Assembly (NCBI GenBank): GCA_937958045.1
Contig: CALFXL010000028.1
Location: forward strand, 19,992-83,991
Source of the DNA: an uncultured Opitutaceae bacterium
GTDB lineage: Bacteria; Verrucomicrobiota; Verrucomicrobiia; Opitutales; Opitutaceae
Reading direction: 5' to 3'
Length of the DNA stretch: 64,000 nucleotides
The notes beneath the pieces are model-generated. The model was not told the DNA's origin and ran no database searches. It saw only the letters and a program-made list of their open reading frames with translations. A program made the translations under genes and the position numbers. This document shows positions 1-64,000 of this stretch, piece after piece (within the stretch, counting starts at the first letter, position 1; each line of letters starts with the position of its first letter).

Positions 1-1
1 A

Positions 2-661
2 CGTCGTTTCAGTTCCAATCTCGCCCACGAACTCCGCACGCCGCTTGCCGAGCTTCGCTCGCAAGCGGAGCTCGCGCTCAAATGGCCCGAGGAACGCACG
101 GCCGAAAACGATCGCGCGGTGCTCGATATCGCCCTGCAAATGGAGGCGTTGGTTGGGCAGATGCTGGCATTGGCGCGTGCGGAGCAGGGCGGAATGATCG
201 CGGAAAAATCCGAAGTCGCGCTGGGTCCGTTGATCGCGTCGATTCTCGAAACACTCGCGCCGGCGGCCCATGTCCGAGGTATCAAAATTGTGGATGCGAT
301 ACCCGCCGATGCCGTCGTCGTCACGGGGGCGGTGGCGTTGCGTTCGATCCTGACCAACCTTTTGGAAAACGCCGTGAACTACGCGGACAGTGGCGGGGAG
401 ATTCGTGTGAACGTCGCTCTGGAGGCGAATCGTTTCCAGATCGCCATCAGCAATCCTGCGCGAGCGCTGCAACCCGCCGATGTTTCACGCATGTTCGAAC
501 GTTTCTGGCGCAAAGATAGCTCGCGCAGCGACGGTTCGCACGCGGGCTTGGGTCTCGCGTTGGCGCGCTCGCTCGCGGAGCAACTCGGGTATACGCTCGA
601 AGCGTCCCGCGCGGCCCCGGATCTTTTGGTGATGACCCTGTCCGGTCCGATCTCCGGATGA
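2..661 (+). CDS. Two-component sensor histidine kinase, C-terminal part (HisKA + HATPase); 5' end lies outside the window
   Basis: Frame +2 is open from base 2 and reads RRFSSNLAHELRTPL (H-box), then NLLENAVNY (N-box), FERFWRKD (F-box) and GLGLALAR (G2-box). Confidence 0.93.
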   Translation, partial: RRFSSNLAHELRTPLAELRSQAELALKWPEERTAENDRAVLDIALQMEALVGQMLALARAEQGGMIAEKSEVALGPLIASILETLAPAAHVRGIKIVDAIPADAVVVTGAVALRSILTNLLENAVNYADSGGEIRVNVALEANRFQIAISNPARALQPADVSRMFERFWRKDSSRSDGSHAGLGLALARSLAEQLGYTLEASRAAPDLLVMTLSGPISG

Positions 662-687
662 TGCGCGTATCCAAATTCTGACTACGC

Positions 688-3315
688 TCAGATCGACGCC
701 GAGAACGTGCAGTGGAAGGTGCGACCGAGCGGCGATCCTCCGCGGTAGCCGGACAAGGTGTCGGCGCGCGCAGGTTGTTCATCGAAGAGATTGCCGATGC
801 CGAAACCGATGCGGTACTGCGCGGCGCGCTTCGAGCGAAACGCTTGTTTGAGCCGCCAGCCGGCGTTGAGTGTGACGATCGTGCGTTCGGGCGTGTCTTC
901 GCCGCCGGGTCCCGCGTCGATGGCGGAGGTGTGATCGATACGCAGCGACGTCGACCACGCGCGATAACTCCAGCTTGTGGTGGCGCGAAATTCCCACTCA
1001 GGACGATCGGTTCGCGAACCGCCGTCGTGCACGAAGAGCACGCCCGGAGCGAGTTCGCGGCGATCCTCGAGAAGACGTTCGGCTGTCGTGGAAAAACGGA
1101 TACGACCGAAAGCGGTCGGCGGCGGTGCGTATTCGAGGTTGAGATCGAACGAGCGCGTTTCGCTGCGTCCGGAATTTCCAGGCGTGGTGTCGATCGAGAC
1201 GATCGCCCCAGGCCGGCCGAGTGCGATGTCTTCCGCCGTGGGCGCCGCGCGAACAATGCGGCTCGCGAAGGCCGCTTCGTTGTTCACGATATCTTGCGCG
1301 GAGAAACGGCGCTGGATGAGGTCTTCGCGTTCGCGAGAAAAATAGGTGCCGGAAAAGCGGAGGCCGCTCGCGAACGGTGGCTCAAGGGAAACGCCGAAGG
1401 ATTGGCGCGTGCTTTTTTCGCGTTCGAATTGAGCGAGATCGCGTACGATGATCTGCGTCTCCGTGGCGGTGTTGTCGCGTCGCGGATCGAGGATGGTTTC
1501 TTGCACGAGTGTCTCGCGACGATCGGAGACGTCGCGCGAGGGCATTGACGATTGCTCGGAGTGTCGCGCGCGGAAAAGCAGCGAACGCACGGGCGACCAA
1601 GTGAGCCCGATATCGTTGCCGCGGCCGTCGCTGCCGTCGTCCTGCGTCGAGTAGCGCGCGGACAAGCGGGCTTCGAGACGGTTGAGAAACGGAATCGCAT
1701 TTTTTCGCGACGTGAGGGGCAGATTGACCGATGCCGATGCATTGCGCGCGTGACTTTCGTACCGACTTTCCGGCGATTGTGCTCCGGGCGCGCCGCGCGA
1801 GATGCGCACACGTTCGTCCATCTGATAACCGCCACGCAATGCGAGTGTCACCGGACCAGCCCAAGTCTGCACGAGCGGACCGTTGGCGGAAAAATCGAAG
1901 CGCGTGTTGTCGCGTGTCGTATCGCTCGTGCGCGTGAATGCGAGAGATGGATAAAGATGAGTGTTAACCGGACCGGCAGCGGGATCGCCGAAGGGATTAA
2001 AACGTGTGGCCGGGTCGGAAGAACGCAGCGCTTCGGCCAGGCGATCGTGATCGAGATCGGTGGCGGTCTGCGCGGAATCGTCGCGGCGATACGCCATACC
2101 GCCCTGCCACGACCACGCGGAAATCTTTCCGTTGAAAGTGAGACCTGCTTGTGCGCGCTCGCTGCGCGAGGTCTGGCGCGTGGAACCGAACTCGGTGTGC
2201 ACGAAACCGACTTCGACGTCTTGGCCAAACGGATTGTACGCGGCAGGCACGAGTGTCTTCGACGACGCGGGGGAAACCGGAGGCGCGCCTATGCGATGCG
2301 ATTGGTTTTGAGAGAAAGAACCGCTGAGCGAGGCGCGCAGTTTGTGTCCAAAAATTGGATACGACGCGCTGAACGTGCTGCCGAGCTGGCGCGAGGGACT
2401 CATCAACTGGCGATAAGCCGCCGTATCGAAACGTCGCTGACCGGAAGCCTCGTTTCCCGCGGGAAGGAAGTCGCTCGCGGAGAGATTTTCGCCGGATTGT
2501 CCCTCGGGAACGAGCGCGACGGAAACAGGATTTCCCTCGACGTCGAAAAGACCGTTGAGCGAACCGCTTGCCGCGCGAATGACTGCGGGCGAACCCCAAG
2601 TCAGACGAAGATCGCTGCCGCCCCACACGGTGTGATCTTGATTGCTGGAGAAAGGCCGGTCAGTCGCGTCGAGTGCGTATCGCTTCGAGGCATTTATGCC
2701 GAAAAGCAGACGCAGCTTTCCGCGCACGACGGATGTGGAAAGACGCGTGCTGAGTTGTTCGCCTCCGCCGCCCGCAAAAGAACCGTCGAACTTCAGTCCG
2801 GCTTCGCCGCCTCGGTAATCTTTTTTCAAACGGATGTTGATGACACGTCCGGAGGATTGCGCGCCGTATTCGGGCATCGAACCTTCGCGGCTCACTTCGA
2901 CCTCCTCGATCATACCGAGCGGCAACGAAGACGGATCGATGTAAGCCGGTTCGCCATCGATCAACACGAGCACCTCCTCATCGCGACCGGCGCCGGGGAG
3001 TGTTTCGAAAAACTCGTTTAACGTGAACGAGCCGGTGTCCTCGATGTGCTGGCTATCGTAACGATCGCGTAGATCCGCGCCCTCGACATCGCTGCCAAAC
3101 AGACGATCGCCGCTGACCTTAAACGCCTCGAGCATCAGCGTCGGGGTTTCCGGGCCGACCAGATCGAGCGTTTGCGCGGATGCAAACGGGGTCGCGGCGA
3201 CAAGAAGACCGAGAATGGGACCGCCGATGCGGAAAAAGAAAGAGAAAGCTGGCGGAAGTGGGCGTAGCATGGAGCGAACACGGCTCGCCAATAAACGAGC
3301 GATGGACGTCAGCAT
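688..3315 (-). CDS. TonB-dependent outer-membrane receptor (start could be 3315 or the ATG near 3270)
   Basis: 875-aa ORF with signal-like N-terminus, plug motifs LVLIDG, IEEVEV and GRVINIRLK, barrel-type C-terminus (GIGNLFD...GRTF) ending in a hydrophobic residue. Confidence 0.85.
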   Translation of the reverse strand: MLTSIARLLASRVRSMLRPLPPAFSFFFRIGGPILGLLVAATPFASAQTLDLVGPETPTLMLEAFKVSGDRLFGSDVEGADLRDRYDSQHIEDTGSFTLNEFFETLPGAGRDEEVLVLIDGEPAYIDPSSLPLGMIEEVEVSREGSMPEYGAQSSGRVINIRLKKDYRGGEAGLKFDGSFAGGGGEQLSTRLSTSVVRGKLRLLFGINASKRYALDATDRPFSSNQDHTVWGGSDLRLTWGSPAVIRAASGSLNGLFDVEGNPVSVALVPEGQSGENLSASDFLPAGNEASGQRRFDTAAYRQLMSPSRQLGSTFSASYPIFGHKLRASLSGSFSQNQSHRIGAPPVSPASSKTLVPAAYNPFGQDVEVGFVHTEFGSTRQTSRSERAQAGLTFNGKISAWSWQGGMAYRRDDSAQTATDLDHDRLAEALRSSDPATRFNPFGDPAAGPVNTHLYPSLAFTRTSDTTRDNTRFDFSANGPLVQTWAGPVTLALRGGYQMDERVRISRGAPGAQSPESRYESHARNASASVNLPLTSRKNAIPFLNRLEARLSARYSTQDDGSDGRGNDIGLTWSPVRSLLFRARHSEQSSMPSRDVSDRRETLVQETILDPRRDNTATETQIIVRDLAQFEREKSTRQSFGVSLEPPFASGLRFSGTYFSREREDLIQRRFSAQDIVNNEAAFASRIVRAAPTAEDIALGRPGAIVSIDTTPGNSGRSETRSFDLNLEYAPPPTAFGRIRFSTTAERLLEDRRELAPGVLFVHDGGSRTDRPEWEFRATTSWSYRAWSTSLRIDHTSAIDAGPGGEDTPERTIVTLNAGWRLKQAFRSKRAAQYRIGFGIGNLFDEQPARADTLSGYRGGSPLGRTFHCTFSASI

Positions 3316-3404
3316 AAGCGGCCGGAGCTTATCGTAGGATTATGCTGCGAGGCGAGCGGACGGTTCGGAGAGTTTTCCGCTACTCGGTCGGGCCCCGATC
3401 GGGG

Positions 3405-3433
3405 GATGTGTATTGGGAAAACAAATACACATC
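3405..3433. promoter_or_regulatory. Perfect 10-bp inverted repeat, candidate operator upstream of the TonB receptor
   Basis: GATGTGTATT (3405-3414), 9-nt spacer, AATACACATC (3424-3433); AT-rich in a GC-rich background. Confidence 0.4.
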
Positions 3434-3540
3434 GAAACCGCTGCACCGCAGACGGGAGCGGGGACGCTGAAATGCCGGAGTGGTCTCACTGCATTTCGCC
3501 CGTATGTCGCTCGCGGAGCGTGGCAGAGGCAGATTTTCCC

Positions 3541-3581
3541 AAAAAAAGTTGGCCGGTCGCGTACCCCTACACGACCGGCCA
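3541..3581 (-). terminator. Intrinsic terminator
   Basis: On the minus strand a 14-bp stem (UGGCCGGUCGUGUA / UACGCGACCGGCCA, one G-U pair), GGGG loop, then ACUUUUUUU. Confidence 0.8.
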
Positions 3582-3605
3582 TTTGCTTTCTTAGTTACCC
3601 CAAAA

Positions 3606-3626
3606 TGTCAGCGCTAAGCGCTAACA
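3606..3626. promoter_or_regulatory. LacI-family-like operator palindrome
   Basis: TGTCAGCGC-TAA-GCGCTAACA resembles the TGTTAGCGCTAACA type of LacI-family site and sits just downstream of the predicted transcription start. Confidence 0.35.
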
Positions 3627-3634
3627 ACGGATGT

Positions 3635-3663
3635 ACTATCGGCACACCCTGGGGTTGGGTCAA
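3635..3663 (-). promoter_or_regulatory. Sigma70-like promoter
   Basis: Minus strand TTGACC (3663-3658), 17-nt spacer, GATAGT (3640-3635). Confidence 0.45.
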
Positions 3664-3794
3664 TCTCTCAGAAAATTCGTTAAGCGCGCTAATGTTCGCT
3701 GTAAGATAAACTGGTGTCCGCTTACGCGGAGACCCAAGCGGCTCCGCTGGAGCCTCTTGGGTCAGCGGCGCGAACCCGGTTTCCGCGCGAGACT

Positions 3795-4319
3795 TTACTT
3801 TTTCTTCGCGGCGGCCTTCTTGGCCGGGGGTTTGGCGGCTTTTTTGGCCGCGGGTTTTTTCTTCGCGGGCGCTTTTTTGGCGCCAGCGGACTTCGCGGTG
3901 CGTTTTTTCGGAGAAGCGGTTTTTTTCCGCGCGGTGGCCGGCGGGTTGAGCAATTCGGCGACGGGGATCTCGCGGGCGTCGCGCCAGAGATTTTCGAGCG
4001 CGTATTTTTTTCGGTTCTCCGGAGTGAACACGTGGATCATGATGTCGAACGCGTCGACAACCAGCCAGCCACTCTCGAGACCTTTTTCCATGCCGAGGAT
4101 CTTGGTGCCGGTGGCATCGATCACTTTTTCCAGTTCGACGCGGAGCGCGCGCAGGTGGGGTTCGGAGGTGCCGGTGGCGAGAATGAGGAAATCGGTGATG
4201 GAAGATTGCTCGGAAACATCGAGCACGCGGAGGTCGCCGGCCTTTTTTTCGTCGAGCGCCTTGCAGATCAAAGTCAGCAGCGGCGGGAGCGTGGCGGGCG
4301 AAGAGGAATCGGTATTCAT
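3795..4319 (-). CDS. rsfS: Ribosome silencing factor RsfS with a Lys/Ala/Pro-rich C-terminal tail
   Basis: ALDEKKAGDLRVLDV...TDFLILATG...WLVVDAFDIMIHVF...YALENLW; located downstream of nadD, the usual context. Confidence 0.95.
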   Translation of the reverse strand: MNTDSSSPATLPPLLTLICKALDEKKAGDLRVLDVSEQSSITDFLILATGTSEPHLRALRVELEKVIDATGTKILGMEKGLESGWLVVDAFDIMIHVFTPENRKKYALENLWRDAREIPVAELLNPPATARKKTASPKKRTAKSAGAKKAPAKKKPAAKKAAKPPAKKAAAKKK

Positions 4320-4328
4320 GCAGGAGAT

Positions 4329-4916
4329 TCAGCGATAAAGGCGCTTTTCGGTGATCTGGACAATCGTCTTGTGCGGAACGAAATAGTCGAGCGAGAGACC
4401 GCGTCGCACGCGCTGACGAAGTTCGGTGGAGCTGATTTCGACCAAATGGCCGTCGCAGCGATGAAGGCGGAGGCCGGGAATGGCGGGGGTGGCGCGCACG
4501 GGATGGCCCGGACGTTCGAGGAAGATGAACTCCACGAGACGCGCGAGTTCTTCGATGTCTTTCCAGCGTTCGAGCTTGGGCAATTGGTCGCCGCCGATGA
4601 TCCAGAAAAGTTGGTCGTCCGGAAACAGTTCACGGAAGTGGCGCGCGGAATCGATCGTGTAGCTGACGCCGCCTCGGCGTAGTTCGAAGTCGGAGATCTC
4701 GAAACGCTCGTCCCAATCGATGGCGGCGTGGAGCATGGCGAGGCGATCCTCGATGGAGCATTGGACGTCGTCCGGTTTCAGCGGGGCCTGGGCGGCGGGC
4801 ACAAAAAACAGGCGGTCGAGCTGGTGCTGTTCGTATGCATCCTGCGCGGCGATGAGGTGGCCGAAATGAACGGGGTCGAAACTGCCTCCGAAGAAACCGA
4901 TCTTCACAGCGCGCAC
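4329..4916 (-). CDS. nadD: Nicotinate-nucleotide adenylyltransferase (start GTG 4916 or 4907)
   Basis: GFFGGSFDPVHFGH (HxGH motif), SYTIDS, IIGGD, EISSTELR. Confidence 0.96.
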   Translation of the reverse strand: MRAVKIGFFGGSFDPVHFGHLIAAQDAYEQHQLDRLFFVPAAQAPLKPDDVQCSIEDRLAMLHAAIDWDERFEISDFELRRGGVSYTIDSARHFRELFPDDQLFWIIGGDQLPKLERWKDIEELARLVEFIFLERPGHPVRATPAIPGLRLHRCDGHLVEISSTELRQRVRRGLSLDYFVPHKTIVQITEKRLYR

Positions 4917-5028
4917 GTTGTGCGGAGGCGGGGCGCCCGCAAGGCCTGTTTTTTGGGGTGGCGTCGGCCGCAGATTCCGGCTGGCGTTTTGCGAGGCGGA
5001 CAGTCTGCTTGAGACAGCGCAGCCACAC

Positions 5029-5114
5029 GCCCGGGTGGTGGAATGGTAGACACCAGGGACTTAAAATCCCTTGCCTGTAAAGGCGTACCGGTTCGAGTCC
5101 GGTCCCGGGTACCA
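5029..5114 (+). tRNA. tRNA-Leu (anticodon TAA), CCA encoded
   Basis: GCCCGGG/CCCGGGT acceptor stem, D-loop GGAATGGTAGAC, AGGGA-CTTAAAA-TCCCT anticodon arm, long variable arm, GTTCGAGTC T-loop. Confidence 0.97.
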
Positions 5115-5226
5115 GGCTATCTGGCCTTAGTGCGCGGGGCCTGCCTCGCCATCGGTCTGCCAACACCGCGATGCCTCCGAACGAAAAGGCCTGGCTCTAG
5201 GTGGGGAGAGTTCGATTTGACGCGAA

Positions 5227-6789
5227 TCAGCTCACGCGTGTGACGGTGAGGTTTACGCTGCCGCGGTTGTTGCCATAAAAATGCCACGAGTCGTTGGCGA
5301 AGCCGTAGAGATAGCCGGCCTCGGTGGGTTTGATGAGCAATGGCTCTGTCGGACCGGCGCCGATGAAGAACGTCTGGTGCGGATAGGAGGAGCCGTCGGG
5401 ATTGGGATTGGTGCCGCGTTCAGGGCCGTCATTGGCGATGGCGCCCAGCAATGACAGCCAGGGATGATGCTCGCTGCGGCGCGTGCCGATAAGGTCGGCC
5501 TGCTCGTTTCCGGAGATCTTTTTGAACGCGCCCTCGAGTTTGCCGAAGAGCGAGCTGGCGACGTTGACGAGTTCGCCGAGCTTGAACTTGCCGTCGCGCG
5601 CGCCGCCGGGACCGCAAGGGACATTGCCATCGAGCCATTCACCGTCCGCTTGGAAAACATAACTGGCGCCTTCTTCGAGGAAGATACCGGTTTCGTTCCA
5701 ATGATTGCGCGCGTAGATCGGAATCGGCGCAGAACTCTCGCCGACTTTCAGGCGAACGCTCGGCTGATGATAAGGCGATTGGAAGACGGGCGGTTCTCGA
5801 TCGCGCTGCAGCGCCGAAGGATGGTACGGCTCGGATTCGACGAGGAGCGGACGATTGCGCGGGCGCGAGCGCAGAACTTTAAATCCGCCCTTGAGCGAAT
5901 CGTGGAGCAATCCCTGGAAGTCGGGACGTATTTGTTTTGTGAATACAGGGTTGAACGCGAGTCCCGCCTGACTGGCCTCCTCGATCATCCACTGCAACGC
6001 GATGTCGGAGAGCGCGCATTCGACATAACCGCCGCCGACATCGCTGTGCACGCCCGGGAACCAAATTTGGCGTACGCGCGCGTCGGGCCCGGAGTCGTTG
6101 AGGACGTGATCGTTTTCGTCGGTCCACAGTGTCGGCGTGAAGCTCGCGCGCATCTCGTCCATCGCGACGGCGTGGCGCGCGCGGATGATATGTTTGCCGA
6201 GAGTGGTGTCGTGGAAGGACCAGTTTTTCTCCTTATCGAGGAGATTGAGGATCGCGAAGTCGTCGGGTAAACCGAGCGAGCCGACAGTGTCCCACACGCC
6301 GAGAAACTCGATGGTGGGCGTGTTGAAAGCCCAGGCGGCGTCGCGCCATGTTTCGCTGCGTTTGCGATAGCCTTCGGCGTAGGCCTTTTCGACGCGGGCC
6401 CACGCTTCGCTCGGGCCGAGGCCATCGAGCGCGAGCAAACCGCAGCGGCCGATGAAACCGGCGAGGCTGCGCGCGGTGTAGGCGCCGCGACTGAAACCGA
6501 AAAGGAAGATCTGGTCGCCGTCCTGGTAGTTGCGCGCGAGCCAATGGTACGCGCTCATGATGTTTTTATCGAGGCCCAGGCCGACGGCTCCACCGAGCGC
6601 GCGTTGAAGCGGACCGCCATCGGTGCCGACGCCGGGATGATAATATTTCAGCTGTTCGGTGCCGTCCGTGGAGGTGGCGGCGACGCAATTGTGCAGACGG
6701 ACGACGTTGGTGAGGGAAGGCACGTCGTTGTCGTCTTTGTTGTCGGCGGTATTCCAAGTGCCGTCGCAGGAAACGATGAGTTTTTTCAT
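5227..6789 (-). CDS. DUF2235 (Tle1-like alpha/beta-hydrolase, putative phospholipase) with an extra C-terminal beta-sandwich domain
   Basis: KKLIVSCDGTWN, FGFSRGAYTARSLAG (GxSxG), LGVWDTV, WFPGVHSDVGGGY. ATG 6789 preferred over TTG 6804. Confidence 0.9.
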   Translation of the reverse strand: MKKLIVSCDGTWNTADNKDDNDVPSLTNVVRLHNCVAATSTDGTEQLKYYHPGVGTDGGPLQRALGGAVGLGLDKNIMSAYHWLARNYQDGDQIFLFGFSRGAYTARSLAGFIGRCGLLALDGLGPSEAWARVEKAYAEGYRKRSETWRDAAWAFNTPTIEFLGVWDTVGSLGLPDDFAILNLLDKEKNWSFHDTTLGKHIIRARHAVAMDEMRASFTPTLWTDENDHVLNDSGPDARVRQIWFPGVHSDVGGGYVECALSDIALQWMIEEASQAGLAFNPVFTKQIRPDFQGLLHDSLKGGFKVLRSRPRNRPLLVESEPYHPSALQRDREPPVFQSPYHQPSVRLKVGESSAPIPIYARNHWNETGIFLEEGASYVFQADGEWLDGNVPCGPGGARDGKFKLGELVNVASSLFGKLEGAFKKISGNEQADLIGTRRSEHHPWLSLLGAIANDGPERGTNPNPDGSSYPHQTFFIGAGPTEPLLIKPTEAGYLYGFANDSWHFYGNNRGSVNLTVTRVS

Positions 6790-7397
6790 AGGGGGTATGT
6801 TCAACCTCTGTCCCCGTGGGGTGGACGGATGTCAACCGGAGGGATCCCCGAAGAGTTCCGCGGAAACGGAACGGCTGTTTCGCAGAACTTCGGAAACCCT
6901 CCAGCCAGCAGGCCGCGCGCCGATCGTATCCAAAATTTTGCTACGCGTTCGTTACGCGATGCGGAGGGCATTGCTAAAGGGGGAATTTACCGCCGGCGAC
7001 GGCGGAAGAAGTTGGCGAATGTCTGTATCCAGCGAGACCCGCGCCTCCGGGCGGGAGGCGGATGCGGCGGAAAACTATCGTAGCGCTCGCGTAGTTGACG
7101 GAGAACGAGCGTGTAAAGCGATTGGAACTGCATGCGCCGAGCTTACCCGGACGAATGCGGACGGGGCAGATACAGCGGCGTTGATGATAACGCTCTACAC
7201 GCGCGTTTTTAACAAACTGATCCGTTTGCTGAAGCGAACGACTGTATAGGGACGCCTCGGTGAATATGAGCGAGTGACCTTACCGGCGAAGGCTTGTAGG
7301 TGGTCACAAAAAACTCTCTGCCGCGGAGTCGCGACAGAGAGTTATCGGAGAACTTCGCCAGCCCAGTTGGCGGGCGAGTTGACGAGACTAAGCTCGC

Positions 7398-9794
7398 TTA
7401 GAAGCGCCAGCCGAGGCCACCGCGGAGAGCGATGGTCTGATCGACGATGCTGTTGTTGTCGTTGCCGTAGCTGGCGAAGAGCGAGAGGCCGTTGTTATAG
7501 TTAACAGAGACGCCGCCCTCGATGTGCCAGCCGTCGCGATCAGGATTGCGCGAATAAACCGTCAGGTGTTCGCCCATAACCGCGGCGCCAATCGGACGGT
7601 TTTCGGTCGTCGTGTCGCGTTGGAAATAGACGTTCAAGAAGGGACGGATTTCGGCGGTGTTCTTAATAATCGAGAAACTGCGAGCGATCTGCACGCCGAA
7701 CGAGAGCAGGAGAGAGTCGGCGCTTTGCTCGTCGACAATGAGCGTGGCTTGGTTGGCATTGCCGGTTTCGCGGAACGCGTCGGCTTCCCACTTGATGAAG
7801 TGTGCGCCGACGGTCGGAGCGACATCGATCCACGAGAAGCCGAGCTTGTAGCTGGCCTGCGCGCGGACGCCGTAGTGCGTGCCGTCGGTGTCGGCCTTGG
7901 CGAAGGTGCCGAGACGCGAGAGGCGGACGCTGCGGTCGGCGGAGTAGCTGTCGGTGCCATAGGTACCGATCGCGTTCACTTGGAAGGCGCCGTTACGATA
8001 ACGACCGTAGACACCGAAGGTGTTGCTCTTCGAGGTGCTGGTGCTGCCGGAATCGTCGAGGCGGAATTCCGTTTTGTCGTGCGTATAAACGAGACCCGCG
8101 AGGAACGAGGGCGAGAACGCGTAGTCAGCGCCGAGGATCAACTGTTCGGGACTGAAATCATAATATTCATTATAATCAGAAGCCGAGACCGTGGATTCGA
8201 AACGGGAAACCTGTGTATAGAAATCCAGCTTCTTGGTGGCGCGGAACTCTTGATCAGGCACGGCGAGGCGATGTTCGATGCTGGTACCCAGCGCGGCGGA
8301 TTGTACCAGCGCGGCGGAATACCATGCTTGATACGACTGCGGGCCGAGCTGATTGAGGACCTTGCCGTACGCAGACGCGGTGATCTGCGCGTCCGCAGCG
8401 CGAATGAGATCGTCGGGCAGTGCGGAACCGAGCTTGTCGAAGACCGTGGCGATGGCGGTTTGATTGCGTGTGATGCCCGCGACGTCGGCAAAGGGGTTGC
8501 GAATAACGTCGACCCAGATCTCGAAGCCGCCAGCCACCGCTTCGACGCGATACTTGGCGGTAGACGCCATGGCGAACACCTGAGGATTATCGATCTCAGG
8601 AATGTTGCCCAGGTAATCGCCATTGATAGAGATGATTTTATAGCTCTCGGTTTTAACGACAAAATCATCGCTATTGACCGCACCCACTGAAATGGCGCCG
8701 CCGGCGGTGAAGTCCACCTGGCCATTGATGAGGAGTTGGTCGTGGTCGTTCGGAGCCGATGTGAAGAAATCCAGACTGATCACACCGCGTTCACCGGGTT
8801 TTACGTTGCCATTGACGGTGAGCGTGCCGCGGTCGGCTTTGTTGCCGCCGGCGCCGAGCGTGGCTTTGCCATTACCGCCGGTTAGCTCGATATTACCGTT
8901 AATCACGCCGCTACCGCCGATATAGGCGTTGCCGGAGTTGCCGACGCCGAAGTTGCCGTTGTGCACGCCATCCACTATGTAGGAGGAAGTCGAACGGAAC
9001 GTCATGATGCCGGGCAGGTTGGCCGTGCCGGTGACCAGCGTAGTTCCCGCGCCGTATTTTTGATAGGCGGTGGTCGCGCTGGAAGTGGAGGTGATGGTGC
9101 CGGCCCAGACTTCGACTTCGTTAGCGAGATTCAACGCGCTCAACGAGCCGATGGGACGCGAACCGAGATCAACGCTGGATGTTGCATCGAAGCTCAATCC
9201 ACCAATCGACACGTTACCAGCGGTCAGTCCGCGGTAATCGATCGTGGAGTGATCCGTCATCACAATCTTGGCATACCCGAGGCCCGACGTGCTGGAAGCG
9301 CCACCGGCGAGCGTGGAATTCACGTTGTCAAACGTGATGGTGGCGTAGGACTTCAGGTTAAGATAAAACGGATTGCGGTCGGCGGCGGCGCCGGTGGATG
9401 TGCCGTCGCCATCTGTTTTCCACGGGTGAGTGCCGCGGCCGGTGATATTATAATAGAGGCGGCCGGCGGAGTTGCCCTGTAGATTGAGCGTATATCCGTA
9501 ATCGTTTTCCGTTGTTATCGAGAAGACGCGATAGGTCACGTCGCCCGATCCATTATGCGTGAGGTTGATGGTGCGATTGGGTGCGGCATTCGTAAACGAA
9601 ATGCCGGTGTTGCCGTCGGGAACGGCACCATTGCTCCAATTGGCGGTGTTGAGATAGTCGGAGTCTACACCGAGCCAGTTGACTTTGGATGTAAGAGTAT
9701 ATTGAGCGAAACCTGCAGATGCAGTCAGCAAGCCGGCAAGCACGCCCAGAAGGGGCCGCTTGGCGGAGTGCTTAAGCGAAAGTTTATTATTCAT
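7398..9794 (-). CDS. Autotransporter (passenger with beta-strand repeat plus C-terminal beta-barrel)
   Basis: Signal peptide, Gly/Asn/Thr-rich passenger with QKYGAGTTLVTG repeat, linker NQTAIATV...LNQLGPQSY, barrel ending in GLGWRF. Confidence 0.9.
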   Translation of the reverse strand: MNNKLSLKHSAKRPLLGVLAGLLTASAGFAQYTLTSKVNWLGVDSDYLNTANWSNGAVPDGNTGISFTNAAPNRTINLTHNGSGDVTYRVFSITTENDYGYTLNLQGNSAGRLYYNITGRGTHPWKTDGDGTSTGAAADRNPFYLNLKSYATITFDNVNSTLAGGASSTSGLGYAKIVMTDHSTIDYRGLTAGNVSIGGLSFDATSSVDLGSRPIGSLSALNLANEVEVWAGTITSTSSATTAYQKYGAGTTLVTGTANLPGIMTFRSTSSYIVDGVHNGNFGVGNSGNAYIGGSGVINGNIELTGGNGKATLGAGGNKADRGTLTVNGNVKPGERGVISLDFFTSAPNDHDQLLINGQVDFTAGGAISVGAVNSDDFVVKTESYKIISINGDYLGNIPEIDNPQVFAMASTAKYRVEAVAGGFEIWVDVIRNPFADVAGITRNQTAIATVFDKLGSALPDDLIRAADAQITASAYGKVLNQLGPQSYQAWYSAALVQSAALGTSIEHRLAVPDQEFRATKKLDFYTQVSRFESTVSASDYNEYYDFSPEQLILGADYAFSPSFLAGLVYTHDKTEFRLDDSGSTSTSKSNTFGVYGRYRNGAFQVNAIGTYGTDSYSADRSVRLSRLGTFAKADTDGTHYGVRAQASYKLGFSWIDVAPTVGAHFIKWEADAFRETGNANQATLIVDEQSADSLLLSFGVQIARSFSIIKNTAEIRPFLNVYFQRDTTTENRPIGAAVMGEHLTVYSRNPDRDGWHIEGGVSVNYNNGLSLFASYGNDNNSIVDQTIALRGGLGWRF

Positions 9795-9835
9795 GATAAT
9801 GTTTTATTAAAGGCTGGCCGATATCTCAGGCAGAA

Positions 9836-12800
9836 TCAGAAGTTCGCCTTGAGGCTGAGGTTCATGGTGGTGCCGCCCTCGAAGTAGCGGACAACGCGGC
9901 CGAAGCGTTCCCAACGGTCAGGTTCGTTGGTGAAGTTTCGCCAGTCGAACGAGAGCGTCCAGATACGGGAGAATTGGTAAGCGACGCTCATGTCCCAGCG
10001 GCCGGACGGTTGTACATAAACACCGTCATCGCCGAGTTTCAGCGTGCCGTCTTGCTCGTTGCCGATGCTGGACGGATTGCGGCGCAGATACTCATCGCAC
10101 CAGCTGTAGCTGACGGTGGCGTACCAGCTCTTTCCGCGATAGGTGAGGCGGGAGTTGGAGACCTTCCGCTTCATGTTCTCGATCGGAATGTCGCCTGCGG
10201 GATCCGCGTAGGTGAAGGATTGATAGACGTCGAAATTCTTCAGGAATCCGGGCAAGAAGCGGAGCTGCTGACGGTAGCTCATCTCGAAGCCCTGCATGGT
10301 GGCTTCGCCGACGTTCTGCGCGGTGGTGACCCAGATCGGGAAGCGATAATCTTCCTGCGGATAATATTGAAGCAGTTCGGGCGCGACTTCCGCCATGAAG
10401 CCGGAGCGGCTGAGGATGTAGTCGGTCATTTCTTTCCGGAAAGCGCCGACGGACAGAAGGCCGGCGTTCGGGAAATAATATTCTACGCTGACGTCGTAGT
10501 TACGGCTCCGTTGTGGCTTCAGGTTGGTATTGCTCGCGGTGATGTAGGTACGTTCATCCGTGGCGTTTTCGCTCACTGAGTTGCTCGGGATCAGATAGTT
10601 GAATCCAGGACGGGCAATGGTGTTGGTCCACGCAGCGCGGAAGATGAGGTCCTTCAGCGGCTCATACTTGAGCTGCACATTGGGGAAGAGGTTGCCGTAC
10701 TTCTTGCGGCCCGTGACGAGCGAATAATAATTCGGGTCGCTTGAGGGCAGCAGGCTGTTGGTTTGCCAGCCGGTGCTTTCGGCGTCGGTGTGCTCATAGC
10801 GAGTGCCCGCCATGATGTTCAGCTCGTTGATCTGCCAAGAGCCCATGATATAGCCGGCGAGGATCTTTTCTTCCGTGCGACGGGTGTAGCGCCACAGCGA
10901 GCGATCATAGGTGGTTTTGTTCAGCGTGAACATGGCATTGGAGCCATCGGGATTTTGGTTCGCGTAGAAATAGTCAGCGACCTTCCACGGGCTGATCCAA
11001 TCGGCGACCACGCTGTTATCATACTTCCACGAGCTGCCGAACACAGGATCATAAAACTCGCTATAACCCGGGGTGGAGGCGCCGGAGTTCAGCGTCCAGT
11101 CGTATTGATACGAATGAGAATTACGTTCCCAGCGGGAGAAGAGACCGCCAGCGCTGATGCGAAGCGGATGACCGAGTAGCGAGACCGGGATCTTGATGTC
11201 GATTTTACCGCCATCGCGTTCATCGACCATCAGCTGATCGCGCTCGTAAACGGTGAGGCCCGTATAATTGTCCAGATTGAGATAACCGCCGTTGACCGGA
11301 TTCACTTGCTCGATCGTCGCGCCCTTTTCGGAACCGATGCCGGTGAGGATGTAGTGGCCGACAGGGCTTGTATAATTAATCGACTGAATGCCGGTCGCGC
11401 CACGGGTAAACGCGCGCGAAGTATAAACATCGTAGTCAAGTTTGCCCCAGCTGAAGTTATGCTTCACGCCGGGGTTGACGGACCAAGCTTCGTTGTAGCC
11501 CTGGCGGGAAGGTGCGCCGCCGATCGAGACGGTGAACGATGCATTTTGTGCGTCGCGCGTTTCGATGGTCGGATTGCTGGTGTCTACGACACCATTGTTC
11601 ATGCGGATCGAGTGACTATAGCCGCTCAGCGTTTTGCCATCGTTGTACGATGTTTTTAGATAGACGGCGGTGCGCGGAGACAGTTTATAGTCGAGGTTGA
11701 GCGTGGTGGAGCGTTGCTGCTTCCGGGACGCGGCTTCCGATGCGCGGTAGTCGCTGGTATAAACCAGCGTATCAGCGGTCGGCAATTCGTCGGCTGGCTT
11801 GAACGGATAAGTTACGCCGAGGTCACCGAGCTGGTTGTTGAAGCGGTAGAACTCGTACGCATTAATGTTGAGGCTCACGCCGAAGCGGTTGTTCAGGAAA
11901 GCTTCGGAATAGTAGAGATTGAAGCCCGGACCCCACTTGCGGTCGGATTCGCGGTTGCCGCCGGCGGAGCCGCCGAAGTCGAGCGCGGCGGAGTTGAGGT
12001 TGACATTGGTGGTCAACGTGACGCGGCGACCTTTCTGGTCGAAGGCGTTTTTAGAGACCATGTTGACCACACCGCCGTTGGCGTTGGCCGGCGAAGAGGG
12101 CGGGGGAACTTTATAAACTTCCACCGTTTCGATCGCGGCCACGGAAAAATTCTTCAGGGCGACGCCGCGGGGGTTGGAGCTCTCGGGATTAGTCGAACTG
12201 TTGGCAAACGAGTTGCCGTCCATCGTGAAGGTGGCGTCGTCCGAGCTGATTCCGCGGATGGAGAAACCGCCGACGTCTTCACCCGCGTAGTCCACAAAGA
12301 TACCGGGGAGATTTTTCAGGAGCTCACCGGCGTTGGTGTCGATGAGGTTACCGAAGGCGTCAGACGCGACGATGTTCTTCATCACGTCCGATTGGCGCTG
12401 TTGCTGCACGGCGTGGGCCTGGCCTTCACGCTCGGCGGCGACGACGAATGCTTCGAGAATGTAAAGTTCGGAGGCGAGTTCGAACTCAATATGCTGGGTT
12501 TCGCCGGCGCCGAGGGTCACGGTGCGGGCTTCCGGGTCGAGATCGGTGTAACTGGCGGCCACCGTGTATGATCCCGGGGCCAGCTGGGAAATACGGAACG
12601 TACCGTCGCTATCGGTCAGCACCCGAATGTTTTGTCCATGGATAGTGATTTCCGCGCTACTGAGAGCCGTTTGGGTTTTGGCGCTGAGGACCTTACCGGT
12701 GATGGTGCCGGTTTCCTGCGCAAACGCTGCGTGGGGGAGCGTCCACGCAAGGACGAAAGTCAGGAGAAAGGCCCAAATCGGCACGAGTCCGCGGGCGGGC

Positions 12801-12859
12801 TTGGATGTGCGCGACCCGGAGAAGGGGACGCGAAAGCGGGCGAATAACCTTTCGGTCAA
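9836..12859 (-). CDS. TonB-dependent receptor with N-terminal carboxypeptidase-regulatory-like domain
   Basis: TGTITGKV...LTDSDGTFRISQLAPGSYTV domain, plug (ELLKNLPGI, SIRG, IETVEVYK, GGVVNM), barrel ending LSLKANF; AGGAG 6 nt before the TTG start. Confidence 0.92.
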   Translation of the reverse strand: MTERLFARFRVPFSGSRTSKPARGLVPIWAFLLTFVLAWTLPHAAFAQETGTITGKVLSAKTQTALSSAEITIHGQNIRVLTDSDGTFRISQLAPGSYTVAASYTDLDPEARTVTLGAGETQHIEFELASELYILEAFVVAAEREGQAHAVQQQRQSDVMKNIVASDAFGNLIDTNAGELLKNLPGIFVDYAGEDVGGFSIRGISSDDATFTMDGNSFANSSTNPESSNPRGVALKNFSVAAIETVEVYKVPPPSSPANANGGVVNMVSKNAFDQKGRRVTLTTNVNLNSAALDFGGSAGGNRESDRKWGPGFNLYYSEAFLNNRFGVSLNINAYEFYRFNNQLGDLGVTYPFKPADELPTADTLVYTSDYRASEAASRKQQRSTTLNLDYKLSPRTAVYLKTSYNDGKTLSGYSHSIRMNNGVVDTSNPTIETRDAQNASFTVSIGGAPSRQGYNEAWSVNPGVKHNFSWGKLDYDVYTSRAFTRGATGIQSINYTSPVGHYILTGIGSEKGATIEQVNPVNGGYLNLDNYTGLTVYERDQLMVDERDGGKIDIKIPVSLLGHPLRISAGGLFSRWERNSHSYQYDWTLNSGASTPGYSEFYDPVFGSSWKYDNSVVADWISPWKVADYFYANQNPDGSNAMFTLNKTTYDRSLWRYTRRTEEKILAGYIMGSWQINELNIMAGTRYEHTDAESTGWQTNSLLPSSDPNYYSLVTGRKKYGNLFPNVQLKYEPLKDLIFRAAWTNTIARPGFNYLIPSNSVSENATDERTYITASNTNLKPQRSRNYDVSVEYYFPNAGLLSVGAFRKEMTDYILSRSGFMAEVAPELLQYYPQEDYRFPIWVTTAQNVGEATMQGFEMSYRQQLRFLPGFLKNFDVYQSFTYADPAGDIPIENMKRKVSNSRLTYRGKSWYATVSYSWCDEYLRRNPSSIGNEQDGTLKLGDDGVYVQPSGRWDMSVAYQFSRIWTLSFDWRNFTNEPDRWERFGRVVRYFEGGTTMNLSLKANF

Positions 12860-12906
12860 TGCACGCTCCTGAGAAGACGCGGCGGCTTATTGAGCTGGTA
12901 GTTCAT
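12856..12906 (-). CDS. Possible 16-aa upstream ORF (MNYQLNKPPRLLRSVH) overlapping the receptor start
   Basis: ATG at 12906 after an A/C-rich leader; its TGA (12858-12856) overlaps the receptor TTG (TTGA). Confidence 0.3.
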   Translation of the reverse strand: MNYQLNKPPRLLRSVH

Positions 12907-13190
12907 GGTTTCTTAGGGTTATTTCCTTGCAGGAAAGAGAGATACGCGGAAGACACCGAAGAGGGGACATCGTCGCGAGGGGAGTGGGTGCGGACCTTTG
13001 CCCGTTTGTGCGGCCGGCGACTGGACGCGGCTGGGTAGATCAGTTTACCGGACGGCCGGAGGCGGCGCACAGCAGCTTTCGCTGTGGGGCAAAAGGGGTT
13101 CTACGCGGGCGGATTGGTAAAAGAACGTGCGCTTATTAAAGGGGCGGAAAAAGTCGGACACGTGCTCTCGCGGGCGACGCGTTTCAATTG

Positions 13191-13233
13191 TTTACCGTAA
13201 GATTTAGGGGTCGTTTATACATCTTACAGTAAA
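13191..13233. promoter_or_regulatory. 13-bp inverted repeat made of two TTAC-N-GTAA boxes, candidate operator
   Basis: TTTACCGTAAGAT (13191-13203), 17-nt spacer, ATCTTACAGTAAA (13221-13233), one mismatch; between the divergent receptor and rpsB genes. Confidence 0.5.
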
Positions 13234-13547
13234 TAGACGCGTATCTCAAAAGCATGTCTCGTAAACGTACCGGGAGTGCACACACGGCGTTCAGCGGCGT
13301 GAAGTGACTGCGTTGAGTTGCCTGCGTTTGTGCGCGATAGGTCGCTTTATCCGCTCGCGAGTGCCTCCAGCTCGCGGCTCTCTTTTCTTTCGGAGCAGGC
13401 CCGGCCGCCGAAATTCACGCTTGCCACTCCTGCGGCGGCTCTCTGTCTTCGACCGCTCTGTCCGTAAAACTATAAACAACCAACCATCATCATACGATCG
13501 CAAGGCGGCCCATCGGCCGACCTGTGTGTCGCAGATACATAGATCCC

Positions 13548-14441
13548 ATGAACGTCACTCCTAAAGACCTCCTCGATGCCGGCGTCCACTTCGGTCACCA
13601 GACCAAGCGCTGGAATCCGCGCTCCAAGCCCTACGTGTTCGATCACCGCCAGGGCATCACGATCATCGACCTCGGCAAGACGCACGAAGCGCTGACCAAG
13701 GCCTACAATTTCATCGAGGACACGGTCGCCAATGGCGGCAATGTGCTCTTCGTCGGCACCAAGCGCCAGGCTCAGGAAATCATCCGCGAAGCCGCTTCGT
13801 CCACCAATATGCCCTACTGCGTTGATCGCTGGCTGGGTGGCACCCTCACCAATTTCGCGACCGTCAAGAAGTCGATCGCCAAGTTCAAGAAGTACCAGCA
13901 GATGGAGACCAGCGGTGAGCTCGCCAAATTCTCCTCGAAGGAAGGCGCCGCCATCAAACGCGAGATGGTGCGCATGCAGAAAAACTTCGCGGGCATCATC
14001 GACCTCAACGAACTGCCCAGCGTGATCTTCGTGGTCGACGCTTCGCACGAGAAAATCGCCGTCGCCGAAGGCAACCGCCTCAACATCCCGACCGTCGGTC
14101 TCGTCGATACCAACTCCGACCCGACCACGCTCAAGTTCCCGATCCCCGGTAATGATGACGCGGTGAAATCCATCCGCATCATCGTCGAGACCATCGTCGC
14201 CGCCGTGCAGAGCGGTCTCGCTCAGCGCGAAACCCGCCGCACCGCTCGTGGTCAGGCCGATCTCCGCGCCGCTTCCGCCGCGGTCGCCGCTGCCGCTGGT
14301 GCCACCACCGAGACCGGCGAGATCGATCTCAGCCGCGTCGAGCTTCCCGCCACCGATTTGGTGGACGAGGCGGAAGTGGAAGCTCCGGTCGTCGCCAAGA
14401 AGCCCGCGGCCCGCAAGAAGGTCGCTGCTCCCAAGAACTAA
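13548..14441 (+). CDS. rpsB: 30S ribosomal protein S2
   Basis: LLDAGVHFGHQTKRWNP, LFVGTK, RWLGGTLTN, VDTNSDP, IPGNDD. Confidence 0.99.
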   Translation: MNVTPKDLLDAGVHFGHQTKRWNPRSKPYVFDHRQGITIIDLGKTHEALTKAYNFIEDTVANGGNVLFVGTKRQAQEIIREAASSTNMPYCVDRWLGGTLTNFATVKKSIAKFKKYQQMETSGELAKFSSKEGAAIKREMVRMQKNFAGIIDLNELPSVIFVVDASHEKIAVAEGNRLNIPTVGLVDTNSDPTTLKFPIPGNDDAVKSIRIIVETIVAAVQSGLAQRETRRTARGQADLRAASAAVAAAAGATTETGEIDLSRVELPATDLVDEAEVEAPVVAKKPAARKKVAAPKN

Positions 14442-14459
14442 ATCCTTTTTAATAGAAAA

Positions 14460-15053
14460 ATGAGTACAGCTGTATCCGCCTCGGCGGTTAAAGATCTCCG
14501 CGAAAAAACCGGCGCCGGCCTGCTCGATTGCCAAAAAGCTCTCGCTGAAGCCAAGGGCAATATCGAGGAAGCCATCACGATCCTCCGCAAGAAATCCGGC
14601 GGTAAGGTCGACAAGCTCGCCAGCCGTGCGACCAAGGAAGGTCTCATCGAGAGCTACATCCACGTCGGCGGTAAGGTCGGCGTGCTTCTCGAAGTGAATT
14701 GCGAAACCGACTTCGTCGCTCGCAACGAAGACTTCAAAGCCTTCCTCAAGGACCTCTGCTTGCAGATCGCCGCGGCGAACCCCCTCTACGTGAACCGCGA
14801 CGAAGTGCCGGAAGCCGAAATCGCCAAGGAGCGCGATATCGCCACCGCTTCGCTCGAAGGCAAACCCGCCGCCGCGATTCAGAAGATCGTCGAAGGCAAA
14901 CTCGAGAAGTACTACTCCACCGTGTGCCTCATCGATCAGCCCTTCGTGAAGCAGCCGGAAAAGTCCGTGAAGGACATCCTCGGCGAGAAGATCGCCAAGA
15001 TCGGCGAAAACATCACCATCCGCCGCTTCACCCGCTACCAGCTCGGCAACTGA
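14460..15053 (+). CDS. tsf: Elongation factor Ts (short form)
   Basis: VKDLREKTGAGLLDCQKAL, EVNCETDFVA, IGENITIRRFTRY; directly after rpsB. Confidence 0.98.
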   Translation: MSTAVSASAVKDLREKTGAGLLDCQKALAEAKGNIEEAITILRKKSGGKVDKLASRATKEGLIESYIHVGGKVGVLLEVNCETDFVARNEDFKAFLKDLCLQIAAANPLYVNRDEVPEAEIAKERDIATASLEGKPAAAIQKIVEGKLEKYYSTVCLIDQPFVKQPEKSVKDILGEKIAKIGENITIRRFTRYQLGN

Positions 15054-15084
15054 GCTGCGTGTAGTTGAATTTTGGATACATTTG

Positions 15085-15112
15085 GCCCCGCCGTTACCGG
15101 CGGGGCTTTTTT
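15085..15112 (+). terminator. Intrinsic terminator of rpsB-tsf
   Basis: GCCCCGCCG-TTAC-CGGCGGGGC followed by TTTTTT. Confidence 0.88.
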
Positions 15113-15239
15113 GTTGTTACAAAACAACAACAACCGCCGCCCATGCCTGCCTGTATTCTGACTGGCAAGCGGCGGAATCGCTGGCCGTCGACGCGCGAGG
15201 GCGGAAGGGTGGAGAGCCTGTTAAGCCCTACGATTCATC

Positions 15240-16394
15240 ATGCGAATTCTCCCTACCCTGACATTGGCACTGGCTTGCACGGTCGCTGGTTCCGCCATCG
15301 CGGCCGACACGACCCCGCCCGCGCCCGCGGACATCCTGCGGACGTTGCGGCTCACCAATGAGTACTTCATGGCGAAGTGGCCGGACACCGGCAAAGTCAT
15401 CGTCACCAATCGCGCACGTCCGTCCAATATCTGGACTCGCGCTGTTTATTACGAGGGCTTGATGGATCTGTATAAGATCGATCCGGATCAGCGTTATATC
15501 GACTACGCCGTGAGCTGGGGAGAAGCCCACAAGTGGGGCCTTAATCGCGGCGTGAACACGACCGATGCTGACAACCATTGCGCGGGTCAGACGTACCTCG
15601 CGCTCTATGAAATGGACCCGAAGCCGGAGCGCATCCGCGACATCAAGGCATCGATCGATCGCGTGATCGCCGAGGACGACGATGCGGCGTGGTGGTGGAT
15701 CGATGCGCTGCAGATGGCGATGCCCGTGTACGCGAAACTCTCCGCGATCACCGGTGAATCGAAGTACGTGGAAAAAATGCACGCCATGTACCTCCACACA
15801 AAAAACAAGCACGGTGAAAAAGGACTCTTTAATCCGGCGGACGGTTTCTGGTGGCGCGACAAGGATTTTGATCCTCCCTACACCGAGCCCAATGGCGAAG
15901 ACAGCTATTGGTCGCGCGGCAACGGTTGGGTCGTCGGTGCGATGGTGCGCACGCTCGAATTGCTCCCGCAGGATTCGCCGTATCGCAAGGAGTACACCGA
16001 CATGCTCGTGACGATGTGCGAAGCCGCGCGCAAGGTGCAGCGCGAGGACGGTTTTTGGAACGTGAGCTTGCACGATCCGAATCACTTCGGCGGAAAGGAA
16101 ACCTCGGGCACCGCGCTCTTCGTGTACGGCATGGCTTGGGGCGTGCGTCAGGGATTGCTGCCGCGCGATGTGTACGCGCCTATCGTGTACAAGGCGTGGA
16201 ACGCGATGGTGAAAGACGCGGTGCACCCGAACGGCTTCCTCGGTTATCTCCAGAGCACGGGCAAAGAGCCGAAGGACGGCCAACCGGTCACGTATGACAA
16301 ACAGCCGGACTTCGAGGACTATGGTCTCGGTTGTTTCCTGCTCGCGGGCACGGAAGTGTATCGCCTCGTCGGCGGTCAGCCGGTCTCCCGCTGA
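15240..16394 (+). CDS. GH105 unsaturated rhamnogalacturonyl hydrolase (GH88/105 family), secreted
   Basis: Signal peptide; NIWTRAVYYEG, WWWIDALQMAMP, YWSRGNGW, ETSGTALFVYG. Confidence 0.9.
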   Translation: MRILPTLTLALACTVAGSAIAADTTPPAPADILRTLRLTNEYFMAKWPDTGKVIVTNRARPSNIWTRAVYYEGLMDLYKIDPDQRYIDYAVSWGEAHKWGLNRGVNTTDADNHCAGQTYLALYEMDPKPERIRDIKASIDRVIAEDDDAAWWWIDALQMAMPVYAKLSAITGESKYVEKMHAMYLHTKNKHGEKGLFNPADGFWWRDKDFDPPYTEPNGEDSYWSRGNGWVVGAMVRTLELLPQDSPYRKEYTDMLVTMCEAARKVQREDGFWNVSLHDPNHFGGKETSGTALFVYGMAWGVRQGLLPRDVYAPIVYKAWNAMVKDAVHPNGFLGYLQSTGKEPKDGQPVTYDKQPDFEDYGLGCFLLAGTEVYRLVGGQPVSR

Positions 16395-16433
16395 GAAAAT
16401 TGAATTCACTGCACGCGATCGAAATGATCGCCG

Positions 16434-16465
16434 AAAAAGCCCGGGCTGATCGGCCCGGGCTTTTT
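16434..16465. terminator. Bidirectional intrinsic terminator between convergent GH105 and PL11 genes
   Basis: AAAAA-GCCCGGGC-TGATCG-GCCCGGGC-TTTTT. Confidence 0.85.
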
Positions 16466-16525
16466 GTTGAGAGATTTTCAAATAAATCGGCAGCTGATGG
16501 GAGCGCAGCCGCTGGCCGGCTCCTT

Positions 16526-16552
16526 GGAAAGTGCCGGCGGGCCGCCGGCGCT
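16526..16552. repeat. REP-like palindromic repeat, copy 1 (copy 2 at 61363-61389)
   Basis: GGAAAGTGCCGGCGGGCCGCCGGCGCT; 26 of 27 bases identical to copy 2; internal palindrome GCCGGCGG-G-CCGCCGGC. Confidence 0.65.
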
Positions 16553-16671
16553 CCTGATAGGTGCGCTCAACGGCTACGACAGATTGAAAATATTCTCATT
16601 GGCCGAAGGGGAAATCGACGTGGAGCGGCGGTTGCGAGCAACCGCCTTACCTCGCGACTGACGCGATCATG

Positions 16672-18951
16672 TTACGGCACGGTGATCTGGTCGATGTTGC
16701 CGAGATCGTTCCCGGTCGAGGTAAACTGAATCACGTTCGACGAGTTGTTGTTGAGCGTCACGTTTATGGTGAGCGTGTTCCACGTCGTCCATGAACCGGT
16801 TGGCGTGAAGGTGATGCTCGAAGTCGATCCGTTGACGGTGAGGTTGCCCGTGCGCGACGCGGTGACGCCGAGCGCGTAGCGAATCTGCAGGGCTTTGGTG
16901 CCGCCGCCATTTCCCGAGACGCCGGTGAAGGTGAGAGAACCACCGCTGGCGGGGAAGTTGGCGAAACCGGAGCCGTTGAAGCCGGCGTTGTTGGAATCGA
17001 TCGTCGTGCCGCCTGCGACCGTGGCGTTTTCGGCTTGGTAGGTGTTGCCGGTCGGCGGCGGAGTGGAGCCGCCGACGTAGGTGATGTTGGCCGCAGGCTG
17101 CGCGCCCATGCCGGTACCGAGATAGAAACTCGGATGCGGCGGCTGATTGTAGCCGACATTTTGCCAGGCGATGGCCACGCGGTACTGCGCGTCGTGCATC
17201 AAGGTGTAGAAGCGATTCGTCGCGACTGTAGTGGAAACGTAGATACGCAGCGCCGAGTTGTTGCTCTCGCGCCAGATGACTTCCTCGCGCCAATCGCCGA
17301 GAATATCGGCCGAGAGATTGGGCGTGGCTTTGGTGCCGTTGTTGGATGCGACTCCGGAGGCGGCGAGCAAGGTGCTGGCGTTGCCGGCGGTTTCGTTCCA
17401 CTTCGAGATTGTGGTGCCGTCGAGCAGTTCGCGTTTCAGATCGGCGTCCCACCAAATCATGAAGTTGATCGGGCTGGGGCGCGATGAACCGATGACGGCG
17501 CCGGAAGCGGAATAGAGGTTGGAATTGCTGGCGCCCCAGAACTCGTAGCCGGCGTAGCGTGAATCGATGTCGCCACAAACGCCGCGGCCGATGTCCGACG
17601 ACGCGGAGGTGCTCCAGAGAATCGTGCCGGTGTTGGCGTCGCGGAACGACGTGCCGATTCCGCCGTTGGAGCCGGGGCTTTCGTGCGGCATGAAGATCTC
17701 GAGACCGGGACGGCTCGGGTTCATGTCGGAAACGTGCAGCGCGTCGCCATGACCGAGGCCCGTGGTGTGTTTGCCGGTGCCATTGTCGTCGATGACGGCG
17801 GCGCCGTAGATGATCTCGTGGCGTCCGTCGTTGTCGACGTCGGCGATGGAGAGCGAGTGCGCGCCCTGGCCGCGATAACCGCCGAGCGAGCCGCCGGAGT
17901 GCCCGGTGTCGAAGGTCCAGCGCTGCGTGAGCTGGCCATTGCGATAATCCCATGCGGCGACGACGGCACGCGTGTAATAACCGCGGCACATGATCAAACT
18001 CGGGCGTGTGCCATCGAGGTACGCGATGCCCGCGAGGAAACGATCGACGCGATTGCCGTAGTTGTCGCCCCAATTGCTAACGGTGCCGCGCGGGGGATTG
18101 TAATTGGCCGTCGCGAGAATGGCGCCTGTCTGGCCGTTGAAGATGGTGAGATATTCCGGCCCGCTCAGGATGTAGCCGCTGGAATTGCGATGATCGGCGG
18201 AGGCGTTGCCGATCACTTGACCGGTTCCGGAGATGGTGGCGTCGGCGGTTTTGCACGCGACCTCGGCTTTGCCGTCGCCGTCGAGATCGTACACCATGAA
18301 TTGCGTGTAATGAGCGCCCGCGCGGATGTTGCGCCCGAGATCGATGCGCCACAGTCGCGTGCCGTTGAGTTTGTAGGCGTCGAGATAGACATTGCCGGTG
18401 TAGCCGGACTGGGAGTTGTCCTTTGAATTGGACGGATCCCATTTCACGACGATCTCGTACTCGCCGTCGCCATCGAGATCGCCGACCGAGCAATCGTTGG
18501 GCGAGTACGTATAAGACTCGCCGCTGGGCGTGGTGCCACCGGCGGGGATTTGCAACGGAACGCGCAGGTAACCCGTTGTGGTTGAGTTGGAGGGCAGCGT
18601 GAAGCCGGCGCTCGCGGGTTGTTCGACGCCATTGATGACGGGGCGCACGGTGTACACGTTGGTCTGCGAGGCGACCGAAGACGTGTCCACGAAGTTGGTC
18701 GAGTTGGTGATGGGCGAGCTATTGAGCTTCACCGGCGAACCGCCGTTGGCGGAGCGGTAGACGTTGTAGGCGATGCCGGACGGATCGAGTCCGAGCTGGC
18801 GCCAGCCGACGTACACTTGCGAACTGCTGGTGCGCAGGGCGACGACACCGCGGCCGAGGGATTCCATTTGGTAAGGAGCGGCAAAGGCGCATGCGGCTCC
18901 GAGCGCCAAGCATAGCGCCAGCGCGGACAGACATGAACGTGCAGATTTCAT
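16672..18951 (-). CDS. PL11 rhamnogalacturonan lyase (YesW/YesX type) with C-terminal CBM35/CBM6-like module
   Basis: [72 protein letters not shown]; C-terminal YQAENA...[10 protein letters not shown] module. ATG 18951 begins the signal peptide. Confidence 0.93.
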
Positions 18952-19156
18952 GGGGTATGGGGTTGGGGTAATGCCCGTGGACGGCCGCATAGGTACACGC
19001 GCCCGCCAAGAGCGATTAGGGGTAAGTGCCGGTAGCCGGCACGGGCACAGCGGACTCAGATTCGCCGTTTTCACAAAAACCGGTGAGTCGTACAGTCAGT
19101 TTGGTAAAGTCATTTGCGCTTCGTGCCGTTGGGATGAGTTGGTCCTTTTTACGATT

Positions 19157-23113
<3,957 letters not shown>

Positions 23114-23137
23114 GAAAAAACTGGCACGCGCCAAAGC

Positions 23138-23150
23138 ATCGCGTAACGAT
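23138..23150. promoter_or_regulatory. Short palindrome just upstream of the MarR gene, possible autoregulatory site
   Basis: ATCG-CGTAA-CGAT ending 7 nt before the GTG start. Confidence 0.3.
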
Positions 23151-23156
23151 ATAAAC

Positions 23157-23612
23157 GTGAGTTTCCGTTCCGATCTCCGGAAAAAATCTTTCAGCAAGGC
23201 CGACTATGAGCAATTGGCCGCGTGGCGTTATTCGCTTCGACGTTTTTTGCGTTTCAGCGAAGAGGCCGCGACGCAAGCGGGGCTCACGCCTCAGCAGCAT
23301 CAAGCGTTGCTCGCCGTGCAAGGCATGCCCGGCCGCGAGGAAGCGACGGTGGGCGAACTCGCGGAGCGACTTCAGCTGAAACATCACAGCACCGTCGAGT
23401 TGGTGAATCGTCTCGAAAACGCCGGTCTGTTGAAACGGTCGGTGGGGACGGAAGATGCGCGACAAGTGCTGTTGAAAGTGACGCCAAAGGGCTTGCGTCT
23501 CCTCGAAAAACTCACGGCGGCGCATCGCGCGGAATTGAAGCGCGTCGGCCCCGAACTCGCCGCGGTGCTTTCGGAGGTCGTGGCGTCCGCGTCCGAAAGC
23601 GAAACGGAATGA
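23157..23612 (+). CDS. MarR-family transcriptional regulator
   Basis: ADYEQLAAWRYSLRRFLRFSE, GLTPQQHQALLAV, VGELAERLQLKHHSTVELVNRLE winged helix; GTG 23157 is the likely start. Confidence 0.9.
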   Translation: MSFRSDLRKKSFSKADYEQLAAWRYSLRRFLRFSEEAATQAGLTPQQHQALLAVQGMPGREEATVGELAERLQLKHHSTVELVNRLENAGLLKRSVGTEDARQVLLKVTPKGLRLLEKLTAAHRAELKRVGPELAAVLSEVVASASESETE

Positions 23613-23655
23613 GCGCGTCGTTTGCGCGCCCGCCCGGGTGCTCTCTTTTTTCTTT

Positions 23656-23754
23656 ATGAACCATATGCCGAATTCATTTCTGCGTCTTATTCCGCTCGTC
23701 GGACAAATGGGCCTCGCGGTGGGCGCGGGTTTCCTGATCTTCGCGCTGCTGTGA
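23656..23754 (+). CDS. 32-aa single-helix membrane peptide, too short for the supplied ORF track
   Basis: MNHMPNSFLRLIPLVGQMGLAVGAGFLIFALL; its TGA overlaps the next GTG (GTGA). Confidence 0.5.
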   Translation: MNHMPNSFLRLIPLVGQMGLAVGAGFLIFALL

Positions 23755-24137
23755 AGCGCTTCCGATACGCGCTCGATCCGCTTTGCGTGAGCGCTTGCGC
23801 GCTTTACGCGGTGAATCGCTTTGGCGTGAAACCGCATGTGGGATCGGAGTTTTTGCGCGGGCATTTCAACGACCTGCTGCTGATTCCCGCGGCGTTGCCA
23901 TTTGTGTTGTGGATTAATCGCCGGCTTGGCTGGCGCCCGCATGACGCCCCGCCGAATGCTCGCGAGATCGCGCTGCACACAGCGCTCTGGGCGTTGATCT
24001 GCGAAGGCATCGGACCGCGATGGTTTCAGCAGGGCACCGCGGACTGGTGCGACGTCGTCGCCTACGCAACCGGAGCGGTGATCGCATGGATGCTGTGGAA
24101 TCCGAAAAGCGCGCGGGCTCAGACGGAAGTCGCGTGA
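23751..24137 (+). CDS. Small multi-pass membrane protein, VanZ-like
   Basis: Hydrophobic helices with NDLLLIP and GTADWCDVVAYATG motifs; GTGA overlaps at both ends. Confidence 0.7.
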   Translation: MKRFRYALDPLCVSACALYAVNRFGVKPHVGSEFLRGHFNDLLLIPAALPFVLWINRRLGWRPHDAPPNAREIALHTALWALICEGIGPRWFQQGTADWCDVVAYATGAVIAWMLWNPKSARAQTEVA

Positions 24138-24853
24138 GGAGCTTCGATCGGCTCGCGCCGCATTATCGCTGGATGGAAGCGATGCTCGCGGGATCGATTC
24201 TGCAACGCGCGCGCACGCGATGGTTCGATCATCTGAGTGGACGACGACGTCTCTTGATCGTCGGCGAAGGCCCGGGACGAACGCTCGAAGTTATTCGGAG
24301 GCGACTTCCAGCGCTCGCGGTCACCGTTGTCGAAGCCAGCGGCGGCATGATCGCGGCGGCGAAACGACGACTCGCGAAAACGCAGATCGACGCTGAAAAC
24401 GTGACATGGATTCACGCCGACGTGCGCTCGTGGCTCGCGGAAAGAACGGTGCGCACGAATGGTGAAAACGAGGCGAGATTCGACGCGGTGCTCACGCCCT
24501 TCGTGCTCGATTGTTTTTCGCCGAAGGATGTCGACGCGATCGTCGCCGGCATTGCGCGACAAACGAGCGATGACGCGCTTTGGTTGTTGTCGGATTTTTG
24601 CGTGCCGGCGAGCGGCTGGAAACGATGGCGTGCGCGCTGGGTGCACGGGGTGATGTATGCTTTTTTCCGCGCAGCGACACGCTTGGATGCGCGCCGACTC
24701 ACGCCGCCGGATGATGCGTTGATGCGCGCGGGCTTTGCGCTGACGGAGCGCGCGTTGTTCAACGCGGAGCTCATCCACAGCGACGTGTGGACAACAAAAA
24801 CGCCGCGGGTCGGCGGCGCTTTGACGAGAACGAAGTCGCGAGAATTTAGCTGA
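24134..24853 (+). CDS. Class I SAM-dependent methyltransferase
   Basis: SFDRLAPHYRWME, LIVGEGPGR (motif I), VVEASGGM, IHADV, FDAVLTPFVLDCF. Confidence 0.85.
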   Translation: MRSFDRLAPHYRWMEAMLAGSILQRARTRWFDHLSGRRRLLIVGEGPGRTLEVIRRRLPALAVTVVEASGGMIAAAKRRLAKTQIDAENVTWIHADVRSWLAERTVRTNGENEARFDAVLTPFVLDCFSPKDVDAIVAGIARQTSDDALWLLSDFCVPASGWKRWRARWVHGVMYAFFRAATRLDARRLTPPDDALMRAGFALTERALFNAELIHSDVWTTKTPRVGGALTRTKSREFS

Positions 24854-26129
24854 AGAACTTCAGGATGCGCCGCATCGACGCGACGAGCACATCGATGTCT
24901 TCCGGCGTGTTGTACACGTAGAAACTCGCGCGAACGGTGCTCGGCAGACCGAGCTTTTTCATGAGCGGTTGATTGCAATGATGGCCACCGCGCAGCGCGA
25001 CACCGTCTTGGTCGGCGAAGGTGACGACATCGTGCGCATGCGCGTCTTGAAGCGCGAAGCTGACGAGGCCGCCGCGTTTACCTTTGGGACCGAGGATGCG
25101 GATGCCGGGCAGTTCGCTCAACGCGGCATACGCTTTTTCGGCGAGACCGTCATCGTGTGCGGCGATTTTGTCGCGACCGAGCAAGTCGAGATAATCCATC
25201 GCGGCGTGCAGGCCGATCGCATCGGCGACATTGGGCGTGCCGGCTTCGAAACGCTCGGGCGAGGGCTTCCATTTGCTTTGGAAAAATTCGACCTGCGAAA
25301 TCATGCCGCCGCCGCCTTGCCACGGAGGCATCGCGTCGAGCAATGCGCGACGTCCGTAGAGAATGCCGATGCCGGTGGGACCGGCCATCTTGTGGCCGGA
25401 GAACGCGAGGAAGTCGCAGTCGATTTTTTGAACATCGAGCGGTTCGTGTCCGGACGATTGCGCGGCGTCGACGACAGTGATGGCGCCGACTTTTTTCGCG
25501 CGCGCGCAAAGATCGGCGACGGGATTGATGACGCCGAGCGTGTTGGAAATGTGCGTGAACGCGAAAATCTTCACCTCGGGCGTGAGGAGTTTGTCGAGCG
25601 AGTCGAGGTCGAGACCATGCTCGGCGTTTTCTCCGGCGACAGGCACGTAGCGCAACGTCGCGCCGGTGCGTTGCGCGAGCAGCTGCCACGGCACGAGATT
25701 GGAGTGATGCTCCATCTCGGTGAGCAAAATGACGTCGCCCGCTTTCAAGTTGGCGGGGCCCCAGCTTTGCGCGACGAGGTTGATGGATTCGGTGGTGCCG
25801 CGGGTGAAAACGACTTCCTCCGGTGCAGCGGCGTTGATGAAACGCGCGGCGCGAGCGCGGGCGGCTTCGTAGCCATCGGTCGCGCGCATGGAGAGCGCGT
25901 GGAGCCCGCGGTGAACATTGCTGTTGTCGGCTTCGTAGAAGCGCGAAAGCACATCGATCACCGTGCGCGGCTTGTGCGTGGTGGCGGCGTTGTCGAGATA
26001 CACGAGCGGCTTGGAGCCGACGTGTTGATGCAGCACCGGAAAATCGGCGCGGACATCACGCCAGCCCTGAAGATCGACGCGCGGCGGGAGCTGCAAAACA
26101 GGAAGAACGGGAGCGGGCGCGGCGCTCAT
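24846..26129 (-). CDS. sufS: Cysteine desulfurase, SufS type
   Basis: YLDNAATTHKP, EHHSNLVPW, VDAAQS, FSGHKM (PLP lysine), RGGHHCNQP, RASFYVYN. Confidence 0.96.
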   Translation of the reverse strand: MSAAPAPVLPVLQLPPRVDLQGWRDVRADFPVLHQHVGSKPLVYLDNAATTHKPRTVIDVLSRFYEADNSNVHRGLHALSMRATDGYEAARARAARFINAAAPEEVVFTRGTTESINLVAQSWGPANLKAGDVILLTEMEHHSNLVPWQLLAQRTGATLRYVPVAGENAEHGLDLDSLDKLLTPEVKIFAFTHISNTLGVINPVADLCARAKKVGAITVVDAAQSSGHEPLDVQKIDCDFLAFSGHKMAGPTGIGILYGRRALLDAMPPWQGGGGMISQVEFFQSKWKPSPERFEAGTPNVADAIGLHAAMDYLDLLGRDKIAAHDDGLAEKAYAALSELPGIRILGPKGKRGGLVSFALQDAHAHDVVTFADQDGVALRGGHHCNQPLMKKLGLPSTVRASFYVYNTPEDIDVLVASMRRILKFFS

Positions 26130-26560
26130 GGCTGGCCCTCCGGTTGTTTGAGCGCATCGATCGCGGCGTGCCACGAGAGTGTGGCGCATTTGATGCGGGC
26201 CGGATACGCGTGTACGCCGGCAAACGCGGCGAGTTCGGTGAATTCTTCGGGCTCTTCGCCGGTTTTCACGATGCGGGCGAATTCCTCGTAAGCCTTTTCA
26301 GCCTCCTCGAGATTTTTGCCCTTGAGCTGGGTGGTCATGAGCGAAGCCGAAGCCTGCGAAATGGCGCAGCCGGAACCTTCGAAACTAATCGCGTCAATGC
26401 GGCCGTCGGGCGTGGTGTGCAGGTAAACCGTGCAGTTGTCGCCACACGTCGGATTGTCGCCGGTGGCGTAGCGATTGGCCGTGGGCAGTTTACCGCGATT
26501 ACGCGGCCGCTTGTTGTGATCGAGGATGACGGATTGATAGAGATCGCTGAGATCGCTCAT
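26126..26560 (-). CDS. sufU: SufU/IscU-type sulfur-transfer or scaffold protein
   Basis: LYQSVILDH, NPTCGD, GSGCAISQASAS, ARIKCATLSW; ATGA overlap with sufS. Confidence 0.93.
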   Translation of the reverse strand: MSDLSDLYQSVILDHNKRPRNRGKLPTANRYATGDNPTCGDNCTVYLHTTPDGRIDAISFEGSGCAISQASASLMTTQLKGKNLEEAEKAYEEFARIVKTGEEPEEFTELAAFAGVHAYPARIKCATLSWHAAIDALKQPEGQP

Positions 26561-26762
26561 GGAAGGCCCGGAACGTAGAGGAAACCGCGCCGGAGGCAAA
26601 GCCGGGTTTCAAAAGAAAACGCGGTTCGCAGGCGGAGCTCGCTGACAAGCCATTGCGACGCAAGGGAAAGACGCGCGAGGACGGCGGGCGCGCCCAGCGG
26701 ACAGTGCGGAGCATTGTCCCGACCTGGGCTGAGGCGGACGCGAGGCGTGAATGTGCGCGTGG

Positions 26763-27086
26763 CTAGCGCTGCTCTTCTAAGGATTCGTCGAGTTCCTTGA
26801 TGAACTTTTCCTTCTGCGCCTTCTCTTTTTGTTTTTTGCGCCACTCGGCTTCCGCCTTGGCGTCGGCGAGAGAGATTTCGTGCGCAGCGCGTTCGCGGGC
26901 TTCTTCGGGAGTGAGATTCGGGTACAACGCGCGCAGCATGCTGGCGCGTTCGCGGACGCGCACTTCGGTCGACACTGCGGGCAGAGGCGCGGCGCGTTCC
27001 TGCACCGGGCTGTCCACGCAGGCGCAAAACATGAGCGAGGCGACGGGCGCCGCGAGAAGGATGAAACGACGAAGCGTGGAGTTCAT
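26763..27086 (-). CDS. Small putative lipoprotein
   Basis: MNSTLRRFILLAAPVASLMFCAC lipobox-like signal followed by a charged helical body. Confidence 0.6.
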   Translation of the reverse strand: MNSTLRRFILLAAPVASLMFCACVDSPVQERAAPLPAVSTEVRVRERASMLRALYPNLTPEEARERAAHEISLADAKAEAEWRKKQKEKAQKEKFIKELDESLEEQR

Positions 27087-27173
27087 GGGGTAAAGCCGAG
27101 GGACGTGCGCGCTGGTGACACGAGTGCCGCGAGCGGTGTCGTGTGTCACTAGACACCGCTCGCAGGGCGGAGT

Positions 27174-28298
27174 TCAGAAAGCGCGCGACAGCGAGACGGA
27201 ACCGAACTCGTTGAACTCTTCGGGCTGTCCGTCGAATTCCCGGGTGCGGTAGGTTTGCGCGAACGTGAGCTGCCATTTGCCGGCGATCAGACCGAAGCCG
27301 TAGCTCAAGTCGGCCACCAGCGGTTTTTTGTCCACGCTGGGGCTGTCTTCCCACGTGTTGCCATCGAGAAAGATGTCGCGTGCGACGGCGCGTCCATCGG
27401 CGATGGCGAAGAGATAAAAGCTCCAGCTGCGGCGCGGCGAAACGCGCGGATCGTAGTCGTCGAGCGGTGCGTTCACCGTGCCGCCTGGACGGATGAGTTT
27501 CACGCCGAAGTCGCTGGGCAGATTGATGCCGAGGCGCACGGAGGCGCCGGCGTTGGCGTGCGTTTGTACATTGCCGAGGCTCGCGCCGAGATGCGGGATG
27601 AGGTCGACGCCGAGCGAGTTGCTGAACGCGCGCGCGTAGAGGCGCCAATTGCGTTCATAGATGACGTTTACGCCGACCTCATCTTCGAGCTGATATTCCC
27701 AGCCATTGGGACGCGAATCGTTGATCCATTCGTGTACGTGACGCTGCGTGGTGTCGGCGTAGGAATGCGGACCGATCATGCCGACTTGGATCGACAGCGT
27801 GTCCATGATCGTCGCGGTTTTGCTGACGAAATTGAGTTCCGCGTATGTCCAACCCGCGTACGGACGATCGTTGGGATCGGGCACGAATGCGTCGGTGTCT
27901 TGCGGCGTGTAGATGTTTTGGCCGAGTGCGAAGCCGAAGTTTTTCTGCGCGCCCTCGCGATTGATGAACGGAAGAACCTCCAAGAAACGTCGACGCGCCC
28001 CTTCGCGGCCCCACGTGCTCAAGTCGGCGGAGAGCCAGGAGAACTTCGCTCCATTGGTGTAGTGACGATCGGTGCCGCCGAAGTAGTCGTTCTCGAAATA
28101 AATGCTGAAGACGGGAGCGGAGCGTGCGCGCGCCGAACCGTTTTCATCGAGAGTAGGTCCCGGACCGGTGATGGACGGCGGCTCGCCCTCGGCGGATGTC
28201 GTCGCTTGTGCGAAAGCGGACGAAGAAAGCGCGAGCAAAACGGCTGCCGCGCCACCACGCATCGCGATAAAAGAAGAGGAGTGAAACAGTGTGTGCAT
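27174..28298 (-). CDS. Lipid A deacylase LpxR-family outer-membrane protein (DUF2219)
   Basis: SIYFENDYFGGTDRHYTNG, GQNIYTP, DRPYAGW, GRAVARDIFLDGN, C-terminal SLSRAF. Confidence 0.88.
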   Translation of the reverse strand: MHTLFHSSSFIAMRGGAAAVLLALSSSAFAQATTSAEGEPPSITGPGPTLDENGSARARSAPVFSIYFENDYFGGTDRHYTNGAKFSWLSADLSTWGREGARRRFLEVLPFINREGAQKNFGFALGQNIYTPQDTDAFVPDPNDRPYAGWTYAELNFVSKTATIMDTLSIQVGMIGPHSYADTTQRHVHEWINDSRPNGWEYQLEDEVGVNVIYERNWRLYARAFSNSLGVDLIPHLGASLGNVQTHANAGASVRLGINLPSDFGVKLIRPGGTVNAPLDDYDPRVSPRRSWSFYLFAIADGRAVARDIFLDGNTWEDSPSVDKKPLVADLSYGFGLIAGKWQLTFAQTYRTREFDGQPEEFNEFGSVSLSRAF

Positions 28299-28574
28299 GA
28301 TGCCCAGAAAGTGGGCGGAGCACGGCGAATGTTCCCGATGGTGCGCGGTTTTATCGTTTATAAGTTATTGTTTTTCAGCGTAATGCAAAATGCTAAGTGG
28401 CGATGCTTCGAGGCGGGCAATGTGCAGTGCCGCACGGTTTTGCGCGCTCGAAACCTCCGGTGTTCAAACTCGCATGGTAGCGCACGCGGGAGGCTTACAC
28501 AGCGTAACGCGCATGTCTGTATTTGATTTTTGGATACGTTACGGTCGTGCGAATGTCTGCGGGGGGCGTGGGAT

Positions 28575-28604
28575 TTGACAGAAGCGTTTTTGTTTTTGCA
28601 TACT
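28575..28604 (+). promoter_or_regulatory. Sigma70-like promoter upstream of the hss leader
   Basis: TTGACA (28575-28580), 18-nt spacer, CATACT (28599-28604). Confidence 0.6.
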
Positions 28605-28655
28605 CGAGAGGTGAAACCGATCCGGCATAGATCGAACGTCTTTCGCCCGCGCCTG

Positions 28656-28800
28656 CGCGCGGGAGTGGAGCCGTTCATCCTGCTAGGGTGACCGGTGTCG
28701 TGAGTTGAACGAATCGGGCTTGGGCGCAACTGCGCCGGCCGATCGTTACCACAGGCACCGGCAGCGAAACTCCACCCTGCGCGGAAAATTTCATCCGCGC
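28656..28800 (+). ncRNA. Structured RNA in the hss 5' leader (three-way junction), candidate cis-regulatory element
   Basis: Hand-folded helices: 28656-28670 with 28770-28783 (14 bp, one bulged A), 28676-28690 hairpin, 28692-28761 long hairpin; G-U pairs support the plus strand. Confidence 0.55.
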
Positions 28801-28864
28801 GCCAACCAACTGCGTCCGTCGCCGCATGGGCTTTCTCACGGGCGCGTCCTCTCGTTCGCTAACT

Positions 28865-30310
28865 ATGGAATTCAAAAACAATGTCCTCATCATTGGTTAT
28901 GGCATCGTCGCGCAGGCGTTGCTGCCGATGTTGCTCAAACATCTTCGCGTGCCCGCGGAGCACATCACGGTGATCGATCTCGCGGATCGTGGCGGCACGT
29001 TGCGGCCATGGACGGCGCGCGGCGTGAAATTCGTGCACGAAAAAGTGACGGCGTTCAGCCTCGGTCGTCTGCTGTCCGCGCATGTGAAGCCGGGCGATCT
29101 GATCGTCGATCTCGCGTGGAGCGTGGAGTTCTTCGACATCATCCGCTGGGCGCACGACAACCAGGTGTTGTACGTGAACGCCTCGCTCGAGTCGTGGGAT
29201 CCGTCCGCGGATTCGCAGCAGCGTCCGACGATGGACAAAACGCTTTATGCGCGCTACGTGCGCTTGCTGGCGCTGAAAGATAAATGGCGCGAAGGCCCGA
29301 CCGCGGTCGTCGATCACGGCTCGAATCCCGGCCTCGTTTCTCATTTCACCAAAAAAGGTCTGCTCGACATCGCGGAGGCGGCGCTGCGCGAAAAAGTGCT
29401 TCCTGCGGCGCAGGCGAAACGTGTGCAACGCAGCGCGGAGGCGAAGGATTTCGCTGCGCTCGCGCAGGCGCTGGAGGTTCGCGTCATTCATTGCAGCGAA
29501 CGCGATACGCAGCGCGCGAACACGGCGAAAGCGCCGGACGAATTCGTCAACACATGGAGTGTCGAAGGCATGTGGGAAGAATCGATCGCGCCGGTCGAAC
29601 TCGGCTGGGGCACGCATGAGAAAACGCTACCGCCGCGTGCGCTGAAACCGGAGCATGGACCGCGCAATCAGATCGTGCTGCCGCAAATGGGCATGAACAC
29701 ATGGGTGCGCACCTGGGTGCCGGAAGAAGAGGTCGTCGGCATGGCGGTGCCCCATGGCGAAGCATTTGGCCTGTCGCATGCACTCACGCTTCGCGATGGA
29801 GATCGCGCGGTGTATCGGCCGACCGTTTATTACGCATATGTGCCGAGCAACGATGCGCTCGTGTCGTTGCATGAACTGCGTGCCCGCAATTACGAACTGC
29901 ATCCGCGCAAGCGCATCCTCACCGACGAAATCGTGACGGGCACGGATCGCGTCGGCGCGTTGATCATGGGCCACGCGTTTCGCTCGTGGTGGACGGGCAG
30001 CGTGCTCTCGATCGCGGAGGCGCGCAAAAAAGTGCCGGGCGTCAACGCGACCTCGGTGCAGGTCGCGGCCGGTGTGCTCGCGGCGGTGTTGTGGTCGCTA
30101 CGCAATCCGCGGCGCGGGCTTTGCCTGCCCGAAGATTTGCCGCACGAGGAAGTGTTGCGCGATGCGAAGCCGTATCTCGGCGAGACGGTATCGGTGCGTT
30201 CGGACTGGACGCCGCTCGTGCAGCAACGCGTGTACTTCGAGGAAAACGAAGACGCGTGCGTCGATCGCGAGGATCCGTGGCAATTCCAGAACTTCGTTTT
30301 CCGTCCGTAA
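28865..30310 (+). CDS. hss: Homospermidine synthase
   Basis: VLIIGYGIV Rossmann motif, LIVDLAW, AVVDHGSNPGLVSHF, IHCSERDTQ, EFVNTWSVEG, YRPTVYYAY, NATSVQVAAG. Confidence 0.93.
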   Translation: MEFKNNVLIIGYGIVAQALLPMLLKHLRVPAEHITVIDLADRGGTLRPWTARGVKFVHEKVTAFSLGRLLSAHVKPGDLIVDLAWSVEFFDIIRWAHDNQVLYVNASLESWDPSADSQQRPTMDKTLYARYVRLLALKDKWREGPTAVVDHGSNPGLVSHFTKKGLLDIAEAALREKVLPAAQAKRVQRSAEAKDFAALAQALEVRVIHCSERDTQRANTAKAPDEFVNTWSVEGMWEESIAPVELGWGTHEKTLPPRALKPEHGPRNQIVLPQMGMNTWVRTWVPEEEVVGMAVPHGEAFGLSHALTLRDGDRAVYRPTVYYAYVPSNDALVSLHELRARNYELHPRKRILTDEIVTGTDRVGALIMGHAFRSWWTGSVLSIAEARKKVPGVNATSVQVAAGVLAAVLWSLRNPRRGLCLPEDLPHEEVLRDAKPYLGETVSVRSDWTPLVQQRVYFEENEDACVDREDPWQFQNFVFRP

Positions 30311-30320
30311 CGAAAGCGCA

Positions 30321-30812
30321 TCAGCCCGCGTTTGTCCGCTGATCCTGCGTGGCAAATGCGAGGCGCGCGGTGCGCAGACGATGACTCTCGGTTTGGGCGT
30401 GTTGTGCGAGCGCGCGTTGTTTGAGCGTGGCGAAATGGACGTGACGCAGCGCGGGATCTTCGAGCGTTTCAAGCGCGGTCCAGAGCGCGTGTTTGCCGAG
30501 GATGCCGAGCGAGAGCGCTTCGAGCGCTTCAAACGCACCGCGATCGCCGGACGGCGTGCGGCTGAGTTTGAGACGGCTGATTTTTTCGCCGAGACGCGCG
30601 AGGAGGTTTTTCACGCGACTCGGTTTGAACCCGAGATTGCGCACGAGCGTTTCGAGTTGCTGGCGATCGTGGGAAATCTCGCGAAAGAGATGCGCGGCGA
30701 GTTCGCGAAGCAGCGGGTCGCTGTCGTGACGCGCGAGACGCCGCACCATTTTTAGCGCAAAAGCGGCGCCGGCGAGGTGGTCGTTGAGGTAAGTGCCGAT
30801 CGACGCGTCCAT
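30321..30812 (-). CDS. Hypothetical protein, probable ferritin-like four-helix bundle
   Basis: YLNDHLAGA...EISHDRQQL...EALSLGILGKHALW helical pattern. Confidence 0.7.
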   Translation of the reverse strand: MDASIGTYLNDHLAGAAFALKMVRRLARHDSDPLLRELAAHLFREISHDRQQLETLVRNLGFKPSRVKNLLARLGEKISRLKLSRTPSGDRGAFEALEALSLGILGKHALWTALETLEDPALRHVHFATLKQRALAQHAQTESHRLRTARLAFATQDQRTNAG

Positions 30813-30969
30813 GATGTCGGGATAGTGCGCCGGTCGGGGCGTCAGTTCCGCTGAAAGAAAACGATACGCAACGCGCGCTGAACGGGCGGTTGACGCCGGT
30901 GAGCGTTCCCAATCTCGTCTGAACATTGCGGCGAGGAGGCGGTCTTTTTTCGAACCCCACATCCCCATT

Positions 30970-31422
30970 ATGTTTCTTGATTCACTCAGACGCTTTGGCG
31001 CGATCGCGGTGTTCGCGATTTTATCCGTCGGCGGTGCAACCGCGCAGACGTTTTCTGGAACGACGTTGATCGACTTCGATGCAGCCGGTTACGCGAACTA
31101 CACGCTCTCGTTTCAGGCGGTGGTGACCGTCGGTGAGAATGGCTTGGCCACGGCTTATGCGGGATATGGCGATTTCGCGGAGATGTCGTACGGGAGCCAC
31201 GGCGAGGCCGGAGTGGGCATCGTTTTGGAAAACATCCAAAAAGTCGGCGGCCAATGGGTCGCGGCGACGGCGACGGTATCGGTTTACGATGCGGAAACCC
31301 AGGAGTACGAAACGTCGGTCTTTTATTCAGTGGCGCTCGATGCGGCCGGGGAAGTTTTCGGCGAAGCGGAGTTTGAAGACGACTCCGTGATCGCGGTTCG
31401 CGGCACGCTGACCGGTTTCTGA
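30970..31422 (+). CDS. Secreted acidic beta-rich hypothetical protein
   Basis: Signal peptide ending ATA-Q; coherent codon use; followed by a terminator hairpin. Confidence 0.7.
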   Translation: MFLDSLRRFGAIAVFAILSVGGATAQTFSGTTLIDFDAAGYANYTLSFQAVVTVGENGLATAYAGYGDFAEMSYGSHGEAGVGIVLENIQKVGGQWVAATATVSVYDAETQEYETSVFYSVALDAAGEVFGEAEFEDDSVIAVRGTLTGF

Positions 31423-31442
31423 GCGGCGGACTTTCCAAAAAC

Positions 31443-31485
31443 ACAAGCCGGGTCACGCATCGAAGCGCGGCCCGGCTTGTTGTTT
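31443..31485. terminator. Terminator hairpin between convergent genes
   Basis: ACAAGCCGGG (31443-31452) pairs with CCCGGCTTGT (31471-31480), followed by TGTTT. Confidence 0.7.
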
Positions 31486-31518
31486 AGCATGCGTCGCGCG
31501 AAGGCGGCGCGGGAAGGG

Positions 31519-32037
31519 TTATTTTTTAGCGACGTTAAACAGTGTGCCGATCAGGTGGACGTTGTCCGTCAAATCTTCGACATCGATGCCGGTGATACTG
31601 AAGAGGCCGGACGTTTTTGCAAACTTGCCCGTGCCACCCGTGACCAGCAGCAGGCCGGTGAAAGGCCGCGGATAGTCGAGGCCGACTTGGATCAAGTGCA
31701 CGCTGACCTCGAGATCGCCGCCGGGCAGATGCAACGCGCCCGAACCCTCGATGAAGGTCGTGCCGGTGTTGAAATCGATATTGGCGACATACGCGAGATG
31801 ACCGGTGAACGCCCCGAGGCCGGAGAGTTTGCCGGTTTGCTCGGCGAGGATGGAAAGCGTGCCGTCAGGATTCTCCTGCAAATCCACGAGCGTGGACTGC
31901 GCGGCTCCTTGGGTAATAACGATGTTTTTGGGGAGAAGCGGAGAGCCGAACGCGAGGCTGGAAATCGTGAGGGCGACAATAACGCTCAGCGCGCGAAAGG
32001 CGGAGCGGAAGGGTGAGGTTGAGCGAATAACGTTCAT
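31519..32037 (-). CDS. Secreted protein with dirigent/allene-oxide-cyclase-like beta-barrel
   Basis: Signal peptide; alternating beta pattern with LLVTGGTGKFAKTSG motif. Confidence 0.6.
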   Translation of the reverse strand: MNVIRSTSPFRSAFRALSVIVALTISSLAFGSPLLPKNIVITQGAAQSTLVDLQENPDGTLSILAEQTGKLSGLGAFTGHLAYVANIDFNTGTTFIEGSGALHLPGGDLEVSVHLIQVGLDYPRPFTGLLLVTGGTGKFAKTSGLFSITGIDVEDLTDNVHLIGTLFNVAKK

Positions 32038-32173
32038 GGTTGGGGAAAAGCGAGGCCGCTTGGACCCGAATTCCCCCGCGTAGTTCGCGCGTGTGCTTCG
32101 AATGATGCAGCGCAATTTGCCCGCTCGCGAAATGAGCTCTCTACGCACACTTCGCGAACACGGGCGGTGTTGG

Positions 32174-33085
32174 TTACACCAATGTCTTCACAAGCTCTTC
32201 CCGATCGCCGGGAAGAAGATCCATCGGGGCGATCTCGGGCATGGTGTAAGCGCCGGGACGCAGCCGGAGCGCCGCCGCACGCGCGCACGACACCATGATC
32301 TGCGCTGTGAGCGCAGGGTTGTTGATCGTCATGCGGAACTCAAAGAGCTGGTTGTGCGTGGTGCCGCTGACGCCCTTGCGCTCCATGCGCACGCCGTGGC
32401 CGACGTCCTTGAGCGCATCGATGCTCGGGACGGCGAACACGCGCGTGTCGTCGTTGACGAAATAGTCGTCGGACTTGATCGCCTTTTCGACGGTTGCGAA
32501 ATCCGCGCCGGGCTCGAGCTCCACATAAACCATGCGACGGTGCACGCCGGTGCCGGTCGGGATGGTCATCGAGAGCGCGTCTTTTACGCCGGGTTTGCTC
32601 TTCGCACAAACCGAGTGGCCCATGCTCATGCCGGGACCAAAATTGGTGTAAGTGATACCGCGGGGTGCCATCGCGAGCAGGAGGGCGCGGAGGACGGAAT
32701 CGCTGCCCGGATCCCAGCCCGAAGAAATGACGGCGACGCTGTTGTGCTCTTTGCCGATCGCATCGAGCGACTGGCGAAGATCCCAAAGTTTTTGGCCGTG
32801 AATATCGAAGCTGTCGACGGTGTGGATGCCCTTGCGCAGATAGAGCGGCGCGGTCTCGGGAATGCTGCGCGTGGGGCCGCAGAGGAGCGCGGCGTCCACT
32901 TTGCCGAGCGCTTCGACTTGGTCGGAAATGGTGACGTCCGCGAGTTCGGGCGGAACCTCAGACTTGGACGCGTTGCGGCGGATGACGCCGGCGAGCTCCA
33001 TGTCGGGGGCGGCTTGGACGGCTTCGACGGCGGAACGGCCGATATTGCCGTAGCCGACGACTGCGATGCGAAGGGTTTTGCTCAT
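32174..33085 (-). CDS. ddh: meso-Diaminopimelate dehydrogenase
   Basis: IAVVGYGNIG, TVDSFDIHG, SSGWDPGSDS, TNFGPGMSMGH, NPALTAQIMV. Confidence 0.95.
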   Translation of the reverse strand: MSKTLRIAVVGYGNIGRSAVEAVQAAPDMELAGVIRRNASKSEVPPELADVTISDQVEALGKVDAALLCGPTRSIPETAPLYLRKGIHTVDSFDIHGQKLWDLRQSLDAIGKEHNSVAVISSGWDPGSDSVLRALLLAMAPRGITYTNFGPGMSMGHSVCAKSKPGVKDALSMTIPTGTGVHRRMVYVELEPGADFATVEKAIKSDDYFVNDDTRVFAVPSIDALKDVGHGVRMERKGVSGTTHNQLFEFRMTINNPALTAQIMVSCARAAALRLRPGAYTMPEIAPMDLLPGDREELVKTLV

Positions 33086-33230
33086 GGGATCGAACACTCA
33101 AACGCACGGCCGCACACTTGGAAAGTCCGCAGTCGATTTGGGGGTTAATGAAAAACACCCGGCCGCGCGAACGACCGGGTGTGATGACGCAAGAACGCAC
33201 CGTGTTACGCGGGTGCGGAAGGGAGGCGCA

Positions 33231-34592
33231 TTAAGGCGCGACGAATTGCCAATGCTGATTCTGGCTGGAGCCATCGCTCCAGAACTCCACCACGGCGCCG
33301 TTCGTATTGGCGCCGCCGGTATCGAGGCATTTGGCGTTGGCGCGATTGATGAGTTTATAATAACCGGAGCCGACCGCGGTGATGGTCCACTGCTGATTAA
33401 AGCTCGGTGAATTGCTCCATTGAGCGACCGGTGTGTCGTTGGCGGAATTGTTTACGCTATCGAGATATTTCCCGCCGGTGACACAGCTGATTTTATAATA
33501 ACCATTGCTGAACGAAACATTCCAACGCTGGTTGTTACTGGCGCTGGATGACCATTGGGCGACGGTCGCGCCATCGGCGGTGGAGCCGAGATTGTCGAGA
33601 TAACGCCCGGTGACCCGATTGCGGATTTTATACGTGCCGTTGGCGATCGGTTGAGGCGAAGGCATATTCACACCAGCGGCCACCGGCCAGCCATTGCTCC
33701 AGCTCACAGTGGTGATGCGCAGCTTGGCATTTCCATTATCGTTTCCGTCGTAGAAATGATACGTGAGTTTTCCCTCGCCGATACCGACATGACCGGGGCC
33801 GATGTAGCGACCGTCGCGATTCGGCAGGAAGGTGCTGCCGCCGTTGTTGAGCAAACTCACGCCGTTTTTATCGAGATAAGGGCCTGTGATGGAGGTCGAT
33901 CGGCCAACTTGTGTATAATACGAGCTGCTGGTGCCGCTGCAGCAAAGACCGCGTTGAAAGAATAGATAATAATAACTGCCGTTCTTCACCAAATACGGTG
34001 CTTCGACATCGCCCGGGACGAGCAGCCAGCGGCTGGTGCCTTGGCGAAGTCCGGTGGACGGATTGAGCTGGATGAGGTCGATGCCCGATTGCCAGTTGCC
34101 ATAGGTCATCCAGAGATTGTTTCCATCACGCAGGATGGCGGGATCGATGGCATTGTTGGCGGCGACGATCAGACCGCGATCGGTCCAAGGGCCGGCGAGA
34201 TTGGGCGCCGTGGCGAGGCCGATGGCGGCTGCTGCGCCACTGCCGGCACATGAATAATACAAGTAATATTGATTATTCATATAGATCACATCCGGCGCCC
34301 AGAATTGGCCGTTGAAATTATTGACGTAGTTATTGATCCAGCCCGGCCAAGTGCCGACCGGGAAAACAGTGTTTTCCACACGCCAGTCGGAGAAGTTGGC
34401 GTTGCTGGACGACATCGCCCAAACGCCGTTGCCGGTGGTGAATATCCAGTAACGTCCATCGGTGTTGCGGACCATCGTGGAGGGATCGTGGCTAGGTGGC
34501 TGGGCGTGGAGCAGGCCGGTGCCGAGCGCTAGCAAAAAAAGCCAGGCGAGGAGGCGGCGGATAAGCGGTGGGGTAGTGACTGATGCTTTCAT
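33231..34592 (-). CDS. GH43 endo-arabinanase-like enzyme with C-terminal ricin-type beta-trefoil (CBM13)
   Basis: HDPS, WAPDV, AIDPA, EAPY catalytic motifs; three QxW repeats (NQRW, NQQW, NQHW). Confidence 0.9.
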   Translation of the reverse strand: MKASVTTPPLIRRLLAWLFLLALGTGLLHAQPPSHDPSTMVRNTDGRYWIFTTGNGVWAMSSSNANFSDWRVENTVFPVGTWPGWINNYVNNFNGQFWAPDVIYMNNQYYLYYSCAGSGAAAAIGLATAPNLAGPWTDRGLIVAANNAIDPAILRDGNNLWMTYGNWQSGIDLIQLNPSTGLRQGTSRWLLVPGDVEAPYLVKNGSYYYLFFQRGLCCSGTSSSYYTQVGRSTSITGPYLDKNGVSLLNNGGSTFLPNRDGRYIGPGHVGIGEGKLTYHFYDGNDNGNAKLRITTVSWSNGWPVAAGVNMPSPQPIANGTYKIRNRVTGRYLDNLGSTADGATVAQWSSSASNNQRWNVSFSNGYYKISCVTGGKYLDSVNNSANDTPVAQWSNSPSFNQQWTITAVGSGYYKLINRANAKCLDTGGANTNGAVVEFWSDGSSQNQHWQFVAP

Positions 34593-34959
34593 GACTTTTG
34601 GGGTGATTCGGCGAGCGGGGTAGTGCCGGAAGCGACGTCTCGCCGGCCATCGCGGCCGGTTGTCACCCCTTCATGCGCTGTCTCGAGTCAAAACCCGTCA
34701 TCGTGAAGATGCGTGCGTAAGTTTTCCGGTGGACGTATCGGTGAAAAATCGGACGGCCGGGGACGAACCGGGATCCTCCCGGATGCTTGGCGTCCCGAAA
34801 TTGTATCGAGTTTTTCAATACCACGGGAACGTGGTGATTGCGCGTAGCGTTCGCGGACACGCCTCTTACGGTACGACGTCCGACGTTCTCTGTTGAGTGG
34901 CGTAAACACGCATCTCGTGATGCCTTTCCGCGTCTTTGTTACGTGGGCGATGCCCTTAG

Positions 34960-37998
<3,039 letters not shown>

Positions 37999-38145
37999 TC
38001 GGTTGCGCCTCCACTTTGTGGAAACAGCCGCAGGCTTCAACGGCATGGCGGTTGTGTTGACCAGCGATCGATTGACGCCCAACCGTCCATCAACCGCGCG
38101 TGATGTCGCGCGCGGCGCTTTCACCCCAATCAACCCGGAGCCATT

Positions 38146-38787
38146 ATGAGAATGTCGCACGCGGAGCGTGAGTATTTCCTCACGGTCGCAACAGCAGGAA
38201 CTCGTTATTTGGAATACGGGTCAGGCGGCAGCACCAAGCTGGCTGTGCAGTTGTCGAATCTGCGTCACATCGTGTCCGTCGAATCGGATCCAAACTACAT
38301 CTCGAATCATGTGCGCGATGACGACGTCGTGCGCGGGGCGGAGGCGGATGGTCGTTTGCGTTTTTTGATCATCGATATCGGCTCGACAGGGGAGTGGGGA
38401 CATCCGCGCGACGAATCGAAAAAATACCTTTGGCCCAATTACGCGCTCGCTCCGTATCTCGCGGGCGAACGTCCTGACACGATTCTGATCGACGGGCGTT
38501 TTCGGGTGGCGTGCGGATTGGTCGCTGCGCTCGAGGTTCCGGCCGCGCGTGTGCTCGTGCATGATTACACGGATCGCCGGCAGTATCATTTGTTGGAGGA
38601 ATTTTTCACCGTCGTGCGTCGCGTCGATACGCTCGTGGAGCTCGCGCGGAAACAGATCTTCGACGCGGGGCGGGCGCAGGCTTTGTTGAAAAAATATCTC
38701 TACGCGCCCGCAGACGCGCCCCAGACGCTCACCTTGCGCGCGCGCAGTCGTGCGCGGGTTTTGCGGCAACGACTTTTGCACTTATGA
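38146..38787 (+). CDS. Class I SAM-dependent methyltransferase-like protein
   Basis: YLEYGSGGST, SVESD, ILIDGRFRVAC, VHDY. Confidence 0.7.
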   Translation: MRMSHAEREYFLTVATAGTRYLEYGSGGSTKLAVQLSNLRHIVSVESDPNYISNHVRDDDVVRGAEADGRLRFLIIDIGSTGEWGHPRDESKKYLWPNYALAPYLAGERPDTILIDGRFRVACGLVAALEVPAARVLVHDYTDRRQYHLLEEFFTVVRRVDTLVELARKQIFDAGRAQALLKKYLYAPADAPQTLTLRARSRARVLRQRLLHL

Positions 38788-38803
38788 TAAGCGGAATTCG
38801 CGC

Positions 38804-39190
38804 ATGAGTGTGCACGTCGTACGTCTCGGAACGCCCCGCTTGCCTGGTGAAGGTCTTCGCATCGGCACGGTGCGACGTCCGCCGCGCGGTGTGCCGAAGG
38901 CGAAGTTTTCATCGGGCAACTGGTACGACGTGTGGTTTCCGAATCTGGCGCCGTCGCCCGCCACGATGGCGATCGCGCTCAAAGGGAAAACCGATGCCGA
39001 TTGGGCGCGGTTCGCGCGGAAGTACAAAGCCGAGATGGCCACGCCCGCGGCGCGCCACGATCTGCAGTTGCTGGCGGCGCTGTCGCATACGACGGATTTT
39101 TCGGTCGGCTGTTATTGCGAAAACGAAGCGCGCTGCCACCGCTCGCTCTTGCGTGAGTTGTTGCAGGAAAACGGCGCTGCGCTCGCCTGA
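38804..39190 (+). CDS. DUF488/YeaO-family protein
   Basis: GLRIGTVRRPPRGV, WFPNLAPS, FARKYKAEM, VGCYCENEARCHRSLL. Confidence 0.85.
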   Translation: MSVHVVRLGTPRLPGEGLRIGTVRRPPRGVPKAKFSSGNWYDVWFPNLAPSPATMAIALKGKTDADWARFARKYKAEMATPAARHDLQLLAALSHTTDFSVGCYCENEARCHRSLLRELLQENGAALA

Positions 39191-39247
39191 ACGGGTCGCT
39201 TATTTTTCCGTGCGTTTGGCGGATTCTGCGGCATGGTATGTGTTTCC

Positions 39248-40519
39248 ATGTCCGATCTCGCCCAACTCGTCACATCCATCGCTCAACGCGCCCGCGCGGC
39301 GTCGCTTGTCCTGGCGACGACCCCGACTGCGCAAAAAAACGCGGCGCTCTCCCGTCTGGCCGAATTGATCGAGCAATCGCATGAACCGATTCTCGCGGCC
39401 AACGCCAAGGACCTTGCTGAAGCGGAAGCGAACGGACTGACGAAAGCGCAGATCGAGCGCCTCACGCTCAATCCCCAGCGTCTGGCCTTGCTTGCGGAGA
39501 GCGTGCGCCAGGTGGTCGCGCTGCCCGATCCGGTCGGCGAGCTTTTGGACGAAACGACGCGCCCCAACGGTTTGCGCATCCGCCGCGTACGCGTGCCCAT
39601 CGGCGTGATCGGCATCATTTATGAAGCGCGCCCGAACGTGACGATCGATTGCGCGATTCTCTGTTTGAAGAGTGGTAACGCGGCGATCCTTCGCGGCGGC
39701 AAAGAAATTTTCCACACCAACACCGCGCTCGCGACCTTGATCACGCAGGCGCTTGAGCACGCGGGCATCCCCGGCGATGCGGTGCAGCTCATTCCCACGA
39801 CCGATCGCGCGGCGCTCAATACGCTGCTCACGCTTGATCAATACGTGCACTGCATCATCCCGCGCGGTGGCGAGGGGCTCATCCGTTTTGTCGCCGAAAA
39901 CGCGACCATTCCCGTCATCAAGCACTACAACGGCATCTGCTTCGTCTATCTCGACAAAGCCGCCGATCCCGCGCTCGCCGAGACGATCACCGTCAACGCC
40001 AAGGCGCAGCGCGTCTCCGTCTGCAACGCCGCCGAACAGCTCTTGGTTCATCGTGACGTGGCCGCGTCGCTCCTGCCGCGCGTGGCGCGTGCGCTTCGGG
40101 CGAAAAACGTCGAACTGCGCTGCGACATCGCGAGCGCGGCGATTCTCACGCACGAAAATATTCCCTCCACGCTCGCGACCGATGCGGATTATCGCACCGA
40201 GTTTCTCGATTACGTGATCGCCGTGCGCATCGTGGATTCGCTCGAGTCGGCCATCACCATCATCAATCGCGACAGCTCCGCACACAGCGATGCGATCGTG
40301 ACGACGGATGAAACCGCGGCCCGCCGCTTCCAAGCCGGCGTCGATAGCGCGGCGGTGTTTTGGAACGCATCGACCCGTTTCAACGACGGTTTCGAGTTTG
40401 GTTTCGGCGCCGAGATCGGCATCAGCACGGATCGCCTCCACGCACGCGGGCCGATGGGTCTGCGCGAGCTGTGCACCTATAAATTCCTCGTCGATGGCAC
40501 CGGTCAGGTGCGAGGTTGA
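39248..40519 (+). CDS. proA: Gamma-glutamyl phosphate reductase
   Basis: VPIGVIGIIYEARPNVT, KSGNAAILRGGKE, IPRGG, VCNAAE, NASTRFNDG, EIGISTDRLHARGPMGL. Confidence 0.97.
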   Translation: MSDLAQLVTSIAQRARAASLVLATTPTAQKNAALSRLAELIEQSHEPILAANAKDLAEAEANGLTKAQIERLTLNPQRLALLAESVRQVVALPDPVGELLDETTRPNGLRIRRVRVPIGVIGIIYEARPNVTIDCAILCLKSGNAAILRGGKEIFHTNTALATLITQALEHAGIPGDAVQLIPTTDRAALNTLLTLDQYVHCIIPRGGEGLIRFVAENATIPVIKHYNGICFVYLDKAADPALAETITVNAKAQRVSVCNAAEQLLVHRDVAASLLPRVARALRAKNVELRCDIASAAILTHENIPSTLATDADYRTEFLDYVIAVRIVDSLESAITIINRDSSAHSDAIVTTDETAARRFQAGVDSAAVFWNASTRFNDGFEFGFGAEIGISTDRLHARGPMGLRELCTYKFLVDGTGQVRG

Positions 40520-40620
40520 CGCACCGGGTGCGTAAGTCGCGCGCCCAAGGTGATTTTCCCGTATTGGACTCCCGAGAATTTTTCCTAAACAAGCTGCGCG
40601 AACAGGTGTCAGTGTTCATC

Positions 40621-41256
40621 ATGGCCACGAGCAAACCACTCCCGATCATTCTGGCCGCGTGCCTGACGGCATCCGCTGTGGCACAAACGCCGGAACAAGC
40701 CCCCGAACAACCCCCGGCGTCGGAGCAATCGTCGACGACCACCACCACGACGCGCACGCGTGGCATTTCCCGCGAAGCCTCCGCCGCGCTCTCGGCCGCC
40801 TATCGTTATCAACCGCCGCCGCCCGAGCCGGAAGAAACCGATGAAGACTTGGACATGCGCGAAGTGGATCGTCCGCGCAACGAGATCATCCGACTGCCGC
40901 GTTATCTCGTCGAAGAGCAGCGTCCGCCCATTTTCTCCGAACAAAATCTCTACAACCGTCAGCAGCTCGAGAAGCTCGCCGCGCAGCGTTACCTCAGTGA
41001 ATTCCACCGCAACATGCTGAGCCGCTACCGCATCGGTCGCGAAGACCAGGCCTTTGCGCAGTTGATGTATCAGGAGAATCAGCGTTTGCAGTCGCTCTCC
41101 ACGTTTGGCCAGCAAGCCTCGCTCTACCGCGCGGCTGGCGATGAAGAAAAAGCCGACGCTGTGGAAGAGCAGGCGAACTCGAGTTTTGTGCGCCAGCCCG
41201 ATGTCGGCACGACGCGCCTGCCCGGAGCACCTTTCGGAATCCAGCAACCGCGCTGA
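40621..41256 (+). CDS. Secreted hypothetical protein
   Basis: Signal peptide ending AVA-Q, Pro/Thr-rich linker, IIRLPRYLVEE segment. Confidence 0.7.
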   Translation: MATSKPLPIILAACLTASAVAQTPEQAPEQPPASEQSSTTTTTTRTRGISREASAALSAAYRYQPPPPEPEETDEDLDMREVDRPRNEIIRLPRYLVEEQRPPIFSEQNLYNRQQLEKLAAQRYLSEFHRNMLSRYRIGREDQAFAQLMYQENQRLQSLSTFGQQASLYRAAGDEEKADAVEEQANSSFVRQPDVGTTRLPGAPFGIQQPR

Positions 41257-41398
41257 GTCTCGATCGCGGCGGCGTGTTCAGTTTTTTCGCCGTTTTTCCA
41301 TCCCAAAATATCGCAACGGGCTGGTTTCAAACGATCGTGGGAAAACCTGCCGCCGTGCTTGCCGCGCGCGTGCCAGTGCTATTTACCCGTGGCCTCCG

Positions 41399-42988
41399 AT
41401 GGAAACATTTCTGATCGAAGTGCCCGTGCCCTCAATGGGTGCAACCGTCAACGAACTCACGGTGATCGATATCGTGGTGCAACCCGGCATGACCGTGACC
41501 AAAGGTCAGAAGCTGGCGGAGCTCGAAAGCGATAAGTCGGTCTTCGAATTTGAATCGCCCTGCGCTGGCACCATCCGGGAGGTGATCGGCCGCGCGGGCG
41601 ATATCCTGACGACCGGCGCGCCTTTCCTGCGCATCGAAACCGCCGACGCGTCGTTAAAACACCTCGAGGTCTCCGGCGCCACCGCCGCGGCCCACGCGCC
41701 CGTGGCTGCGCCCTCCGCGCCCGCTCCGATGAAAACCGCACCGACACCCGCTGCGCGTCCGGCTCCCGTGCATCGACCGGCCCCAGTGTCGGCTCCCGCG
41801 GCCAACGGACTTCTTTGGACGCCCCGCGCGACCAAACTCGCGCGAGAGGCGGGACTCGATCCGGCCACGATCACGGACATCGAAGCCACGGGCCCGGGCG
41901 GACGTGTTTCCGGCGACGATGTCGCGCGCTATTTGGAAACGCACAAAACCGCTCCCGCCGCCGCTCCGGCCGCGGCTGTTGGCGAAACGGCGGCTCCCGC
42001 GACCGAGACGGTTTGCATCGCAGGTGTCGGCTACGCGATTCCTTCGGGCATCCGCTCGAACAGCGAAATCTTGAAGGCCTTTCCGGATATGACGGAGGCC
42101 GAGGTCATCAAACTCACCGGCATCCGCGAACGTCGTTACGCGGTCGCCGGCGAGACCGCGACGAGCCTCGCGACGACGGCCGTGCGCCGGGCGCTCGCGC
42201 AGGCCAACATGGATGTCCAGGAAATCGACGGCATCATCATGGCCACGCTCATTCCCGATCAACCGGTGCCTGCGATGGCGAGCGCGCTGGCCAAGGAACT
42301 GGGCATCCCACGCGCGTTGGCGTTTGATCTCAACGCGGCCTGCTCCGGCTGGCTCTACGCGCTGGAAGTCGGTCGTGCGTTCATCCACGCGGGAACGGCG
42401 AAAAAACTGCTCGTGGTCACGGCCGAGTTGTTGTCGCGCATCACCAATCCGCGCGATCACGGCACGGCGTTTCTCTTTGGCGACGGCGCGGGCGCGGCGA
42501 TTTTGACCGACGCTCCCGGCGGCCATCGTCTCGCGCGCATGGCGCTTTCGGGCGATGCGGATCAGTTTGCCGCGATCCAACGTCCGGGCGGCGGCGCCAA
42601 CCGGCCGTTCCCCGACCCGCAAGGCAAGGACCAGGAGGATTTCTTCCTGCAGATGAATGGTGGCGCGGTGTTCAAGCACGCCGTCATCGCGTTTGCGGAT
42701 CAGATCGAGGCGACCTTGAAACGCCACAACCTCAAGCCCGAGGACATCGCGTGGATCGTGCCGCATCAGGCCAACGAACGCATCCTGCGCGCGGTCGGAA
42801 AACGCGTGGGAATTCCTTACGAAAAGTTCGTCGTCACGATCGGCAAATACGGCAACACGTCGGCCGCGAGTGTCTCGATGGCGCTCGGCTGGGCGGCGGA
42901 AGAGCAGATCTTTAACGAAGGCGACAGGATCATCTTCTGCAGCGTCGGCGCCGGCCTGACCTTCGCGGGCGGTTTGCTTGTGTGGTGA
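41399..42988 (+). CDS. Fusion protein: lipoyl domain + peripheral subunit (E3/E1)-binding domain + beta-ketoacyl-ACP synthase III (FabH-like)
   Basis: VPSMG...AELESDKSVFEFESPCAGTI (lipoyl Lys46), Ala/Pro linkers, TPRATKLAREAGLD...TGPGGRVSGDDV, FabH triad AACSG (Cys315), PHQAN (His456), GNTSAAS (Asn486). Confidence 0.92.
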   Translation: METFLIEVPVPSMGATVNELTVIDIVVQPGMTVTKGQKLAELESDKSVFEFESPCAGTIREVIGRAGDILTTGAPFLRIETADASLKHLEVSGATAAAHAPVAAPSAPAPMKTAPTPAARPAPVHRPAPVSAPAANGLLWTPRATKLAREAGLDPATITDIEATGPGGRVSGDDVARYLETHKTAPAAAPAAAVGETAAPATETVCIAGVGYAIPSGIRSNSEILKAFPDMTEAEVIKLTGIRERRYAVAGETATSLATTAVRRALAQANMDVQEIDGIIMATLIPDQPVPAMASALAKELGIPRALAFDLNAACSGWLYALEVGRAFIHAGTAKKLLVVTAELLSRITNPRDHGTAFLFGDGAGAAILTDAPGGHRLARMALSGDADQFAAIQRPGGGANRPFPDPQGKDQEDFFLQMNGGAVFKHAVIAFADQIEATLKRHNLKPEDIAWIVPHQANERILRAVGKRVGIPYEKFVVTIGKYGNTSAASVSMALGWAAEEQIFNEGDRIIFCSVGAGLTFAGGLLVW

Positions 42989-43035
42989 GTGTTTTCTCGG
43001 CGGGAGGGGCGGAGGGCGGGCTGAGGAACAGAGGG

Positions 43036-43065
43036 CTCACGCAAAGGCGCGAAGGCGCAAAGAAA
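43036..43065 (+). repeat. Repeat arm upstream of the GxxExxY gene
   Basis: CTCACGCAAAGGCGCGAAGGCGCAAAGAAA; near-identical direct copy at 43538-43568 and inverted copy at 43491-43513. Confidence 0.8.
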
Positions 43066-43069
43066 ACTT

Positions 43070-43488
43070 ATGACGGAAAACGAGGTGGCGAGGGAGGTTG
43101 TGGATGTGGCTTATCATATCCATGTGGAGCTGGGGCCGGGTTTGTTGGAATCGGTGTACGAGGCCGTGCTGGCATCCGAGCTGGCTGGTCGCGGTTTATC
43201 CGTGGTCAGACAGCAGGCGGTGAGGATTGAATTCAACGGATTGAATTCAACGGATTGATTTTCGACGAGGGATTCAGAGCGGATCTGGTCGTGGAGAACC
43301 TCGTGATTGTTGAGCTCAAGTCTGTAGAGCAACTTCACCCCGTGCATAAAAAGCAGCTGAAGACATATCTGAAATTGTCCGGCAAGCGGCTGGGGCTGCT
43401 GATCAATTTTTGATCGGCTCTATTTAAGGACGGCGTGTCCCGCGTGGTGTTGGGACTTCCCGAAGGTAAGCCGGAGTTTTCTCCGTAA
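43070..43488 (+). pseudogene. GxxExxY-family PD-(D/E)xK nuclease, disrupted twice
   Basis: GPGLLESVY motif. Removing one copy of the 14-bp tandem duplication GGATTGAATTCAAC (43224-43251) restores FRADLVVE...IVELKSVE...GLLINF; a TGA at 43411-43413 then interrupts the frame before the natural TAA at 43486-43488. Confidence 0.9.
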
Positions 43489-43490
43489 CG

Positions 43491-43568
43491 TTGCGGCTTC
43501 GCGGCTTTGCGTGCGACCAGTCTGAAGTTCGGAATTGCTCACCCAAAGGCGCCGAAGGCGCAAAGAAA
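43491..43568. repeat. Inverted plus direct repeat arms downstream of the GxxExxY gene
   Basis: TTGCGGCTTCGCGGCTTTGCGTG (43491-43513) and CTCACCCAAAGGCGCCGAAGGCGCAAAGAAA (43538-43568). Confidence 0.75.
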
Positions 43569-43813
43569 GCCGGTGAAATTTAAGCCGTGAGTGCGGAGGC
43601 GACCGTGAGTGCGACGGGATTGGTTTCCCGCATGACCTCCAGTTAAGCCCTAACGTTGATAAGGGTTAAGGGGGCTTTCGCTATATACAATCGATTCCCC
43701 TCCGCAAAGAGCGATGAAGACGATAAGTGTTTTCATGCTGAACCCTTCTGTGCGGACGGAGCCGCTTTCCTAGCTGTGTGCAAAGAATGCGGTAGGGGAA
43801 CTGCGCCGGGTTG

Positions 43814-44268
43814 TTAACGAGTATTAACCGCGTGGCGGTCTGTGAACTCGGGCGTCAGGTGTTTGAGCGATATCTTGATCGGGCGATCGACGGCCGTGGT
43901 GTAATTGACGATTCGCACTTGGGCTTCCAGACGCTCCTTTTCGAAAATACAATTCGTGCAGCGATGGACCGATTCGACGATCAGTATCGTGCCAGGCGTC
44001 AGGGTGTCGCGGGTGACGAGTTCCGGTCCTGACCAGGTGGGCGAGGTGGGGTGTATGGAATATAGATCGATGACCTTGCGATAGCCGGGTGGAAGATTCA
44101 CGCCGGATAGATGCATGGGAACCTTGAGTGTATATTGAGCGCCGACGTATGCCGAGAACGCCTGCTCGTGGCTGACTTCCTGAAACCTGGCGGTTGTATT
44201 ATACAGCCAGGCACGATTGCCAAAATGGCAACGAATGAAGCGACGGCTCCCGCGCGAAGGATATTCAT
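43814..44268 (-). pseudogene. Probable frameshifted exported protein or lipoprotein
   Basis: ATG 44268 encodes signal MNILRAGAVASFVAILAIVPGC, then the frame decays. A different frame continues RFQEVSHEQAFSAYVGAQYTLKVPMHLSG... to the stop at 43814 with no upstream start of its own before 44116. Confidence 0.5.
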
Positions 44269-44349
44269 GGTTTTAGACGTTACGCAGTGCCGCCATTCAA
44301 GACCGGGCTGCGACTCCCGTGGGGTTTGTTGACGAATAAAAGCCGGCGC

Positions 44350-45123
44350 TCAATCGCCGAGTTCGTGCGCGGTCACGCTGAGGGCGTAGGTGGCGGCGGT
44401 TTCGCAGCGGAGCACCAACGGGCCCAGCGTCGCAGGACGAAATCCGGCGCGGATGGCGGCTTCGACTTCGGCTGGACTAAAATCGCCTTCCGGGCCGATC
44501 AGCCAAGTCACACGGCGCAATCGACGACCGAGGGTGGCGCGGGCCTCGGCGAAAAGCGTTTTGAGCGGTTGGGCGCCGGGGTGAAGGCTCGCGATCAGGG
44601 CGAGATCCGGGGCGTTTGTGGTGCCAAGACTCGGCATCGAACCGCCCAGAAAGGTTTGGAGCGATTGCACGGGGGCAATCTCCGGAAGCCAGGGATTGCC
44701 GCACTGTTTGGCCGCTTCGAGCGCGACGGTGCGCCATTTGTCCGTCTTTTTGTCCTGACGTTCTCCATCGAGATGCACCTGCGTGCGTTCGCTTACAATG
44801 GGCACGATGCGTGCGGTGCCGATCTCCGTGGCTTTGCGAATGATCCCGTCCATGCCCGGGCCTTTGGGTAGCGCTTGGGCAAGGGTGATTTCATGGGCGA
44901 GGGGAGGAGCTTGGCGCGCGGTGCGCACGGTGAGCACGGCCGCGTTTTTGGCATGGGTGGTGAGTTCGCAGTCCCATTCGGTGCCCTTGCCGTCGAAAGC
45001 GACGACCGGATCGCCGCGGCGGGCGCGGTTGACGACCACGAGATGGTGCGATTCGCCGGGAGATAGGTGGAGAGTCGTCGGATTGATTTCGGGAGTCGGG
45101 CAATAAACGCGGAAGTCGGGCAT
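44350..45123 (-). CDS. rsmE: 16S rRNA (uracil-1498-N3)-methyltransferase
   Basis: ESHHLVVVNR, IIRKATEIG, EAAKQCG, LIGPEGDFS, LGPLVLRCETAA. Confidence 0.96.
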   Translation of the reverse strand: MPDFRVYCPTPEINPTTLHLSPGESHHLVVVNRARRGDPVVAFDGKGTEWDCELTTHAKNAAVLTVRTARQAPPLAHEITLAQALPKGPGMDGIIRKATEIGTARIVPIVSERTQVHLDGERQDKKTDKWRTVALEAAKQCGNPWLPEIAPVQSLQTFLGGSMPSLGTTNAPDLALIASLHPGAQPLKTLFAEARATLGRRLRRVTWLIGPEGDFSPAEVEAAIRAGFRPATLGPLVLRCETAATYALSVTAHELGD

Positions 45124-45159
45124 GGGAGAGGCTGGCGAGCGCCGGAAACCGAAAACAGT

Positions 45160-45193
45160 AAGGGCGCTGGCCTCGTGAAAGACCAGCGCCCTT
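45160..45193 (-). terminator. Strong hairpin downstream of tRNA-Leu(CAA), probable terminator
   Basis: AAGGGCGCTGG / CCAGCGCCCTT 11-bp stem; followed on the minus strand by ACUGUUUU. Confidence 0.55.
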
Positions 45194-45363
45194 GCCGACT
45201 TTTAGAAACTACAAACTATGACTACCAAAAAGAACGGAGTAACTGACGCGGGGTAAGACGCAGCCTGGGGCACAGCGTTCAAAAAATTCCGGGATTTTTT
45301 CTGAAAAATCTGCGCCTCTCCGCGGCCTTCCTTGGCCGCAAGCCTTCTTCTTGCGTTACTCGT

Positions 45364-45448
<85 letters not shown>

Positions 45449-45686
45449 GCAACCGAACGAGAGCCGCCAACGTAGAAACGAAGGCCCGCGTGTAAACGGA
45501 AATTTTTGGGTCTCGTGCGGCTCAACCGCTCCGGGTGCCGTGATGCGGTCATCGCGGGGGCGTTGTCGGTGTGCTCGGGGACGGGCCGCCACATTACGGG
45601 CTTCCTCTTACGGGCTTTTCCGCGATTTTGTTCTCCAACCTCTTAGGTCGGTCTCCCGTCTGTCCCTCTCCCATCTTTTTGTCCTC

Positions 45687-48600
45687 ATGAAGTCGTTTGT
45701 TGTACTCGTTTTTTCCGCACTGATGACGCTGGTGTCCGTGGCGCAGGGAGCGCTCACGGTCTCCGGTCTTCGCGTAGAGGACTTGGAAGCGCCATTCGGC
45801 GTGGATATCGCCCGGCCGCGGCTCGGCTGGAAACTCGCGTCCGATGTGCGCGGCGATCTGCAGACCGCGTATCAAGTGCTTGTCGCGTCCTCGGAGGAAA
45901 TTTTGGCGCGCGACCAAGGTGATTTGTGGGACAGCGGTCGTGTGATTTCGGGCGACACTTTATTTATTCCGTATGCGGGCAAGCCGCTGAGCTCGTCCCA
46001 ACGCGTCGTCTGGAAAGTGCGCGCGTGGGATGCCGCGGGAAATCCTTCGGCGTGGAGCGAGCCGGCGACGTGGATCATGGGCGTCCTTGGCGAAACAAAA
46101 AACGCCGGCTGGCAGCCGCAGGCGCGCTGGATCACCGACGCCGATTTGCTCACACGTACACGCACGGCGCTGGGTTTTAGTTCCGACGTCACGACCGATG
46201 AGAACGAAGTGAAATGGGTGCAGCTCGATCTCGGTCGCATGGTGAAGATCGACCGCGTGCGTCTCTACGCGTTGCGACACACCGTTCATGAACGCTTCGG
46301 TTATCCGCGTCGGTTCAAAGTCGAGGTCGCCAACAACGGCGCGATGCTCGCCGCCACGGTTCTCGCCGATTTCACGAAGGAAGATTACAACCCGTGGCTC
46401 ACACGCACCGACATCGCTGCGCCGGAGGGCGGCGTGATGGGACGTTTCTTGCGCGTCACCGCGACCAAACTCCGCGCGTTCGACGATTTCGCCTGTTTTG
46501 CGCTCAGCCAGATCGAGGTGTTGTCGGACGGAAAAAATATCGCGCCCGGCTCGAAGGTCACCGCGAGTGATTCGCGTGAAGGCGGATTGTGGTCATCCGC
46601 GGCCGTCGTCGATGGGCTCGGGCTTCCCGGCGCCAATCCGCGCGCGAACGACGCGATTTTGCTGCGCCGCGAATTCACCGTGAAGCCAGGCCTGCGTCGC
46701 GCGATTTTTCATGTGTCGGGACTCGGCCACTACACGCTTTCCGTGAACGGCGCGTCGGCCACGAATCGTCTGCTCACGCCTGGTTGGACGGAGCCTTCTC
46801 AAACCGTCCTCTACGACACGTACGATCTCACGGAGAAACTTCAGTCCGGCGCCAACGCGCTCGGACTCACGCTCGCGGGAGGCATGTACAACGTGCAGGA
46901 AAGCAAAGGCCGTTACGTGAAATTCGCATCGGCGTTTCGTCCCCTCGTGGCCTTTGGTCAACTGCGACTTGAATACGAGGATGGCTCGGTCGAATTCGTC
47001 GCGACCGATCCTCAGTGGAAAGTCGGGAAAGGCCCGCTGACATTTTCCAATGTATATGGCGGTGAAGACTACGATGCGCGCCGCGAAATCGCGGGATGGG
47101 ATCGCGCGGGCTTCGACGATGCCGGCTGGACGCCCGCCGCGGAAGCGCCCGCGCCCAACGGCACGCTGCGCGGCGCCACGCAGGCATCGCCGGCGTTTGC
47201 GCAATTCGAATCGTTTCAGCCTGTATCCATAAAAGAACTACGTCCGGGCGTGTTGATCTACGACTTCGGGCAGAACGCCGCGATGATGCCGCGTCTCAAA
47301 GTTCGCGGTGCGGCGGGCACGATCGTGCGGCTCACACCGTCGGAATTGTTGCGCGCCGATGGTTCGCTCGATCGCGGCTCGAGCGCGCATGGCGGAGTGC
47401 CGTCTTATTGGCAATACACGCTGCGCGGCGACGCCGAGGGCGAAGACTATTTCCCGCGCTTTTTCTATCACGGTTCACGCTATGTGCAGGTGGAGTTGTT
47501 GCCTGCGGAACATGTCGAGGAGGGCCCGCGTCCGGAGATTCTTTCGCTCGAATCGGTGGTGGTGCATTCGGACTCCGCGGCGGCGGGCGACTTCGAATCG
47601 TCGAGCGCGTTGTTGAACCGCATCCGCACGCTCGTGCGTTGGGCGCAGCGCAGCAACATGGCGCATGTGTTTACCGATTGCCCGCATCGCGAGCGGCTCG
47701 GCTGGCTCGAGCAGTATCATCTCAACGGACCGTCGCTGCGTTATCAGTGGGACGTCGCGCAGCTCTATCGGAAGACTTTCCAAGACATGGCGGATTCGCA
47801 GACGCTGCGCGGACTCGTGCCAAGCATATCGCCGGAGTACATCAAATTCGAAGGTGGCTTCCGCGATTCGCCGGAGTGGGGCGGTTCGGTGGTGCTCGCG
47901 GCTTGGCAGCATTACGTGTTTACGGGTGATGATACGTTGTTGCGTCGTCACTACGATACGATGAAGCGCTATGTCGCTTATCTCGGCACGCAGGCGAAAG
48001 GTCATCTGCTCTCGCACGGTCTCGGCGATTGGTACGATCAAGGTCCCGCGCGCCCCGGAAACGCGCAACTTACGCCGGTGTCGCTCGTCGCCACGGCTCA
48101 TTATTTCGAGATCACGCGCACCTTGGGTCGCATCGCGGCGCATCTGGAAAAAACGGACGACGCGCAAAAATACGCGACGCAAGCGGCCGCGATCGCGGAA
48201 GCGTTTAACCGCGAGTTTTTCGATGCCTCGCGTCCGACGTATTCGACCGGCTCGCAGACCGCGCTTGCGCTGCCACTCGTGCTCGGACTCGTGCCGGAGG
48301 AACATCGCGCGGCGATCCTCGAAGCGCTTGTATCCGAAATTCAAGGACGCGGCTACGCGGTCACCGCGGGCGATGTGGGTTATCGTTACGTGATCCGTGC
48401 GCTCGCGGATGCCGGTCGCTCCGACGTGTTGCTTGCGATGGCTCTGCAGAGTGAAAAACCGGGCTACGCTTACCAACTTGATCGCGGCGCGACGAGTCTT
48501 ATCGAGGCGTGGGACGCCAACCGGCACGCGTCGCAAAATCACTTCATGCTCGGCCAGGTGATCGAGTGGTTGTTCCACGATCTCGCCGGCATCCAGCCGG

Positions 48601-48932
48601 ATGTCACCGCGCCAGGATTCAAGCGTTTCGTCATCAAACCAGCGCTCGTGAATGGTCTCAATTGGGTGCGCGCGAATCACGAAACGCCGTACGGCCGCAT
48701 CGAATCGAAGTGGCAGCGCGAAGGCAGTATCCTGTTGCTCGATTTGACGGTGCCCGTGGGGACGACGGCGCGCGTGCATCTGCCGCTGCCGCGAGGTGAT
48801 CTTGCCGCGATTCAGGACAACGGCCGTCCCGTGTCGCACCTCGACGACATCAAGCACGTGAGCACGGTCGACGGCGTCGCTGTTCTCGAACTTGGCTCCG
48901 GCGAGTATCGCTTCAGCGCTCCGCTGAAATGA
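45687..48932 (+). CDS. GH78 alpha-L-rhamnosidase with inserted F5/8-type-C (discoidin/CBM32-like) module
   Basis: PRLGWK...QTAYQV...LWDSG N-terminus, YDFGQN, FTDCPHRERLGWLEQ, LGDWY, TSLIEAW, SQNHFMLG, TPYGRIESKW. Confidence 0.93.
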   Translation: MKSFVVLVFSALMTLVSVAQGALTVSGLRVEDLEAPFGVDIARPRLGWKLASDVRGDLQTAYQVLVASSEEILARDQGDLWDSGRVISGDTLFIPYAGKPLSSSQRVVWKVRAWDAAGNPSAWSEPATWIMGVLGETKNAGWQPQARWITDADLLTRTRTALGFSSDVTTDENEVKWVQLDLGRMVKIDRVRLYALRHTVHERFGYPRRFKVEVANNGAMLAATVLADFTKEDYNPWLTRTDIAAPEGGVMGRFLRVTATKLRAFDDFACFALSQIEVLSDGKNIAPGSKVTASDSREGGLWSSAAVVDGLGLPGANPRANDAILLRREFTVKPGLRRAIFHVSGLGHYTLSVNGASATNRLLTPGWTEPSQTVLYDTYDLTEKLQSGANALGLTLAGGMYNVQESKGRYVKFASAFRPLVAFGQLRLEYEDGSVEFVATDPQWKVGKGPLTFSNVYGGEDYDARREIAGWDRAGFDDAGWTPAAEAPAPNGTLRGATQASPAFAQFESFQPVSIKELRPGVLIYDFGQNAAMMPRLKVRGAAGTIVRLTPSELLRADGSLDRGSSAHGGVPSYWQYTLRGDAEGEDYFPRFFYHGSRYVQVELLPAEHVEEGPRPEILSLESVVVHSDSAAAGDFESSSALLNRIRTLVRWAQRSNMAHVFTDCPHRERLGWLEQYHLNGPSLRYQWDVAQLYRKTFQDMADSQTLRGLVPSISPEYIKFEGGFRDSPEWGGSVVLAAWQHYVFTGDDTLLRRHYDTMKRYVAYLGTQAKGHLLSHGLGDWYDQGPARPGNAQLTPVSLVATAHYFEITRTLGRIAAHLEKTDDAQKYATQAAAIAEAFNREFFDASRPTYSTGSQTALALPLVLGLVPEEHRAAILEALVSEIQGRGYAVTAGDVGYRYVIRALADAGRSDVLLAMALQSEKPGYAYQLDRGATSLIEAWDANRHASQNHFMLGQVIEWLFHDLAGIQPDVTAPGFKRFVIKPALVNGLNWVRANHETPYGRIESKWQREGSILLLDLTVPVGTTARVHLPLPRGDLAAIQDNGRPVSHLDDIKHVSTVDGVAVLELGSGEYRFSAPLK

Positions 48933-49201
48933 AACCTAGCGCATATCAGTCAGGTCGTCGGCGTCGAACGGGCCAGTCGGGAGCGCCGGCCGCTAGGCCG
49001 GTAATCCTTAGTTTGCCGACGGTCCGGCTGTTTCATTCAGCGGCCACAGGTTTATTTGAAATGCTCTAGCCGACGAACTCCCCAGGTGAAGCACCCGACG
49101 ATCGCGCGCTCCACCTTGTCGTCAGCGATCGTTGGCGCATGACTGTCCGGAGATGACCGGGCGCGCTTCGAACACGGTCGATGGTTTCTCTTTTTCTCTT
49201 C

Positions 49202-52200
49202 ATGAACCCCTGCACGCCTCACTGGTTTTCGTTCGCCGCGCTCATGAGTTTGACGGCTTTTCCGTACGTGTCGTTTGCCGCCGATCCCACGGCGCCTGCG
49301 GCTGCGCAAGCCGATGATTTTCCGCCCACGGTGGTTCACTCGCCCGGCGCGCCGGCGGCATCACCGAATCGCGCGTCTGAAATCGAACGTCCGCTGCGCT
49401 ATCGTCCGGAGAATGGTGACTTCGTGATCGATAACGGCACCGCGCGCTTCAACCGTCCCCTCTACGGTTATCAAACCGCCTTCCGCATCGAGGCGGGCGA
49501 CCGTCCGGAGTTTGGCCTGGCCACGCCGCGCAAGGGCGGAGTGCTGCGTATTGGAATTTCCACTACACAAGGCCGGCGCTGGCTTACAGATGCCGCGCAC
49601 GTACGCGCGCGCTATCGTCCGGGCTCGATGGTGTATGAAGTGCGTGACGCGTTGCTTGGCGAGGCGACGCTGTCGGTGGCCGTGTTGCCGACGAAAGACG
49701 CCGAAGGGCTCGTGTTGCGCGCGGAGTTGTCCGGTGAAACCACGGCGCCGGTGGAGCTCGTTTTCCTGTTTGGCGGCGCGAGCAATGAGGCCATCAACAA
49801 TCGCAACGGCGACATCATGGGCGGCCGCGATAATGCCGAGAAGTGGGAGTTGCTGCCCGCGGATTGTGCGGGGCAGACGGTGACCGCTTCCGAGGCGCGT
49901 TTCGAATTGCACGGGAAAGCAGGAGTTTTCGCCGGCACTTTGTCCGCAGGCGAATGGTCGGTCGGTGATGCAACCACGGCAGCACGGCTCAACGACGCAC
50001 TGACTTCGGTGGCGACCGATGCGCATCCGATCGCGATCGGGCGCACGCCGTTGACGGCGGGGACGCCGGTGTTTCTCGCGTTGCAACGAAGCGCACAAAG
50101 CACGCCGGTCGCGAGAACGCCGTTGAAGTTGAAGGAGGTTTTTGCCGCCGCGGAAGCTTATCGCCGCGATGTCGTGAATCGTGTGGTGGTGAACACGCCG
50201 GACGAGTTCGTGAATGCGATGCCTGCCGCGATGGCGATTTCGGGCGATGCGCTTTGGGCGCAGTCGACGGTGATGCACGGCAACAACGCCTGGCGCATGC
50301 CGTTGCTCGGTTGGCGCGGACAATACGTGCTCAACAGTTTCGGCTGGCATGACCGGGCGCGTGAACATTTCCGCCTATGGATCTCGCGGCAAAACACCGA
50401 TCCGACGAGCATCCCGCCCGCGCCGCGCGCCGATCCGGAAAAAAATCTCGCGACGGATGATTGGAGATCGCTGCACAGCTTTGGCGGCATTCCGGCGCGT
50501 CACTACGATATGAGCCTCGGCTTCGTCGATGCGCTGCTGCGCCATATCGAGTGGACCGGTGATCGCGAATTTGCGCGCGAGATCTGGCCATTTCTCACGC
50601 GGCATCTCGCGTGGGAAAAGCGCAACTTCGACCGCGGCGGACTCTACGAAGCGTACGCGGCGATTTGGGCGAGCGATGGCCTCACGTATAATGGCGGCGG
50701 CGCGGCGCATTCGACCGCGTACAATTATCTCCACAACACGCTCGCGGCGCGCATCGCGCGGTGGATCGGCGAAGATTCCACGCCGTACGAAACCGAAGCG
50801 AAGCGCATCCACGAAGCGATGCAGCGCGAGTTGTGGTTGGAGGATCGCGGTTGGTATGCGGAGTATCGCGAGTACCAAGGACTCAAACGCGCGCATCCCG
50901 CGGCGGCATTGTGGACGGTTTACCATACCATCGATTCGCGTGTGCCCGATCCGTTTCAAGCGTATCGAACGCTTCGATACGTGGACACGCATCTTGCGCG
51001 CATTCCCGTGCGTGGACCTGGCGTGCCGAAAGGCGACTGGTTCACGGTTCCGTCGACAAACTGGGTGCCGTACGAATGGAGCCTGAATAATGTTTACCTC
51101 GGCGAAACCGGTCACACCGCGCTCGCCTACTGGCAGGGCGGTCGTGCGGACGTCGCGTGGCGTTTGTGGAAAGGCACGCTGCTCGACTCGATGTTTATGG
51201 GGCTCAACCCCGGCAGCATGCCGAATCTCTCGCAGTACGATGTTTATCGCCGTGAGACGTATCGTGACTTCGGAGATTCCACCGGCGTCACCGCGCGCAG
51301 TCTCGTGGAAGGTTTGTTTGGCATCGCGGCGGATGGCATCGACGGCGAGCTCCGCATCACGCCGGGGTATCCCGCCGATTGGGAACATGCATCGATCCGC
51401 ACGCCGGACATCGAGTATGCCTTCAAGCGCGAAGGACGTCGCGACACGTACACGATTGAATGGAAGCGCTCGGATTCGCTCGCGCTGCGTCTGCGTGTAC
51501 CGGCGATTTCCTCGCGGGTTGAATCAGTTGAAGTGAATGGAAAACCGGCGACCTGGAAAAGCGATGGCTCCGCGATCGGCAGGCCCCGGCTTATCGTGGA
51601 AGGCCCTGCGGCCGCACGCAGTGAAGTTGTGATCCGCTGGAGCGGAGATGCGATCGCTCCCGAGCCGGAATCCGAAAGCGTCGGCGTGCCTGCGAACTTC
51701 GAACAAGTGCGACGCGGCGATTTCGGTTGGTGGCGCCCTGTGGCGCCGGCGCCGGCCGAGAAAACGGTGTATTCATTCACCCAATACACGGCTCCGGAAG
51801 GCGCACGTTTCGAGCCGGTCAATCTCGACGGCCTGTTCAACGACAAGATCACCCAGATCTTCCGGAACGAGTATCTCTCGCCGCGTTCGCCGCATGTTTC
51901 GTTGAGCATGCCGAAACAGGGCATCGGCAGCTGGTCGGCTTTCAGCCAAATGGCGGAGATCGACGACAGCGGCCTGCGACGTCTGGCGGCGGAGAATGGC
52001 GGAACCATTCGCCTGCCTTCAGGTGTGCCCGTGCATACGCCGCCGGCGGAGACGGCGAAGAATACGGCGTTCGTATCTTACTGGGATAATTATCCGACCG
52101 AACTTTCGGCGCCGCTGTCCGGTCGCGCACGCAACGTGATTTTGCTCGTGGCCGGTTCGACTACGCCGATGCACTCGCACATCGATAATGGTGAAGTCGT

Positions 52201-52504
52201 GGTGTCGTATGCAGACGGCTCGACCGCGCGGCTCGCGCTTCACAATCCGACCACATGGTGGCCGATCGAGCAGGATTATATGATCGACGATTATGCGTTT
52301 AGACGCGAAGCGCCGGTTCCGCTGCGGGTCGAATTAAAGACCGGTCGCATGTATGTGCCGAGTGGATACGGCCCGACTGCGGGTGGTGCAGCGACGGCGC
52401 TTTCTTTGCCGCTCGATCCGAACAAGGAACTGCGCTCGCTGACGATTCGCGCGCTCTCCACCGAGGTCGTGATCGGCCTGCTCGGTGCGACACTGATACG
52501 TTAA
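49202..52504 (+). CDS. DUF4450-type large secreted protein, putative glycoside hydrolase
   Basis: RPLRYRPENGDFVIDNG...FNRPLYG...EAGDRPEF N-terminus typical of DUF4450; central helical region (AWRMPLLGWRG, YAAIWASDG, VPYEWSLNNV) suggests an (alpha/alpha) barrel. Confidence 0.75.
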   Translation: MNPCTPHWFSFAALMSLTAFPYVSFAADPTAPAAAQADDFPPTVVHSPGAPAASPNRASEIERPLRYRPENGDFVIDNGTARFNRPLYGYQTAFRIEAGDRPEFGLATPRKGGVLRIGISTTQGRRWLTDAAHVRARYRPGSMVYEVRDALLGEATLSVAVLPTKDAEGLVLRAELSGETTAPVELVFLFGGASNEAINNRNGDIMGGRDNAEKWELLPADCAGQTVTASEARFELHGKAGVFAGTLSAGEWSVGDATTAARLNDALTSVATDAHPIAIGRTPLTAGTPVFLALQRSAQSTPVARTPLKLKEVFAAAEAYRRDVVNRVVVNTPDEFVNAMPAAMAISGDALWAQSTVMHGNNAWRMPLLGWRGQYVLNSFGWHDRAREHFRLWISRQNTDPTSIPPAPRADPEKNLATDDWRSLHSFGGIPARHYDMSLGFVDALLRHIEWTGDREFAREIWPFLTRHLAWEKRNFDRGGLYEAYAAIWASDGLTYNGGGAAHSTAYNYLHNTLAARIARWIGEDSTPYETEAKRIHEAMQRELWLEDRGWYAEYREYQGLKRAHPAAALWTVYHTIDSRVPDPFQAYRTLRYVDTHLARIPVRGPGVPKGDWFTVPSTNWVPYEWSLNNVYLGETGHTALAYWQGGRADVAWRLWKGTLLDSMFMGLNPGSMPNLSQYDVYRRETYRDFGDSTGVTARSLVEGLFGIAADGIDGELRITPGYPADWEHASIRTPDIEYAFKREGRRDTYTIEWKRSDSLALRLRVPAISSRVESVEVNGKPATWKSDGSAIGRPRLIVEGPAAARSEVVIRWSGDAIAPEPESESVGVPANFEQVRRGDFGWWRPVAPAPAEKTVYSFTQYTAPEGARFEPVNLDGLFNDKITQIFRNEYLSPRSPHVSLSMPKQGIGSWSAFSQMAEIDDSGLRRLAAENGGTIRLPSGVPVHTPPAETAKNTAFVSYWDNYPTELSAPLSGRARNVILLVAGSTTPMHSHIDNGEVVVSYADGSTARLALHNPTTWWPIEQDYMIDDYAFRREAPVPLRVELKTGRMYVPSGYGPTAGGAATALSLPLDPNKELRSLTIRALSTEVVIGLLGATLIR

Positions 52505-52594
52505 GAGTCGAAAAAATGCGGGACGCTTGATGCGGATCAAGTGTCTCGCGGCGGATGTTTGCGCAGGAGGGTGTAGCGGGCGTGTGCTCGCTGC

Positions 52595-52996
52595 ATGCAA
52601 ACGTCCGAACCACTGGTTTACTCATGCTCCGGCGCCTCAAGCGCGGCGCAAATGGCGAACCATCTCGCCATCCGTATGGATCGACTCGGCGCGGCCGAGA
52701 TGTCCTGCATCGCGGGTGTCGGTGGCGACGTTGCTCCGCTCGTGCGGGTGGCAAAGTCGGGGCGTCCGATTGTTGCGCTCGACGGTTGCGCGTTGAAATG
52801 CGCGCTGCACATCTTGAAGCGGCATCAGATCGAGCCGACCGTGCATTTTCTGCTCACCGATTATGGCGTGAAAAAACGGGCGCGGACGGACTATTCGCCG
52901 GAAGAAGCGGAAGGTGTTTTGAAACAGCTTCTCGCCGATCGGCGTTTTCCGCGCGCGTCGAAAACCGCCGTAGCAGGCGACGTTTTGGTGTGCTGA
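52595..52996 (+). CDS. DGC-domain putative zinc-binding protein
   Basis: VYSCSG...MSCIAGVGG...VALDGCALKCA conserved cysteine pattern. Confidence 0.88.
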   Translation: MQTSEPLVYSCSGASSAAQMANHLAIRMDRLGAAEMSCIAGVGGDVAPLVRVAKSGRPIVALDGCALKCALHILKRHQIEPTVHFLLTDYGVKKRARTDYSPEEAEGVLKQLLADRRFPRASKTAVAGDVLVC

Positions 52997-53077
52997 TTAG
53001 CCTGACGGTAAGAGCGCGACCAACGACAGTTGCTCGTGCGGGTGCTCGCGCCATCGTGAGGGATCTTTGCTCCTCGC

Positions 53078-54340
53078 ATGGTTTCCACGAAAAAAATCCT
53101 TCGCGGGTTAATCGGCTGTTGTTGGTGCCTCGCGTCCACGTTGTGGGCGCAGAACCATGCGTTTGTGTTTGGCGAGGCCGCTTCCGAAGAAGAGGCCGTC
53201 CGGGTGAGCGCGCCGATACTCTATGACGCGGAACGCGGCTTCGGATTTGAGCCTGCCGCGACGCCGCGTGCGGACGGCGGTGCTCTCGGCGTGCTTCGCG
53301 AAGGGCATCCGTTTTATTTTTCCACGCGAGTTCCCGAAGGAAATTACCGCGTGCGTGCCGTGCTGCGGGGCGGGCAGCGGCCGGGAAACGTGACGGTGCG
53401 CGCGGAGCTGAGGCGTTTGATGATCGAGAATCAAAGCCTCACGCCGGGAGAGCAGCGCACTGTGGAATTTGTAGTGAATACGCGCCGGCCGGAAATCACG
53501 GGAGGCCCGGTAGTGCGTTTGAAACCGCGCGAGAAAGCCGAAGAGGCCTGGGCGTGGGACGATAAACTCACGCTGGAATTTGCGGGTGAAAACGCCGCGC
53601 TGACGGAATTGAGTATACAACCCGTGGATACGATTTCGGTCGTTTATCTGCTCGGAGATTCGACGGTCGCCGATCAGCCACGTGAACCGTACGCGAGCTG
53701 GGGACAGATGCTGACGCGCTTTTTTGCACCGAGTGTGGTGGTGGCGAATCACGCGGAATCCGGCGAATCGCTCGACAGCTCCAAATCGGCGCAGCGTTTG
53801 GCCAAGGTGACGAGTCTGCTACGTCCCGGCGATTGGGTGCTCGTGCAGTTTGGCCACAACGATCAGAAAGGCGTCACCGCCGAAGCGTTTGGCGCGACGC
53901 TGCGCGAGTACGTCGCGGCGATACGCGAGAAAGGCGCGCGGCCGGTGATCATAACGTCGATGCATCGGCGCCACTTCGACGAATCGGGCAGGGTGGTGGA
54001 CACGCATCGCGATTTTCCGCCGACGGCCCGCGCGGTTGCGGCGGAATTGTCGGTGCCGTTGATCGATCTGCATGCAATGAGCGCGCCTTTGTACGAAGCG
54101 CTTGGGCCCGAGCGCTCCGGCCTCGCGTTTAAGGAAGGCGATCGCACGCATCACAATGCCTACGGCGCGTACCAACTGGCCAAGTGCGTGGCGGAAGGCA
54201 TTCGCCAATCGCTGCCCGAACTGGCCGCACATTTGAGTCCTGATTTTTCCGGCTACAATCCCGCGACGCCGGATGATCCTGATGCGTTCTTTCTGCCGGC
54301 AAGCCCGGGCGGTATCGGCGCAAAACCCGATGGAAGCTGA
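53078..54340 (+). CDS. CE12 rhamnogalacturonan acetylesterase (SGNH) with N-terminal beta-sandwich
   Basis: LLGDSTV, SWGQML, NHAESG, VQFGHND, DRTHHN. Confidence 0.9.
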   Translation: MVSTKKILRGLIGCCWCLASTLWAQNHAFVFGEAASEEEAVRVSAPILYDAERGFGFEPAATPRADGGALGVLREGHPFYFSTRVPEGNYRVRAVLRGGQRPGNVTVRAELRRLMIENQSLTPGEQRTVEFVVNTRRPEITGGPVVRLKPREKAEEAWAWDDKLTLEFAGENAALTELSIQPVDTISVVYLLGDSTVADQPREPYASWGQMLTRFFAPSVVVANHAESGESLDSSKSAQRLAKVTSLLRPGDWVLVQFGHNDQKGVTAEAFGATLREYVAAIREKGARPVIITSMHRRHFDESGRVVDTHRDFPPTARAVAAELSVPLIDLHAMSAPLYEALGPERSGLAFKEGDRTHHNAYGAYQLAKCVAEGIRQSLPELAAHLSPDFSGYNPATPDDPDAFFLPASPGGIGAKPDGS

Positions 54341-54429
54341 GCGCGTTTTGCTTATTCAATCTGACTGAAATCTTTGCCCTTTCCGCGGCACCATCTCCCT
54401 TGGATGGTGCCGTTTCACCCCGCTACGTC

Positions 54430-55359
54430 ATGAAACCTGTTTTTGCTTTGATCGTGTCCCTGTTTTCCCTCGCGTCTTTGCGCGCGACCACGCCGGAAAA
54501 GGCGTATCTGTTTACTTACTTCACCGGCAACGGCGCGAGCGGACTGCACCTCGCGTGGAGCGTCGATGGGTTGAAATGGGAAACGATCGGCGGTGGGAAA
54601 AGTTTTCTGACGCCGCAGGTCGGCAACGCGAAGCTCATGCGCGATCCGTGTGTCGCGCTCGGCCCCGATGGACGCTATCACATGGTGTGGACCTCGGGCT
54701 GGTGGGAAAACAACATCGGATACGCGTCCACGACCGATTTCATCACATGGTCGGAACAGCAGGAGATCCCGGTGATGGCGCATGAACCCGCGGTGCGCAA
54801 CACATGGGCGCCGGAGTTGATCTGGGATAAAAAACGCGAGCAGTTCCTGATCTTCTGGGCGTCGACGATTCCGGGGAAATTTGCCGAGACTGCGGGCGCG
54901 TCGGAGGACGATCTCAATCATCGCATGTACGCCACGACGACCAGGGACTGGAAGGCGTTCACGCCGACCAAGCTTTGGTACGATCCGGGTTTTTCCGTGA
55001 TCGATGCGACGATCATTCCGGTCGGCGACGGTTATCGCATGGTGGTCAAAGATGAGACAAAGAACCCGGTGAAAAAACATCTGCTCCATGCGGCCTCCGA
55101 TGACGTGGAAGGTCCGTGGAGCGCGCTCAGTGCGCCCTTTACCCGCGATTGGGTCGAAGGTCCGACCGTGCTGAAAGTCGGCGAGGATTATCTGATCTAC
55201 TACGACGTGTATCGAGAAAAGCACTACGGTTCGCTGCGCACACGGGACTGGACTACCTTTGAAGACATCACCGACCGCATCGCTTTCCCGCAAGGCACTC
55301 GGCACGGCACGGCGATCGAAGTGCCGTATGCGGTAATCGAACGACTGCTGACAGAGTGA
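54430..55359 (+). CDS. GH43-like five-bladed beta-propeller glycosidase
   Basis: YLFTYF...GLHLAWSVDG, MRDPCV, WAPE, IDAT, WVEGPT. Confidence 0.85.
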   Translation: MKPVFALIVSLFSLASLRATTPEKAYLFTYFTGNGASGLHLAWSVDGLKWETIGGGKSFLTPQVGNAKLMRDPCVALGPDGRYHMVWTSGWWENNIGYASTTDFITWSEQQEIPVMAHEPAVRNTWAPELIWDKKREQFLIFWASTIPGKFAETAGASEDDLNHRMYATTTRDWKAFTPTKLWYDPGFSVIDATIIPVGDGYRMVVKDETKNPVKKHLLHAASDDVEGPWSALSAPFTRDWVEGPTVLKVGEDYLIYYDVYREKHYGSLRTRDWTTFEDITDRIAFPQGTRHGTAIEVPYAVIERLLTE

Positions 55360-55368
55360 TCCGAGATC

Positions 55369-55526
55369 GGGACAGGATTACAGGATGAACAGGAAACGCC
55401 TCCGCCGAATCTATCCTGTCGCTTCTGTTGATCCTGTCCCCATTCTGATGCTCTTGTCGCGGATGGCACAGCCGATGACCCTCCCCGTGAGTTCCTCCTG
55501 CTCCTGTAAGTCTCGTTACCCTGTCC
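55369..55526. repeat. ACAGGA-based inverted-repeat element in an intergenic gap
   Basis: GGGACAGGAT-TACAGGAT-GAACAGGA (55369-55394) pairs with ATCCTGTC...ATCCTGTCCC (55413-55440); degenerate third arm at 55496-55526. Confidence 0.65.
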
Positions 55527-55534
55527 AAAACTAA

Positions 55535-58801
<3,267 letters not shown>

Positions 58802-58903
58802 TTCTGCATTGGGAGCGACGGCCGCTGGCCGGCTGCTGTTTTGGATGTCAGCGAGTCGCCGGCGCTCCCGAGTTTGCTTCATCAGCCCTAAAAAAATCCC
58901 CGC

Positions 58904-61324
58904 ATGAACTTCCGAAACATCTTGGTCGCATTCGCGTCGTTTCTCTCGCTGGCACTGTCGGTGTCTGCTTCGACGCTTTGGTTCGATGCGCCGGCCCGTC
59001 ACTTCACCGAGTCGAGTCCGCTCGGAAACGGCCGGTTAGGCGCGATGGTATTCGGCGGAGTGGAGGAGGAGCGCATCGTCCTCAACGAAACCGGCATGTG
59101 GTCCGGTTCGCCGCAGGATGCCGACCGGCGCGACGCCGCGAAAGCGCTCCCGGAGATTCGTCGGTTGTTGCTCGAAGGAAAAAATCTCGAAGCCGAGGCG
59201 TTGGTGGCGGCGAATTTCACCTGCGCCGGCAAAGGCTCGGGTTTTGGCAAAGGCGCGAACGTGCCTTATGGCTCATATCAAGTGTTGGCGGACTTGCTGA
59301 TCGCGTTGCCCGAAGCCTCGGACGAAATGTATCCAGTCAGCCACTACCGCCGCGAACTCGATCTGCGCACGGCGACTTCGGTCATGACGTACGAACGCAA
59401 TGGCATTCGCTTTACACGCGAAGCGTTTGTGTCGGCGCCGGATGAAGCGGTGATCATCCGGCTGCGCGCGGATCGCCCGGGCGTGATCACGGCGGCGTTC
59501 CGTCTTACTCGACCGGAAAACGCGCGCGTCGAAGCCGACGGGCGCGATGGATTGCACCTCTTTGGACAGTTGCCGGACGGATTCGGCGGCACGGCGGGCG
59601 TGAAATTTTCGACGCGACTGCGCGTGCTCCCCGTTGGCGGAACCATTGATGTGAACGACACCGAAGTGCGCGTAAACGGCGCGGACGAAGTGCTCGCGAT
59701 CGTGACGGCGGCGACGGACATCAAGACCTTTGCCGGTCGTCGCGTGGAGGATGCCGCGCGCACGTCGCAGGCGGATATGGATCGAGTCGTGCCGCAATCG
59801 TACGACACGCTGTGGTTCGCCCACACCGCCGATTATCAACGCTACTTTCAGCGCGTGATGCTTTCGCTCGGTGGTGGCGATGCGGAAGCCGCCGCGAAAC
59901 CGACGCCCGAGCGCCTGCGTGCGTTTGCCGAAGGCGCCAACGATCCGGCGTTGATCGCGCTCTATTTCGATTTTGGCCGCTATCTGTTGATCTCGTCGTC
60001 TCGTCCCGGCGGTTTGCCGGCGAATCTGCAGGGGCTCTGGGCCGATGGTGTGCAGACGCCCTGGAACGGCGACTGGCACCTCAACATCAACATCCAGATG
60101 AACTACTGGCCGGCGGAGATTTGTAATCTCTCCGAACTCACAGAGCCGCTTTTTGCGTTTATCCATTCGTTGCGCGAGCCCGGCGCGAAAACCGCGAAAG
60201 CCTATTACAACGCGCGCGGCTGGGTGGCGCATGTGCTCGGAAATCCCTGGGGATTCACGTCGCCGGGCGAAGGCGCCAATTGGGGCGCGACGACCACCGG
60301 CTCGGCCTGGCTCTGCCATCATTTGTGGGAGCACTATCTTTTCACCGGCGATCGCGAGTTCTTGAAGCGCGCGTATCCTGTGCTGCGCGAGTCGTCGCAG
60401 TTTTACCTCGATATGCTGATCGAGGAGCCGAAACAAAAATGGCTCGTCACCGCGCCCTCGAATTCGCCGGAGAACGCGTTTGTCACCGCTGACGGCAAGA
60501 GCGCGCACATCACGCTCGGCGCGACGATGGACATGCAGTTGCTGCGTTTCCTCTTTGGCGCGACGGCGACGTCGGCGCGTATCCTCGGCGTGGATACGGA
60601 GCTGCGCGACGAGTTGGAGAAAACCATCGGCCGGCTCGTGCCGACACGCATCGGCAGCGATGGGCGCGTGATGGAATGGATCGAAGAGTATCCGGAGGCT
60701 GATCCGCAGCATCGTCACATTTCTCATCTGTGGGGGCTTTATCCGGGCGATGAAATTTCTCCGGACAAAACCCCCGCGCTCGCCGCTGCTTCGCGCAAGA
60801 CGCTCGATGTGCGCGGCGACGCCGGCACAGGCTGGTGCATCGCGCACAAACTCAATCTCTGGGCACGCCTCGGCGACGGCGATCGCGCACTGACGTTGAT
60901 CCGCTCGCTGCTCAAGCCGGCGAGCGCCGTCCAAGGCATCAGCACCAAGGGCGGCGGCACTTATCCGAATCTCTTCGACGCGCACCCGCCTTTCCAGATC
61001 GACGGAAATTTCGGCGGCGCGGCTGGCATCGCGGAGATGTTGTTGCAAAGTTCCGCGGAAGCGGAGGACGGCGCGTGGGCGGAGATTCGTTTGCTGCCGG
61101 CATTGCCGTCGTCGTGGCGCGAAGGTTCGGTGAGCGGTCTGCGTGCGCGCGGTGGTTTTGAAGTCGATCTCGCGTGGAGCGAAGGCCGGCTCATGTCGGC
61201 GACGATCCGCAGTCTCGCCGGACGTCCTCTACGCGTGCGTCTCGGTGATGCGACGGTGGAGTTGCCACAGTTCGGAGTGGCCGAGCAACGCGTGCTCGAC
61301 GGCGCGTTGAAGGTCACTCGCTGA
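58904..61324 (+). CDS. GH95 alpha-L-fucosidase / alpha-L-galactosidase
   Basis: [73 protein letters not shown]. Confidence 0.95.
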
Positions 61325-61362
61325 ACCCGCCTCACGTGAGCGCCGCCGCTATCCGGCTTATC

Positions 61363-61389
61363 GGAAACTGCCGGCGGGCCGCCGGCGCT
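61363..61389. repeat. REP-like palindromic repeat, copy 2 (copy 1 at 16526-16552)
   Basis: GGAAACTGCCGGCGGGCCGCCGGCGCT. Confidence 0.65.
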
Positions 61390-61466
61390 TCCAGTCGCTG
61401 GCTTTTTCGTTAAATTGCATGCTTTAAGCTCGGCAATCCACGCAAGCGACGCATGAGCATAGGGCC

Positions 61467-64000
61467 ATGCGCATCCACTTACCCCTTCGCTGCACGGCGT
61501 CCGCCTGGTTGGCGGTCGCGCTTTTTTTGTCTCCGGTTGTTCATGGCTGGGCACAGTCTGAAGCACAGCCTGTCGCTCCCAGGGCTGTATCCAAATTTTC
61601 GGGACGCGAGCGACTGTCCTTCAATGACGGCTGGCGCTTTCATCGCGGCGATGCGCCGGATGCAAACGGCGCGCTCGATTACGAGAAACTCAAGCCTTGG
61701 GTGCTCGCGACGGGCGTGGATTTGATCAATGCCGGCGTGAAAAAACCGGTGCGGCCCGAAGGCAATCCGGGCGCTGAGGTTTCGTTTGTGCGTGCGGACT
61801 TCGATGATGCCGCGTGGAAATCGGTGCGCCTGCCGCACGATTGGGCGGTCGAAGGACCGTTTGATTTGGAGCTGCCAGGCGATACCGGCAAGCTGCCGTG
61901 GCAAGGTGTGGGCTGGTATCGAAAAACCTTCACCGTGCCGGCTACCGACGCGGGCCGTCGCGTGTTTTTGGATATCGATGGCGCGATGGCGTATTCGACG
62001 GTCTGGCTCAACGGACATCTGGTGGGCGGCTGGCCCTATGGTTACACGTCTTACCGGCTCGATCTGACGCCGTATCTAAAAATTGGGGACAGCAACACGC
62101 TGGCGATCCGACTCGATAATCCGCCTGAGTCGTCGCGTTGGTATCCAGGCAGTGGACTTTATCGCAATGTCTGGCTCGTGAAAACCGATCCCGTGCACGT
62201 GGTGAAGGACGGCGTTTATATCACCACGCCGCGCGTCACGGCCGAAGCCGCGGAAGTGACTGTGCAGGTCGAATTGCGCAATCTTTCGGAAAACAAACTC
62301 CGGGTCGGCGTCGGTTCCCGTATCCACGAACTGGATGCGCAAGGACGTCCGGCGGCGCTGGTCGCGGAGTCGGAAGTGATGGAAGTGGAGATCGATCCGA
62401 AACGCGCGCGCGATGCCCTGCGCAGCAACCGGCTGGTGATTGCGAATCCGCAGTTGTGGCGCTTGGACGATCCGCGGCGTTATATCGCGGTGACCGAGCT
62501 GCGCGTCGACGGACACGTGGTCGATCGCGTGGAAACGCCCTTTGGTGTTCGCACGATCGCGTGGGATCCGGATCGCGGTTTTCTTCTCAATGGCGAACAC
62601 GTTTACCTCAAGGGCGTGTGCATGCACCACGACCTCGGCGCGCTCGGTGCCGCGGTGAATGTGCGCGCGACGGAGCGCCAGCTAGAGATCCTGCGTGAGA
62701 TCGGCGTGAATGCCATTCGCTGCAGTCATAATCCCTCGTCGCCCGAGTTGCTCGAGCTGTGCGATCGCATGGGCTTTCTCGTGATGGCGGAAAGCTTCGA
62801 TGCGTGGCGCCGCGGAAAAAAATGGCCGGCGCACATTCCGGAATATGACCCGAACAATTATTACTACGACTATGGCCGGATTTTCGATGACTGGCACGAG
62901 CGCGATTTGCGCGCGTTGATTCGTCGCGATCGGAATCATCCGAGCGTGGTGATCTGGAGTATCGGCAACGAGATCATCGAACAGTGGTTCACGGATGGAT
63001 GGAAAGTCGCGGTGCGTCTTTCGGGCATCGTGCGCGAAGAAGACCGCACGCGTCCGATTACCGGTGGTTTCAACAATCCTGAAGCGGGCTACATCGGCAT
63101 GCAGGCCGCGGTCGATGCGATCGGTTTCAATTACAAGCCGTGGGAATACGTGCCCTTCAAGCGGCGCAATCCCACGATACCGGTTTACGGTGCGGAGACG
63201 GCGTCAACCGTGAGCTCGCGCGGTGAGTACGTTTTCCCCGTGGTGACCGACGACAAGCTGCAGGGGCGTGAGAATTTTCACGTGAGTTCCTACGATCTGT
63301 TCGCGCCACCGTGGGCTTCGAGTCCCGACTTCGAGTTCAAACATCAGGACGAAAGCGCGTTTGTCGGCGGCGAGTTTGTGTGGACGGGTTTCGATTATCT
63401 CGGCGAACCGACGCCCTATAACAGCGACGCGACGAACCTGTTGAACTTCTCCGATCCCGAACAGCGCGCACGCATGGCGGCGGAGTTGGAGAAGCTTGGG
63501 AAGATCCGCGTGCCCTCGCGCAGTTCGTACTTCGGCATCGTGGACCTGGCAGGTTTTCCGAAGGATCGTTTTTATCTGTATCAAGCGCGGTGGCGTCCGG
63601 AGCTGCCGATGGCGCACATCCTGCCGCATTGGAACTGGCCGGAACGCGTTGGCCAGGTGACGCCGGTGCATGTGTATAGCTCGGGCGATGAAGCCGAATT
63701 GTTCCTCAATGGAAAATCGCTCGGTCGCAAAAAACGCGGGTCGCTCGAGTACCGCTTTCGGTGGGACGACGTCGTGTATCAGCCCGGCGAGTTGAAAGTG
63801 GTGACGTATAAAAACGGAAAACCGTGGGCTGACGCCGTGACGCGCACGACTGGCATAGCGGAGAAACTCATGCTCACGGCGGACCGCGCAAAGATCCGCG
63901 CGGATGGCGACGACTTGTCGTTCGTGACTGTGAAGATCGTGGACAAAGACGGTCTCGTGGTGCCGCGCTCGAAGAACGCGCTGGCATTTGAAGTGAGCGG
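61467..64000 (+). CDS. GH2 glycoside hydrolase (beta-galactosidase-like), runs off the window end
   Basis: Not in the ORF track because it has no stop in the window. Manual translation: signal peptide, RERLSFNDGWRF, VRLPHDWAVEGPF, GVCMHHDLGALG, IRCSHNP, VIWSIGNE, FVWTGFDYLGEP. Confidence 0.93.
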   Translation, partial: MRIHLPLRCTASAWLAVALFLSPVVHGWAQSEAQPVAPRAVSKFSGRERLSFNDGWRFHRGDAPDANGALDYEKLKPWVLATGVDLINAGVKKPVRPEGNPGAEVSFVRADFDDAAWKSVRLPHDWAVEGPFDLELPGDTGKLPWQGVGWYRKTFTVPATDAGRRVFLDIDGAMAYSTVWLNGHLVGGWPYGYTSYRLDLTPYLKIGDSNTLAIRLDNPPESSRWYPGSGLYRNVWLVKTDPVHVVKDGVYITTPRVTAEAAEVTVQVELRNLSENKLRVGVGSRIHELDAQGRPAALVAESEVMEVEIDPKRARDALRSNRLVIANPQLWRLDDPRRYIAVTELRVDGHVVDRVETPFGVRTIAWDPDRGFLLNGEHVYLKGVCMHHDLGALGAAVNVRATERQLEILREIGVNAIRCSHNPSSPELLELCDRMGFLVMAESFDAWRRGKKWPAHIPEYDPNNYYYDYGRIFDDWHERDLRALIRRDRNHPSVVIWSIGNEIIEQWFTDGWKVAVRLSGIVREEDRTRPITGGFNNPEAGYIGMQAAVDAIGFNYKPWEYVPFKRRNPTIPVYGAETASTVSSRGEYVFPVVTDDKLQGRENFHVSSYDLFAPPWASSPDFEFKHQDESAFVGGEFVWTGFDYLGEPTPYNSDATNLLNFSDPEQRARMAAELEKLGKIRVPSRSSYFGIVDLAGFPKDRFYLYQARWRPELPMAHILPHWNWPERVGQVTPVHVYSSGDEAELFLNGKSLGRKKRGSLEYRFRWDDVVYQPGELKVVTYKNGKPWADAVTRTTGIAEKLMLTADRAKIRADGDDLSFVTVKIVDKDGLVVPRSKNALAFEVS

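Follow-up and report, generated by a model that had tools for sequence, protein, structure and literature searches.

A Putative Multi-Copy Small RNA Family With Twin GGGGUA Motifs in Opitutales

Introduction

LhrC1-5, RsaE/RoxS, 6C, and CcsR are bacterial small RNAs (sRNAs) that present one short motif both in a single-stranded stretch and in the terminator loop. The motifs of all of these RNAs are C-rich and are aimed at G-rich ribosome-binding sites; the UCCC motif of LhrC1-5 in Listeria monocytogenes, for instance, pairs with purine-rich Shine-Dalgarno regions. CsrB and RsmZ act as sponges of CsrA through several GGA motifs in hairpin loops.

Verrucomicrobiota abound in soil, water, and guts, where they degrade polysaccharides. 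To our knowledge, no small RNA has been characterized in this phylum, and a literature search found none. The locus described here lies in a stretch of 64,000 nucleotides (the window) from an uncultured member of the Opitutaceae, one often encountered in compost metagenomes. An original prediction from the letters of the window had placed an sRNA gene on its minus strand. Positions 3541-3628 of that strand are very probably the gene for an ~88-nt sRNA, a type-B paralogue of an undescribed family of Opitutales/Opitutaceae. The hexamer GGGGUA appears twice in this RNA as well, in the single-stranded part (UUGGGGUAAC) and again at the apex of the terminator (UAGGGGUA).

The sRNA Gene and Its Parts

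The gene consists of the following parts, given in the order of transcription and by position in the window.

3669-3694, minus strand: conserved upstream block CATTAGCGCGCTTAACGAATTTTCTG, directly 5′ of the -35
3635-3663, minus strand: sigma-70-like promoter from a consensus scan, with the -35 TTGACC at 3663-3658, a 17-nt spacer, and the -10 GATAGT at 3640-3635
3628, minus strand: predicted transcription start, a G seven nt past the -10, placed by promoter geometry; interspecies conservation begins here
3606-3626, minus strand: 5′ hairpin P1, UGUUAGCGC-UUA-GCGCUGACA, from the fold and the paralogue stems; the full 21-nt palindrome is UGUUAGCGCUUAGCGCUGACA
3582-3605, minus strand: single-stranded purine-rich linker UUUUGGGGUAACUAAGAAAGCAAA, with the first GGGGUA motif at 3601-3596
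3550-3581, minus strand: intrinsic terminator hairpin from a terminator scan, with a 14-bp stem, a GGGG tetraloop, and the second GGGGUA at 3567-3562
3541-3549, minus strand: AC and then a U7 tract, where the RNA is expected to end; interspecies conservation stops here

The original prediction had read a promoter, a palindrome, a G-rich single strand, and a terminator from the minus strand, and we recovered all four at the positions above. The promoter TTGACC-N17-GATAGT is the sole sigma-70-like match of the consensus scan in the 1.8 kb between 2800 and 4600, where 0.3 are expected. The upstream block CATTAGCGCGCTTAACGAATTTTCTG is nearly invariant among the three orthologous type-B loci that are linked to a receptor-like gene (the window, L011, and L020; the two types are described below), and the promoter spacer diverges in the same loci. 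The block is a candidate UP element (a UP-like A/T stretch) or a candidate site for an activator or other regulator. Type-A copies likewise have A/T-rich DNA upstream of the -35. Within the RNA, the single-stranded stretch AUUUUGGGGUAAC occupies 3605-3594, and a AAGAAAGCAAA stretch is present in addition to the U7 tail. The terminator loop had been expected to read GGGGUA as well, and this was confirmed, the 14-bp stem (3581-3550) being closed by a GGGG loop and followed by seven U.

A leader peptide or other small ORF was considered and rejected. The frame opened by the AUG in the linker enters the terminator, past which the sequence is unconserved, and indels in the 5′ tail of family members break the reading frames.

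Upstream of the sRNA, on the same strand, are nadD and rsfS. The rsfS gene encodes a long Lys/Ala-rich C-terminal tail (KKAAKKP... repeats; 3795-3900, minus strand) that attracts spurious low-complexity read matches. Directly past its stop codon is a GC-rich hairpin without a U-tract (3719-3772), which is at noise level against a miRNA model on both strands and could mark the 3′ end of rsfS, either as a Rho-dependent terminator or as a structural element.

Fold, Strand, and Covariation

The 89-nt RNA folds at -43.8 kcal/mol, compared with -24.4 ± 2.8 kcal/mol for shuffles (z = -6.96). Its G-U pairs fit the minus strand only, as had been predicted. A covariance model of the family scores 99 bits on the minus strand vs. 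24 bits on the plus strand, and pairs and scores together fix the strand. The covariance model is ready for use in annotation.

Covariation was assessed with RNAalifold and by a count on the model-based alignment of 73 copies, 51 of them distinct. Standard pairs fill 99.3% of the alignment cells. Changes on both sides were found in 8 of the 21 pairs (5/7 in P1 and 3/14 in the terminator), the covariation score was reached by none of 500 shuffles, and a control in which the partners were slid by 1-3 columns retained just 0-2 both-sided pairs. Among the paralogues, the P1 stems include CUCCCGC/GCGGGAG, CUCCUGC/GCAGGAG, CUACCGC/GCGGUAG, and others, and the closing U-A pair of the terminator is lost jointly in the tandem copies of termite-gut contigs. 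Covariation in related genomes had been suggested as a check on the prediction, and the compensatory changes support both hairpins. A pairing of the 5′ tail with GGGG in type-A copies is possible in the fold, is unsupported by the variation of the tail, and was rejected.

Operators of the LacI family are even palindromes with a central CG; they are conserved as DNA and usually occur with further copies or a cognate regulator nearby. A LacI-like palindrome had been proposed at 3606-3626. The palindrome is there, but it is the 5′ hairpin of the RNA and not an operator, since the unit is conserved from the predicted start, the flanks diverge, and the stem pairs change compensatorily. It is an odd 21-mer centered on T/A, lacks the central CG, and contains a G-U pair, and the paralogues alter its sequence yet keep its pairing. 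We did not find a further occurrence of it within the 64-kb window or a LacI-family domain among the 20 window proteins scanned. As the palindrome fails as a LacI-type operator, we see no evidence for the sugar regulation that had been built on it.

Distribution, Copy Number, and Conservation

A scan of a metagenome collection with the 23-mer GGGGTAACTAAGAAAGCAAATGG found 86 loci/contigs from fen, soil, rhizosphere, lakes, Antarctic sites, and termite gut. All 86 have the 5′ hairpin and the terminator, and a TTGAC(C/G) -35 lies at the matching distance in essentially every member. The unit measures ~89 nt and is identical or near-identical among metagenome contigs. Across P1, the linker, and the terminator, column identity is 0.91-1.0; it falls to 0.43-0.53 upstream of the start and past the U-tract. 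The same boundaries are seen in the closest genome available, the Opitutaceae MAG CAZNJG01, which was the one relative obtained in a search of genome contigs with the receptor-like protein encoded next to the sRNA (86% identical). In this MAG, the segment from GUUGUUAGCGC to GGCCAACUU is 100% identical to the window, and the promoter spacer and the DNA past the U-tract have diverged. Contigs from soil, leaf-litter, and organism-labelled runs match 3541-3629 or 3541-3605 exactly and then pass into unrelated flanks.

The family is multi-copy. A second copy (L045) is on the source organism's own 652-kb contig. In one genome run the contigs break at the element, where the summed depth is ~92 vs. 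~13 per single copy, giving about seven copies in one sequenced organism. The copies are of two types. The majority are type A, with a 5′ tail of ~16-20 nt (AUCAGAUUUUUCACUU), P1 as CUCCCGC-CUA-GCGGGAG, and the apex GCUUA-GGGG-UAGGC. Type B comprises the window copy, L011, L020, L042, L066, and L087; it is without the tail, and has P1 as GUUAGCGC-UUA-GCGCUGAC and the apex GUGUA-GGGG-UAC(G/A)C. Four termite-gut contigs (L036, L079, L091, and L092) carry tandem pairs of the sRNA, 260-890 nt apart. Each tandem copy has its own A/T-rich upstream region and -35, and the upstream copy is without the closing U-A pair of the terminator.

Because the 23-mer biases the sample toward invariant linkers, we used the neighboring protein YgfZ for independent sampling. 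By this route the RNA was found between ygfZ and aroG, with an identical core, in Nibricoccus aquaticus HZ-65 (at about 2,560,704-2,560,792 of CP023344.1, co-oriented with aroG), in a Rariglobus MAG, and in one further MAG. The linker UUUUGGGGUAACUAAGAAAGCAAA is identical in all copies of the 23-mer scan and in the three copies of the YgfZ route. Identity of YgfZ among the carriers is 39-60%, and ~70 nt of the RNA are nearly invariant across the same hosts; the RNA is therefore far better conserved than this neighbor. As N. aquaticus is cultured, the family is directly testable there.

In more distant Opitutales, the RNA is absent from the ygfZ spacer in five loci. One distant locus (L102) has a divergent copy, GCGUUUCUCCUUAAUAAGGGAGACUUGGGGUAACUGAUUGAGAGGAAUACAAUGUGGCAGGUUGUCUAGGGGUAGGCAACCUGCCUUUUU (40.8 bits, E = 2e-8). 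In this copy, P1 and the lower stem of the terminator have other sequences with compensatory changes, and the linker deviates in its A-rich part. What the copy retains, besides the structure, is CUUGGGGUAACU in the linker and CUAGGGGUAGGC at the terminator apex, which makes the two GGGGUA contexts the conserved functional core. The emphasis that the original prediction had laid on GGGGUA was well placed, as both motifs are the most deeply conserved letters of the RNA, retained even in this copy.

Rfam 15 has no family match for the window copy or for the Nibricoccus copy (gathering-score scan of the whole window; the locus and the Nibricoccus copy at E up to 10, with nothing but noise), and searching the literature by keyword and by the sequence itself gave no description of the RNA. 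The proposed stand-alone sRNA gene on the minus strand stands, with its own promoter and terminator, a conserved unit, and covarying hairpins. We are highly confident that the family is an independent, structured RNA gene and a new sRNA family. It is widespread, from fen, soil, lake, Antarctic, termite-gut, and compost samples, it is present in multiple copies, and it far exceeds the adjacent protein genes in conservation.

In runs labelled as metatranscriptomes (soil, leaf litter, and peat), the core is seen only as assembler contigs, several of which include promoter or downstream sequence. These contigs break where the paralogues diverge, and transcript ends are not definable from them. None of the RNA runs holds the specific flanks of the source species. 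A discrete sRNA transcript is predicted to accumulate.

Neighboring Genes and a Possible Leader Function

Two features of the window lie downstream of the sRNA.

3316-3395, minus strand: promoter-like block and short leader of the receptor-like gene itself, ...CCGAACCGTCCGCTC...GCATAATCCTACGATAAGCTC...TT-ATG, outside the RNA and conserved in the window, L011, and L020
688-3315, minus strand: TonB-receptor-like outer-membrane protein of 875 aa, the downstream neighbor of the sRNA, with a weak match to Pfam Plug (E = 0.004)

No Pfam family was found above threshold for the 875-aa protein, which may represent a divergent family of TonB-dependent transporters. Orthologues of it follow the type-B copy in L011 and L020. 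Genes further along the window encode a TonB receptor, an autotransporter, and a Tle1-like lipase, as well as a PL11 rhamnogalacturonan lyase (next to a hybrid sensor kinase) and the GH43-CBM13 and GH2 proteins. The Tle1-like phospholipase domain protein adjoins the autotransporter beta-domain protein and the CarboxypepD_reg-type TonB receptor (5227-6804 and 7398-9794, both minus strand), and the hybrid sensor kinase (about 19100-23113, plus strand) is divergent from PL11.

Across the family, ~50 loci have a ygfZ-like gene in divergent orientation, ~40 nt past the -35, and 47 have a class-I DAHP synthase gene (aroG type) downstream on the same strand. Other downstream genes are receptor-like in three loci, ribBA in one, and panB in one, and one copy faces a convergent helicase-like gene. 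A co-oriented gene thus comes after nearly every copy, as would be expected of a cis-acting leader or attenuator, in which the promoter would read into the downstream gene and a factor or ligand would regulate the terminator. Some RNA-labelled contigs do extend past the terminator, and the U-tracts of some family members are short or interrupted. However, the downstream genes are functionally unrelated. The 44 distinct spacers from the terminator to aroG (L012-L097 and L098) range in length between 64 and 254 nt, and a second intrinsic terminator is present in many of them. The conserved block GCTTGC(C)-N17-(C)CAAT(T), whose end is ~10 nt from the ATG, is shared by all 44 and points to a separate aroG promoter with a leaderless or very-short-leader mRNA. 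The receptor-like gene likewise has its own conserved block beyond a spacer of ~150 nt that is unalignable among the window, L011, and L020, while its ATG at 3315 is conserved. An attenuator role is unlikely because aroG and the receptor-like gene have their own conserved promoter-like blocks. An attenuator of aroG in particular was considered for the 47 loci with DAHP synthase downstream and was rejected on the promoter-like block, the variable spacing, and the extra terminators.

Other features of an attenuator or riboswitch were also looked for. The downstream genes differ, separate promoter-like blocks and extra terminators are present, and inspection of the predicted folds showed no alternative antiterminator pairing; the terminator sequence itself is nearly invariant. 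Other copies precede ribBA or panB, face a convergent gene, or stand in tandem, so the unit behaves as a gene of its own, though some read-through may occur. We consider a leader function distinctly improbable.

Start Regions and the Proposed Glycanase Targets

Spelled out, the original prediction would have the RNA repressed by a LacI-family protein, responsive to sugar, and silencing GH43-CBM13 and PL11 through C-rich start regions. The start regions were examined at 71 well-defined start codons pooled from Opitutales loci and the window. In the 30 nt that precede the start codons, G is scarce (0.08-0.2) and C and U abound (e.g., window 18952-18975 and 34593-34630), in agreement with the prediction, and Shine-Dalgarno-like motifs are found in 5 of the 71. 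Judging from these sequences, the bacteria appear to initiate translation largely without Shine-Dalgarno pairing, and the family offers a way to study post-transcriptional control in such a phylum, which seemingly does so.

The two matches on which the glycanase targets were based, aatcaccccaaaagtcATG in the GH43 start region and cattaccccaa in the PL11 leader, both exist in the window, but they are within the background. A duplex-energy scan of both strands of the 64 kb ranked the GH43 site 138th of 21,320 windows (-16.4 kcal/mol) and the two PL11 sites 373rd and 739th. The complement of the 11-mer occurs 14 times with up to two mismatches, compared with 6.6 ± 2.8 expected, and 3 of the 14 are in the sRNA locus itself. 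Shuffled controls had been called for, and in these the complementarity of the start regions did not rise above shuffles. The linker scores -9.8 against the 71 start regions, shuffled linkers score -8.6 ± 1.0, and 12% of the shuffles are as good (p about 0.12). Against the antisense strands of the same regions the linker scores -9.5, i.e., the start regions are no better.

The hexamer TACCCC is rare in the window (12 sites). Several of them precede a start by no more than 45 nt: PL11 has three such sites, GH43 has one, and the Tle1-like lipase gene has one at 2 nt before the ATG. These sites and the C/U-rich start regions are what speaks for the glycanases as targets, along with the existence of the two matches. 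However, other C4-containing hexamers are similarly start-associated in the window, and we found no enrichment of TACCCC near starts in the pooled loci. The GH43 site is probably at or upstream of the 5′ end of the mRNA, if the gene shares the short-leader promoter geometry of aroG. The family is conserved in lineages from very different habitats, and glycanases, as accessory genes, are therefore unlikely to be its core targets. As to the proposed repressor, its would-be site shows the covariation of an RNA stem, has an odd center without CG, and is unique in the window, and the 20 scanned window proteins lack a LacI-family domain. Neither sugar control nor the glycanase targets (GH43 and PL11) are supported, and we consider a sugar-responsive silencer of these genes very unlikely.

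A 13-14-nt motif, CCGGCACT(T)ACCCC, occurs exactly twice in the 64 kb, where zero are expected (19019-19032 and 34617-34629, both minus strand). One copy precedes the PL11 ATG by ~65 nt and the other precedes the GH43-CBM13 ATG by ~24 nt; the motif may be a shared promoter or regulator site. The linker is also complementary at 12 of 13 positions to the 790 loop of 16S rRNA; this was judged to be at chance level and rejected.

Possible Modes of Action

The sRNA would be transcribed from its own sigma-70-like promoter and end at its own intrinsic terminator. The predicted product is a 5′ hairpin, a purine-rich single strand of ~25 nt, and a terminator hairpin. The twin G-rich motifs could base-pair in trans with UACCCC-type C-rich sites in other RNAs, and the A-rich stretch and the U-tail are a putative handle for a chaperone of the Hfq type. 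A G-rich seed of this kind, the mirror image of C-rich seeds, is possible. We regard trans action by base pairing through the twin GGGGUA motifs as the most likely mechanism, at about even odds, in which the pairing and any targets are putative. The lack of enrichment at start regions, for linker complementarity as for TACCCC, counts against it. Another point is the terminator loop, since a GGGG loop of 4 nt closed by a stem is a poor platform for pairing. A further one is the near-invariance of ~70 nt across hosts whose YgfZ proteins are 39-60% identical. This exceeds what a seed needs and hints at a protein or ribosomal partner. As the near-invariance is unexplained by the pairing model, it favors binding to a protein or a larger machine, which is the main rival to base pairing, though on the whole rather unlikely.

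In one form of this rival, the RNA would be a sponge or scaffold that titrates a protein, its two GGGGUA motifs (one in the loop and one in the single strand) being bound by a dimeric RNA-binding protein or a ribosomal component. The display of the same motif at the hairpin apex and in the linker would suit such a partner. The ~70 nearly invariant nt across distant hosts, beyond the usual needs of a base-pairing seed, would suit it as well, and target enrichment was not found. The genes are multi-copy, partly in tandem, and have A/T-rich upstream elements, and strongly promoted copies would supply the capacity for titration. On the other hand, there are just two sites per RNA, no GGA motif is in a loop, so the RNA is not of the CsrA type, and no candidate protein is linked to it in the neighborhood. 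We hold the sponge or scaffold to be rather unlikely. In another form, to which we give slightly less credence, the RNA would be no ordinary seed-pairing sRNA; it would belong to the housekeeping RNAs of Opitutales, being multi-copy and near-invariant. The twin GGGGUA motifs would then contact a conserved cellular machine, such as the apparatus for Shine-Dalgarno-independent initiation at these G-poor, C/U-rich start regions, or a dimeric RNA-binding protein, and the RNA would serve as a global decoy or modulator of translation.

Comparison With Known Small RNAs

CsrB, RsmY, and RsmZ share with the Opitutales RNA a short G-rich motif repeated in loops and linkers, multiple paralogues, and strong promoters. 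They differ in their defining GGA in a loop, which we did not find in the Opitutales RNA, where the loops are UUA/CUA and GGGG and there are two sites per RNA. GcvB of Enterobacteria is alike in its G/U-rich single-stranded seed against C/A-rich elements near start codons, in its divergent orientation from the neighboring gene, and in its high conservation. However, GcvB is ~200 nt long, its neighbor gcvA encodes its regulator, and it is without a repeated hexamer and without homology to the Opitutales RNA.

AbcR1/2 (alpha-r15) of Alphaproteobacteria had been named in the original prediction. Like the Opitutales RNA, these sRNAs are paralogous, have two exposed seed motifs and a terminator, and keep a conserved intergenic position. 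They belong to another clade and have C-rich anti-Shine-Dalgarno seeds vs. the G-rich motifs here, and the neighbor here is ygfZ, with no adjacent LysR-type regulator. Taken as kinship the comparison does not hold, as there is no Rfam match at the gathering score or at E up to 10.

LhrC1-5 also share features with the Opitutales RNA. Both families are ~100 nt, multi-copy, and partly in tandem, each copy has its own promoter and intrinsic terminator, and a short motif is repeated in a loop, a single strand, and the terminator loop. The motifs are of opposite polarity (UCCC in LhrC vs. GGGGUA here), and the families are from different phyla and are without similarity in sequence or in Rfam. RsaE/RoxS of Bacillota and 6C RNA of Actinomycetota are likewise conserved at the level of class or phylum, expose a repeated homopolymer-rich motif twice, and have covarying stems with invariant motifs. 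Their motifs are C-rich and face G-rich ribosome-binding sites, whereas the motifs here are G-rich and the start regions G-poor, again with no Rfam match. By architecture, the closest analogues are thus LhrC1-5, RsaE/RoxS, 6C, and CcsR, and the Opitutales RNA would be their G-rich counterpart in genomes without Shine-Dalgarno sites.

Follow-up and report, generated by a model that had tools for sequence, protein, structure and literature searches.

The hss locus and its putative promoter

The window, by which we mean the whole 64,000-nt stretch of DNA analyzed here, belongs to a bacterium of the Opitutaceae (Verrucomicrobiota) found repeatedly in metagenomes from compost and soil. It encodes a homospermidine synthase (Hss) whose gene is monocistronic, the next downstream gene being on the opposite strand, and which is separated by a 566-nt spacer from lpxR (27174-28298), an upstream gene on the opposite strand that points away from hss. 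The comparison set comprised 58 hss loci from species-representative genomes together with contigs for the closest Hss proteins. Within it, the Opitutaceae MAG L001, whose Hss is 95% identical, is the sole diverged relative with the leader described below. The features of the locus are as follows:

28865-30310, plus strand: hss, homospermidine synthase of 481 aa, assigned by Pfam domains and matches to solved structures
28575-28604, plus strand: promoter-like site, with -35 TTGACA (28575-28580), an 18-nt spacer and -10 CATACT (28599-28604)
28570-28712, plus strand: block conserved in the alignment with L001, running from the promoter through HP1 and along the 5′ strand of HP2
28620-28689, plus strand: HP1, a 70-nt imperfect hairpin, from the minimum-energy fold of the isolated domain and the two-species consensus
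28692-28761, plus strand: HP2, a 70-nt hairpin with a conserved 5′ strand, CCGGUGUCGUGAG.UGAACG
28779-28800, plus strand: HP3, hairpin GCGCGGA-N8-UCCGCGC, with no U tract after it
28811-28846, plus strand: HP4, hairpin with arms UGCGUCCG and CGG.CGCG, which L001 retains in part
28656-28783, plus strand: proposed three-way junction, closing helix 28656-28670 with 28770-28783, an alternative fold of the window species

The protein carries the N- and C-terminal Sacchrp_dh domains (PF03435 and PF16653) and matches the solved homospermidine synthases 2ph5, 4plp and 6s65 over residues 3-480 (E from 4e-94 to 1e-84), and the source databases name its relatives homospermidine synthase. Judged by these matches, the gene downstream of the leader is a genuine homospermidine synthase. 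Alignments support ATG 28865 as its start rather than the in-frame ATG 28826 used by the public gene calls P0001 and P0121 (494 aa): Hss relatives align from residue 1 at ATG 28865, and DNA similarity between the window and L001 resumes exactly at this start, ATGGAATTC. Because both alignments favor ATG 28865, the 494-aa call is probably too long, and its 13 extra codons (28826-28864) are non-conserved leader sequence. No Shine-Dalgarno sequence was found upstream of ATG 28865, where the stretch 28850-28864 is C/U-rich. C/U-rich starts that lack a Shine-Dalgarno sequence are seen in the closest Opitutaceae hss genes (L001, L013, L059, L060 and L061, all with the N-terminus MEFK), and the window lpxR likewise lacks such a sequence; GGAGG-type sites precede hss in more distant Verrucomicrobiota relatives.

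A preliminary description of this locus had proposed a near-consensus promoter and, from it, a long leader before hss, and the sequence supports both. The promoter-like site agrees with the consensus at 10 of 12 positions; a scan of both strands of 28250-28950, where 0.3 sigma-70-like sites would be expected by chance, gave no other. L001 has the same hexamers at the same spacing, within a segment (28570-28610) that is 88% identical. Transcription would accordingly begin near 28610-28613, as the position of this site suggests, which gives a leader of about 255 nt before ATG 28865. When RNA data were searched for the transcription start, two runs matched, and these cover only parts of the hss coding region.

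Predicted fold of the leader

The leader folds at −119.4 kcal/mol, as against −103.6 ± 4.5 kcal/mol for dinucleotide shuffles (z = −3.55), and none of 200 shuffles was as stable. Among 161 windows of 271 nt across the 64 kb (mean z −0.4, sd 1.2), it ranks second, and the only one above it is a region with an ordinary bidirectional terminator. The stability of the leader therefore exceeds what chance or base composition would yield, which bears out the earlier view that it is large and structured. Strong structure upstream of hss is not general among relatives, most of which have z near 0; a generally structured hss leader across Verrucomicrobiota is thus ruled out.

The strongest folding outlier of the 64 kb is 16401-16671 (z = −6.4), with further hairpins to about 16700. 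It includes, at 16434-16465, a perfect bidirectional intrinsic terminator, AAAAAGCCCGGGC-UGAUC-GGCCCGGGCUUUUU, placed between the convergent ORFs 15240-16394 (plus strand) and 16672-19074 (minus strand), which shows that the organism uses canonical terminators elsewhere. No intrinsic terminator was found in 28250-28950, including after HP2 or HP3.

The best explanation of the modeled structure is that the leader forms a row of four hairpins, HP1 to HP4, and not a three-way junction. HP1 is built from the stems ACCC/GGGU, GGCA/UGCU, GAU/AUC, GAACG/CGUUC and CUUU/GGAG, capped by an apical CCCGCGC/GCGCGGG, and starts about 9 nt from the predicted 5′ end. It is the minimum-energy fold of the isolated 5′ domain for the window allele (−33.7 kcal/mol), for the allele with C at position 28621 (−36.3 kcal/mol) and for L001 (−37.1 kcal/mol), and it is also the two-species consensus fold (RNAalifold). 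Its probability is 0.996 in L001 and about 1.0 for transcripts of the window ending at 28691 or 28765; HP1 would therefore form first during transcription.

HP2 takes the same shape in both species, its 3′ strand and tip having diverged yet remaining paired. In the lower stem, four A/G changes on the 3′ strand of L001 keep the pairing with an invariant 5′ strand and move the bulge, and the tip is re-made with a different sequence. HP3 has a pairing probability of 0.95-0.99 in the window, and L001 has at its site an unrelated short hairpin, CUCCCGCGGGAG. Hairpins form at the positions of HP3 and HP4 in both species, with sequence in common at HP4 only, and from HP4 to the ATG the leader is an unstructured C/U-rich stretch. 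The individual hairpins listed in the preliminary description are all present, namely CCCGCGC-CUGC-GCGCGGG at 28646-28663, the hairpin at 28779-28800, the 6-bp hairpin at 28676-28690 and the 70-nt hairpin at 28692-28761.

Two further pairings were rejected. Pairing of 28605-28611 with 28848-28854, seen in one fold, was discarded because it reaches upstream of the predicted transcription start. In the minimum-energy fold of the window, the 5′ strand of HP1 sequesters the start codon, but this pairing is no better than in shuffles and is absent in L001.

A predicted allele-dependent alternative fold

The leader had first been drawn as a three-way junction, closed by a 14-bp helix, that could exchange with a second, exclusive fold. 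The junction uses the same nucleotides as HP1 and so competes with it. The complementarity of the closing helix (28656-28670 with 28770-28783, A28664 bulged) is real and gives a duplex of −30 kcal/mol, but the full 14-bp helix has a probability of less than 5%: its lower 8 bp stay below 0.05 in the full RNA because the local hairpins at 28646-28663 and 28779-28800 win. A 6-bp GUGGAG/CUCCAC closing helix combined with the 28676-28690 hairpin is the minimum-energy fold, and only with T28621.

Position 28621 is polymorphic, with C in 9 of the 11 same-species contigs that cover the site and T in the window. Compost and soil runs differ in the allele they carry, and the commoner C is also the state in L001. 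C28621 turns a U·G pair of HP1 into C-G, strengthening the hairpin, and moves the balance of predicted folds away from the junction and toward HP1 (0.74-0.79 for HP1 vs. 0.21-0.26 for the junction fold in the full leader). The upper 6 bp of the closing helix correspondingly have a probability of 0.73-0.94 with the window allele vs. 0.21-0.26 with the common allele, and L001 has no junction-type pairs above 0.02. Two parts of the proposed switch, the second local hairpin and the 3′ strand of the closing helix, fall in the unconstrained part of the leader.

The three-way junction consequently does not stand as the fold of this leader, since it loses to HP1 with C28621 and is absent in L001. Of the idea of two exclusive folds, the local hairpins survive, both being present, but the alternative is neither conserved in L001 nor the preferred fold of the common allele. 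In the window species the HP1 and junction folds are 0.5-2.5 kcal/mol apart, and a switch between them is thermodynamically possible according to the energy model. In addition, CGUUCA (28672-28677) has two alternative pairing partners, the conserved GAACG copies at 28634-28638 and 28707-28711.

Sequence conservation of the leader

Comparison with L001 sets the 5′ part of the leader apart from the rest of the spacer. The block 28570-28712 is identical at 122 of 143 positions (85%) and has no gaps, as compared with 37-70% identity, mostly gapped, for the other spacer segments (48% with gaps for 28713-28864). At its four-fold degenerate sites, hss of the window is 73% identical to hss of L001, and against this rate the block is conserved with P = 3e-4, which indicates that 28570-28712 is under purifying selection. 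Divergence over the final 150 nt ahead of the ATG is close to the neutral rate, so that no link from HP1 and HP2 to the start codon is visible.

Substitutions within HP1 are enriched in unpaired positions: the hairpin has 14 unpaired and 56 paired positions, and of its 11 substitutions 6 hit the former and 5 the latter (Fisher p = 0.006; p = 0.014 with the L001-derived fold). Among the paired changes, C28676U converts G-C to G·U, and at C28644G with AGU to CAC at 28664-28666 the helix re-forms one position over. A covariation count over three distinct sequences from two species found one compensatory pair, A-U to G-C, in HP2; 99% of cells are paired. In this count 155 of 500 shuffles do equally well, and with two species it has no statistical power. 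As read from this alignment, constraint applies both to the sequence and to the pairing of HP1 and of the 5′ strand of HP2.

A second conserved block, AT-rich, lies at 28346-28440 (TATAAGTTATTGTTTTTCA..TAATGCAAAATGCT..GCAATGTGCAGTG), in the interval that separates the start of lpxR from the promoter of hss. It contains long runs that are identical in L001, in surroundings that have diverged. It may be the lpxR promoter or operator region; a consensus promoter scan of 28346-28440 found no site.

Known RNA families and open reading frames

Searches of the whole window against Rfam 15 at the gathering threshold returned only two tRNAs, at 5029-5111 (plus strand) and 45367-45448 (minus strand). 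With the threshold relaxed to E ≤ 10, cmscan of 28300-28950 gave only Burkholderiales-2 (E = 9) and a vertebrate lncRNA, both noise. The preliminary description could not match the leader to the SAM-I, cobalamin, guanidine-I, lysine, glycine, TPP or FMN consensus, and this agrees with the absence of any cmscan hit to a known family, speF and SAM-I included, beyond that noise even at E ≤ 10.

No ATG-initiated ORF is listed inside the leader. A GTG-initiated frame of 26 codons (28612-28692) is open without indels in L001, where it loses its stop and extends to 30 codons, and it has neither a Shine-Dalgarno sequence nor an AUG. Its substitutions fall at codon positions 1, 2 and 3 in the numbers 3, 6 and 4 and change 6 of 26 residues. 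The frame at 28612 is not convincing as a leader peptide or upstream ORF, as the substitution pattern is not coding-like and the stop is not conserved; preservation of RNA structure explains these substitutions better than coding does. Small ORFs on either strand were likewise rejected, because indels outside the conserved block are not in multiples of three and substitutions inside it are not coding-like.

Distribution of the leader

Only L001 gave a diverged homolog of the leader; all other sequences were either from the same species (>99% identical) or had upstream regions that could not be aligned, among them L059, L060 and L061, whose Hss proteins are 76%, 75% and 71% identical. The leader was found upstream of no hss whose product is at most 76% identical, nor at more than 30 other hss loci, and the protein database contains no Hss clusters between 76% and 90% identity. 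Four further searches agree in finding it in the window species and L001 at most: blastn and nhmmer against 75 loci and an all-against-all comparison of 34 hss upstream regions each recovered only these two, a covariance model of HP1 and HP2 run over 36 sources had as its best other match one with E = 0.065 that is not upstream of hss, and a metagenome scan with the 21-base core pattern ACCGANCCGGCATAGATCGAAC returned two contigs, both from the window species.

Contigs of the Hss cluster members are all >99% identical to the window, and among compost and soil contigs at ≥80% likeness the only difference is the T/C variant at 28621. The leader occurs just once in the window, and as a single-copy sequence it is ruled out as a repeat or mobile element. 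Taken together, the leader is genus-restricted, structured and real.

Possible functions of the leader

With a little more confidence than doubt, we favor the reading that this is a 5′ leader of hss, transcribed from a sigma-70 promoter, in which HP1 and HP2 form a cis-acting element that sets expression after initiation. The monocistronic hss mRNA would be transcribed from the conserved sigma-70-type promoter at 28575-28604, and its leader would fold as HP1 (28620-28689), HP2 (28692-28761), HP3 (28779-28800) and HP4 (28811-28846). HP1 and the 5′ strand of HP2, which are the best-supported functional core, would then constitute the RNA element that sets hss expression once transcription has started, and the structured leader probably acts in cis. 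The most likely route would be specific recognition by a factor acting in trans (RNA-binding protein, RNase or sRNA), which would change either the stability of the mRNA or the initiation of translation independently of a Shine-Dalgarno sequence. Conservation of the stems far beyond the need for pairing points to recognition by a protein, RNase, sRNA or ligand, or to a doubly constrained alternative pairing. The analysis shows the promoter-like site, the stable fold, the conservation and the sparing of paired positions by substitutions; from these we infer where transcription starts, that the element works as RNA and how it controls hss.

The near invariance of the stems might instead come from constraint on the DNA, in which case the promoter would be accompanied by transcription-factor operators that reach into the transcribed region, and the hairpins would be incidental to GC-rich sequence. 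Conservation does start at the promoter and runs on continuously across it, the stems are nearly invariant instead of covarying, and the region contains the palindromes CGATC-N7-GATCG (28617-28634) and CCCGCGC..GCGCGGG. However, the roughly 100 nt conserved past the start would make a long operator, neither the common C28621 allele nor L001 keeps the CGATC/GATCG palindrome intact, substitutions avoid the positions that are paired in the RNA, and the pairing of HP2 survives the changes in its 3′ strand. We consider this explanation unlikely.

Somewhat less probable again is a passive role, as a 5′ stabilizer of the mRNA, or no function at all, the structure then following from GC-rich composition. 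The placement of HP1 about 9 nt from the predicted 5′ end suits a stabilizer, as do an unconserved 3′ half and the lack of a recognizable expression platform; given the latter and the restriction to two species, the leader may be just a lineage-specific 5′ UTR structure. Against such a role, HP1 has 2-5 changes in 52-56 paired nucleotides where about 14 would be expected at the rate of four-fold sites, and in HP2 the 5′ strand is conserved and its partner strand is not.

The preliminary description had offered the leader as a candidate polyamine-responsive riboswitch or leader, and of this the structured leader before hss stands, but the riboswitch does not fare well. Here HP1 and HP2, or the junction, would bind putrescine, homospermidine, spermidine or NAD+ and switch hss through alternative folds, possibly with Rho-dependent termination or start-codon accessibility as the output. 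In its favor are a structured, sequence-constrained leader before a biosynthetic gene, the 0.5-2.5 kcal/mol between the HP1 and junction folds in the window species, the two conserved GAACG copies available to CGUUCA (28672-28677), a C-rich, G-poor CCAACC after HP3 in both species, and the existence of a true spermidine riboswitch class (PMC10853860). On the other side, Rfam gives no match even at E ≤ 10, there is no terminator in an organism that uses canonical ones, there is no Shine-Dalgarno sequence to mask, and the 5′ strand pairs with the start region no better than shuffled sequences do. Aptamers are normally conserved much more widely than two species, and this element is absent at Hss identities of 71-76% (L059 to L061), at the other loci and in the metagenome scan. 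Because of this absence, an alternative fold that is unavailable in L001 and the lack of a visible expression platform, we judge ligand sensing to be decidedly improbable. More improbable still is the specific form in which HP1-HP2 is a genus-restricted aptamer for a polyamine (homospermidine or putrescine) or NAD+, the resulting feedback on hss acting either by selection between two nearly isoenergetic folds, HP1 and the junction, or by Rho-dependent termination within the C-rich sequence that follows HP3. If true, it would be the first RNA sensor tied to homospermidine synthesis and the first in Verrucomicrobiota.

There is only a slim chance that HP1-HP2 is a separate sRNA of about 150-175 nt, for which HP2 is succeeded in L001 by a short hairpin with a trailing UUUUU but the window has no terminator after HP2 or HP3, or that the GTG frame at 28612-28692 encodes a leader peptide of the kind that controls enterobacterial polyamine genes (PMC7815308, PMC6386406), since that frame, although open in L001, has a non-coding substitution pattern, an unconserved stop and no Shine-Dalgarno sequence or AUG.

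Comparison with known polyamine-linked leaders

Within the literature searched, no paper links hss to a riboswitch. We know of no work on the regulation of homospermidine synthesis in Verrucomicrobiota, and to our knowledge RNA-level control of polyamine genes is documented in few cases only. Structured leaders that proteins or RNases recognize, such as ribosomal-protein leaders and ompA-type 5′ stabilizers, have 5′-proximal imperfect hairpins with invariant stems and bulges and no terminator; the hss leader, found in two species only, may resemble them.

Known RNA elements linked to polyamines include the speF motif (PMC1273637) and a spermidine-sensing SAM-I variant (PMC10853860), as the preliminary description correctly stated. 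Like the alphaproteobacterial speF motif (RF00518; Corbino et al. 2005, PMC1273637), the hss leader is a long structured leader of a polyamine gene, confined to one lineage and with no proven ligand; unlike it, the hss leader precedes a homospermidine synthase gene rather than one for ornithine decarboxylase, belongs to another phylum and has no similarity to the motif in sequence or structure. The spermidine riboswitch described by Salvail et al. 2023 (PMC10853860) is also located upstream of a polyamine synthesis gene and would be a functional analog if the hss leader senses a polyamine, but that class has the SAM-I four-stem junction (RF00162), whereas the hss leader consists of tandem hairpins with no SAM-I match.

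Control of polyamine genes by leader peptides and termination is known from enterobacteria and Borrelia (PMC6386406, PMC7815308, PMC10319736). As in speFL and mdtU (PMC6386406, PMC7815308), the hss leader is long, precedes a polyamine-related gene and has a short frame overlapping the conserved block; in contrast to them, this frame lacks an AUG, a Shine-Dalgarno sequence, coding-like substitutions and a conserved stop.

The conserved leader offers a concrete 150-nt target, 28611-28765. Among the relatives, L059 (Hss 76% identical) carries an unrelated hss leader that ends, at 1527-1555 and some 10 nt ahead of the ATG, in a hairpin resembling a terminator, CGGGCCCG-CUGU-CGGCCCG with CCGGUUUUUG behind it; this hints that a different leader controls hss by attenuation in that species.
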